NCBI GenBank assembly: GCA_950097015.1
Contig: CATNEN010000037.1
Span: forward strand, 3,782,001-3,846,000
Origin: Macrostomum hystrix
Lineage: Eukaryota > Animalia > Platyhelminthes
Reading direction: 5' to 3'
Length of the DNA stretch: 64,000 bases
Of this stretch, positions 1 through 64,000 are shown one piece after another. Each line of letters opens with the position of its first letter. The first letter of the stretch is position 1. The notes below the pieces were generated by a model that did not search any database, had not been told where the DNA came from, and was given only the letters and a program-made list of their open reading frames with translations. The translations under genes and the position numbers were made by a program.

Positions 1-466
1 CCACTAAACTAATTGCACTCATTAGAAGAACTTTTTATAATTTGCAATAAACTAATTGACAATTATTTTATTGCTCTCATGATTAAGAATTGATCAATGA
101 ATAAAGCAAGTCGCTTCTAGACTGAGCAATTTAATTCATTTGTAGGAATATAATCTCAATTGCTGGCCAAACAGCTTCATCTAGGCATCTTGGGCCTGCA
201 TAGAAACTGCATGGCCACGACTTATTGAGGGCCGGGGCCCCAGGACCACCCAAGTGAGCCGTCCGTCTCTCTGTGTGTCTCGCAACATCAGTCTTTCAGC
301 ATTTTTAGCACCATGGCTCCGCAATACTCCGCAACGAGTATTTCCAGGGGCCCGAGTTAATTACTAGCCAGTAAAATATTGACGGAACTATGCCGTTGCT
401 ATGCTGTAGCTTGACCGCATCGCAATTGCACACACAGTCCTTCTAGCTGCGCCTCTTCATACGATT

Positions 467-1920
467 CGATTCTGGCTGCGATTCCTGGTAGGATTCTTGC
501 TGCGATTCCTGGTAGGATTCTTGCTGCGATTCCTGGTATGATTCTTGCTGCGATTCCTGGTAGGATTCTTACTGCGATTCCTGGTAGGATTCTTGCTGCG
601 ATTCCTGGTAGGATTCTTGATGCGATTCCTGGTAGGATTCTTGCTGCGATTCCTGGTAGGATTCTTGCTGCGATTCCTGGTAGGATTCGTGCTGAGATTC
701 CTGGTATGATTCTTGCTGCGATTCCTGGTAGGATTCTTGCTGCGATTCCTGGTAGGATTCTTGCTGCGATTCCTGGTAGGATTCTTGCTGCGAATCCTGG
801 TAGGATTCTTACTGCGATTCCTGGTAGGATTCTTGCTGCGATTCCTGGTAGGATTCTTGATGCGATTCCTGGTAGGATTCTTGCTGCGATTCCTGGTAGG
901 ATTCTTGCTGCGATTCCTGGTAGGATTCGTGCTGAGATTCCTGGTATGATTCTTGCTGCGATTCCTGGTAGGATTCTTGCTGCGATTCCTGGTAGGATTC
1001 TTGCTGCGATTCCTGGTAGGATTCTTGCTGCGAATCCTGGTAGGATTCTTGATGCGATTCCTGGTAGGATTCTTACTGCGATTCCTGGTAGGATTCTTGC
1101 TGCGATTCCTGGTAGGATTCTTGCTGCGATTCCTGGTAGGATTCTTGCTGCGAATCCTGGTAGGATTCTTGATGCGATTCCTGGTAGGATTCTTGATGCG
1201 ATTCCTGGTAGGATTCTTGCTGCGAATCCTGGTAGGATTCTTACTGCGATTCCTGGTAGGATTCTTGCTGCGATTCCTGGTAGGATTCTTGCTGCGATTC
1301 CTGGTAGGATTCTTGATGCGATTCCTGGTAGGATTCTTGCTGCGATTCCTGGTAGGATTCTTGCTGCGATTCCTGGTGGGATTCGTGCTGAGATTCCTGG
1401 TATGATTCTTGCTGCGATTCCTGGTAGGATTCTTGCTGCGATTCCTGGTAGGATTCTTGCTGCGATTCCTGGTAGGATTCTTGCTGCGAATCCTGGTAGG
1501 ATTCTTGATGCGATTCCTGGTAGGATTCTTGATGCGATTCCTGGTAGGATTCTTGCTGCGAATCCTGGTAGGATTCTTGATGCGATTCCTGGTAGGATTC
1601 TTGCTGCGATTCCTGGTAGGATTCTTGCTGCGATTCCTGGTAGGATTCTTGATGCGATTCCTGGTAGGATTCTTGCTGCGATTCCTGGTAGGATTCTTGC
1701 TGCGATTCCTGGTAGGATTCTTGATGCGATTCCTGGTAGGATTCGTGCTGAGATTCCTGGTATGATTCTTGCTGCGATTCCTGGTAGGATTCTTGCTGCG
1801 ATTCCTGGTAGGATTCTTGCTGCGATTCCTGGTAGGATTCTTGCTGCGATTCCTGGTAGGATTCTTGATGCGATTCCTGGTAGGATTCTTGATGCGATTC
1901 CTAGAAGGATTCTTGCTGCG
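467..1920. repeat. 24-bp minisatellite (ATTCTTGCTGCGATTCCTGGTAGG)n, about 60 units
   Basis: Direct tandem periodicity of 24 nt. It explains the ILAAIPGR and LRFLVGFL pseudo-ORFs. Confidence 0.97.
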
Positions 1921-3437
1921 ATTTCAAGAATTCTAATTCTATAATTCTAATCAATTCTTATTACTGATTATAGCTGCGATTATTTCAATGATATAACTAC
2001 AGCTTTGGCATTCATGTCTCAAACCGATGCAGCAATTAAGATAAGAAATCAACTGGTGCATGGCCATCGACCATCGCTCTTCTGTTTCCTATTCCAATTC
2101 AGTTTCTTAGTGAAACTTGCAGAAGACCTGTTAGGCAACACATCTGCCCTCCCTGCCTTTTAGTTTTTCCGCATTTTTATTGCCGGCCAATGCAGCCAGC
2201 CCCATTATTGCTGCTCGCATATCCGCACCAGCGAGGCCACCCATCCGGCCTTTCCTTGGGCCGATTAACAGTAGGAAGACCAGACTATTTTTCCCCTGGG
2301 GAAAAACCACGGGATATTTCAAATCCACACTGCCTACTTCACGACAGCTACCAAACCGAATGACCGATTTTTAAGAAAGTCCACCTTCTGAATCTAAATT
2401 TTGTGCTCTTTAAGATGAACTCACTTTCAAGGCCGTCCGATGTATAAGTCTCTATGGCGAATCCATATTGGCTCAAAAATGAATAAATAAACAAATTTAA
2501 TCAATCAAAAGCAGTCAACAATGATAGCCGACTTGGACTTTTGTGAAAAAAACTTGCCTAAATTTTACTGTTTTGCCACCAGACACCGCGATGAGATGTT
2601 TTGTGATTCTGAAAGTTGTTTCATCGGATAGAGCGGAAATTTGAAGTCCATGTTCTGGATTTTCATGCCAATTGGTTCACAATTTTGGGAGATAAAGAAA
2701 AAGAAAAGTGTGGGCATTAGAAGTACCCCTTGGTATTTCTATACTGTAAAAGCAATATTAATGCGGCTTGGGCCTTCTTAAATGAGCCCGAATGAGGGCA
2801 GGCAGGCTGTGCCGCTCCCATCAGTTTTGGCAGCCGCTTCCCATCACCGCGCCAGATTTTTTCTCTGCCGCAGAGAAAATTTTTTTTTACATTTCAGTTT
2901 CAGATTTGCCCCCCATTACCTCGCGGCGAGAGTCACTTAGCAGCCCCGGTTCGGCACCACCCATTGGTATCCCATCGCCATTTGGGGCCATCACATTCTG
3001 CTCCGATTCGGCAAGTCTCTCTCCATCAGACTGCGGTAGGTAGGTAGTTGTTTCGGCGAAAGCAGCGCGGCCCATACTAAGAGAGAAAGCGCGAGCAACG
3101 CGAGATGCGGTAGGGCTGGTGCCGGGGTGTGCAGTGTGTGACGGGGGCTCACGTGTGGCACTTGTATCTCTTTCTCTGCACTCGCAGCCCTGCACTCCCC
3201 TCCCCCCCATAGACGGCTGGCGTTGAAAGGGAAGAGGCGGGCTGCTGAAGGGGCCGGGGGGGCGGGGTGGTTGGTTCGAGGCCGGACCGACGAGACCCGA
3301 ATATCTAGAGGAAAATAAGGAGCAAGCCGAGCATAGGGCGGTCTTGATCCCGATCCGGGCTTTCGCTTTAGAACTTCTATAGAAAAGGCCTTCGCGAAGG
3401 AAGTCGGGCAGGAGTTGTGTTTCCTAGAAAGCTTCGG

Positions 3438-4265
3438 ATGCGACAGTCTGAACTGCTCAAACTGCCGCCGCTGCTGGTGCTGGTGCTGCTGTTGCTGCTC
3501 ACAATCCTGCTTTCTCCTATGGATTGTGTTGCGTCTAGGCAGAGAAGGCGTCAACAGAATGGCCGATGGCATCCAGTCGAATTTCAGCCGTGCGACGCCA
3601 ATGAGAGCGCATCATCGCCCCAGGCTGTGCAGCTGCTTCACCTGTCCGCCAGGCCCTACCCGCTGCGGCTCTACTCAAATGGCGGCAGCTCGCGCCTTCG
3701 CCTGCGCTACCGGCTGCGCCTGCTGCGGGATCTGCCGGCAACATTGGGCCCGGTCAGTCTCAGCATCCAGTTTGCTCCGGAGCAGCCGTTAAGGTGCCCA
3801 CTGCTGTCACTGGCCAGTCTGCTGTCCAGACTGTTCCAGGCTTCGACGAACCGCAGATCGTCTGGAAACATCACCGCTGGCATTCAGCTGCCGGATCTGT
3901 GCGCCTGGTCTCGAGCCTCCGTGGAGAATCTTCTGCCGCCGAGTCGGCATCAACGTTTCTGTCGGCGGCGTCGGAGACAGCTGGTCCCGCGGCTTCACGA
4001 CGTGCCGATTCCATGCCTGTGCGACCTCCGGCGCGGTGTCTACGGACAGCGGGCGCTGCCTGTCTACCTGACGCTGCCCCGCCTGTTCGGCATGGCCCCG
4101 CGACTCGGCTCCGCCGCCTGCGTCAGCGGTGCCTACCGGGCCAAGCTGGAGCTGACGCAACGGTTGCTAGGAGACGGTGGCGTCAACGCTACGCAGCCTG
4201 ATGATGTTCAGAGCCTGGCCTGCTACAACATTCACTTTCAGCTGCGGCTCATGACTAGGCACTAA
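3438..4265 (+). CDS. Secreted ML-domain (GM2 ganglioside activator-like) lipid-binding protein, intronless
   Basis: ATG at 3438, then a Leu-rich signal peptide (PPLLVLVLLLLLTILL). The C-terminal motifs IPCLCDLRRGVY, SGAYRAKLEL and LACYNIHFQL parallel GM2A LPCHCPFKEGTY, TGNYRIESVL and LGCIKIAASL. GC-rich coding-like composition. Confidence 0.65.
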   Translation: MRQSELLKLPPLLVLVLLLLLTILLSPMDCVASRQRRRQQNGRWHPVEFQPCDANESASSPQAVQLLHLSARPYPLRLYSNGGSSRLRLRYRLRLLRDLPATLGPVSLSIQFAPEQPLRCPLLSLASLLSRLFQASTNRRSSGNITAGIQLPDLCAWSRASVENLLPPSRHQRFCRRRRRQLVPRLHDVPIPCLCDLRRGVYGQRALPVYLTLPRLFGMAPRLGSAACVSGAYRAKLELTQRLLGDGGVNATQPDDVQSLACYNIHFQLRLMTRH

Positions 4266-4267
4266 AC

Positions 4268-4327
4268 GAATGAATGAATGAATGAATGAATGAATGAATG
4301 AATGAATGAATGAATGAATGAATGAAT
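4268..4327. repeat. (GAAT)n microsatellite
   Basis: About 15 perfect GAAT units immediately after the stop codon. Confidence 0.97.
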
Positions 4328-4800
4328 GGATGGTTGAAGGAATGCTTCAGATTTTAACACCTTGACTCAATTTTAGCCTCAAAGTCAATTTGCATTACCT
4401 CGACTCAAATTACATTTATTTAAGATTTTGTTTTAATGCTGTATGCTGAGAATTAAACGTTCTCACGATGCATTTTGCCTGTAGACGCATGAAATTCTCT
4501 TGTAAATGTTGTCGATGCTTGCTCTGACCCAAATTTTCTAATGCTGTCTTTATAAGAACAAACTAGAAAAATCTGATATTTGAAACACCGCCCGGTTCAT
4601 GCAGCTTAGGCCTGGGCAGTATTTGCTGTTGTAGGCAAGCAGGTTGTCATGGTAACCACAATTAATGCAGTTTCACTTATAAAACTGTTAAATTTTTAGT
4701 TATTTGTTACGCCTTTCAAATTCGTGCGGAATTTGACATCCCGTTTAAAAAGCGAAATTAACTTTTACCTGCACCTGCAGATATTTCTTAAGTGGACAAA

Positions 4801-5630
4801 GGTAGATTGACAGTGCAGTCTGTAGATTGACAGTGCAGTTTGTAGATTGACAGAGCAGTTTGTAGATTGACAGTGCAGTTTGTAGATTGACAGTGCAGTT
4901 TGTAGATTGACAGTGCTGTCTGTAGATTGACAGTGCAGTCTGTAGATTGACAGTGCAGTCTGTAGATTGACAGTGCAGTCTGTAGATTGACAGTGCAGTC
5001 TGTAGATTGACAGAGCAGTTTGTAGATTGACAGTGCAGTTTGTAGATTGACAGTGCAGTTTGTAGATTGACAGTGCAGTTTGTAGATTGACAGTGCAGTT
5101 TGTAGATTGACAGTGCAGTTTGTAGATTGACAGTGCAGTTTGTAGATTGACAGTGCAGTTTGTAGATTGACAGTGCAGTTTGTAGATTGACAGTGCAGTT
5201 TGTAGATTGACAGTGCAGTTTGTAGATTGACAGTGCAGTTTGTAGATTGACAGTGCAGTTTGTAGATTGACAGTGCAGTTTGTAGATCGACAGTGCAGTT
5301 TGTAGATTGACAGTGCAGTTTGTAGATTGACAGTGCAGTTTGTAGATTGACAGTGCAGTTTGTAGATTGACAGTGCAGTCTATAGATTGACAGTACAGTC
5401 TGTAGATAGACAGTGCAGTCTGTAGATTGACAGTGTAGTTTGTAGATCGACAGTGCAGTTTGTAGATTGACAGTGCAGTCTGTAGATTGACAGTGCAGTT
5501 TGTAGATTGACAGTGCAGTCTGTAGATCGACAGTGCAGTTTGTAGATTGACAGTGCAGTCTGTAGATCGACAGTGCAGTTTGTAGATCGACAGTGCAGTT
5601 TGTAGATCGACAGTGCAGTTTGTAGATCGA
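4801..5630. repeat. 20-bp minisatellite (TGTAGATTGACAGTGCAGTY)n
   Basis: Direct 20-nt periodicity, about 41 units. Confidence 0.97.
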
Positions 5631-6271
5631 CATTGGAGTTAAGTCGTATTCTACAAACTCAAGTCGTATAGTCGAGTTCCCATTTGACCAATCATATCTT
5701 ATGATGTCTACTGGGCGTGAGCTTACAAGTAGTCGGTTTAGCACACCACTACTATTTTGATCAGCAATCTAGGAAATTTGAATCTTTCTGCTGAACTTGT
5801 CTAGCATATTCTTGACGCTCTAAGTCCCTCCTCGCATTGTATTTGCAGATCGATAATGCATTTCGAACATTTTAATTTACTAACCTATTTTACTCACTTT
5901 AAAGCAAAGCTATTTTGCGTTTGACACTCCAGAATAATTCTTAGATAATGAACCTAAGTTTTAAAAAAAGACCAAGAAATAACAATAGAAACTGGTTTTC
6001 TCGCCTCTTTTTCTCTACGAGTTGGACTGGCTGTAGAAAAAAGCAGTGATACCCCAACTGATGTTATTCTCTGTCTGGTAGGCCAAATTTTACCGCCATC
6101 AACAAAATGGCGCGGAAAAGCCGCGGACTTGGCAAAATTTTCATTGACAAATCCGTGGAACTGCCTCGAGTGTGCCGTGGAATGTCTGCGGATTAAACTG
6201 CAGCTGTTTCTATATACGCATCGGATGTGGTTTGCTTTGGCTATTTAACTTTCAGTCACTTTTGAATAGCC

Positions 6272-6805
6272 ATGAAATTCCCTGCCATTAAATCCAGTCT
6301 GTTGCTTTTGATTTTCACCTCGTTTTCCGTGGTGACAATCATCTCCGCGAGTGTGGTCTGTCCGAACGATCATTACCTGGACAAGTTTGTACAGCTTTGC
6401 ATTCGGTGCCCAAGCGAGTGTCTGAACCAGACGAGGCCGAGTCATCCGGTGTATCGTCAGTTCTGCTCAGAGCTGCGACACTGTGGCTACTGTCGGACTG
6501 ATGGAATGGGCGTCAACTCAACTAACTCGACTAGCGACTCAGGAGAAGCACGGTCTGGAGAAAACTGGACTACTCGGTGCATCAGGAAATTACCCCGGCT
6601 CCGTGGTGTAACGCCGTTGTCAAGGCCGCGTCACGAGTCACAGGCCAGTCTGCTCATTGTCATCGCGGCCTCCGTTAGTTTTTTTCTACTCACGATGGCA
6701 GCCGTCACCCAGGTTTTCCTCCTGCTGAAGCTGCGACTGCGGCGGTCGAACTCTCCGAAGGACAAACTCGAAGTTAGAGCTGACAGCAGGCAGCCGCTTG
6801 TGTGA
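6272..6805 (+). CDS. Small type I membrane protein with one TNFR-like cysteine-rich domain (TACI/BCMA/Grindelwald-like)
   Basis: Signal peptide, then CPNDHYLDKFVQLCIRCPSEC, which has the same C-x4-Y-x-D-x5-C-x2-C-x3-C spacing as TACI CRD1. One TM helix (LLIVIAASVSFFLLTMAAVTQVFLLL), a basic stop-transfer segment and a tail of about 25 aa. Confidence 0.7.
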   Translation: MKFPAIKSSLLLLIFTSFSVVTIISASVVCPNDHYLDKFVQLCIRCPSECLNQTRPSHPVYRQFCSELRHCGYCRTDGMGVNSTNSTSDSGEARSGENWTTRCIRKLPRLRGVTPLSRPRHESQASLLIVIAASVSFFLLTMAAVTQVFLLLKLRLRRSNSPKDKLEVRADSRQPLV

Positions 6806-7770
6806 CTGTTGCACTCCTATTATAACACCGGTTTCAACCCCGACAGTGTTCTGTTAAATGCATTCACCAAAATTCAAACTGTAATAAAAGCTTTCTACGA
6901 AATGTCAAGAATTTTTAATAAATTGTATTATTTCATTCTCGTATTTGATTATTTGCTAGCTAGCAATTGTACAAGTAGTTGTGTCACCCCACGATAATTT
7001 TTATGCGGTAAAAAGTAAAACATTGATGATGGATAATTATAGCTTTAATCATTAGATCTGTCTTAAGCTTTCTAGGGAAGAAATATTTGCCAAAATATCC
7101 TGTTTTTCACTTTTATTTCAAATTATCCTGCGATCACAAAAAATGTAACCGTATGTGAACCAAAATGTTTTCCTAATTGACCCCTTTAAATGAGAGCAGA
7201 AATTCACCGAAATAAAAACTTTTTTTTAAACCAAAATAAGTTGTTTATATAAGTTTGACATATTTGTTAACTGCTTTTATAATGAAACCCCGTGCAAAAA
7301 ATGTGCATGCATGCATGTAGAAAAGCTGAAACAAATAAATGCTTTGTAACGAGAGCAATTATATTCAATGCTAGAAGCACATCCGACTGCAGGCCACAGC
7401 GCCCCAGGTAAGCCACGAGCCATGTAAGCCCTAAAAACATAAATTAATAAATGACAAAAGAAGGTGAAGCGGGGGGGAGGTCGCCGAGGCAGAAAAACCG
7501 CTTCTGCCCAGTGTGATCCGGTGAGACTCGGCAGCCAAGGGAAAGGCAGAGACTAGCACACCGCTATAGCTGTTTGCGGGTTGGCTGCGTGCGAGAAGGC
7601 ATTGTGGCAGTGGACAGCCAAGGAGAAGTGGTCCGTGCCCTAATAAACTATAAGAGGGCCCGTCGCCACACACTCTCCCAGACAGGACTTTCTTACTCAC
7701 TTGAGTTTATTTTCGGCATAAGGGATAATTTATTTAATAGAGCATCGCTGAGCCCGCCAAGGCCGCACAG

Positions 7771-8349
7771 ATGCCACCGCGAAGATCGCTGGCTTCAACA
7801 AGTCGACGCGACGCTTCGAGCTGTCGCCAACTGACGCCCTGCTTTCCGCGGCATGTCGTTGAAGCGCTGTCGCAGAAGGACCGCAGCCTCTACGCTCTGT
7901 TCCACGTGTTGCTTTGGTTCGGCCTGATTGCCTTCTTCTCCTGCCTGGCTGTTTATGCAGCGCAGCGGGACTACGTATACTTCATCGTGCCCCTGCCCTG
8001 CATCTTCCTCATGTTTGCCGGCCTATTTGGCTTCCGCTGGCTGGCTATTCGAAACAATGACAAGTTCGAGCTACATCATCGACATCAGTGCGATCGAGAG
8101 GCCGGAGCTGCGGGCTCTAGCGACGCTGCAGATGGTCAGAGGGGGTCTGGCCAGCTGCAGGGCTACCCGCCGCCGCCGCCGCCGCCGCCAGTTTATGCCC
8201 AAGACTATGACGGCCCGATCTTCACCATCTACGGTTCGCTGGTGCCGCCGCCGAGTTACGAGGAGGCGCAGGCGGCGGCGGCGGTGTCGGCAACAGTCGT
8301 TCAAGAAACGACCGCAGTCTCCAGTTCTAGTGAATTAACTACAACTTAA
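7771..8349 (+). CDS. Two-TM membrane protein with C-terminal PPxY motifs, function unknown
   Basis: 192-aa ORF with two hydrophobic helices (LYALFHVLLWFGLIAFFSCLAVYA; YVYFIVPLPCIFLMFAGLFGF) and PPPVY and PPPSYEEA motifs. GC-rich island in AT-rich surroundings. Confidence 0.7.
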   Translation: MPPRRSLASTSRRDASSCRQLTPCFPRHVVEALSQKDRSLYALFHVLLWFGLIAFFSCLAVYAAQRDYVYFIVPLPCIFLMFAGLFGFRWLAIRNNDKFELHHRHQCDREAGAAGSSDAADGQRGSGQLQGYPPPPPPPPVYAQDYDGPIFTIYGSLVPPPSYEEAQAAAAVSATVVQETTAVSSSSELTTT

Positions 8350-11300
8350 TATGTGTATTAAATGGAAACTGTGACATTGTCAGCATTGCTAAGCATTTTG
8401 GAACATCTCAGTTCCATAAAAAATCCCTCACACTTCTTACCACATTCATCGCAAGCAGTCCAAAAGCCACAAACTTATTTTTATCTCTGCAATGTGCATC
8501 ATTCAAAGTGTATAGTGACTTCATTTTCTTGTTCCTTAAACCTGGCCCAAACTGACCTGTTCGGCTTGCCTGCAGGGTCTGCTTTAAAAAAAGCTCAGAC
8601 CAGCTTTTTACTCAGCCCCCAAGCCGGTTGCAAATGCGAATTGGCGCCAAGAACCGACAGACAAGCGTGTTAATTGCTTTTAGAGTTCGTGTCAGTCTAC
8701 ATTTATGTGTACATTGGTTTGACCATTCTTGGCTTTCATAGACATACATATAGAGGCGCTTACTGTGATATGTGATCATAAATGCGATTCAAAGCAGCAG
8801 ACTCGTGACTGATAAAAATCAGCTTTGCCATGGAATACCTGATGTCTATCAATTTAAACTAATCTCCTACAAGCTATAATAATAAATCTATAATTATCGC
8901 AGGTATAACCAACTTTACATTTCTATGTTTGCAAGACTAATCCACGCGGTTGTATAGACGCATTTTAACTGCTTAGACTTGTTTTCTTTTCGATAATAAT
9001 TTTCACTACTGTCGGAGGATCCGTTTTGCATGGGGTCATTAAAAAGCAATTACTTATTTTAATCATTTAATTTGCCAAATTTGAATGCACTTTGGGATTA
9101 ATTGTGCATAGTACTGCAAAAGCAGATCTACATGTATTAGGCACAGGCAGCATTCAAGACCTTTCACTGCAATCTAAAATGACAATAAAAACGAACTGTT
9201 CTTTTACTCGCAATTAAACAATAAATGAAAGAATGCATTTTTTGCATTCTGTATTAACCTGCAACGAATTTTATGCACCACAACCTTTTTTACTCTTCGT
9301 TGCTAGGACTACTGAATGGGACCGATCCAAGTAGTATAATTTGGCAAATCAAAGCAAATAAGAGCTATTTTAAGCAACTGAGATGAGATGAGTATGCCAG
9401 ACTCTTAGACACAATAAATAATATTATTTATTGTGTACTCAGAGCAGCTATTTTAACATATGATTTTTTCATCTCGTTTTGGACTGAAATGCAGATAGGT
9501 AAAAATTGTTTTAACGTTTGTTTTCTTATAAAATTATTTTAATTCTATGACCACATGCTCGTCCTGGGCGCAACTTTGGATTACTGTTAGTAGCCTTATT
9601 ACTTCTTATCGAAGCGTATTTGTAAAAGTAAGGCCCACTCATAAACGTAGGCCTATAGATATGGATTTCTGGATTAGCTGCTTACTTTTAATACTTTTTA
9701 ATAACTTTCATTTTATAATTACCTAAATGTATTAGTAAAATTAAAGCCTATTCCTAAGCCCACTCTATAAATTTTACATGCCAAAAATATTATCATAAAA
9801 ACTATAATATTATATTACAGGGATTCGTTTGTCATAGCTGAATAAAGGACTTGTTAAATTATGTTATTGCAAGACCATTTCAGAAAGAACATTACATATT
9901 CTGCTGTCAGCCATCGATTATTTTTTACCTGAATGTTTCTATATGGCTTCTTGCTATAAAACTTTTGCTCAACAAAACGCTAACACTTAAGACAAATACA
10001 GACAAATAGAATACGTATTGACATTTATACAGTTTTCAATTTTAGTATATCTATAATGACAAGCAGATTCTGCTAACAAGCAGCAGCTAGCAAGCAAGAT
10101 TTTTATTTTTAGTGCATTTGATAGTATAGTATAGATATTTTTTAATTTATGTTCAGATGCATAGAAGATACTTAGGGGCTAAATCCTCCTGCTCATACAA
10201 AAATTTTTCATTTGAGTTCAATAAAAAGGTTATGGACTAACTAACAATAAACATTTTGTGTTGTAGGGCCTAATCAGTTGGAATAGTCATTAATTGTTGC
10301 TGAATGAGTAGGCCTATCACTGTTTTGTTTGATTTATATGATATAGTTTTTGTGAAATTTATAAATTTAGACTAATGGACTTTATAAAAATTCTGGCAAG
10401 GAGTTAGTCTAGTACTACTTAGTTAGACCTGTTCTAGAACAAAGTATCACTGACTATCAGTAGTCCATTCCAAATAATGAGTCTTGGCTCTAAATTGCAT
10501 TATTGAGACATAATCTTGATTTGTTTTAGCTTCATGACATACAAATGTCATGGCCCTATATTGAATTGGTATTTTCTTATAATATTTATACAATTAAGAC
10601 TAATACTAATACTAATACACATATATTAAAGCTTAGAACTCACTTTGATAATCATGTTGACCTTAGGACCTACCTTCTTTAAAAGTTTATATAATGTGTT
10701 TAGTTAGGATTGATCTTATGCAATGCTTTTCCTATAAAGGATGCAATACTTGGGTTGGTTTAATACAAACTAGCAAAGGTTTTAAAAACTTAAAAGGAAG
10801 TCTTAAATATATTTCTAGATTATAAGTTATTTTACAAATAGCTATAGCTCCTTTGTTTTTACTTAAATACTCAGTTAGCTAATAATGTTAACCATTTAAA
10901 TTTTCATGATGCATGCTTGAAAGTTCTGGTCTAAAGAAGGTACATGATCTATAAAATGGCTTCATAGTATTAGTCGGGTATGATATCTAAATGCCATAAT
11001 TGTTTAATATTGCTTTCAAATGTTAGGTCATTTATATAGATGGAAATTTTTAGTTACACACAAATAAGTTTAGCCCCTAGCCCATCAGTTAGCTTGCCAA
11101 AATGCATTAACACCTGGGCAAGTCAGTTAAGTGCCTATATAAAGAGAGAGAACCCAATGTTTAAATAGGCAGCTAGGAGTGGATTGTGAACTTTTAATGA
11201 AATTCTTTTTTATTTTTAATGTAATGTGGCGAGTGCAATTTTGACTCCTTTGTTATTTACATAACAAAGCTCTTTGTTGTTTAATGGCTTTCATTTCATA

Positions 11301-11473
11301 TATAGTTGCCATTTACCCCCACTTCAGCACACATAAGTGTTTCAGGTTATTTGTTTAGAAGGATTGTGTGATTGTTGGCTGTCTTTTGAGTCACACATCG
11401 ATATAATTGAAGATTTTGTTACACTCATGACTTCTGGCTTATTTTTTGTTCATTAGATTCTTTAGCTATACAT

Positions 11474-12330
11474 AACAACAACAACAACAAACTACAGCAA
11501 CCCTGGCCGAGGCCAAAGAGTGGGAAGCTATCAAAAAGCGCGCGCGAGCGCATAACTGCGCAGGAGGATCAGTCCGCGAGGGTCGGAGATGCCGGCATCA
11601 GTCAGCAGCAGGTCGACGAAACATTGTGTCCTCGCCTGGCCGCGCCGCCGTGGTCCCTGCAGGGAAAGCAGTAGCACATCTTGCAGGGGCTCTTGGCAGC
11701 GCTGCTCCGCACGAATAACGTGGCCGGCCAGCTGCAAGCGCCGGGTGCGGAGTAGCTGGCTTGGCCGGCAGAGCTGGGCCCGGTGGTACAGCTCGTCGTT
11801 GCTGATGTTGGTCGTGGAGTTCGGCGAGTAGTGGACTCCGAAGGCAGCGCGCAGAAGTGCAGCGTGCGCGGCGTCCAGCTGCCGCTCCTGTGAGCTGGTC
11901 AGGGTCCACGTGTGGGCGTTGTACAGGAGCACAGTTTCGATGACGGCCTGGTACAGACGGCCCCTCAGCCGGTCTGGCAGCGCGGGACACTGCATTACAG
12001 TTCGCAGGGAGCGAAACGCCCCCAGGCGAGCGCCCTGCGCCGAGCGATGTCGTCCTGCACGCTTGGCACCAGACCGCCGAGGTAGGTGAATGTCGTGCAG
12101 CGAGGCAGCAGCGCCGCCAGCCCGTTCGCATTACGACAGCGGATCTCAGCGGGCAGGTCTGCCGGTACGGTAAGCACCATCGTCTTCTTGGCGTTCACAG
12201 ACAGACCGACCACGGCTGCCGCGGCCGTCAGCTTGTCCAGCAGTCGTTGGGCTCCTTCCGCAGAGCTTGAAAGCAGCGCCAGATCGTCTGCGTACGCCAG
12301 AACGGAGAGCCGCTTCTCGGGATGTCGCCT
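11474..12330 (-). mobile_element. 5'-truncated non-LTR retrotransposon (RTE-like), RT C-terminal part, frameshifted
   Basis: LAYADDLALL RT motif, GLSVNAKKT, FTYLG, then RLYQAVIETVLLY...RRLQLAGHV...RRRGQ in a second frame. (GTT)n 3' tail at 11474-11490. Probable target duplication AGCTATACAT (11464-11473) / AGCTATAGAT (12370-12379). Confidence 0.9.
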
Positions 12331-12499
12331 GCTTGTTCTGCGACAGAGCAAGAGCAGAGCAGACAGAGCAGCTATAGATGCATCGAAGACAATTAAGGTT
12401 GGTATTAATTACTGCCACAGTACAAGCATGTGTAACTCGTGGAAAATAGTTGAATGCCGATAATGATAATATTTTGTGACATTAGCTGACTAATGACTC

Positions 12500-12702
12500 C
12501 TGTGCTCACACTTACACAGATACTGTACGCTGGCACACACACATGTACACTCTAACTATGGCTTGGAGGTTGACCCTCAGGAGCTTAAATTGAAGCCCCC
12601 AAGCCTTCTCTCCGCGGCTGCGCCCCAAATGAATGTGGCCTCGCCGAATTACAATTCCGCGGAATCGAGCTCAGGGACCTTAGTGCGAGAGGCAAACGCG
12701 TT
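12500..12702 (-). mobile_element. tRNA-derived SINE, family A, copy 1
   Basis: The reverse complement matches 24245-24400 (AACGCGTTTGC.TCTCGCAC.AAGGTCCCTGAGCTCGATTCC...GGCCACATTCATTTGG.GCGCAGCCGCGGAGAGAAGGCTTGGGGGCTT). Contains a B-box-like GCTCGATTCC. Confidence 0.7.
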
Positions 12703-13406
12703 ATCCCAAGTTGAAGGCTGATACTTTACAATATTTTACGATAATTGAAAGCTTCATCCATATTAGGACTCAGTTTTTATGTAGTCTGACTGCAAACTAC
12801 CTAGAACTGGTCACACCTGCAGTGCCAGCTTTAAGTATTAGTCTATGGTGCAAACTGTTTGTTAGGAGCAAACCTAAAGTCGCAAAATCTATACCAATTC
12901 GCTTAGACGATCTAAATTTTAGCAACGCCTAGAACAAAAAAAATCTTAAGAAGATACTCGTTAAAATTAATTGACAGTCATCGCCATTCCAGCTGAACTT
13001 CATAACCAAACCGGATAGGAAGGAAGCATATCTTAGGCATACACATGAAGGCCAGGAATGCAGAAGGTAAGCATGTAGTTTGATATCGATAGTAGTATAG
13101 TGGTATCGATCGATCGAAAGATAGTCCCAATCTTTACAATCCCGTAGGATTATTATCGCAGATTCCATCCTTGGCCCTAGATTACCATCTCTAATTCCCA
13201 TCACAGATTCCAATGTCTGATTCCCATCACAAATCCCAATCTAAAGTTAAAATCCCTACGTAGATCCCAGTCCAAAAAATATACTTCTTTCTCGAATTCC
13301 ATCCTAATAAACTAGTTCCTAAATTATGTTGTCATGATCAAGTCTCACTACTGACAAGTAGTCGTACACCTCTTGTGTAGTCGGCGAAGTTCGCCTCGGC
13401 GGTGAC

Positions 13407-16400
13407 ATGGCGACCGGCGGTGACTCGGTGGTGCCAGTTTCGGGAGGCCTGGCTGGCCGCCTGCAGCAGGAGGGCAGCATCACCTACAATGCCAGGCTGC
13501 AGGCTATGGGCCACTATCTAGGGTGAGTTTGTGCTCATAATCTTCCAGTTTCTTCAATCTTTGATCAACCAATCTCAATCAAATTAACAAAGTACTATTA
13601 AATTTTTTAGATAGTACTTTTTCTAGACGCATATCTCACTTCTCCAATCTTATTTACCCCTTTCGTTCCCATTTTCCTGGTCCCCGTTTTCTTCTTCCCT
13701 CCCCTTACCCCGCTTCTCATTTCAATTTGCCGTTCTCCCTTTCCGTACCCAATTTGCTGTTCCACCTTTACTACTCTCCATTTTTTCTCCTGTTCTTCCT
13801 CTTTTTGCTTTTTGGCAATTTTTTCCCGTTCCGGACTGTTATTTCCCTCCTCGAATTCTCTTTCACCGTATCGAGCATTGTGAGAAGCTTTTGAACCCCG
13901 GCTAGGCATATTTCTGTTGTGTTGGGCCACAGCTGGTCTCTAGTACTCGTGTATAAGAATGACTGCACCGAGTTTCTAAAGGTAAAGCAACAGCTTTGTG
14001 TTCTCTGCTAGCCACGCCCAGCAGCTATAGAGTCATGCCGCATCCGCTAGAAATCATGGAGCGACGATTGGAAGCATTTGCTCACTGCAATAGGTGAGGT
14101 CGACACTGGCAGGTGTAGATCAGAATCGAGCATCTAGATTCTTTGGAGCAGCAGAAACTGTGCAGTTTCTGTGCCACAAAATAAACCCTGCGACCTACAT
14201 GTAATTTGCGTATATTCGTTGGTCTACACATTTTATTCAGACTGCTTACCCCCTCAATATCTCACCTCTCCCCTGTCTCACCTCTCCCCTGTCTCACCTC
14301 TCCCATGTCTCACCTCTCCCATATCTCACCTCTCCCATATCTCACCTCTCCCATGTCTCACCTCTCCCATGTCTCACCTCTCCCATATCTCACCTCTCCC
14401 ATGTCTCACCTCTCCCATATCTCACCTCTCCCATATCTCACCTCTCCCATATCTCACCTCTCCCCTGTCTCACCTCTCCCATGTCTCACCTCTCCCATGT
14501 CTCACCTCTCCCATGTCTCACCTCTCCCATATCTCACCTCTCCCATGTCTCATAAGCCAGTTTTGCGTCCCAACGTTAGAGTTCAGCCGTGTAGGCATTA
14601 TTACCAGGCACACAATACATCAGATAATCTATATAGTCTCCATGCTTAGCAAATCCACCCCAAACTATTTCGCGAACCTTCGAAAGCTTGCCGGAGCCGA
14701 TGAAGCGCCGTATCCGGGCACTAAAGAAGCTGCAATTTCGCACCCTGGAAATCGAAGCGGATTTCTATCGCGAGCTGCACGTCCTGGAGATGAAATACGC
14801 CGGCGCCCACGCTGAGCAGTTTGAGCGCCGCTATCACATTGTCACCGGGTGTCGCGAGCCAACCGACGACGAATCTGATTGGCTGGAGGATTCCGAAGCC
14901 GAGCTACAATTGGCCAACCTGGCTCGCAGCATCAGCGCTAGCGGCGCGGCTTTGGAGAAGCCGGTAGACGCCGCCGAGTCAACAGCCGGCCTGCCCGGGT
15001 TCTGGCTGACCGCTTTAAAAAATGTCGAACTCATCGGCCAGATGATTCACGAACACGACGAGCCCATTCTGCGCCACCTGATTGACATCCGGGCTAGCCT
15101 GTTCTACGGCGACCAGACCGGCTTCACCTTGGAGTTTCACTTCTCAGCTAATGAGTACTTCACTAACAGTGTGCTCACTAAGCAGTACTTTATGCACATG
15201 GCCCCCGACCGGCGCCAGCCGTGGACCTACGACGGCCCGGAGATCTACCGCTGCCGCGGCTGCGACATTCAATGGTGCAAAGGCAAGAATGTCACGGTGA
15301 AGATCTTAAAGAAGGTGCAGCGTCACCGCGGCAACGGACAGAAACGGACCCTGACGAAAACTGTGGAGACTGACTCCTTCTTTAACTTCTTCAATCCGCC
15401 AACCAGGGGTAAGTCGGAGACGTACTTTAGGGTAAAAATATATTTGATTGAGTTGCGCCTAATATTAAGGCTTGATAAGTGACATCGGAGTCAGGTTGTC
15501 CATAGTGGCCTATTTCCACATGTTGTAGCCTTTGAAGGTCCAGCAGTCCGTCTAGAAAAAGGTTGGTGGCCGCCGAAGATGGAGGTGATGCAGGCACATT
15601 CGGGTGACATGCTGATCAATTTTGAAGGCCTGGCAAGGCCGCACTGAGGTGCAGTGCTGATTTGTGTATATGGGCGTATAAAAGACGGTAGCAACCAATG
15701 AGGTTGGTAGGTTAGCAACTAGTGAGGTTGGTAGGTTAGCAACTAGTGAGGTTGGTAGGTTAGCAATTAATGGGGTTGGTAGGTTAGCAACTAGTGAGGT
15801 TGGTAGGTTAGCAACTACTGGGGTTGGTAGGTTAGCAACTAATGGGGTTGGTAGGTTAGCAACTAATGGGGTTGGTAGGTTAGCAACTAATGGGGTTAGT
15901 AGGTTAGCAACTAATGGGGTTGGTAGGTTAGCAACAAATGAGGTTAGTAGGTGAGCAACTAATGGTGTTGGTAGGTTAGCAACAAATGAGGTTAGTAGGT
16001 GAGCAACTAATGGTGTTGGTAGGTTAGCAACAAATGAGGTTAGTAGGTGAGCAACTAATGGTGTTGGTAGGTTAGCAACAAATGAGGTTAGTAGGTGAGC
16101 AACTAATGGGGTTGGTAGGTTAGCAACTAATGGGGTTGGTAGGTTAGCAACTAATGGGGTTAGTAGGTTAGCAACTAATGAGGTTGGTAGGTTAGCAACC
16201 AATGAGGTTGGTAGGTTAGCAACAAATGAGGTTAGTAGGTGAGCAACTAATGGGGTTGGTAGGTTAGCAACTAATGGGGTTAGTAGGTTAGCAACTAATG
16301 GGGTTGGTAGGTTAGCAACAAATGGGGTTGGTAGGTTAGCAACTAATGGGGTTGGTAGGTTAGCAACTAATGGGGTTGGTAGGTTAGCAACTAATGGGGT

Positions 16401-19400
16401 TGGTAGGTTAGCAACTAATGGGGTTAGTAGGTTAGCAACTAATGGTGTTGGTAGGTTAGCAACTAATGGGGTTAGTAGGTTAGCAACTAATGAGGTTGGT
16501 AGGTTAGCAACCAATGAGGTTGGTAGGTTAGCAACTAATGGGGTTGGTAGGTTAGCAACTAATGTGGTTGGTAGGTTAGCAACTAATGGGGTTAGTAGGT
16601 TAGCAACTAATGGTGTTGATAGGTTAGCAATAAATGAGGCTAGTAGGTGAGCAACTAATGGTGTTGGTAGGTTAGCAACAAATGAGGTTAGTAGGTGAGC
16701 AACTAATGGTGTTGGTAGGTTAGCAACTAATGGGGTTAGTAGGTTAGCAACTAATGGGGTTAGTAGGTTAGCAACTAATGGGGTTGGTAGGTTAGCAACT
16801 AATGGGGTTGGTAGGTTAGCAACTAATGGGGTTGGTAGGTTAGCAACTAATGGGGTTGGTAGGTTAGCAACTAATGGGGTTGGTAGGTCAGCAACTAATG
16901 GGGTTAGTAGTTTAGCAACTAATGGTGTTGGTAGGTTAGCAACTAATGGGGTTGGTAGGTTAGCAACTAATGTGGTTGGTAGGTCAGCAACTAATGGGGT
17001 TAGTAGGTTAGCAACTAATGGGGTTGGTAGGTTAGCAACAAATGAGTTAGTAGGTGAGGAACTAATTGTGTTGGTTGGTTAGCAACTAATGGGACGATCG
17101 ACTTTAGCATTTTTTATCAAAATATTCATAAACTTCTACTTAAAGTAGTGTAACAATTATCTAGAGGTTTTTATAAACCAGCGTTTAAAAACTCTAATCC
17201 TTATCCTCCCTTCATTGCAGGAATCGACGAATTGAAAGACGATGTAAGTTTTGTTATCTTGTTTGTGTTTTTATGACATAATGACAAAAGTATGCTTTAT
17301 TTCTTCTTTCCTCGACAGTACAGTCTCAAAGCTGTATATCTGTATATTAGATTTTAATAGCATTGTTTCATTGTCAATTACTATTTCGATAATTGCAGGA
17401 TTCTGAGGTATTTAACGGTGGATTTGAACTCTTTCCTTATTATATTCCTAGGTTTAAATTGCGCAGTTGTGTCATATACCTTGTCCTAGAAAAATATTCA
17501 AATCACAAAAGTTTTTTGCTGTTCATAGTTAATTGTGTTACTTGATCATGTTAACAAATTTTGGTGGAATTTCATTTTAACATTGTGCTGAGGGTTGCTA
17601 GTGATTGAGTGTACATTGTGCTGAGGGTTGCTAGTGATTGAGTGTACATTGTGCTGAGGGTTGCTAGTGATTGAGTGCACATTGTGCTGAGGGTTAGTGA
17701 GTGAGTGTACATTGTGCTGAGGGTTGTTAGTGATTGAGTGTACATTGTGCTGAGGGTTGTTAGTGATTGAGTGTACATTGTGCTGAGGGTTGCTAGTGAT
17801 TGAGTGTACATTGTGCTGAGGGTTGCTAGTGATTGAGTGTACATTGTGCTGAGGGTTGCTAGTGATTGAGTGTACATTGTGCTGAGGGTTGTTAGTGAGT
17901 GAGTGTACATTGTGCTGAGGGTTGCTAGTGATTGAGTGTACATTGTGCTGAGGGTTGCTAGTGATTGAGTGTACATTGTGCTGAGGGTTGCTAGTGATTG
18001 AGTGTACATTGTGCTGAGGGTTGCTAGTGATTGAGTGTACATTGTGCTGAGGGTTGTTAGTGATTGAGTGTACATTGTGCTGAGGGTTGCTAGTGATTGA
18101 GTGTACATTGTGCTGAGGGTTGCTAGTGATTGAGTGTACATTGTGCTGAGGGTTGCTAGTGATTGAGTGTACATTGTGCTGAGGGTTGTTAGTGAGTGAG
18201 TGTACATTGTGCTGAGGGTTGCTAGTGATTGAGTGTACATTGTGCTGAGGGTTGCTAGTGATTGAGTGTACATTGTGCTGAGGGTTGCTAGTGATTGAGT
18301 GTACATTGTGCTGAGGGTTGCTAGTGATTGAGTGTACATTGTGCTGAGGGTTGTTAGTGAGTGAGTGTACATTGTGCTGAGGGTTGCTAGTGATTGAGTG
18401 TACATTGTGCTGAGGGTTGCTAGTGATTGAGTGTACATTGTGCTGAGGGTTGCTAGTGATTGAGTGTACATTGTGCTGAGGGTTGTTAGTGAGTGAGTGT
18501 ACATTGTGCTGAGGGTTGCTAGTGATTGAGTGTACATTGTGCTGAGGGTTGCTAGTGATTGAGTGTACATTGTGCTGAGGGTTAGTGAGTGAGTGTACAT
18601 TGTGCTGAGGGTTGTTAGTGAGTGAGTGTACATTGTGCTGAGGGTTGTTAGTGAGTGAGTGTACATTGTGCTGAGGGTTGCTAGTGATTGAGTGTACATT
18701 GTGCTGAGGGTTGCTAGTGATTGAGTGTACATTGTGCTAAAAATGTTCTTTACCTATTCCATAATAATCAACCATGACCAGGACGAAGAGATAGAAAACC
18801 TGTTGCAGTCGGACTTTGAAATTGGCCACTTCATTCGGGAGCGCATTGTGCCTAGAGCTGTTCTGTGCTTCACCGGCGAAGGCCTCGACGACGAGGACGA
18901 GGTGAGAATTCTGCAGTTTTTGTTTAATTTTAGCGAATCGAAATTAAATTTTTATCTCTTATAAGAACATGCAGCCGTCTCTATGCTAAAATTATATAAT
19001 TATAAAATACTCTCTCTTGGATTTTTAGAAACTTTTTACAAAACATTGTCGTGACTCATCTCTGCTAGGAGAACCATAGTCCTGATGCCTCACTATGAAG
19101 TCATTTGTCATGCGCAGCAGACTGCTTAGCCTTCATTCAGTAGGCTCTTTCTCTCTGCATCCCTGATCCCGCAGCCTCCCTATCTACCCACCTGGGCTAC
19201 CGATAGTCGCTAATGGGCATATTTAATAAGGCTGACGTGGCAGAGCACATCTGTCTATATTAATATGCAACCATTTTATTTTCATGCCCACACAATTGCT
19301 TCAGAAGCTTGCTAAGCCTACAGGAATGCCTTTCGTTATCAATCTTAGTAGTACCTTGTTATTGTTAGTTGCTGCTTCTAGTAGCAGCAGCAGCAGCAGT

Positions 19401-22400
19401 CCGGGCTGCTCGGCACAACTGCAGCAACAATCTATCGAATTGTTAATTGGGGCCGTGTTTGGCCAGTCGGTGACGGATGCCAGAAAGCGCAGCGTGCTGC
19501 GTTTCGCTCTTTCGGATCTTGGCTTCAATCCTGTTGAAGATGCCGATGCCAAGTGTTCGATTAGCAACCCGATGAAAATTCTTCCGCGTCCACTAGTTGC
19601 AATGGTGCCAGATGGCGACGCTATTCAAGCTAACCTGGCCGCCTGCGGTCTCCTAGACTCTGGCGCATTGGCTCTGATTGGGCCGGATCATCCGGCTGTT
19701 ACTGGCGCAAACCTGGCCGCCCTGGCCGCCGCCACCCAGGCCCCAATCATTGATCTGAGACCGTTCCATGCCCTGGTCAGTGAGCGGCAGCCGGCCCAGC
19801 CATTTGTGCTCCGCCTTCACCCGCCGATGGACCAGCTAGCCGCCTGTCTGGCTTCAACTATTGATCATTTCAACTGGCTTGAGGCTCTCTACGTTTACGA
19901 AAATTGGCAGGCCTGGCTTAGATTTGAAGCAACTCTTAGACGACGCGCATCATTTGAGGCTCTCTACGTGCGTCTCAGGCGCTACTTCAGTTCCATTGGT
20001 CCGGAGCCGCTATTGAATGAAATCGAACACGCCGGCTGGGCCACGGTTGTCCTGGATCTTAGTCCTGCCAGCGCCTCACACTTTCTGAGAACAGCCGCCT
20101 CACTAGGCATGGTTGGCGGCATCTATCACTACGTGCTGGTCGGCATGGACTCGGCCCAGTTGGCTTCGGAGTATCGCGGCAGCCGGTTCAACATCACCTC
20201 CTTCAGATTGGCGCCCACCGATACGCATTATTATGACCGAGTGCTGGCAGGACTGCGAGACTGGCAGCGTCAGCGGCAGCTGCGGGTGGGCGTTGGCACC
20301 GGTTCGATAGGCGACGAACACGTCAATGGCGGCCTGCCGGCCAATGGCGACGAAGAGTTCAGCCCGCTGGAGCCAGACGGACGCCTGTCATTGGAGGTGG
20401 CTCTTGTGTACGACGCAGCTCAGGTGAGACCTACAGCTAATCTCTGACATTTGGCTTCAGTCTGCTTGCAGTTTCAGTCTGCTTCTGCTTGCAGTTTCAG
20501 TCTGCTTCTGCTTGCAGTTTCAGTCTGCTTTTGCGTGTAGTTCGCCAATATTTCACTGCTATTCCACTTATTGCAGGTTCTACTAAAAGCTTTGGCGGGT
20601 CTGCAAACGAGTAGGAACCTTCTAGACGGAAGCAGAAATGGAAGCAGCAGCGGCGGCGGCGGCGGAGAGTTCTCCCGTTGCCATTCGGGAGCCGCCACTG
20701 CCAGCCACCTGTGGCCACTAGGCGCCAGCCTATGGAACTATCTGCACTCAGTTGAACTGCTCGATGTTGGTTTAACTGGCCGAATTCGTTTCGTCAACGG
20801 CATTCGAGCTGCAATTCAAGCACCGGAGAAAGAAGAGAACGGAGCAGCGGAAGCAGGCGGCGGTCTGGAGGTGTGGCATCAGCGTCGTCAGACCGGGCAT
20901 GTCCGCCTCGGTGTCTGCGACTCCACCGGTCGCCTGCGCCTCGACTCGCTATCAAAAACAGGCGACGCCTCCGCCGCCGGCGCCGCAACCCCAGCATCGG
21001 CCAGCAGTCGCCGGCTTCGCGTTGTGGTTGTGGCCGCCCAGCCGTTTGTGTGGATCAAGCGGCAGCACAGGTCGCGCTACCTCAGCGCCGAAGGCCACAT
21101 TCTGCCTGGCGTTCAGTTTCATCGGCATCATCTGGAAGGATTCTGCGTTGACATGCTGAACATGATCGCCAATCGGACTGGCATGAAGTGGTCGGTCTAT
21201 CGATCTCCTGACGACAAATACGGCAACTGCGTACGACCGCCCGGCTGTCCCAAGGAGACCGACATTCAAGAGGCTGGCATCGAGAAGGAGCGTCTGAGAT
21301 CGGAGTCTGTGGGCGGCAGCAGCCAGCCGCACCCGTGTCGCTGCCAGTGGAACGGCATGATGGCCGAGCTTGTATCCGGCCGGGCGGACATTGCTCTTGG
21401 CTCATTCACCATCACCTATGAGCGCGAACGGGTCATCGATTTCACTAAGCCGTTCATGACCCTCGGCATTAGCATCTTGTTTAAACGGCCAAAAGGCGAA
21501 AAGCCTGGCCTATTCAGCTTTCTCATGCCATTCGCTGTGGAAGTGTGGACATGCGTACTAGCCGCCTACCTTGTCACCACCGGCATCATTAACCTGCTGG
21601 GCAGGTTGTCTCCCTTCGAATGGACCAATCCGCATCCGTGTGTGCCGGATCCGCCTTACCTTGTTAACGAACTGTCGCTATCTAATGCATTCTGGTTCAC
21701 AGTTGGCACCCTGATGCAGCAGGGCTCCAATATTAGTCCCAGGGCTACCAGCTCCCGCCTAGTTGCCGTGAGCTGGTGGTTCTTCACCCTCATTCTAATC
21801 AGCTCCTATACGGCTAATTTAGCCGCATTTCTCACCGTTGAACGGGTGGTAATGCCCATTCAGAATGCCGAAGATCTGTCCAATCAGACCACTATTGAAT
21901 ACGGCCTACTGTCTGGCGGTTCGACCGAGGCATTCTTTGAGACTTCTCTCATTTCCACCTACGCTCGCATGGCTGAGTTCATGCGCAAACGGCCGGGTGT
22001 TAAAACTACTAGCACCAGCGCCGGCATTGAGCGTGTCAAACGCGGCGGCTACGCCTTCCTAATGGAATCTGCCATGATCGAGTATCACGTAGAACGCGAG
22101 TGCCAACTGCAACAAATTGGCGGCCTCATCGACAGTAAAGGCTATGGCATTGGGGTGGCGCCGAACAGGGAGGAACTGGGCGACCTGCTCACGCTCAAGA
22201 TTCTTGAGCTGCAGCGGGACCAGGAGCTGCAGGTGAGCTAGTTGCTCATCATAAATCATTGCTCACTATGTCGACCAATTCACACTTCGACTTTTACCTC
22301 AATATAATGAGTATCGCTCATAGTGTGTGTGAGTATCGCTCGTAGTGTGTGTGAGTATCGCTCATAGTGTGTGTGAGTATCGCTCGTAGTGTGTGAGTAT

Positions 22401-24877
22401 CGTTCGTAGTGTGTGTGAGTATCGCTCGTAGTGTGTGTGAGTATCGCTCCTAGTGTGTGTGAGTATCGCTCATAGTGTCTGTCTTAGAATTGCTCATAGT
22501 GTCTGTCTTAGAATCGCTCATAGTGTCTGTCTTAGAATCGCTCATAGTGTCTCTTTGAGAATCGCTCATAGTGTCTGTCTGAGAATCGCTCTTAGTGTCT
22601 GTCTGAGAATCGCTCATAGTGTCTCTTTGAGAATCGCTCATAGTGTCTCTTTGAGAATCGCTCATAGTGTCTGTCTGAGAATCGCTCATAGTGCCTCTTT
22701 GAGAATCTCTCATAGTGTCTTTTTGAGAATCGCTCATAGTGTCTGTCTGAGAATCGCTCATAGTGTCTGTCTGAGAATCGTTCATAGTGTCTCTTTGAGA
22801 ATCGCTCATAGTGTCTGTCTTAGAATCGCTCATAGTGTCTGTCTGAGAATCGCTCATAGTGCCTCTTTGAGAATCTCTCATAGTGTCTTTTTGAGAATCG
22901 CTCATAGTGTCTGTCTGAGAATCGCTCATAGTGTCTCTTTGAGAATCGCTCATAGTGTCTGTCTGAGAATCGCTCATAGTGTCTGTCTGAGAATCGTTCA
23001 TAGTGTCTCTTTGAGAATCGCTCATAGTGTCTCTTTGAGAATCGCTCATAGTGTGTCTTAGAATCGCTCATAGTGTCTGTCTTAGAATCGCTCATAGTGT
23101 CTGTCTGAGAATCGTTCATAATGCCTCTTTGAGAATCTCTCATAGTGTCTTTTTGAGAATCGCTCATAGTGTCTGTCTGAGAATCGCTCATAGTGCCTCT
23201 TTGAGAATCTCTCATAGTGTCTTTTTGAGAATCGCTCATAGTGTCTGTCTGAGAATCGCTCATAGTGTCTCTTTGAGAATCGCTCATAGTGTCTGTCATA
23301 GTGTCGCTCATTGAGTCGCTCATAAGCTATTCTGCAACCACCCGCAGACGCTGAAGAACAAATGGTGGAAAGAGACTGGCATCTGCGGCAGTCAGGACTC
23401 CCAGAATTCCAAGAACGCCAATCCGTTAGACACTCGAAGCATTGGCGGCATCTTTCTAGTGCTAATCGGTGGTGTTTTAGTGTCAGTCTGTCTGGCACTG
23501 GCAGAGTTTGTTTGGAATTGGCGCAAAATGCGTCGCATGTCAATTGCCAGACAGGACAGTCACGCCGAGCTCTGCCGCGGCATTTGTAAACAGGCTGCAT
23601 CCTCTTTGAATTGTTTCGGCTCTAACAAGAAGCCTCACAGATCTGATCCCACTATTGAAATTCCTCTACTGCCGCGTCAGCAGCAGCAGCAGCAGCCCCC
23701 ACCAGCACCGGAGCTGCCGCCACCGCCGCCGCCGCCAATTCCGCCTAGACGGCAGTCATCGATGTCTAGCAATCCTAGGCGACGCCAACACTTTGGCTAC
23801 ACCGCTGATGGCGGAGTTGAATATGACATTTAGATGGCCCTGCAAAGCCAAGGGGGCGCACATAAGCCAGTGCTTTGATGAATCCACCAGTGGGCATAAA
23901 TAGTATACTGCCCTAAATTTGTATCTATCTATGTCCACTTTAAAGCTGATGTCCGTTTTCATCAGCAAATGAACAAGCATGCCAAGATATACGCCTTTGC
24001 TACTGAAACTGCCTAAAAACGTACAAAAATGTTAATTAAAAAGTGACCATTTTTTTATTTCACTCGCAGTTTGACGATGACGAAGAAGATGAAGAGGTTC
24101 GTCCCTGTTGCTGGTTTTTTTATGGTAGTTTCTTCGCTTTTAAAAGTTAATACTTTTTCATGTTTTTTTGCTTTTTTTTGCTTGTCATAGTTACGTTTTT
24201 TCACAGGTTTTTAATATGGTACTATGATTAATAGTGGCAGAGCGGTTAACGCGTTTGCGTCTCGCACCAAGGTCCCTGAGCTCGATTCCGTGGCGAGGCC
24301 ACATTCATTTGGAGCGCAGCCGCGGAGAGAAGGCTTGGGGGCTTGTCGTGCAATTTACGCCCTCGAGTACCAACCTCCAAGGCACAGTGAAGTGTACACT
24401 GCCGGAAGATGAGAAAGGGCAGATGTACACACCTGTGTGAGCGTGTGTGCTCAGGAATCAGCGAAACGGGCAGAATTGCCTCCTCGCTGGCTGCTGGTCT
24501 AGTGTCACCACATGACTGCCTTCTGCAGCTCTTCTATTATTATGTGATTCGTACTTTAATGATAGGGGAAGTATTTTCTTGCACAGGAAATTTGTGAATT
24601 CGGATTTTTTTTAAAGGAAGACATTTTAGGATTGGGATGATAACTGATCGCAATACTCCTGTGATGATTTGCATCCCCCCATATCCATTAGGTAAGTTTA
24701 AGCAATTCGCCACTTTCCTAAAGCTATGTTTGCAAGCCCTGAATGTCTGCCTGAATTCCACTATTTGTGTATAACTAACAGTAAAATTCACCTAATTCTC
24801 AGGATGACGATGCAGACAACGAGGTGAATTATCTAGACGAGGAGGAGGAAACGGAACAACAGGTGGCAAGACGTTAA
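13407..24877 (+). CDS. NAP1L: Nucleosome assembly protein 1-like (NAP1/SET family), multi-exon
   Basis: Proposed exons: 13407-13522; 14650 or 14687-15408; 17221-17243; 17399-17407 (microexon); 18782-18901; 24070-24096; 24803-24877. NAP motifs: LPEPMKRRIRALKKLQ, PGFWLTAL, FTLEFHFSANEYFTNSVLTKQY, CDIQWCKGKNVT, DSFFNFF, DFEIGHFIRERIVPRAVLCFTGE, plus an acidic tail. The core exons are secure; exon 1, the exon-2 acceptor and the last two exons are less certain. Confidence 0.85.
14268..14550. repeat. 16-bp minisatellite (CTCACCTCTCCCATRT)n in NAP1 intron 1
   Basis: Direct periodicity. Confidence 0.93.
15690..17092. repeat. 24-bp G-rich minisatellite (GGTTGGTAGGTTAGCAACTAATGG)n in NAP1 intron 2
   Basis: Direct periodicity. 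Source of the VANLPTPL pseudo-ORF. Confidence 0.96.
17580..18738. repeat. 33-bp minisatellite (GTACATTGTGCTGAGGGTTGCTAGTGATTGAGT)n in a NAP1 intron
   Basis: Direct periodicity. Source of the MYTQSLATLST pseudo-ORF. Confidence 0.96.
19284..23833 (+). CDS. Ionotropic glutamate receptor subunit, kainate-like (non-NMDA), 3 exons
   Basis: Exons 19284-20423, 20577-22232 and 23348-23833, all phase 0. Signal peptide and ATD, [51 protein letters not shown] (Q/R site = Q), SYTANLAAFLT, MESAMIEY, GGLIDSKGYG, KWW, and M4 SIGGIFLVLIGG. Start could be the ATG at 19284 or 19326. Confidence 0.95.
20458..20530. repeat. Short 23-bp tandem repeat in iGluR intron 1
   Basis: (CAGTCTGCTTCTGCTTGCAGTTT) about 3 copies. 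Confidence 0.8.
22311..23320. repeat. Composite 22/24-bp minisatellite in iGluR intron 2
   Basis: GAGTATCGCTCRTAGTGTGTGT units grade into GAGAATCGCTCATAGTGTCTGTCT units. Confidence 0.95.
24236..24540 (+). mobile_element. tRNA-derived SINE, family A, copy 2
   Basis: A-box TGGCAGAGCGG and B-box-like GCTCGATTCC. The body is homologous to 12500-12702 (-). The 3' boundary is approximate. Confidence 0.7.
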
Positions 24878-25337
24878 GCACTGTGATACTAACCAAACCC
24901 ATGATAGCAAGTACTGAAAACTGCCAAATGCTGCCTTTTATTTTAACCAAAATATTCCAATTTAAAGGATGTGCAATAATTATAAAATAAAAAAATGCAT
25001 GCATAGTACTACCTACTTATAGTAGCTATTCTAGTCTTGAATCTATTTTTAGTTGTCCGGCTAGCCAGTTTTCATTTCTTACCTTTCTTACTGTTTTTGT
25101 GCTTTATGGTTATATTTTCCTTAGAAAACTACTTTTGCATTTTCCAAAAATGTTTTATTTTTTATTTTCTCAATGGTTATTACCACTTACGAGATATTTT
25201 AACTCTGACCAAATATCAGTGATTTATCAGTGCGTCAAATACAGCAAATCACTTCCCTAATTGCCAAAACTTGGGCAGACTGCTTTCTTGACTCATTTCT
25301 TTCTCAGGAGATCACAAATTATTGCCCTGCACACCGC

Positions 25338-25790
25338 CCAGTGACTGCAGATCAGCCGCTAACAAGCATGCTTGGACACACACACAGCCCAGTGACTGCA
25401 GATCAGCCACTAACAAGCATGCTTGGACACACACACAGCCCAGTGACTGCAGATCAGCCGCTAACAAGCATGCTTGGACACACACACATCCCAGTGACTG
25501 CAGATCAGCCGCTAACAAGCATGCTTGGACACACACATACCAGTGACTGCAGATCAGCCGCTAACAAGCATGCTTGGACACACACACAGCCCAGTGACTG
25601 CAGATCAGCCGCTAACAAGCATGCTTGGACACACACATAGCCAGTGACTGCAGATCAGCCGCTAACAAGCATGCTTGGACACACACACAGCCCAGTGACT
25701 GCAGATCAGCCGCTAACAAGCATGCTTGGACACACACATAGCCAGTGACTGCAGATCAGCCGCTAACAAGCATGCTTGGACACACACAGT
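25338..25790. repeat. 49-51-bp minisatellite between NAP1 and APC4
   Basis: (CCAGTGACTGCAGATCAGCCGCTAACAAGCATGCTTGGACACACACAYAGC) about 9 copies. Confidence 0.95.
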
Positions 25791-25841
25791 CCAATGAAAC
25801 TGTAATCTTAAAGATGTTTTCTCATCTTCAGCCATCAAATC

Positions 25842-28800
25842 ATGACCAGCGAAGCGGCAGGTGGCCTACCCGAGTACTCGTTCCGCACTAGCTCTGACAA
25901 GAGCCTCCCAGGCCATCAAATTCGCCTGATGAAAGCCTCGCCACGCATGGATTTGCTGCTGTTGGCGGCAGACAATGGCGATGTGCTGCTGTACCGTTGG
26001 GGTTGGGAGCGGGTCTGGCTGGTTGCCAAGCCAAGGGATCTGCGCGACTGTCCGGCTGCTGACGGTGACAAGGACAGTGATTGCTGCCAGTCCTGTCACC
26101 TGCATCGACTGGCGACCCGACGGACAGGTGGCGTTGGTGGCTTACAGGTGAGAACTGGTTTATTGTTGGCTTACAGGTGAGAACTGGTTTATTGATGGCT
26201 TACAGGTGAGAACTGGTTTATTGATGACCTATATGTGAAGGATATCAGTTAGTAGTGGTTGACAGATGAGGAATCCCACTTGTTTCACGTGTGCTTTGCG
26301 CATTTGTCATCTTCAGTTCCTGTTCAAATTTTCTCATTCAATTAGCGACGGCCGCATCCGACACCTCAGCCTGGAAGATGGCAGCGTGCTGCACGAAGAT
26401 CACGTGACCAGACCTGACGACAAGAGCCGCTCAGACTGCGAGGAGCTCGACACTGATTTAGACGAAGGCCCGGTGCTGTGCAGCCACTGGGCCGTGCTGG
26501 CCAATCGTCAGTTCAACGAGCCCTGGACCCGGGCTCGCGACGCTCTGCCGGTCTTCTCCGACATCTTCGGCAACGGCGGCGGCTCCTCAACCGCCGGCAT
26601 CGTCGACTGGACGGCCTCGCGTCGTATTGAGCGCCAGTTAAGCATGCTGGCGCTGACAACTCGGCGCCGGCTGCACCTGCTGGCCTATGGCATCTGCCGA
26701 CTGTGTCGGGTGTCGCTGGACGAGTTGTCCATGAACGCTAGTCGGATCTGGCAATCTGGCCTCTACCGGCCAGTGTCCGTCATGCTGTCGGACAATTTGA
26801 CCTGCGTCAGCCTGCTGGCTCGGCTCTCAAATAAAGTCGAAAACAACGAAGAAGCCGGTGGTAGTCCGCAGTCCATGCTGCTGCAGTGCGACACCGGCCT
26901 AGCAGCAGCTGGCCGTTACGAGCGGGTGAGGCAGGTTGCCCTGACTGTGGTGCAGCTGACCCAGCTCACTGCAGCTGTGCGCCGCTGTCTCAAGGACATG
27001 CGAGAGTGCTGGGAGGACTCGGTAATTTGCTTGTTGTCTCCTCTGATCCTACAAATCATTTTGTATCTGTAGAATCTGAAGATGAAAACAACTGATACTT
27101 AAAATTAATCAGGTATAAGCTCAGGTCCATAAACTCAAGCTGTTGTATTATCTGATTCCAAAAATCTATTTACAGTATTCCCAGATCCCTATAGACAATA
27201 CTCCACAATCCCGGATCCCAAAAGACAATCCACCAAAATCCCAGATCCCAAAAGGCAATCCACCAAAATCCCAGATCCCAAAATGCTAATTCCCCATAAT
27301 CCCAGAATACCCAGATCCTTAATCTAAATCTGCTTTAATCCCATATCCTTAAAGTCAATCCGCCATGATTCCAGATTCCCAAAATCAAATCACAATAATT
27401 TTAGATCCCCAATTCCAGGTCCCAAAGGTCCCTGGTCCCAGCCTATCCTAACAAGCAAGCCACTCCCCACCCAAAGGTGCACGAGTTGGACCAGAAATTC
27501 GCCGACTACAGCAAGGATCGCGACGAATACGCGCTGGCCATGGGCGAGCCTGATTGGCAGCTCCGCACTGATCTCATGGCCCTGCTGCTCACCGGCCATT
27601 GTCACGCCAAATTTCGTGAATTCCTCTGCGAAGGCCTGTCCAGAGCTGGCCTAGTCCGCATCGGGCGCGGCATCGAGGCCAGCCTGTGCTCCGTGCAGCG
27701 GCACAACGCCAGGCAGCTGCAGACTCTGCTGTTTGCCGCAATTTTTCATCTCAGCGAGCTGGCCGATCTGGCGGCCACTGGCGTCGGCGAATTCGGCGAC
27801 GATGCGGATGACGAGCTGGGCGAACGGCGATTCCAAGCTGGCGAAGATGCTGAAGAGTCTGAGATTGTAGTGGATGACGAGGAGAAGGAAGATGGAGGCC
27901 TCGGCAGGCTTCGGCTAGGTGGGAGTTGTACTCAAGATACCTACTCACCTACTTAAGTGCAAACAGTCACTCAGCCGCAGCTATTGGCTGTAAAACTGTT
28001 GTGTACATTCAGTCGGTGGACTGCAAATGTTCTGTCCCAGCAGATGCTGGTACCCTTTCAATAGCTGGATTGTAACAATTTGGAATTAAGCTTGTTACTC
28101 AACTGGAGATAATTTCCCCTTGGTCCAAGATTCGAACTCGCGACCCTGTCGGTCAGAAGTACAAAACAATTTTTTCCACATGAGCTAAATGTAAATTGTA
28201 CTTTAATCAATGCTCGAAGTTTACATGTACTTTTATTTCTTTGTTAAAGTACATAACTGTTTTTCCGCCCAGGCGAGCTCAGTCGCAGGCGCGCAGTTGA
28301 CGCGCTGAGCTACGCCGGCACCGCTCTGGCCAAATCGCTGGAACTCGGGGCCGTCATCGATCGCACCCGGGACAGCCTGCGCGCCTTCTGCGAATGGCTG
28401 TTCGTGCAGATCCTTCGCCTGTCCAAGGAACCCGTGCCCCGCTCTCTGCAGCAAACTACAGCTCAGCGGCGCCGCCTGGTCTCCGAGTTCATTCGACACC
28501 AGCTGGCCGAAGGAGACGGACAGAGAAGATTCCGCCTGGAACTAGTCGGACAGTATCTGGCCGAGGCTCCCCTGGCCGCCGTGCCCGACTGTCCGACCGT
28601 CTGGCAGCAGGTGCTGGAACGACATCTGAAGCGGCAGCGGGAGATGGAGGAAGTGACTGAGGCTGGCGGCACGCGGCGATCGACGCCGTCCTGTCTGCTT
28701 GTGCAGCCCGACAAGGCGGCTTCAATGGCGCAGTGCCTCAATCGACTGTGCGACATGGTGGCCTCCGGCTGCCGGCTGGCTGAGCCCCGGAGGCTGAGGC

Positions 28801-29571
28801 TGCTGACACCTGCGCTGCCGCTACCTGGTTGCCGACCACTGGCGCAGGGGTACATGGGAAAGCAGGTGAGCCACTGTGCGGGTGTCTCATTATGGGAAAG
28901 CAGGTGAGCCACAGTGCGGGTGTCTCATTATGGGAAAGCAGGTGAGCCACTGTGCGGGTGTCTCATTATGGGAAAGCAGGTGAGCCACTGTGCGAGTGTC
29001 TAATTGTAATTCACCCACTGCCAAACAGGGCCAGTACCACGCGCTGCTGCTGGATCCGAGCCTTAACAGCTGCCTGCTAGTTCGTCAGCAGATGGCAGGC
29101 CAGTCCTTCGCTGACGCATCCTGGTGTGGTCTCCGATTCAGCTTCCGCTCGCCTAATGGCGCCGAATTTGCCGACGCCTGCCAGCTGGATTCAAACCAGT
29201 TCGCCTGCCTGCTTGTCGAGGCGGCGTCCGAGACTACATCTCTCTTTGTGCTGCCGCTGGCAGTCTTTAAAGATGCCGACTGGTCGCCACTGTCTTCCCC
29301 GGAGGCGGCCCTGAAATTAAGTAGCATCGACCTGGCCGAACGGCTCAGCGAACGTCTACGCTGGGAGAATCTGCCCGGTCGCGGTATCGCTGTAGCCGCT
29401 GAGCGTCGCCTACTTATGTCCCTGCTGTTCTCCTGTCGCCGGCGTCTCTGTGTCTGTCTACTCGAACCCTACTGCGAAGACGACGACGATGAAGAAGCAG
29501 ACGGGGAAGGCAAAAAAGGCGGTGGTGAGGCTGAAGCTGCCGAGTCTGCACTGATGGAACAGGACGCCTAA
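25842..29571 (+). CDS. ANAPC4: Anaphase-promoting complex subunit 4, 5 exons, with a 1-nt frameshift near 26078
   Basis: Exons 25842-26147, 26346-27021, 27477-27918, 28273-28865 and 29029-29571. The N-terminus SFRTSSDKSLP...SPRMDLLLLAADNGDVLLYR...RVW and VTCIDWRPDG match APC4 (SFRVVGEKQLP...SPKRDLIAL...VTCLAWRPDG). AKSLELGAVID...AFCEWLFVQILRL matches the APC4 helical domain. Confidence 0.88.
26138..26224 (+). repeat. 29-bp tandem repeat (3 copies) that contains the exon-1 splice donor of APC4
   Basis: GGCTTACAG|GTGAGAACTGGTTTATTGWT in three copies. Confidence 0.93.
27958..28165 (-). mobile_element. tRNA-derived SINE, family B, copy 1 (APC4 intron 3)
   Basis: The minus strand has B-box GAGTTCGAATC. 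It shares GGGTACCAGCAT, GACTGAA and TAGCTGCGGCTG with 40692-40970. Confidence 0.6.
28854..29000 (+). repeat. 38-bp tandem repeat (4 copies) that contains the exon-4 splice donor of APC4
   Basis: ATGGGAAAGCAG|GTGAGCCACTGTGCGGGTGTCTCATT starting at 28854, 28892, 28930 and 28968. Confidence 0.93.
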
Positions 29572-30430
29572 TGAAGTTCTAAGGTTTTTTATTAGGAATT
29601 CGACTGTTCGTGACTCTTCAACCTATCCCCTTATGAAAACATGAATTTTTGTAACTACGAAAGACATGTAACTATTGTTATTATCATAAATTATTATTAA
29701 TTGTAAAATTACTTGTCTCCATCGCTTTCGTCAAGTAAAATCTGGTTCAGTTATAAAATTTGGCTCTCTGTCCAATGAAACTATTAGTTTCTTTGTTGCA
29801 TTTCGCATCTTCCGATATCTTTTTGGTGTTTATTTAGGTGTATTATATTCACGGATAAAAAATAAACTTAGACTGAATGCGCTCTTGTTTCAACGCTCAT
29901 ACGTCAACGTGAAAATGTATATGAATATGAAAAATTTGTTTTCTCGTCTCGGTTATTTATAGTTTCAGAGGCAACTAAATAAAAAGTCGAAATAGCATTT
30001 GCACGTGATAGTAAACATTTCTTACTGTCAGTTTGACGTTTAGGAAGCTTAGTTCAAAATCATTAGTTCCTCAAAAAGCTTTTAAAATAATTTTTGTGTT
30101 GTAAAAGTATCAGTATCAGTATACTAATTTGTATCAGTATAAAGCGCAATGAATAACTATAGCTATGGAGTAGATATGCATCAAGTTGATTCACCTTTTC
30201 AAACGAAACATTTGTTATGTTTTTTTAACGTAAACGTTGTTTTCGTTTTCGCGGAAAATTCTGTTTATCACTTTAGTTTAGCACTGCACGCTAAGGTTGT
30301 TTGCCCTATGTAATGGTTTCCCGATGGATATTCAGATTGCACCCACCCACCCACCCACCCACCCACCCAGATTGATATTCGATGAATCAAAAACTCTATA
30401 AAATTAAACAAACTTGGAGTGTCGAAACTT

Positions 30431-30713
30431 TATATTCTCCATACAGCAAACGAGATATGATACCATGTCAAATTCCTACCAAATTGGACTAGTAGTTTCG
30501 GAGATAATCATCTGTACGTGGTGCTCACCATCTCTGCTATATATTTCAATAGGCTCTCTTGATATTCGCAGGAGAGACACTTTGGCTTAATCCACACTGC
30601 TCATACTTAATATTCTCCATACAGCAACTGAGATATGATACCGTGTCAAATTTCTACCAATTTGGACTAGTAGTTTTGGAGATAATTACCTGTACATGGT
30701 GCTCGCCATCTCT
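30431..30713. repeat. About 105-bp imperfect direct repeat next to a (CCCA)n microsatellite; possible non-autonomous element
   Basis: 30431-30537 and 30610-30713 (TATTCTCCATACAGCAA...GGACTAGTAGTTT.GGAGATAAT...CCATCTCT). (CCCA)n lies at about 30350-30368. Confidence 0.75.
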
Positions 30714-32189
30714 TGTTTACTTGCTCACCAACCATTAAATGTTTACCCTTTACATATGCTGCTCGACTGCAATACTTGAAACCAAATAGCTATTATATAT
30801 GATGACTGTCTACTTATCGATCAAACAGCAATAAACTTATTTAGTTTATATATCACTAAGATCCAGAATATTTTGGACTTTATTAGGCCTATTGCATATT
30901 ACTTTTGCTGTATAATAGTTTCCGCATTCTTTAAAGTTAAAAAAATAGTGTCTTTCGAATTTAAACCACTTGTGCAAGATACACAATTCATAGCATTATG
31001 ATATATATTTGGTAAAGCATACATTGTTAAATTCTTTAAGACCAAAGTTTATTAGGCCTAACATCTAGAGGTTCTTAGATGTATCAAAAGCATTGTCATT
31101 ATCATACTTATTCACATTTGCAATCAGGCTATTTTTATAATAGGTTAATGTCTGAAGAATGTTACAATGTTCAGTCCAAATCATAGTAATTGTTTTTTAA
31201 CTTTAAAGCCTCAAATTTCATAAACAGGCTTACAAGTTAACTCTTTGCATCACAAAATATTCTAGCCAATTTATTTTAATAAAATAATTGATATAATTAT
31301 GCTACTGTTAACAAAAGTGCCAACTTAATTGGTGATCCTTGTTATTTGCATTATTTAGAGCAATTTTTCATAGTATCATATAGTAATTAAATCAATTGAC
31401 TCTTGTATGTTGTTATGTCATCTGGTCATTTTAATTTGTGGTAATATATCTGGTTGTTTTCATTGCGCCAGTTTTGATGTGCACTGCTTTTATATTTTTA
31501 GAGACATATTTATTTACATTTTTATTTTTTATATAGAGAAGACAACTTTTACATGGAGAGAATTGATACATAGATACACACAGAGATTCATTTTAAGTAT
31601 GGGTAGTGGATTCATATGCAATATAGAAATGTTTTAATGGTACATGTGCACACACTCTGGCAGGAAAGATCAATTGATTGTTTTTCTTTTAAATAAAAAC
31701 TAAAATCTACAAATTTGCAAAACTTATGCTAGTAATGATTTATAATTATAAATAATTAATGAGTTAATTAAATTGTTAGTGGACAAATGTTTGTCAGTGT
31801 TTGCAAGTTGTGGACCATACAATACAATGGAGTGAAGTGAAGTGAATACAATGCTAATACAATGCTACTACAAAATAACACTTAGGTTCAGAATTCAGAT
31901 AAGAGTTTTTAATGCACTATGATAACATGGAGATATTATTTTAGCTTAATTAACTATACTGTTTAGTGTAGTTAGTTACAGACAATTTTAGCAACATTGC
32001 TCATATAGATGTGAAAAAGTGTTTTTTAGTATAAAAAAATAGTTTACATGTTTGTTTTAATTACAACATAACCACTCTAATTTCAAGACACTTATTTATA
32101 TATAGACTTTTGTATTATTGGTAGTGTCTAAATTAGGGCTTTGCAACAAACTGAGTAACTTGACTGAGGCAGCACTGAAATTATTTCAG

Positions 32190-33244
32190 GCTAAGGTCAG
32201 CACTGGCCCAGGGGGTCTTCAGCTTCGGGTTCATCCCGTTGTGCTGTCCCAAATTGTGGACTTTTATGAGCGGCGGCCAGAGAACCAGCTGCGAGTGATT
32301 GGCACTCTGCTGGGTGAGTTAAGCTGCTTTCAGATATTGAAAGCCTTACAATGCTTTCTAATGTCGAGTCTTCCCACCCAAAAAACTCCTACAGGCAGCA
32401 ATGACAACAAAGGCCTGGTGATGGCCACCAACTGTTTCGCCGTGCCGCATAGCGAATCCGAGGACACGGCCGCCATAGATATGGAATTCCAGCGGGCTAT
32501 GTTTGAGCTGCATCGCAAAGCCAATCCTGGCGAATCTGTTGTGGGCTGGTTCAGCACCGGCTCCATCATCCGGCCGCCCTCCGTGCTAATTCACGATTAT
32601 TACTCGCGCGAGTGCAGGCGCCCGGTGCACCTGCTGGTCAACGCCGAGGTTGACGACAATCGAACCGGCATGCAGTTCAAGGCGTTCGTTAGCACCGCCA
32701 TTGGCGTGCCCGGCGGCACCACTGGTACGATGTTTGTACCTATTGAACTGCGCATTGAAGCCTACGACGACGAGGCCGCGGCCTGCCGTGTTATGCAGAG
32801 CGGCAGGAACAATGTCAAGCGGGCAGTCAGCTTGTTGGACGACGTCGGTAGCGTGCGCGCGGCGACCAGGAATCTGTCTCGCATGTTGGAGCAGGTGATT
32901 CATCATTAGCAACATCTACTATTCATTTGTTTGCCTTATCTGGTCATTTAATCTGATTAGTCCACTGTTCCCTCATCGGGTCACTCGATTCGCCAGTCCC
33001 GCGCTCCTCCACCATCATCTCGCAGGTGATCGCCTACGTTGACTCGGTGCTCACCGACCAGCAGAAGGCCGACCCTCAGCTGGGCAGGTCCCTAGCCCAG
33101 CTGGTCAACACTGTGCCCAAACTGGACAAGGAGGCATTCGATGACATGGTCAACTCATCCACCAAGGACCTGCTCATGCTGTCCTACCTGACCACCATGA
33201 TCCGGACGCACCTGGACTTCAACGAGAAGCTCATCGCTATGTGA
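32190..33244 (+). CDS. EIF3F: Eukaryotic translation initiation factor 3 subunit F (MPN domain); start-codon exon not located
   Basis: Exons 32190-32313, 32395-32894 and 33026-33244. Motifs RVHPVVLSQIVDFYERR, RVIGTLLG, NCFAVPHSESED, VVGWFST, IHDYYSRE, and DLLMLSYL...NEKL. AATAAA at about 33327. Confidence 0.93.
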
Positions 33245-33644
33245 CAGTCTGGTTTAATCCTTCTCGATCGCACCCGTTTGGAGTTGTCTCATGATTTGTT
33301 GTCAACTGGTCACTAGCGAGAAAGAAAATAAAAATAAATTTATTATTAGCTTACCTGTATTTCTCCCAACCATGTTAAAGTACAAATTTCAAAGTCCAGC
33401 TGGATTGCGTTTGCTGCGAGAGAAGCGAATAGTTTGAATTCATTGAGACACGCGCATTCGATGTTCGCTTTTGCTTTTATTGCAGTGGCGGTGGTGTTTC
33501 AATGTTAGAATAAATCTCTGTCATCGCATGAGTGTGCGGAAATGAAGCGCAGGAATTTATCCTTTGCTTGTCCGTTTAATTGTGGGAGCTATTAGTTCGT
33601 TAGTAAGTTAGTGATCTATTTTACCTCGCGATCCAACGTGTCTA

Positions 33645-34190
33645 TCAGCTGTTTCACCTCCCTATCTATCGGGTCTTTCAGTGGGTCAGCTGTTTCACCT
33701 CCCTATCTATCGGGTCTTTCAGTGGGTCAGCTGTTTCACCTCCCTATCTATCGGTTCTTTCAGTGGGTCAGCTGTTTCACCTCCCTATCTATCGGGTCTT
33801 TCAGTGGGTCAGCTGTTTCACCTCCCTATCTATCGGTTCTTTCAGTGGGTCAGCTGTTTCACCTCCCTATCTATCGGTTCTTTCAGTGGGTCAGCTGTTT
33901 CACCTCCCTATCTATCGGTTCTTTCAGTGGGTCAGCTGTTTCACCTCCCTATCTATCGGGTCTTTCAGTGGGTCAGCTGTTTTCACCTCCCTATCTATCG
34001 GGTCTTTCAGTCGGTCAGCTGTTATCACCTCCCAATCTTTCAGGTCTTTCAGTGGGTCAGCTGTTATCACCTCCCTATCTATCGGGTCTTTCAGTGGGTC
34101 AGCTGTTTCACCTCTCTATCTATCGGGTCTTTCAGTCGGTCAGCTGTTATCACCTCCCAATCTTTCAGGTCTTTCAGTGGGTCAGCTTTT
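33645..34190. repeat. 41-bp minisatellite between eIF3f and SARNP
   Basis: (TTTCACCTCCCTATCTATCGGGTCTTTCAGTGGGTCAGCTG)n. Confidence 0.95.
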
Positions 34191-34366
34191 ATTTTATGCT
34201 ATGTTATGATAGTTTCACCTCTCAATCTATCGGGTCTCTGGTCTGGTCGTTAACAATTTTGTGACTATATTTTTATCGTCACATAAATATATTTTTACGA
34301 ATTCGCAAAGTCACTGAAGAATATGATTTGTATTTCAGCAGAAGTACATAGAAATCTCTAGCAATC

Positions 34367-35348
34367 ATGTCCGAGTCAACAGACGTGCCTAGCATCGAGG
34401 ACCTGAACCGCATGAAGATCAAAGAGCTCAAGGAGCAGTGCAAAGCGGCCGAACTGCCAGTCACCGGCTCCAAGAAGGAGCTGGTCGAGAGGCTTCACGA
34501 GCTGCTGGTGAAACGAGCCGAGGACAGCCTGTTGGAGGCCGAAGCTGGCGGCGCAGATGCCCCAGCGGTTGCCAAGGCTCCGCCGACGGTGGCTCCGCTT
34601 CGCTTGAAGCTTTCCGCTCCGGCTGCTACTGCTGCTGCCGCTGCTCCTGGTGCTTCCAGTGGAGCTAAGAAATCTACTGAAGCAGCTGCAACCACCGATG
34701 GAGCCGCTGTCACCGCGACAAAGAAGGTTCGTCTGGCACAGCCGGCATCGGCCGTCACATCATCGACAGAGGCGACAGTTACGCAACCGGCTAAAGCGGC
34801 CGATGCTGCAGCCGCCGCCGCGGTGGCCACACAGGCCAAAAGCTGCTGCGCCAGCATCGGCGAAGCCAACGGAGGCCGAGCTGCTGGCTCTGCGGGCTAA
34901 ACGATTCGGCGGCGAAGGAAGTACCGCGGATGAGATGGAGAAACGCAAGGCTCTTCGAGCTGAACGATTCGGTGGCGTCGGCGCCGGCGGGCCCGTCTCC
35001 GCCGAAGATCTGGAGAAGCGGAAGGCCCTTCGGGCTCAGCGTTTCGGCATCGCTGGTGGCGGCAGCAGCGCCGACAGTCTAGACGAGCGAAAGCGCAAAC
35101 GAGCCGAGCGCTTCGGTCTGGCGGCTGCCTCGGCGACAACACCGGCTGTGTCATCCTCGGCGAATTCCGCCGAGACGGAGCGGCTGCGCATTCGGGCCGA
35201 GCGATTCGGCTTGGCTAAACCGGCAGCCGAGGCGGGCGCCGACTCGGACAGGCTGAAGGCTCGCGCCGAGCGATTCAACTTGCCGCCCACCGACGACGAG
35301 AAGCTGCAGATGCGGGCTGCAAGGTTCAGCCTTAGCAACAAGGCTTAG
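34367..35348 (+). CDS. SARNP: SAP-domain ribonucleoprotein (SARNP/CIP29/Tho1-like), with a +1 frameshift in AAAA at 34838-34841
   Basis: N-terminal SAP domain (LNRMKIKELKEQCKAAELPVTGSKKELVERL), an Ala/Thr/Pro-rich linker, and C-terminal RAxRF repeats. Removing one A joins the two ORFs as ...ATQAKAAAPAS.... Confidence 0.85.
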
Positions 35349-35659
35349 CAACACGTGGCTTGGGCCAGCTTTTGGGCCTGGAAAGAGCCGGAAGGAAGGA
35401 GCAGTGTTTTAAACAGTTGCTTTGTGGCTAGCTTTTTTTAATTGGTTAAAGTGTTCTGTTTAAAAAATGCCGTTTTTTAATATTGCTGCACATAAAAACC
35501 AAAAAATCATTGACAGACAACTCCTTGTACATCAGTGTTTAAATACCGCCACTTCATTCCTTACTTTTTATAGCTTAGTTTTATTTTTCAAGACGCAATT
35601 CTTGTAGTCTACGCTACGATTGACCAGCTGTTAGCGGCTGTAAACAGATTAGGCTGCTG

Positions 35660-36150
35660 TCCTTAAACATCAAAGGGAGCGGCACTAAACCAATTGAGGT
35701 GCGGTCCTTAAAGATCAAATGGAGCGGCACTAAACCAATTGAGGTGCGGTCCTTAAAGATCAAAGGGAGCGGCACTAAACCAATTGAGGTGCGGTCCTTA
35801 AAGATCAAATGGAGCGGCACTAAACCAGTTGAGGTGCGGTCCTTAAAGATCAAAGGGAGCGGCACTAAACCAATTGAGGTGCGGTCCTTAAAGATCAAAG
35901 GGAGCGGCACTAAACCAATTGAGGTGCGGTCCTTAAAGATCAAAGGGAGCGGCACTAAACCAATTGAGGTGCGGTCCTTAAAGATCAAAGGGAGCGGCAC
36001 TAAACCAGTTGAGGTGCGGTCCTTAAAGATCAAATGGAGCGGCACTAAACCAATTGAGGTGCGGTCCTTAAAGATCAAATGGTGCGGCACTAAACCAATT
36101 GAGGTGCGTTCCTTAAAGATCAAAGGGAGCGGCACTAAACTAATTGAGGT
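35660..36150. repeat. 45-bp minisatellite
   Basis: (GTCCTTAAAGATCAAAGGGAGCGGCACTAAACCAATTGAGGTGCG) about 11 copies. Confidence 0.95.
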
Positions 36151-36689
36151 GCAACCCCAAAGCATTAGATTAAAAATGAAGCGGCCCAAGTGAACTTCAG
36201 AAATTTGTTGGCTCCAGTTTGAATTTAATTTGCTGGTTAGAGTACTTTTCTCAATAACCTGTGTAACAAGTTTGTCTTTAGCTCAAAATTAGAACTACAA
36301 TTAATAAAATTGTGTTAGTTTTTTCAGTCTTTTGTGTTGACACCTGTGCTTTTAACCTGCTTTAGTGTACATTTCATTGTCTCATTTTCTTAATAATTAG
36401 ACACGCTTTTGTATCAGCAATTATCAACTCTCCTTGTCTGCCGGTGTTAATACATACCGCCACTCATATCACGTGCTACATGCAAAATAAACTTGCAAAA
36501 TTGTTGCTGCAATCAGCAAAAAGTACAGTTACCAAGCTCGTTTTAGCTGTTGCTACAACAGCAGAAGCACAAAGTGGACCCATTTGCGAGTTTCAACTTC
36601 AGCTGCCTGTCATCGGGAGTTTTACCTATTTTACTGTCATGTCATTAGTAAACAAATGTTATCTTATAAGTATAAGTTATAAGTAAACA

Positions 36690-38425
36690 TCTGCCATGTC
36701 AGGGGTGAGAGTCAACTGTCATGACAGGGATGAGAGTCAACTGTCATGACAGGGATGAGAGTCAACTGCCATATCAGGGATGAGAGTCAACTGTCATGTC
36801 AGGGATGAGAGTCAACTGCCATATCAGGGATGAGAGTCAACTGCCATATCAGGGATGAGAGTCAACTGCCATATCAGGGATGAGAGTCAACTGTCATGAC
36901 GGATGAGAGTCATCTGCCATATCAGGGATGAGAGTCAACTGCCATGTCAGGGGTGAGAGTCAACTGTCATGACAGGGATGAGAGTCAACTGCCATATCAG
37001 GGATGAGAGTCGACTGCCATGTCAGGGGTGAGAGTCAACTGTCATGACAGGGATGAGAGTCAACTGCCATATCAGGGATGAGAGTCAACTGTCATATCAG
37101 GGATGAGAGTCAAATGTCATGTCAGGGATGAGAGTCAACTGCCATGTCAGGGGTGAGAGTCAACTGTCATCAGGGATGAGAGTCAACTGTCATGACAGGG
37201 ATGAGAGTCAACTGCCATGTCAGGGGTGAGAGTCAACTGTCATCAGGGATGAGAGTCAAGTGTCATATCAGGGATGAGAGTCAACTGTCATGACAGGGAT
37301 GAGAGTCAAGTGTCATATCAGGGATGAGAGTCAACTGTCATGACAGGGATGAGAGTCAAGTGTCATATCAGGGATGAGAGTCAACTGTCATCAGGGATGA
37401 GAGTCAAGTGTCATATCAGGGATGAGAGTCAACTGTCACATCAGGGATGAGAGTCAACTGTCATATCAGGGGTGAGAGTCAACTGTCATATCAGGGGTGA
37501 GAGTCAACTGTCATGACAGGGATGAGAGTCAACTGTCATGTCGGGGATGATAGTCAACTGTCATGTCAGGGATGAGAGTCAACTGTCATGTCGGGGGTGA
37601 TAGTCAACTGTCATGTCAGGGATGAGAGTCAACTGTCATGTCAGGGATGAGAGTCAACTGTCATGTCGGGGGTGAGAGTCAACTGTCATGTCAGGGATGA
37701 GAGTCAACTGTCATGTCAGGGATGAGTGTCAACTATCATGTCAGGAATGAGAGTCAACTGTCATGTCGGGGGTGATAGTCAACTGTCATGTCAGGGATGA
37801 GTGTCAACTGTCATATTGGGGGTGAGAGTCAACTGTCATATCAGTGGTGCGAGCCAACAACCCTTATTGTCAGGGGTGAGAGTCAATTCTCATATCAGGG
37901 TTGAGAGTCAACTGTCATCAGGGTTGAGAGTCAACTGTCATATTGGGGGTGAGAGTCAACTGTCATATCAGGGGTGAGAGTCAACTGTCATATCAGGGGT
38001 GAGAGTCAACTGTCATGTCAGGGATGAGTGTCAACTGTCATGTCAGGGATGAGTGTCAACTGTCATGTCAGGGATGAGTGTCAACTGTCATGTCGGGGGT
38101 GAGAGTCAACTGTCATGTCAGGGATGAGTGTCAACTGTCATATTGGGGGTGCGAGCCAACAACCCTTATTGTCAGGGGTGAGAGTCAATTCTCATATCAG
38201 GGATGAGTGTCAACTGTCATATTGGGGGTGAGAGTCAACTGTCATATTGGGGGTGAGAGTCAACTGTCATGTCGGGGGTGATAGTCAACTGTCATGTCAG
38301 GGATGAGTGTCAACAGTCATATTGGGGGTGAGAGTCAACTGTCATATCAGTGGTGCGAGCCAACAACCCTTATTGTCAGGGGTGAGAGTCAATTCTCATA
38401 TCAGGGGTGAGAGTCAAGTGTCATG
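36690..38425. repeat. 25-bp minisatellite (TCAACTGTCATGTCAGGGATGAGAG)n with variant units
   Basis: Direct periodicity, about 68 units. Confidence 0.96.
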
Positions 38426-39277
38426 TCTGAGGAGAGAGTCTGCAGCGAAGTCGCAGTCTACAAAGTGATAAAAAGGCAAGATAAATATATTTAATAAAAA
38501 CACTGCAATAACGCATTTTCAAATTCAAGTTTTGATGCAGAATCACTGCTTTCTTATGTAGCCATATTTAAAAGCAACATAATTTTTTAAGACACTCTAT
38601 TTCTACTTAAAGTAGAGATTGGTGGATATGTAATATTCGTTCTCTTCCCTTTCCTTGATATTATTCCGCTTGGTGGATAGGCATGAAACCAAATTGGGTC
38701 TTGGTTGGAAAGTCTTTTAGTTTGTACCTGTGGTAACTAAAGTTTTTTTAGTTGTAACTAATAAGAATTTTTTATAACCCGTAGCCGTAGTTTTCAAGTT
38801 TGGGTAAAACAGAAAACCGTTTCACGGGTCCTGTTTCCCACGAGTTGGGCGTAGCTCTTGGACTCTTGCGCATTATTGTATGATATGATTTTAGACACGC
38901 ACCCGTGTCTAAAAGCACACAATGAAACATACAAAACACATTTTAAGCATTAAAAAAAAATAACTAGTTATTTTAGTAATATGTGAAAGCATCTTACCCT
39001 TCGTTAACATTGCTTAGGCCGTCTGTCGGCTGTTGTCCTTTGGTACACAGGACATTGTCCTCCTGTTGTCGCCCTTTAAATAATTCATCTACTCTACTAT
39101 TGAGTAGAAGAGTAAGAACATGACGTTTTTTATTAAAAAAAGGAAACTAAACTGATTAAAGCCTTATAAGCTGCGGTCCAATAGCAGCTGGCGTAATAAA
39201 TTATGCTAATGAATTCGAGCAGTATATAATTCCCCTTTCGGGCTTACATCGGCATACCACTTAGCAATTCCTACTGA

Positions 39278-39727
<450 letters not shown>

Positions 39728-39827
39728 ATCGTCACATCGATCTGAGATGCCAGTTTGATGCTTTCCGATGTACATCGGGAGCCTTTTGATCGCAGCCTAG
39801 TAGGTTGAGATTAATGAACGATAAAAC

Positions 39828-39843
39828 GGCCCTTTTCAGGGCC
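39828..39843 (+). terminator. Histone mRNA 3' stem-loop (H3)
   Basis: AAAAC-GGCCCTTTTCAGGGCC-ACCA, the canonical SLBP-binding hairpin. Confidence 0.95.
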
Positions 39844-40691
39844 ACCACATTTAATGAAGTCTTTCAAGTCTGTTAGTGTCTAATTAGTCTAATAGTGTCT
39901 TGAATGTTCGAAATTCAGCCTATTAAATATATTATATTTAGAGTAACGTTTGCGTTTATCCTATGTATAGTATCTGCATAATGTAACGTTCTTACATAAT
40001 TTTATGGGCTATATATTTACCTGTTCGATGCTTTTAAACACATACAATTAAGTAAGTAGAACGTGCTAATTTTAAGCTGTTTATAATACTCGGTTTAAGC
40101 GCAAGACAAACAAATAATAAGGTAAAAAGTAAAAAACGATACGATACGCTTTTATATATACCTACTTTAACTGCTGTCCAAATGACTTACGAAGGCTAGT
40201 ACGTATTGCTTATTGGTAGCTGGAGGAGTTGCTAATCCTCACTTTAATAGACAAAACTAAAACTAATACACTAAGATCAGTTATCAAACACGGAACCTGC
40301 AGAGTGGCAGAACTATGACGATCCTCATTAAAGCTAAATCTGACGACTAACGTACTTAAACATTTAAACGAGACAAGAAGACCGATTGCCCTTCCATAAG
40401 GAATGGATTCACTGAGCTGCTAAAAATAAGTAAAACGTGAAACGATAAATTAGTATAAATTGACTACAAAATTCGAAAGTCTTACTTCAAATTCTCTGGC
40501 TGGCTGACCGGGCAGATGATATCAATGGCTTAATTATATGAGTTATCTGCCAGTTGGCATGCCACTTCCATTAACCCATTTAGGTTTCAGCAGCGGAGAA
40601 TGGTTCAGCAGTAACCACTGGCAACAAGGGGCTAGAACTCCACAGCAGTATTCTTTTCCTCGTACTTGTTTATTGACTATTGGTTAATTTT

Positions 40692-40970
40692 GTAGCCTAG
40701 TGTAGAGCGTCGGACTCACAACTTGAAGGTCGGGTGTTCAAATCCCGACTCCACTAAAACAACTGAAACAAAACGTGCCCTTTAGCAATTAGACTCAAAT
40801 GGGCATTTCTTCAGTTCACCCAACGTTTAAATGGGTACCAGCATTGAGGGAGGTGTGGAGTCTTCCCAGTCCATGGACTGAACGCAGCATTCAGATGCGC
40901 CGCGCAACCTAGCTGCGGCTGTGGCTGTCAGCACGATCTGGCCCGATTGGGGCAGGTGTAATAGACGATT
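40692..40970 (+). mobile_element. tRNA-derived SINE, family B, copy 2
   Basis: A-box TAGCCTAGTG and B-box GTTCAAATCC. The body has TTTAAATGGGTACCAGCAT and TAGCTGCGGCTG shared with 27958-28165. Confidence 0.65.
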
Positions 40971-41480
40971 ACTATTTTTTCACAATCTTGATTGTTGTTT
41001 TCGTTTAGAACTGCCATGCCTAAACGCAACTGGACTGGAGTGATCCATTTTTCCAACGAATACAATCTAATGTAGTCTTCTCAAGAATATAACATTACAT
41101 GCTGTGGAATCTTATCCGTACATGGTGTGCATTTTATTTTTATCTTCCTGTGTATATATCAATTCGTCTCCCAAGTTAACTTAAGTTCTCAGCACTCTAA
41201 GTCAAGGATCTGGATATTAGATGGCTAGGGGGAATGAATGATTAGTCTGAATATGGGAGAAAAAAAATTATAATTTTAATTATCTTCACTTTGCTTATCA
41301 CGTGCTTATCTTCACTATGATGGCTACTATTAGTAGAATTAACTGGACACTTAGGATCAAAAAAGTTTAGAATGAAGATAATTGCCCCAGCCAATCAGAT
41401 AGCTGCTGTTGCTAAGAGTCGTTGCTATAATAATTTATGTCCAAAAAAATCTATATATACCTCCATATCCTCCGACCTAA

Positions 41481-41921
<441 letters not shown>

Positions 41922-42008
41922 GTCACGGCCACCTGCCCGGCTTTAAACCAGACAGTGCATTTATAATTTAGCCCACGCAACTGTGGGGCATTATTTGAAC
42001 GCTAAAAC

Positions 42009-42024
42009 GGCCCTTTTCAGGGCC
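42009..42024 (+). terminator. Histone mRNA 3' stem-loop (H2A)
   Basis: GGCCCTTTTCAGGGCC, in a 26-nt block identical to the H3 copy. Confidence 0.95.
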
Positions 42025-42811
42025 ACCAAACAAACCTGATGTCTTATTATCGTCTGATTTCTATTGTTTACTACAATCTCGTTTAAGTAATACTTGTTAT
42101 CATATTTAAAAGGTTACTGAAGACACAGCAGCTTTGTATGCAAAAGAAACGTGTAGTTATATACTTCAAGGTTCTAGAACTGTTCTTCAAATTTTGACAG
42201 GCTGGATTTAGTGATTTGGCAATATCTGCCATGAATCATGACACATTAGACTTTGTGAAACTTGTTTTACGCTCGTACAAAGTCCGCCAGCTCAAACATT
42301 TGACGCGCTGATTGCCAAAACTGTTCTCTGTAAAGAACCGATACTATACGATAAATTAGTGATTAGACCACAGCTTCCTGGTTTCCAGTGCACAATGCAC
42401 TAATTAGACAAATTAAAGTCGAACCGGCCAAAATCAATTTGTGAGAGTCAAGTGTCAAGCAACAAATTGGATTTCCAATAAATTTGGAAAGCAATAAATT
42501 TCTGCAAAAGTCCATTTCATTGATTTTATGAAAAGCATTTCTTCGACGAAAATTAAAATATGTCGGAGCATACTATTTTTATTTGGCAGACGGTGAATTA
42601 AAATATAAAATGTAGGTAATTAAAATAATTTAGAAACTCAAAGTACATAATTGCATGCACGGACAGAATGTTAGACCCGAAATCCGACGATTCTAGGTAT
42701 TATCTATGAAGCTGGGCTGACGAGTCAATTTTAGACAGCTAAAAGGATCTGTCAGTTGACCTGGCACCATTACATTCAGGCAACAAAGAATAGCTTCATC
42801 GCTCTACTTAG

Positions 42812-45800
42812 CTACATTTTCTTCAGTCGATTCAGCAACTCGCGAGCCCCGGAGGGCGACATAAACTTTGCCCGCTGAGTCGGCCGACTGCGCGATGTTG
42901 CTGTCGAGCCATCCGGCGACGCTGATGCTGCTGAATCATTTCTTGCTCTCTCCTGCACCTTTTTATGAACGTTGCACTTCTTGTCTCGCTTTTTTGGCAT
43001 TCTGTTGTTGCGGCTTGTTCTAGTTCTTGCGCAGCTTCGACTACTGCTGCTGCTGTTGCTACAAACACATTCAATGGAAGATTTACAAATTTCTGGCGTT
43101 CTTAAACGGCCGAGTCGAGAGGACCAATCAGGTTGCTGCTCTGCAGGTTTCAGTTGGTTTTGATTGCTGCAGCTGCTGCACTGGGTTAAATGCTCGGAAG
43201 ATCCAGCAGGCTCTTGTTGTTTGGGTGGGACCATCTGTAGCTCGACGCCATCCATTTCCACCGAATCCTGACCGCTGAAACCAGGCGGCTCCTCCAAACT
43301 CGCCTCCCAAGTCTCCTCTGGCTGCAGCCTCTTCTGCCGCAATTTCTTTGTCTGCCTTGTCGCTTTGTCTGGTGTGCACTCCGACTGCACCCGGATATGC
43401 GGCGAGGCTGAGCAGCTACTGCGAGCGTCCGGGAGGTGGGGTGGGCTGCGAAACGGGCAATCCTTGTTGTGATTTATAGCTGGACTTCCACAACAGCCCT
43501 GAGCCACTGCAGTTGCCGATGGTTCTGTTCCGTCGGCTAATTCTAGTTGTTCATTGGTCTGTGAAATTTGGTAGCCATTCCTACAGAAAAAGCCCGTCTT
43601 GCCAAGAATTAGTGCCAGCTGCGCGTTGAAAATCACAGGCTCGGTCGTCGACGAGCTCTGATTGATTGTGTTACTAGAAAAATCTGGATTATTAGAGTCG
43701 CAGCCGTAATCGTAGATTTCTGCGGAACCAGAACCAGTCGGAGTGCTGACATCCTTGATGTCGACTGACCTACTGGCAAGTTGGCAAGACGTGGCTGCAA
43801 CTACTGGGACCATGCAATTGACATTTGAATCTGCGGGTCAGTGTGCAAGCAGCTGTCAGACTGATTGTCTAAACTGCAACGATCGACATATCCAAAACTA
43901 ACTGCAGCTTCTTTCTGCTGTCTTCTCCCTTCCTCCTATCACCCAATCTGTCATCTCCCTTCCTCCTATCACCCAATCTGTCATCTCCCTTCCTCCTATC
44001 ACCCAATCTGTCTTCTCCCTTCCTCCTATCACCCAATCTGTCATCTCCCTTCCTCCTATCACCCAATCTGTCATCTCCCTTCCACCTATCACCCAATCTG
44101 TCATCTCCCTTCCTCCTATCACCCAATCTGTCATCTCCCTTCCTCCTATCACCCAATCTGTCTTCTCCCTTCCTCCTATCACCCAATCTGTCTTCTCCCT
44201 TCCTCCTATCACCCAATCTGTCTTCTCCCTTCCTCCTATCACCCAATCTGTCTTCTCCCTTCCTCCTATCACCCAATCTGTCTTCTCCCTTCCTCCTATC
44301 ACCCAATCTGTCTTCTCCCTTCCTCCTATCACCCAATCTGTCTTCAGCACCCTTCCCCCTATCACCCAATCTGTCATCTCCCTTCCTCCTATCACCCAAT
44401 CTGTCTTCTCCCTTCCTCCTATCACCCAATCTGTCATCTCCCTTCCTCCTATCACCCAATCTGTCATCTCCCTTCCCCCCATTCACCCAGTCCATCCTGT
44501 CTTCTGTCTCTTCTCTTTTCTGTCTTCTCCCTTCCTCCTATCACCCAATCTGTCATCTCCCTTCCTCCTATCACCCAATCTGTCATCTCCCTTCCTCCTA
44601 TCACCCAATCTGTCTTCTCCCTTCCTCCTATCACCCAGTCTGTCATCTCCCTTCCTCCTATCACCCAATCTGTCATCTCCCTTCCTCCTATCACCCAATC
44701 TGTCTTCTCCCTTCCTCCTATCACCCAGTCTGTCATCTCCCTTCCTCCTATCACCCAATCTGTCATCTCCCTTCCTCCTATCACCCAATCTGTCTTCTCC
44801 CTTCCTCCTATCACCCAGTCTGTCATCTCCCTTCCTCCTATCACCCAATCTGTCATCTCCCTTCCCCCCATTCACCCAGTCCATCCTGTCTTCTGTCTCT
44901 TCTCTTTTCTGTCTTCTCCCTTCCTCCTATCACCCAATCTGTCATCTCCCTTCCTCCTATCACCCAATCTGTCTTCTCCCTTCCTCCTATCACCCAATCT
45001 GTCTTCTCCCTTCCTCCTATCACCCAATCTGTCATCTCCCTTCCTCCTATCACCCAGTCTGTCATCTCCCTTCCTCCTATCACCCAATCTGTCTTCTCCC
45101 TTCCTCCTATCACCCAGTCTGTCATCTCCCTTCCTCCTATCACCCAATCTGTCTTCTCCCTTCCTCCTATCACCCAATCTGTCTTCTCCCTTCCTCCTAT
45201 CACCCAATCTGTCATCTCCCTTCCTCCTATCACCCAATCTGTCTTCTCCCTTCCTCCTATCACCCAGTCTGTCATCTCCCTTCCTCCTATCACCCAATCT
45301 GTCTTCTCCCTTCCTCCTATCACCCAGTCTGTCATCTCCCTTCCTAATATCACCCAATCTGTCATCTCCCTTCCCCCCATTCACCCAGTCCATCCTGTCT
45401 TCTGTCTCTTCTCTTTTCTGTCTTCTTTTTCCTGTCTTCTCAGTCTTCCCTTTTCTTTTCTTATCCTTCCTCTCATCCCCACCCTGTCCTATGTCTCTTG
45501 TTTTCTCCGTCATGGTCTTCTGTCGCCCAATCAGTCTTCTCCATTCTCATTTTTCTTATCCTTATTCCTCAGCAACACGGCAGGGATATAGCCGGCTTAC
45601 ACATTTGGCTCATCTGGCTGTAACTCAACGGCTGAGGTGCGTCGCATTCAGAGAATTCCGACCGCTGAGGTCGGCTATTTAAACTTTTTTTCTTTCGACG
45701 CAGATGTCGGGTGCGTGGAAAATAATAGGATTTTATGGAGTCCTGTGAGATAGCGTCCGTGGCAACAGTGCGCGCATCCTCTATAAAATATGCAGAAAAA

Positions 45801-46992
45801 TGTAGGTTCGAGACAGTAAATTGCTGATTAATTTACCTTGCTTCTATATATGAACCGATTAGGTGCCAAGGGGACAGGTGAGTTGGGAGAAAACATATTG
45901 AGGGACTGGGGACAGGTGAAAGAAGACAGTTTGAGTGTCTGGGGACAGCAGGGAGAGACAGTTTGAGTGTCTGGGGACAGCAGGGAGAGACAGTTTGAGT
46001 GTCTGGGGACAGCAGGGAGAGTCAGTTTGAGTGTCTGGGGACAGCAGGGAGAGACAGTTTGAGTGTCTGGGGACAGCAGGGAGAGACAGATTGGGTGACT
46101 GGGGACAGCAGGGAGAGACAGTTTGAGTGGCAAGGGACAGCAGGGAGAGACAGATTGAGTGACTGGGGACAGCAGGGAGAGACAGATTGGGTGACTGGGG
46201 ACAGCAGGCAGAGACAGATTCAGTGACTGGGGACAGCAGGGAGAGACAGATTCAGTGACTGGGGACAGCAGGGAGAGACAGATTGGGTGACTGGGGACAG
46301 CAGGGAGAGACAGATTCAGTGACTGGGGACAGCAGGGAGAGACAGATTCAGTGTCTGGTGACAGCAGGGAGAGACAGATTCAGTGACTGGGGACAGCAGG
46401 GAGAGACAGATTGAGTGACTGGGGACAGCAGGGAGAGACAGATTGAGTGACTGGGGACAGCAGGGAGAGACAGATTGAGTGGCAAGGGACAGCAGGGAGA
46501 GACAGATTGGGTGACTGGGGACAGCAGGGAGAGACAGATTCAGTGACTGGGGACAGCAGGGAGAGACAGATTCAGTGACTGGGGACAGCAGGGAGAGACA
46601 GATTGAGTGACTGGGGACAGCAGGGAGAGACAGTTTGAGTGTCTGGGGACAGGTAATTGGAGAATAAAGATTTCGTCACAAGACACAGAAAGAAATGCAC
46701 AAAGGCCTAAGTAGTCTATTCTCTCACCTGAATACTGGCAGTATCCTTGGTTCCTATCATGATAGGAAGGCAGAGCCTGGTGCTGGTGGATAATTTTCCA
46801 ATTAGCTACAGGCGCACATTCAGCTGGCAAATGCCAGGGCCTAACCGGTAGGCTGACCACTTCGGACCTCCGGGAACTGTAGCTGCATCGGCGATCACAG
46901 TGCACCGCTGGCTGCTGACTACTTTGCTGTGCCTGAGATCTGTTATATTTCGAGCCATTTTTCAGTGCTTGCAGCAGACAATGGCTGCTCAT
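42812..46992 (-). CDS. Uncharacterised, largely disordered protein, 4 putative exons
   Basis: Putative exons 46992-46728, 45843-45837 (7 nt), 45674-45601 and 43830-42812. All have GT-AG boundaries with compatible phases (1, 2, 1). The last exon is a 333-aa ORF ending ...RAKFMSPSGARELLNRLKKM. No family recognised. Confidence 0.55.
43915..45420. repeat. 30-bp pyrimidine-rich minisatellite with higher-order blocks
   Basis: (CTGTCWTCTCCCTTCCTCCTATCACCCAAT)n. The spacer CCCCATTCACCCAGTCCATCCTGTCTTCTGTCTCTTCTC recurs at about 44476, 44865 and 45373. Confidence 0.96.
45905..46652. repeat. 32-bp purine-rich minisatellite
   Basis: (CTGGGGACAGCAGGGAGAGACAGWTTSAGTGW)n. Confidence 0.95.
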
Positions 46993-47316
46993 GACTCCGC
47001 TATTTAGGTCTTTAAGATAAAAAACCGGACTTTAATGTGTTGCAATTAATATAAGGTGTTGTTGATACTATGAAAATTAGTCTAGTCTTCTATAACTTTT
47101 ACAGGACTCTTGCAGCCCTAATGCTGCTTTACTTTATGTTTCTGTCCAACGATGCGCGCTGGCTTCTGTTTCAGTCCGTGCTCGAAAATGTCTAAAAGTA
47201 CTCAGTATTCAGCTCCGCACCGAATTGTCTATGGTCAAGGCTATATATAAATGCGAATTCGTAGGTCAAGCTTTCTAAATGTCGGAATTGTTATATTAGG
47301 AATTACTTCTCGAAAC

Positions 47317-47376
47317 CACAGATACTAGAATAACTCGATAGTTCGGATATTATATATAGTTATTCTAGTATCTGTG
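47317..47376. repeat. Perfect 19-bp inverted repeat with a 22-nt loop
   Basis: CACAGATACTAGAATAACT (47317-47335) / AGTTATTCTAGTATCTGTG (47358-47376). Confidence 0.9.
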
Positions 47377-47564
47377 CTCGAAACAGATGGCACTATATCA
47401 TTCCTTTTTGCGTCCTATTTGGTTTCTGCATCCAATTTTTGGTGCGTTCCAAAGGGCCCAGTAGAATTCATATCATCATAAACTAATGACTGAAATCGCC
47501 GGGCAGTTTAAATTTTTAGCGATCAATTTGGTTTATTTCATATTGGTAAACATGAAACTCAAAT

Positions 47565-47912
47565 GAATTAAACATGGAACAGAAACGCGGCAGTTGAATC
47601 GTTCTGTGAGTGTTTCACCCACTGCAGACACTTTGGAGCCGTGATGCTGCTGATGGATAAAGCGCAAACCTCGCGTTTCAGGATGTGCATCCTGTGCTGA
47701 TGCAATGTGAGGCCCTGCGCAGCGGCATGTTGCCTGTTGGCCACCTCCACCTAGATTCCACCGATGTGCAGGCATCTCTTCAGGTCAGCCTCCATGGCAT
47801 CACCGTCTCTTTCGGCCGGGTACAGAAAGGGCGAGTAGCTGGTTGGAAGGAATCGATGAACATGGCTGTCGCTCATCCCTGGCGCGTTCAGATGAGCACA
47901 GGCGCCATCAGA
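47565..47912 (-). pseudogene. Tc1/IS630-family DDE transposase, 3' part (left of the Gypsy insertion)
   Basis: SDGACAH...HRFLPTSYSPFLYPAE matches the family motif D..N/A..H...FLPPYSPxLNPIE. In-frame stop downstream. Confidence 0.8.
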
Positions 47913-50900
47913 TGGTGTATCCCCAGCCTTAGTTGTGTGGCTGTGGCCATAGACAATTATACGCGTGCCTGTAACCGTATGCAAATATACTGAAGACGGC
48001 CACCGCGACTGAGCGGATTATTACGCTAAGCCGATTATCTAGTAGAGATACAACATGGCGTTCGCAAGCAGCGATTAAGCCACCGAGAAAACCATGACCA
48101 GCAAGATCGACATTAAATCCGCACCGAAGTTCGACATTGAATCCCAGAAGCACCTATTTGCCCAATGGCAATCGATGTGGGAAGGTTTCGAAGTGCTGTC
48201 TGGACTGACTGCAGTGGCAAACGAAGGCGAGAAGAAACTGCGACTCTACGCTCTACGGAACTGCCTCAGTCTGGAAACACTGAAGCTGGTGGAGAACCTG
48301 CCAAGCTTAAAGGACGAAGACAAGTCCGACGCGGATAAGATCTTGGAAGCTTTTTTGAAGGCTTTCATAGTCGGTGAGATCAACGAACCTGATGAGAGAA
48401 GAGAATTCTGGCTAAGAAGCCAACGCCCCGATGAGCGTTTCTCAGACAGGTTCGTCTGCCTGAAAGAACTGGCCACCAAGTGCAACTTCGGCAGATGTTG
48501 CGACAACTGCGCGAAATACATGCTTCGAGACAGGATCGTCACTGGCACGCGCGATGCCAGCGTCGTCGAGAAGCTTCTGCAAGAAGGAAGTGGGTTGACC
48601 CTGGAGACAGCCAAGCGCATCTGCGAATCTGCCGAATCAGCCAAACACAAGAGTGTCGTCATCACGGGTGAGCACTCCGCGATGAATGCCCTGAGAGGCA
48701 AATCGGCGTTTAAACAGGGACGAGGTCCGCAACGAGAGCAGCGCAGCAAATCAACTCAACGAGTGACACAATGCCCATTTTGCGGGAAGCAGCACGCTCC
48801 CACCAGACAGAATTGTCCAGCGTTCGGCAAAGAGTGCAATAAGTGCGGGAGGAAGAATCACTTCGCGAAAGTTTGCAAGTCAACGACAGAAAGGACGAGC
48901 AAGCCGAAGAACATCTCACAAGCACATGGCAACACAATCGCCTCAGTGATCTCAACGGTTGACGACGCGCTTGAGAAGATTGAAGTGACAGTGATAACAG
49001 GAAAGGGCACATGTCGAATGCCGATGCTACCGGACACTGGGTCCAGTATAGACGCGATCCCAGCAGCCGAGTTGTCAAAGCTGAAGATCAAAGCAAAAGA
49101 GCTGGCAATGTCTATGGTAGTACCCACAGGAGTCGATGGAAGAACAATTGAGAACTTGGGAACTACAAAAGTACTTCTGAAACTGGGCGACAAAGTGCTA
49201 GAGAAGGATATTATTGTATTGAAGAATATCTCTGGAGCAATTCTATCCCGACAGACCTGCAAGCAGTTTGCGCTGATCCCACAAGAATTCCCTCACTACG
49301 TGCACATGCACCAGATAACCGGAGGCAGCACACCAAGTCACACCGATGCCGAGCAACTAATGTCCGAATACCCAGAGCTGTTCAAAGGTCAAGTGACGCA
49401 CATGCCCGGAGTTAAATTCAAAATTAAACTGAAGACAAACGCCGAACCATTTGCCATCTCATGTCCAAGGAAGATCGCTGAACCCCTGAAGGACAAGCTG
49501 AGGGCCGAGTTGAACGAACTGGAGAAACAATGCATTATTGAACGCATCACCGAGCCGACAGAGTGGTGCGCCCCAATTTCAGTTCAGAATAAGAAGGAAT
49601 CCGGAAAGATCCGACTCTGCGTCGATTTGAGGAACCTCAACATATACGTGGTGCGAGAACGCTACATGAGCAGTACACCATTTGAAATCGTCTCGAGATT
49701 ACCACAAGGAGCAAGATTCTTTTTGAAGGTTGACGCTCTCAAAGGCTACCATCAAAATCCCACTGAAGCTCTCGAAGGAAAACGCCTACCATGCAGTGGA
49801 CGACATTTTAATTGCTCACTCGGACAAAGGGAAGCACATGGAAGCTGTCAGACAGTTCTTAGACAGATGCAAGAAGTTCAGAATTGCACTGAACCTCAAT
49901 AAGTTTGTCGTTGCGCAGCCTACAATCACATTCGCTGGATTCCGGATCAATCACGATGGCTACTCTATCGATCCTGAGATATCAAATGCGATCCGAGAGT
50001 TCCCGACACCAAGAAACTTAACAGACCTGCGATCCTGGTTTGGATTTATCAACCAGATCGGATCGTTCAGCAAAGCAGTTGCTGAGCAGTCACAACCGTT
50101 GCGCCACCTACTCAAGAGCAAGAATGAATTCGTCTGGGAAGAAGAGCATCATAGAGCATTCACTGCCATGAGGAAAGAATTAGCAACTGTTCCTACACTG
50201 GCGTATTATGATCCAAGCAGACCTACGGCGCTACACACAGATGTGTCAAGACTCAAGGGTCTCGGTTTCCTGCTAAAACAGAGGCAGCGTGATGGCGCAT
50301 GGAAGCCTGTACAAGCTGGATCAAGATTTCTTTCTGCTGCAGAAAGCAGGTACGCGATGATCGAATTGGAATTATTAGCTGTTGCCTGGGCCGCTAAGAA
50401 GTGCCACCTCTTCCTAGAAGGACTGCATCACTTTGAAATAGTGATTGACCACAAGCCATTAGAGCCCATTTTAAAACTATTACACCCTGGACCAAATCGA
50501 CAACCCGAGAATTCAGCGGCTGCGGCAAAAGCTCGACCGATTCTGCTTCACAGCTCGGTGGATCAAGGGTCCTCACAGCTAAATGAGGACGCCGACGCAG
50601 TGTCCAGAGCGCCGGTGGAGGAGCCTGAAGCGAGCGATCAGATCCTGGAATTCGACAACAGGGAGCAGGCTATCAGCTCAGTGCACGCTCTGTCGCAGTC
50701 GGAGAAAAAATCTCCGAAGCAGCAAACCGCGATTCAGAATACCAGCTCCTTAAGAATACAATCCTAGATGGCTTTCCAAACTGCAAGGCGAACCTCCAAG
50801 ACAACACCCGCGCGTACTGGCACCTACGGCAACAACTCTGTGTCGAAGACGACTTCATCCTGGCTGGACGACGGCTACTGATCCCTAGGAATCTAAGGAG

Positions 50901-52174
50901 AAGCGCCCTCGAAAATCTCCTGAAGATGCACCAGGGATACCACAAAATGAAGGAGCGAGCAAGGCAAAGCATTTTCTGGTCTGGCCTGATTAATGACATC
51001 GAGCAGATCGCTAAGACGTGCAAACCATGCCAAGAAAATCTTTCTAGCCTGGCGAAGGAACCCATGGTCGTCCGAGAGCCACCGGAACGAGTCTTCGAAG
51101 AGATCCACGCGGATCTATTTGAATACGCAGGGAAGAAGTTCCTTGTCATCGTGGATGGTCTATCCGGTTGGGCAGCTCTCAATTACCTCGGCGATGATGC
51201 ACCCGCAATCAAAGTCGTCAGTGCTATCCGACAGAGATTTTTCGAGAAATCGGTCCCCGACATTTTCTGGTCAGACGGCGGTCCACAATTCAACACAAAA
51301 TTTTTCAAGGATTTCCTAGCACGCTGGAACGTCGAACACCGAGTATCGTCACCACATTATCCACAGAGCAACGGACGCGCCGAAGCTGGGGTGAAAGAAA
51401 TAAAGAAGATCGTCAGAGGGTCTTGGAACCATCAGACTGGCACGCTGGACTGGGAGAAACTGTCACAAGGTCTCCTAGTCTATCTCAACACTCCAAGATA
51501 CGACGGCAAGTCCCCAGCTCAAACAGTGTTCGGCCACCCAATGATCGTGACACAATTCCGGCACACAGAAGAGCGTTCGCACCTGAATGGCAAAAATCTG
51601 CAGATGAGATCGAGGAGAAGCAGGCTAGAGTCAAGGCGGCTACGGAGAAATACTACAACCAAGACGCTCAGCCCCTGCCGGACATCAAAGTGCACGACAG
51701 AGTGGTGGTTCAGGACTGTCGCACGGGAAGATGGGACAAGTACGGCGTGATCGTGGAAGCCGGACGGAACCGAGATTTCATGATTCGACTGGCGAGCGGA
51801 GATTTCTACGGCGGAACCGCAAGTTCATCAGGAAGCGGATCCCAGTCAGCCCATTCGAGGCCAAGGAGACCGCCGCGAACGGTGCTACCGAGCAAGGCAT
51901 GCCTGGAGCATCCGGAGGGTCGACTGAGCCAAGGAGGACCCGATTCGGGCGAGAGACTAAGAAACCTCAGAGGCTACAGGTTGACGCTAGGAGGAAAACC
52001 TGTGATAGTTGAACTCTGAAAGGGCCCGAGATGGTGTATCCACAGCCTTAGTTGTGTGGCTTTGGCCATAGACAATTATACGCGTGCCTGTAACCGTATG
52101 CAAATATACTGAAGACGGCCACCGCGACTGAGCGGATTATTACGCTAAGCCGATTATCTAGTAGAGATACAACA
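47913..52174 (+). mobile_element. Ty3/Gypsy LTR retrotransposon (Mag-clade-like), full length but frameshifted and internally deleted
   Basis: LTRs 47913-48055 and 52032-52174 (143 bp, TG...CA, 2 mismatches). 5-bp target duplication TCAGA (47908-47912 / 52175-52179). PBS TGGCGTTCGCAAGCAGCGATT at 48056. Gag Cys-His boxes CPFCGKQH...C and CNKCGRKNHFAKVC, protease LPDTGS, RT (IRLCVDLRNLN, AVDDILI), RNase H (LHTDVS, ELELLAV, DHKPL), integrase (HQG...C..C, HADLF, SDGGPQF, NGRAE), in Gypsy domain order. Confidence 0.96.
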
Positions 52175-52920
52175 TCAGACAGAAGCACGAACGTTCCCTC
52201 CACCAGCTGCTCGAACTCAGAGAGAAAATCCACGAAATGTTCATTCTTGAACCCGCCTTCGATAAGCGTGCAGTGTACGAGCCCCAACTGCTGCGAGAGG
52301 AAGAGACAGACTGTAAGATTTTGGCCTCGTTGAACATTCACCACCGTCACTGCTGGTGTTCCTCTCGGGGCTCGACCTTGAGTTCTGGACGGACGGATGG
52401 TTTACGTCAATGAACGGAAGATGGTTTTGGCATCCGTCGTGCATTCTGCGAGCTTCTTTGGTGATAGGCGTGTTCCAATCGACATGAACTTGGCGCAGAG
52501 GCTTCAGTGTTATGAGCTGGCCATCCAGGACATGCTTAATGGTACTGAGACTTACGCTGAAGTTATCACCGTTGTCTTGACGTAAGTGCGCTCTCATCTG
52601 CTCCAGCGTAGCAGTAGGGTAGTCGCTGACAAATTGGATCAACCTGTTCACCAAAGCTTGCGTGATCATTTGTGATCTTCAACTTCAACTGTCGATGACA
52701 GCAGCGAGATCGCCTGTGCAGCCGCGTACGTCCGAGTTGGGCGGGCCTGTCGACAGCACCCAGTCAAGTACCAGCGTGAACAGAAAAAAGGCGCCAGAGT
52801 ATCAACCCACAGGATGTCTGAATTAAACGTCATCAATTGGTCAGACATTCCATCTGGCGTCAACACCGAAGCGTTCGTGTCCCGATACATCGCCATGATG
52901 CCGGAAACCAGTTGCTCCAA
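52175..52920 (-). pseudogene. Tc1/IS630-family DDE transposase, 5' part (right of the Gypsy insertion)
   Basis: HTH-like region (FVSDYPTATLEQMRAHL...VSLSTIKHVLDGQLITLK), FID, RTQGRAPRG...QRGQNLT and TFVLLSD. Frameshifted. Confidence 0.8.
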
Positions 52921-53219
52921 TACATTCTATGCACGAAGCACCAGAGGCATGCAGCCGCACTGCGAGCCAAACGAGTGAAAAGCCTTTGACTGATGGATGC
53001 GCGCCTCCTCGATGGTGCCTCGGAGGGCTCGGATATGGGTCACCCTACCGCGCGAAGTGGGCGGAACCCCTTCTGCCCAGGGCGCAGAAACGAGCTGCTA
53101 CGGCACAGGTATAGTAATTACCGACCTAGCAGCACACGGTTAAACAGCTTCGTTGCGCAGGACATTAGCGAGAGCCCACCGTGCTCCTCCCTTCCGAGTC
53201 GTGCCCGGCTTCATCCGAT

Positions 53220-53625
53220 TCTCCCTCCTGTCACATAATCTATCTTCTCCCTTCCTCCTGTCACCTAATCTGTATTCTCGATCCCTTCCTCCTGTCACCT
53301 AATCTGTATTCTCGATCCCTTCCTCCTGTCACCCTAGCTATCTGTATTCTCCCTCCTCTTGTCACCCAAATGTCTTCTCGGCCTTTCCTCCTATCACACG
53401 ATCTGTCTTCTTCCTTATTCTTATCACCCAATCTGTCGATCTTCTTCCTTTCTCATGTCCCACAATCTGTCTTCTCCCTTCATCCAATCACCAAATCTGT
53501 CGTCTTCCTTTTTCCTATCACCCAATCTGTCTTCTCCCTAATTCCTCCTGTCACCCAATCTGTCTTCTCCCTTCCTCCTATCACCCAATCTGTCTTCTCC
53601 CTTTCTCCCATCGCCCAATTTGTCT
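53220..53625. repeat. Degenerate copy of the 30-bp minisatellite at 43915-45420
   Basis: Contains CTCCCTTCCTCCTATCACCCAATCTGTCTTCTCCC (53568-53602) and diverged units. Confidence 0.85.
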
Positions 53626-55959
53626 TCGTTTGTGGGCCAGTCAAGCTGACTCCGTTTGCCGAGACCCGCAGAGGTGATGCTTTGGAATCTGATTACATCA
53701 TCGACAGCGGCCTTGTTGTCGCTTTGAGTAGACTGCCGACATCTTCAGCAGTTTTGGCTGAAGTTTTTCTTGGCTTCGGCCTACCCGTATATTTGCGAAA
53801 TGGCTGATACATTCATCTAACTAATCAAAGTCTTAACAAGTACATTCAAATTTTCAAAGTAAGTTTTCTACAAGCTATCCTGCAAACAAACCCTGATTTC
53901 CCACAGAAGCGGGACCAATATCATAACAAATGCGATCGATTACTGCAATTTCCTGCATGGTATATTACTTTTTTCAGAACTAGAAGCCAATGATGACGTA
54001 ACTATTATTAACTATTTCAGCAATTAGGACCACCAAAGGAGTCATAATGTTATGCTCATTAAGAATTAATAGCCATAACAATAACTGTAAAAAAGTATTG
54101 AAAAACTGTACTTTTTTTCTAAGAAACCTAGTTTCCCGTCCTTCTACTAGTTATCCTTGGGTTTCAGTCGCGTGCATAAAGAAGTTGTTTGTTTATCTTT
54201 CTACATGTCGGGACCTGCTCGGCAAAAAGTTTAAAATAACCACACCACTAGGACGAGGAGAGGTCGGCGGCGTGACGGTGTGTGCAAATTTGCCCCGTTA
54301 TTTATAATAGGAGCATGTTATTTGAAACTGCCTCTTGATTAGCCTCTTTGTAAAAAAATACGACATATTTTTGTATAAGAAAAATCTTACTATTTCATCT
54401 TATACTAGCCTACAGTACAATACATACAAGTCTCTAAATTAATTTCGACTACTGGAACCAGCTTGCAGGGTTGCAGGCTTGCAGCTTGAAGCACAGAAAT
54501 AGCAAAAAGGATCTCATTATAGCTTAGCCTGTTCGAAAACCCTTTTACATTAAGTACAGTGGGGTCTGGTTATAATAAACTGAGAAAATGGAAACTAAGT
54601 TGCTATGATGGTTTTTATTATAGGACTATAAGAACAGGAATATATATAAGTGTGTTACTGGGTTGGGAGTTAGTTAGTGTGATGCTACCTAATTCATTAA
54701 AAAATTATAGTATTAAGGTGAGTTTTTACTCTAATAAAATGAAAATTGTGGTCCTGTCTCATGTCATAGGCTTAAATGACAAGCCTTTTTGTAACAAACT
54801 TTGGTTGTATTTTACACATTTTTAACATTTAACATTTTAATTTAATGGCTAGCTAGAGTCAGAAAACTGCTACAAGATTGTAGGCTCAACCTCAAGGTTT
54901 TGTCAATGCACACGGTGTCATTATTTATGATTTCTAGGCCTAGTAGGGCCTAGCAGTTCACTTATTAAATAAGTCTGTTTATTGTTCTGATTCATAAAGT
55001 TTTGTTTAGCTTATTTTGCCACTTGCCAAACTTATATTTTATTAAAATATTAATAAAAATAGAAATAAGGATGCTGAAATTAGGATCTAAAATCTTAGAT
55101 CTAAATTCTAATAAATATTACATCTATATAGCTAGATCATTTTTCTTGCTAATACATAACTTTTAGTTATAGCTTTACTGTAGCTACTAATAATAGGCCC
55201 CTACTAATAATACCAATCAATATTATTAAGTAGACAAGCCTGTTAATATTTATAAAAAGCTAGGCAAGGCAAATTAAAAATAATAATAGGCCTAAACATG
55301 GCAAAACAGAAAAAGAAAAGTAAATATAAAAGGAAAACATATTTTTTATAATGTCATAGCAAATAACATGTATATGGTACAAGATTTAACAATAGTCAAT
55401 TTTACTCTAGTAAAGAAAGAAACAATTCTGGGTATTCTATTTTACTAACCACTGTATAAAAATTCAGCATAGCATAGCATAACTTTAACTCAAGCAATGC
55501 ACAGTTGATTGTCTGTTAAAGGACCCTATAAAAGTGTTAAAAACTGAAGTTTAAGTATGGATGCAAGCAAGTGCACTTTAAAATTAAGTGCAAGACATTT
55601 TACTATTCTTTGGCATTGCATATGACAACATTATGTGACAATTTGACAATTTTTGCATGCTGCACCCCACTTTTGAAATTGTAATTAGTGTAACACAGTG
55701 TAACACAAAAGTGTAACTAGATGCTGTTTGCAGACTATCAACCTTTTTCGATATGTCTAAAAGACAAATTGTTCCAGTGGAGTCAGAAATTCAACCCACA
55801 GCCTTAAAGTTGTGATTCCACAACTGATTGGACATTAAATTTACCTAATCTTACAATACCATCTAACTATGGTTAGATTCAATGTGTTTTTCTAATAGTT
55901 TGTAGTTATAAATTTGTCAATACTTTAATTTCAGTCACTAAGATCAACCTAGCAACTGA

Positions 55960-58900
55960 ATGGACCCTAGACAGGAAACCATATCTGTTGTGGTCAGATT
56001 AAGACCCCTGATTGAGAGGGAGTTAAAAACTAACTGCAAAGAGGAATGGTTAGCTGAGAATGCCACTATACGCACTGTTGATGGAAGCAAGCGATTCTGC
56101 TTTGGTAAGTTTTGAAAGCAAATGTTGTGTTGACTTTAAGTGCTTTAAGCTTTAACTTGAAGTGCTTTAAATGAAATTTCTATTTCGTGCTCTACTCTAC
56201 TATTTCGATGCAGACTCTGTGTACAGCAAGACAGACCAGACTCTAGCTCTCTACAACCAAGCTGTTAAGCCAATAGTCATCTCCTGTATGGAGGGCGTCA
56301 GTGGCACAGTTTTTGCCTATGGCCAAACTTCCAGCGGCAAGACGCACACTATGTATGGCAGTGTGGAAGATCCTGGCATCATCGTGCTGGCTTTGCAGGA
56401 TATCTTCGCTCTGCAGGTTGGATTCCAGTGCTGTACTGTCTGTTGAGCCTGTCTGTTCCCAGCTCCACTCTGTTGAGCCTGTCTGTTCCCAGCTCCACTC
56501 TGTTGAGCGTGTCTGTTCCCAGCTCCACTCTGTTGAGCGTGTCTGTTCCCAGCTCCACTCTGTTGAGCCTGTCGGTTCCCAGCTCCACTCTGTTGAGCGT
56601 GTCTGTTCCCAGCTCCACTCTGTTGAGCCTGTCGGTTCCCAGCTCCACTCTGTTGAGCCTGTCTGTTCCCAGCTCCACTCTGTTGAGCCTGTCTGTTCCC
56701 AGCTCCACTCTGTTGAGCGTGTCTGTTCCCAGCTCCACTGTTGAGCCTGTCGGTTCCCAGCTCCACTCTGTTGAGCGTGTCTGTTCCCAGCTCCACTCTG
56801 TTGAGCGTGTCTGTTCCCAGCTTCACTCTGTTGAGCGTGTCTGTTCCCAGCTCCACTCTGTTGAGCGTGTCTGTTCCCAGCTCCACTCTGTTGAGCCTGT
56901 CTGTTCCCAGCTCCACTCTGTTGAGCGTGTCTGTTCCCAGCTCCACTCTGTTGAGCGTGTCTGTTCCCAGCTCCACTCTGTTGAGCCTGTCTGTTCCCAG
57001 CTCCACTCTGTTGAGCGTGTCTGTTGATCGTGTTGATCGTGCTGTTGATCGTGCTGGCTTTGCAGGATATCTTCGCTCTGCAGGTTGGATTCCAGTGCTG
57101 TACTGTCTGTTGAGCCTGTCTGTTCCCAGCTCCACTCTGTTGAGTCTCTCATGCAAAGCTACGCTCAATCAGTCGCTAAAGTCACCTCTCAATTGACAGG
57201 AGCGATATGCGGCAAGAGAGTTTCTAGTCAACGTCTCATTTCTCGAAATCTACAACGAGAAAGTGATTGACCTTCTGTCAGAAGACCCAGATAAGAAAGT
57301 CTCAGTGTTGATCGAGCGCAACAAATCAACACTGCGCAATGTTAACGAAGAAATTGTCACCAGCGTGGATGAGGTGCTTAACCTGCTCTCCAAGGGCGAA
57401 GGTAACGCTGCACTTTTGTTGGCTAGATGAGGTTGTATACAGCCTCTAATTAACTAGGAACTAATATCCACCCACAGCCCAGCGCCACATTGGCGAGACT
57501 AACATGAACGAGCGGTCCAGCAGGTCCCACACCATCCTTCGGCTGGCTATCGAATCTCGCTGTCGCAATGAAGACGGTGTGATCTGGAACTCTGTGCTGG
57601 TTGGTTCCTCCATACCTTGTGTTTTCTTTGCTTGTTATTTGACTCTCTTTTCTGCCTATCCGCACACCAACTCACCCATCAACTCACCCAGCACCTCATC
57701 AGCTCACCCAGCACCTCATCAGCTCACCCAGCACCTTATCAGCTCACCCAGCACCTCATCAGCTCACCCAGCACCTCATCAGCTCACCCAGCACCTCATC
57801 AGCTCACCTCATCAGCTCACCTCATCAGCTCACCCAGCACCTCATCAGCTCACCTCATCAGCTCACCTCATCAGCTCACCCAGCACCTCATCAGCTCACC
57901 TCATCAGCTCACCCAGCACCTCATCAGCTCACCTCATCAGCTCACCCAGCACCTTATCACCTCATCAACTCAACCATCAACTCACCCAGCACCTCATCAG
58001 CTCATCCAGCACCTCATCAGCTCACCCAGCACCTCATCAGCTCACCTCATCAGCTCACCCAGCACCTTATCACCTCATCAACTCAACCATCAACTCACCC
58101 AGCACCTCATCAGCTCATCCAGCACCTCATCAGCTCACCCAGCACCTCATCAACTCACCCATCAACTCACCCAGCACCTCATCAGCTCAACCAGCACCTC
58201 ATCAGCTCACCTCATCAGCTCACCTCATCAGCTCACCCAGCACCTCATCAGCTCACCTCATCAGCTCACCTCATCAGCTCACCCAGCACCTTATCACCTC
58301 ATCAACTCAACCATCAACTCACCCAGCACCTCATCAGCTCACCCAGCACCTCATCAGCTCATCCAGCACCTCATCAGCTCACCCAGCACCTCATCAGCTC
58401 ACCCAGCACCTCATCAGCTCACCCAGCACCTCATCAGTTAACCTCATCAGCTCACCCAGCACCTCATCAGCTCACCCAGCACCTCATCAGCTCACCCAGC
58501 ACCTTATCAGTTAACCTCATAAGCTCACCCAGCACCTCATCAGTTAACCTCATCAGCTCACCCAGCACCTCATCAGCTCAACTCTCATTCTTCGCAGAAC
58601 CTTGTTGATCTGGCCGGTTCAGAGCGAGTGGCAGAATCTGGCGCGTCGGGTGCCAGCCTTAAAGAGGCCTGCAATATAAACTCAAGCCTGTCTAGCCTTT
58701 GTCTTGTGATAAGACAATTATCCGAGAATTCTTCGTGAGTGTTTTTTATTCTAAAAGCTAATTGTCTAAATTTTTCATTATTACATGCGTTTAAAAAGTT
58801 TTCTGTACTTTCTTATTTATCAGACACGTGTCATTTCGGGACAGCAAGCTGACCAGCATTTTGATGTCTAGCCTCGGTGGCAACTCTCGCACGCTTATTG

Positions 58901-61900
58901 TCTGCAATATAACACCCGCTGTGTACGATCAGTCTCAAAGGACACTAACCGTGAGGAGAAATAATTTAAATACGTACACTACTGCTACTCTCACTACTTC
59001 GACAGTAGTATTGAGCACTTACTACATCGCTCTCAATCGAACTCATCCCTGCTCAGTTCGCCTCCATCGCCAAGACGGTTAAGAACAAGCCGGTGGTTAA
59101 CGAGTCCGTATCGGACGAAGCCTACAAACGTCGCTTGGAGAAGCAGATGAAAAGCCTGCAGGAGCAGCTGGCTCAGATGGCCAGCGAGAAGGCCCAGACT
59201 GAGGCTGAAAATCAGCGCCTGGTGCGCCAAATGGAGACGAGGGTTGAGGATGAGAATTTGCGCCTAATTCAACAGGCCGAGGAGAGGCGGGCGCAGCAGA
59301 GATCTGAGCAGGAGCAGCGACTGCGGCATCAGGTCGAGACGCTCACGAGGTTAGTGAGTCCTTATCTCATTGATTAAATGCCATGTCTATCCGTCTATCC
59401 GATCCATAATCCCGTTCTATCCTATTCGATCCCCAATAATCCCATTCTATCCGATCCCATCTATAATCCCAGTCTCTTTGATACCATCCCTAATAATCCC
59501 AGTCTATCCTATCCCATTCCCAATAAACCCAGTCTATCCAATCCCATCCCCAATAATCCCAGTCTATCCGATCCCATCCCCAATAATCCCAGTCTATCCG
59601 ATCCCATCCCCAATAATCCCAGTCTATCCGATCCCATCCCCAATAATCCCAGTCTATCCGATCCCCCATCCCATATATTCCCAGTCTATCCGATCCCATC
59701 CCCAATAATCCAGTTCTATCCAATCCCCATCCCTTATAATCCCTGCCTTTCCGATCCCATCAAACTCTAGTGGAGGGTGGATGATGTTGATCCAGCAACT
59801 TCTTGACCTCTTCCGCGGCCCACCAATTCGCCCAGATACTGCGGCGGCACAGCCCGGCTGGATGATATCACCGAGGCCGGCAATGAGGGACCGGTGCGCC
59901 GGCGCACCTGGGATCCACAGTCTGTGCACCGCCGCCTGCAACTGTTGCATCACGGCAGCTTAACTGGGCCCAGCGGCACCTTCAAATCTATGAAGCCTAT
60001 CCGGCCTCAGTTGGAATCTGTTGGCGAGGAGCCGCTGCAGGCGCTTCCCCCGCCGCCTCCGCCGCCTCCTCCGCTGCAGACTTCATCCCTAGGTTGCCTA
60101 GGCGCGGCTATGCTTGATGCCAATGACAGCGCTAATTTCATTAGTCAACAATTGTCTGAGTCGTTTTTTGGTCGTTTAGAGAATAGTCAAATGGAGTTAT
60201 CGATTAGCATGGACCCTTTAGTGCCGACTGAACGGGACAGAGAAAGTCCGACTGGCGCTCTGGAGGCTAGCAGGCTGCTTCAGCAGCAGCAGCAGCAAGC
60301 GCTGCAGGCACGGGTGACTCAACTCGAGCAGCTGTTGGAATTGGCCAGGGGCGAGTCGCAGCGCCTAGCAAACCTGTTTGAGCTTGAGCAGAGTAACAGC
60401 GCCAGACTGGCTGAGCAGGTAAGGATGAGGATGATGAAGGTAGGCTTATCAGAGGTCAGTGTTGGTGGGCTTATCAGAGGTCAGTGAAGGTGGGCTTATC
60501 AGAGGTCAGTGAAGGTGGCTTATCAGTGGTCAGTGAAGGTTGGGTTATCAGAGGTCAGTGAAGGTGGGCTTATCAGAGGTCAGTGAAGGTGGCTTATCAG
60601 AGGTCAGTGAAGGTGGCTTATCAAAGGTCAGTGAGGGTGGCTTATCAGTGGTCAGTGAAGGTTGGGTTATCAGAGGTCAGTGAAGGTGGGCTTATCAGAG
60701 GTCAGTGAAGGTGGCTTATCAGTGGTCAGTGAAGGTTGGGTTATCAGAGGTCAGTGAAGGTGGGCTTATCAGTGGTCAGTGAAGGTTGGGTTATCAGAGG
60801 TCAGTGAAGGTGGGCTTATCAGAGGTCAGTGAAGGTGGCTTATCAGAGGTCAGTGAAGGTGGCTTATCAGAGGTCAGTGAGGGTGGCTTATCAGTGGTCA
60901 GTGAAGGTTGGGTTATCAGAGGTCAGTGAAGGTGGGCTTATCAGAGGTCAGTGAAGGTGGCTTATCAGTGGTCAGTGAAGGTTGGGTTATCAGAGGTCAG
61001 TGAAGGTGGGCTTATCAGTGGTCAGTGAAGGTTGGGTTATCAGAGGTCAGTGAAGGTGGGCTTATCAGTGGTCAGTGAAGGTTGGGTTATCAGAGGTCAG
61101 TGAAGGTGGCTTATCAGAGGTCAGTGAAGGTGGGCTTATCAGAGGTCAGTGAAGGTGGGCTTATCAGAGGTCAGTGAAGGTGGCTTATCAGAGGTCAGTG
61201 AAGGTGGCTTATCAGAGGTCAGTGAGGGTGGCTTATCAGTGGTCAGTGAAGGTTGGGTTATCAGAGGTCAGTGAAGGTGGGCTTATCAGAGGTCAGTGAA
61301 GGTGGCTTATCAGTGGTCAGTGAAGGTTGGGTTATCAGAGGTCAGTGAAGGTGGGCTTATCAGTGGTCAGTGAAGGTTGGGTTATCAGAGGTCAGTGAAG
61401 GTGGGCTTATCAGTGGTCAGTGAAGGTTGGGTTATCAGAGGTCAGTGAAGGTGGCTTATCAGAGGTCAGTGAAGGTGGGCTTATCAGTGGTCAGTGAAGG
61501 TTGGGTTATCAGAGGTCAGTGAAGGTGGGCTTATCAGTGGTCAGTGAAGGTTGGGTTATCAGAGGTCAGTGAAGGTGGGCTTATCAGTGGTCAGTGAAGG
61601 TTGGGTTATCAGAGGTCAGTGAAGGTGGCTTATCAGAGGTCAGTGAGGGTGGCTTATCAGAGGTCAGTGAGGGTGGCTTATCAGTGGTCAGTGAAGGTTG
61701 GGTTATCAGAGGTCAGTGAAGGTGGGCTTATCAGAGGTCAGTGAAGGTGGGTTATCAGAGGTCAGGAACTGGTTTATCTGATCTTATTTGTAGCGGGATA
61801 ATATAAAGTTAGTTACTTAGTTAAGGTATGAGCTTGTGTTAAAGTGCGCTTCTTCAGAATTAGATGGTTGGCAAAATAGCCTGACTACTAGTTAAAACCA

Positions 61901-64000
61901 GAAGTAAAATTTAGTGAGCGGTGCTGTCAATCTGATCTGCCTCCCACTGACTGTCAGGTGGCCAGGCTGGAGGAGGAGAACGCGTCCCTGTGCGGTCGGA
62001 TCTCGCGCATGGAGGAGGAGGAGTTTATCGGCCTCGAGCTGCAGGCGGCCGCTGTTTCAACCGCTGCGGCCGGCCTCGAGAGCAGCGGACGCGAAGATTC
62101 GCCAAACATTGCGGCTATCGTCAGCGAGGCCGAGGCCGACATCTTCAGCCGGCCCACTGTCCTGGCGTCCCAGGTTAATGTCGATGCCGACACTCTCGCC
62201 ACGCCGGTTGCCTCAGTCAAGCCAGAGGAGGCCGCCCATTCAGATATCGACAGTGTCGAGCAACTGAAGCATCAACTGGCTGACGAAGCCAGCGAAGTCC
62301 GACGCTTGGCCTCTCTGTTGATTGTGAAATGTTCGCCGACTATGGTGGAGTCCGAGACCCAGACTGAGGCGGCAAGTTCCAAGGACTGTACCAGTGTTCA
62401 GTGTCAGACGGAGATTCAGCAAGACATCGCATTGGAATATCGCCTGATGGAAGCTGAACAGCGAGCTGCGGAGGCAGAAGCCGAACTGGTTGCTAGAGGA
62501 ACTGCTGTTGACAGGGTGAAGTCTCTCCAAGACGAATTGATTGAGGTTAAAGAGGATCTAGAAGTAACAGAGCAGCAGACAATGGACCTGCTGGAAGAAT
62601 TTGATGCGGCAGCTTGCGCGACTGAAGATAAGACTCGACTAGCTGAGGCGGAGTTGCGCATTAAAGAATTGGAGTCACTGGTTGCAGAAGCAGAATTGTC
62701 TCTTTTAAAGGCCGATGCGCGGGTCACGGAATTAGAAGAGCGAGCAAGCAAAGCGGAGACTAGCGCGGCGGAGGCGAATGCTCGAGCCTTGCAAGTTGAA
62801 ACCCGCGCCTTGGAGGCTGAAGCTTGCATCGCCGAGGTCAACTCTCGAGCCGGAGACTTAAATTCAATCCACGACTCTGATGCGGATGAGCCGAATCGTA
62901 CAGCCGCCATATCAGAAGCTACCGGCGGCGCCTCAGAAGCTGAAACCCGTGCTTCAGAGGCGGAATCACGTGCTTTGGAAGCAGAAAAACGTGCTTCGGA
63001 AGCTGAAGTCCGTGCATTAGATGCTGAAAACCGCTTGTCGGAGGCTGAAATCCGAGCTTTAATTGCCGAAACCCGTGCAACAGAAGCTGAACACCGCGCT
63101 TCAGAATTTGAAAAGCAGACTTTGACGACTAAAACATGCTGTTCTGAGGCTGAAACCCGTGCATTAGAAGCTGAAACCCGTGCATCAGAAGCTGAAATTC
63201 GTGCATCAGAAGCTGAAATTCGTGCATCAGAAGCTGAAATTCGTGCATCAGGAGCTGAAACTCGTCAATCTGAGGCTGAAACCCGTGCATCAGACGCTGA
63301 AACCCGTGCATCAGACGCTGAAACCCGTGCATCAGAAGCTGAAACTCGTCAATCTGAGGCTGAAACCCGTGCATCAGACGCTGAAACCCGTGCATCTAGG
63401 GTTGAAATCCGTGTATATGAAGCTGAATCTCGGGCCTCTGAGGCTGAAATCCGTGCATCTGAGGCTGAAACTCGTCAATCTGAGGCTGAAACCCGTGCAT
63501 CAGAAGCGGAAATTCGTGCATCAGAAGCGGAAATTCGTGCATCAGAAGCTGAAACCCGTGCATCAGAAGCTGAAATTCGTGCATCAGATGCTGAAACCCA
63601 TGCATCTAGGGTTGAAATCCGTGTATATGAAGCTGAATCTCGGGCCTCTGAGGCTGAAACCCGGGCATCTGAGGCTGAAACCCGGGCATCTGAGGCTGAA
63701 ACCCGGGCATCAGAAGCTGAAACTCGGGCATCAGAGGCTGAAACCCGTGCATCTAGGGTTGAAATCCGTGTATATGAAGCTGAATCTCGGGCCTCTGAGG
63801 CTGAAACCCGGGCATCTGAGGCTGAAAACCGGGCATCAGAAGCTGAAAACCGGGCATCAGAGGCTGAAAACCGGGCATCAGAAGCTGAAAGTCGCGCTGT
63901 GGAGGCGGAGGCGCGTATCGCTGAGGCCAGAGATCGCGGCGACGTCGCCTTGGACGACTCTGGCAGCCCTGTCAGCGGTCATCTTCGTGAGCAGCGGCGG
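55960..64000 (+). CDS. CENPE: Kinesin-7 / CENP-E-like motor protein, incomplete at the window end
   Basis: Exons 55960-56104, 56214-56416, 57200-57401, 57478-57599, 58598-58734, 58824-58950, 59057-59349, 59836-60418 and 61958->64000. Motifs: [18 protein letters not shown] (CENP-E VDGSKSFNFD), [61 protein letters not shown], then a long coiled coil. Confidence 0.92.
56440..57025. repeat. 30-bp minisatellite in kinesin intron 2
   Basis: (CTGTTGAGCSTGTCTGTTCCCAGCTCCACT)n. Confidence 0.96.
57660..58580. repeat. Composite 12/20-bp minisatellite in kinesin intron 4
   Basis: CAGCTCACCCAGCACCTCAT and CAGCTCACCTCAT-type units. Confidence 0.94.
59390..59760. repeat. 30-bp minisatellite with degenerate edges in kinesin intron 7
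   Basis: (CCCCAATAATCCCAGTCTATCCGATCCCAT)n. Confidence 0.9.
60440..61765. repeat. 21-22-bp minisatellite in kinesin intron 8
   Basis: (GGTCAGTGAAGGTGG(G)CTTATCAGA)n with alternating variants. Confidence 0.96.
62930..63900 (+). repeat. 21-bp coding minisatellite encoding the heptad EAE(T/I/N)RAS
   Basis: (GAAGCTGAAACCCGTGCATCA)n in frame with the kinesin exon starting at 61958. Confidence 0.93.

Follow-up and report, generated by a model that had tools for sequence, protein, structure and literature searches.

A kainate-like glutamate receptor gene nested in the same orientation in a NAP1 intron of Macrostomum hystrix, with the same arrangement in M. lignano

In the cholinergic locus, which is long conserved and is known as unc-17/cha-1 in C. 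elegans, VAChT lies inside the first ChAT intron on the same strand. VAChT and ChAT share a promoter and a 5' exon, and they act in one pathway. The locus described here differs in that the nesting is near the 3' end of the host. We know of no functional link between its two members, the histone chaperone NAP1 and a glutamate receptor (iGluR).

The mouse OMP gene lies within intron 2 of CAPN5 on the same strand and is removed from the host mRNA by splicing (PMC6549253). OMP consists of one exon and terminates within the intron, whereas the receptor gene has three exons, a 3'UTR that overlaps a coding microexon of the host, and two in-phase acceptors that it offers to the host donor. In mammalian pairs such as Mcts2 in H13 and Nap1l5 in Herc3, the nested gene is often retroposed and intronless and, when expressed, can alter where the host is polyadenylated or which host isoform is made (PMC11694760, PMC3192792). 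Nested genes can induce intron retention, exonization and premature polyadenylation in the host (PMC3192792). Here, in contrast, NAP1 is the host and not the nested retrogene, and the pair is conserved between two flatworms. The spliced-leader operons of M. lignano also place same-strand genes in one primary transcript (PMC8629364), but operon genes stand in tandem, while here one gene is within an intron of the other. An earlier note on this DNA had called same-strand nesting uncommon. This was an overstatement, as same and opposite orientations are "broadly similar" in number among the host/nested pairs of mouse and human (PMC11694760), and OMP in CAPN5 is another same-strand case. The locus therefore adds a well-supported case to a known class and no new principle.

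The window, meaning the whole stretch of DNA analysed, is 64,000 nucleotides of M. hystrix sequence. In it the iGluR coding region, 19284-23833 (+), is wholly within the NAP1 intron 18902-24069 (+), on the same strand. It is highly probable that the two form a conserved host/nested gene pair, in which a complete kainate-like iGluR occupies the intron. The layout is beyond chance, since RNA contigs join 18901>24070 and 24096>24803 and two loci of M. lignano repeat the arrangement. Every feature described in the earlier note was found at the position it gave, and its central proposal, a complete receptor gene nested on the same strand in NAP1, is backed by the RNA joints, by the homology of the NAP1 tail and by the M. 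lignano layout.

In a run search, 40-46% of the window words occurred in four small runs from one study, and 6% in one run with a different organism label. Three of the study runs (X2, X3 and X4) and the other run were mapped on 18851-24850. The contigs of X2-X4 lack the introns, so these runs are evidently RNA. The RNA evidence thus consists of assembled contigs from one study, in which starts, ends, strand and minor isoforms are not visible. Run X1 contained two near-identical pieces of receptor exon 2 and is not classable as RNA. The Logan proteins P0207 and P0239 were considered as transcripts of the window species and were dropped, being only 44% identical.

The NAP1 gene spans 13407-24877 (+) and encodes 360-363 aa. 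Its model was rebuilt from homology and splice sites, with RNA examined over 18851-24850 only. A 5.2-kb intron separates the end of the NAP domain from the acidic tail. The NAP1 features are as follows.

13407-13522, + strand: coding exon 1 (MATGG...LQAMGHYL-G), predicted from the sequence; donor AGG/gtgagt, phase 2
14687-15408, + strand: main exon with the bulk of the NAP domain, located by tblastn (62% identity to M. lignano NAP1 P0001, E 9e-95)
17221-17243, + strand: putative 23-nt exon (G-IDELKDD), placed from the sequence; restores the frame and matches M. lignano ...TIDELGSD
17399-17407, + strand: possible 9-nt microexon (DSE) of uncertain use; AG/GT sites, in frame
18782-18901, + strand: exon with the end of the NAP domain (DEEIENLLQSDFEIGHF...GEGLDDEDE); Pfam NAP E 2e-10; donor GAG/gtgaga
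18902-24069, + strand: host intron holding the iGluR coding region, 5168 nt, GT..AG (cut +2); RNA joint at depth 51.4 in X2 and 45.8 in X4
24070-24096, + strand: 27-nt microexon FDDDEEDEE (cgcag/../gttcgt), phase 0; RNA joints on both sides
24097-24802, + strand: last intron, with an interspersed repeat at about 24234-24500; joint 24096>24803, GT..AG, in X2 and X4
24803-24877, + strand: last coding exon (DDDADNEVNYLDEEEETEQQVARR, stop TAA), phase 0; AATAAA at 24986

Introns in the window are GT..AG and consist mostly of minisatellite arrays. The interspersed repeat at 24234-24500, which reaches an RNA-contig depth in the thousands and has a second copy at 12544-12703, was matched by neither ARAGORN nor Rfam.

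The identity of the host is clear from its main exon, as the region 14700-15407 matches more than 1200 NAP1 proteins, the closest being the M. lignano protein listed above. Exon 1 joined in frame to 14687 would read ...MGHYLGLPEPMKRR, matching ...MANYKQLPEPVKRR of M. lignano. The candidate microexon DSE has no counterpart in M. lignano NAP1. By Pfam and protein matches the NAP domain spans most of the protein, as in the NAP1 family, and the match to Pfam NAP (PF00956) in exon 18782-18901 covers the last 35 profile positions and reaches the profile end. The acidic tail that follows ...YFTGE, also a trait of the family, is present as DDEDE-FDDDEEDEE-DDDADNEVNYLDEEEE..., carried on past the intron by exons 24070-24096 and 24803-24877. 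In M. lignano NAP1 the tail after ...FTGEGLEDED is YESEDDE-GEDGDEDDMEEDEDERVIGQ-LRN. The window tail, FDDDEEDEE-DDDADNEVNYLDEEEETEQQVARR, resembles ...GEDGDEDDMEEDEDERVIGQLRN of M. lignano and is alike in length and make-up, with an aromatic residue, an acidic run and a short basic end. It is also homologous to P0002, an mRNA contig of a related species.

The exon that ends ...GLDDEDE/gtgaga at 18901 is free of stops, as had been claimed, and NAP1 could in principle end just beyond it. Translation continuing past 18902 would meet an in-frame stop codon at 18962-18964 (intron positions 61-63), and X4 has extra depth in 18851-19050. On this reading the exons at 24070 and 24803 would be foreign to NAP1 or due to chance. 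However, contigs join 18901>24070 and 24096>24803 at NAP1-like depth, and the tail is homologous to M. lignano NAP1 and P0002, with the same exon order in M. lignano. It is thus very improbable that NAP1 normally ends by reading through, though such an end may occur as a minor isoform. The two phase-0 acidic exons belong to NAP1, being joined to it by RNA and resembling the M. lignano tail. An end before 19284 with tail exons from another transcript, the result that would have told against the nested arrangement, is not what the contigs show.

The two NAP1 joints, GT..AG after a shift of the cut, were found in the assembled contigs of X2 (depth about 51) and X4 (about 46) and were not listed for X3. 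NAP1 mRNA thus skips all three iGluR exons, as the earlier note had reasoned it must. The receptor has joints of its own, 20423>20577 and 22232>23348, at depth 4-6 in X2, X3 and X4, and the depth inside its second intron is 0 in all three runs. Together the two sets of joints indicate that both genes are expressed and that the host mRNA skips the entire nested gene. With these joints and almost no RNA depth in the intron upstream, the receptor appears to have a spliced mRNA of its own, whose contig depth is about one tenth that of NAP1. Chimeric or truncated NAP1 products, which had been predicted, were not among the listed joints, and contigs could miss them.

The iGluR gene has three exons and encodes 1093 aa.

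19284-20423, + strand: exon 1, signal peptide and most of the ATD; open reading frame, Pfam ANF_receptor E 9e-17, RNA contigs from 19344 on
20424-20576, + strand: intron 1, 153 nt, a 23-nt repeat in 3.6 copies; joint 20423>20577, GT..AG, in X2, X3 and X4
20577-22232, + strand: exon 2, end of the ATD, S1, M1-M3 (MQQG, SYTANLAAF) and most of S2; Pfam and PDB matches, RNA contigs
22233-23347, + strand: intron 2, 1115 nt, nearly all a 24-nt minisatellite in 42.6 copies; joint 22232>23348, GT..AG, in X2, X3 and X4
23348-23833, + strand: coding part of exon 3, end of S2, M4, cytoplasmic tail and stop TAG (23831-23833); RNA, and LKNKWWKETG conserved with M. lignano
23834-24201, + strand: 3'UTR, minimum extent, overlapping the NAP1 microexon; contigs X3-22, X2-15 and X4-28

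All exons are in phase 0 with GT..AG introns, and the reading frame has no internal stop and one terminal stop. The Pfam domains, ANF_receptor, Lig_chan-Glu_bd, SBP_bac_3 and Lig_chan, stand in the order typical of iGluRs. Exon 2 contains Lig_chan (E 1e-40) and Lig_chan-Glu_bd (E 2e-28), together with SBP_bac_3. The protein aligns over its full length to receptors of M. lignano and Lingula. Its translation keeps MQQG, SYTANLAAF, the Arg in TITYERERVIDF, GGST and the Glu in FLMESAM. From what is known of GluA2 and GluK2, we take MQQG and SYTANLAAF to be pore and gate and the Arg, Ser-Thr and Glu to contact glutamate. In a PDB search GluK5, GluK2, GluK1 and GluK3 scored 344-359 bits (E 1e-106 to 1e-101) and the AMPA receptors GluA2-4 scored 305-318 bits (about 1e-94). 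Outside M. lignano, nearly all named homologues are called kainate receptors. Given these scores and names, the label "kainate-type" used in the earlier note is a reasonable one, and we call the receptor kainate-like on the same sequence comparisons.

As the region is rich in minisatellites, which are able to mislead assemblers, the receptor might have been misassembled into NAP1, or it might be a dead copy. Contig X3-22, however, links the last receptor exon, the NAP1 microexon and the intron after it, and two independently assembled M. lignano loci have the same order. A pseudogene is further opposed by a reading frame that is intact, spliced and expressed, and by the dN/dS of 0.12 between the M. 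lignano copies. We regard artefact or pseudogene as the least probable of all the readings considered here.

Receptor RNA extends further downstream than had been proposed. The proposed poly(A) signal, ATTAAA at 24035, is present and is the sole canonical hexamer between the stop at 23833 and 24780, but it does not hold as the only 3' end, because contigs run past it to 24082-24201. X3-22 covers 23494-24201 with 0 mismatches, passing through ATTAAA and, without being spliced, through the 27-nt NAP1 microexon and its donor, while X2-15 reaches 24097 and X4-28 reaches 24082. All three have an iGluR-like depth of 4.6-6.2. As hardly any contig covers the upstream NAP1 intron, the best reading of these contigs is receptor 3'UTR and not NAP1 precursor. 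Since the 3'UTR runs through the NAP1 microexon, the nested unit overlaps a host coding exon and extends beyond the intron. The contigs break at the highly repeated element at 24234-24500, so that 24201 is a lower bound for its end.

At the 5' end, the coding region starts at ATG 19284 or ATG 19326, which are both in frame. The promoter-like motifs of the earlier note are where it put them, TGACGTGG at 19233 and the TATA-like TATATTAA at 19256, and are short and without statistical weight. A TATA-like element at 19256 would place the start of transcription near 19286. Translation would then more likely begin at ATG 19326, from which a good signal peptide (MPFVINLSSTLLLLVAAS...) follows at once. 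Neither these two motifs nor ATTAAA is conserved in M. lignano. When the sequences on either side of the receptor were compared between the window and M. lignano, no non-coding conservation was found, and the comparison thus lends nothing to the proposed CRE and TATA motifs.

RNA depth in the NAP1 intron just upstream of the receptor, at 19051-19250, is 0-2 in X2, X3 and X4. Closer to the NAP1 donor, there is unexplained extra depth in X4 at 18851-19050 and a gapped X3 contig at 18960-19156. These could come from a read-through or intron-retaining form of NAP1, or from transcription upstream of the proposed promoter.

We felt that the receptor mRNA most likely arises from its own intronic promoter, at about 19240-19340, in neurons. 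The cell-type specificity is assumed from the usual behaviour of both families. In cells that make NAP1 only, the spliceosome would overlook receptor exon 1, since this exon lacks an acceptor, and the internal receptor exons and the weak poly(A) signal would then be removed with the intron. The receptor might instead lack a promoter, its mRNA being cut from the NAP1 primary transcript by spliced-leader trans-splicing, as in an operon. A candidate acceptor, ttgcttcag/AAG at 19304/19305, has a pyrimidine tract at 19296-19304 and is in phase 0, so that an AUG at the end of the leader would be in frame with the receptor. In M. lignano 30% of genes are trans-spliced, 15% are in operons, and the leader ends in ATG (PMC8629364). 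The X3 contig at 18960-19156, in the intron upstream of the receptor, would also fit. Against this, no leader-bearing contig and no leader-like loose end was listed at 19284-19344, receptor depth is about one tenth that of NAP1, and the upstream intron has a depth of 0-2 in X2 and X4. A housekeeping host would force receptor RNA on all cells, and the receptor has in-frame ATGs of its own. The M. lignano leader sequence is absent from the window and from the other loci examined. Release of the receptor by trans-splicing is unlikely, and an intronic promoter is preferred.

Synteny in M. lignano, which the earlier note had suggested as a check, shows the same arrangement at both NAP1 loci. The NAP1 gene P0001 spans 20 kb in this species. 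The features at the first locus, L001, are these.

Ending at 22498: NAP1 exon ending GEGLEDED
24472-27591, same strand as NAP1: uninterrupted iGluR reading frame, 1039 aa, 49% identical to the window receptor
28233-28253: 21-nt NAP1 microexon YESEDDE, counterpart of the 27-nt exon in the window
29711-29770 and 30047-30058: further NAP1 tail exons

The second locus, L005, is a duplicated NAP1 locus with about 92-94% DNA identity and the same order. The g1 and g2 names of M. lignano had been considered as one transcription unit, a reading that was dropped because they are two duplicated loci. The L005 receptor is 98.4% identical to that of L001, and the dN/dS of 0.12 between the copies indicates that the nested gene is under purifying selection. 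The receptors of both loci are intact, intronless and orthologous, and lie in the same intron of NAP1. A paralogue in L002 (P0122, 75% identical) likewise lacks introns and lies outside any NAP1 gene. In oyster, the NAP1L1 locus (6.4 kb), the sole outgroup locus read, contains no nested gene. As the nesting is shared with M. lignano, it is older than the split of the two Macrostomum lineages.

The two introns of the window receptor are absent from both M. lignano genes, where the flanking residues align without gaps. They correspond to residues 275 and 742 of a Lingula kainate-like receptor, whose gene has at least 10 introns; the closest exon borders there are 11 and 20 residues away. An intronless receptor copy, retroposed or stripped of its introns, probably landed in the NAP1 intron before the Macrostomum split. 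Such an insertion, followed by a gain of the two minisatellite-filled introns in the window lineage, is the simplest reading of the comparison, which has Lingula as its one outgroup and is suggestive. The arrangement has probably persisted since the nested gene would be hard to move without breaking the host. Retention might also reflect a functional unit, in which the receptor mRNA is released from the NAP1 primary transcript by a spliced leader, or in which the formation of its 3' end, overlapping the 27-nt microexon, competes with the splicing of the NAP1 tail. We consider this doubtful. If true, cells that make the receptor would make less NAP1, or NAP1 without its acidic tail.

Same-strand nesting has consequences for annotation. 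The GenBank annotation of M. lignano has no receptor gene at either locus, while an older model, P0241 (1222 aa), fuses NAP1 to the receptor, so this arrangement gives rise to both missed and chimeric gene models. The locus is also useful for studying how a host transcript ignores the gene it encloses. Mis-splicing from the host donor to either nested acceptor would give an in-frame chimera, all three sites being in phase 0. The 3'UTR of the nested gene overlaps a coding microexon of the host, and the arrangement is shared by M. lignano, for which transgenesis and in situ methods exist.

The receptor nested in the NAP1 intron has no gene call in the M. lignano GenBank annotation at either of the duplicated NAP1 loci, L001 and L005. 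The proteins concerned are P0241 and P0242. P0241, an older UniParc model of 1222 amino acids, fuses NAP1 (...GEGLEDED) via a cryptic AG to the receptor at LRFGAIFG. This fusion may reflect a genuine chimeric transcript. Most likely, the missing receptor calls and the P0241 fusion are both annotation errors caused by the same-strand nesting.

RNA signal was examined at the NAP1 donor and upstream of the receptor using assembled contigs from RNA runs of one study. The depth of run X4 at 18851-19050 was ~33 units above what 49 nt of NAP1 exon account for. A contig of run X3 at 18960-19156 had 6 mismatches and 11 gap letters relative to the window. The signal over 18851-19156 could represent a read-through isoform of NAP1 or the other haplotype, or could come from transcription that begins ahead of the receptor. 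Further upstream, a 9-nt in-frame segment (17399-17407, encoding DSE) is flanked by good AG and GT sites and, judged from sequence, could be a NAP1 microexon. A counterpart of this segment was not found in M. lignano NAP1.

The last NAP1 intron contains an interspersed repeat with an inverted copy elsewhere in the window.

Interspersed repeat and its inverted copy
24234-24500, the repeat of the last NAP1 intron; RNA contigs here have depths in the thousands and carry many variant letters
12544-12703, inverted copy of the 24234-24500 repeat, 81% identical

The copy at 12544-12703 is adjoined by reverse-transcriptase-like ORFs with a YADD motif (11531-12351, minus strand). Searches of the 24234-24500 repeat for tRNA and Rfam matches returned none.

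Within the S1 lobe of the receptor, an insertion of ~35 residues containing four cysteines lies between DDKYG and WNGM (window ~21228-21338). A comparable insertion is present in M. lignano and is lacking in other kainate-like receptors.

Almost all introns of NAP1 and the receptor in the window are filled with minisatellites, each intron having an array of its own; the repeat units measure 16-51 nt and occur in up to 58 copies. The M. lignano host intron likewise has a long array (L001, 22720-23540).

Minisatellite arrays (tandem repeats)
14260-14552
15689-17093
17580-18738
20461-20542
22308-23311
25330-25788

The two receptor introns, 20424-20576 and 22233-23347, have no counterpart in either intronless M. 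lignano gene, and their positions did not coincide with the exon borders of one Lingula kainate-like gene. From these sequence comparisons, the receptor introns are candidate lineage-specific gains, built mostly of tandem repeats.
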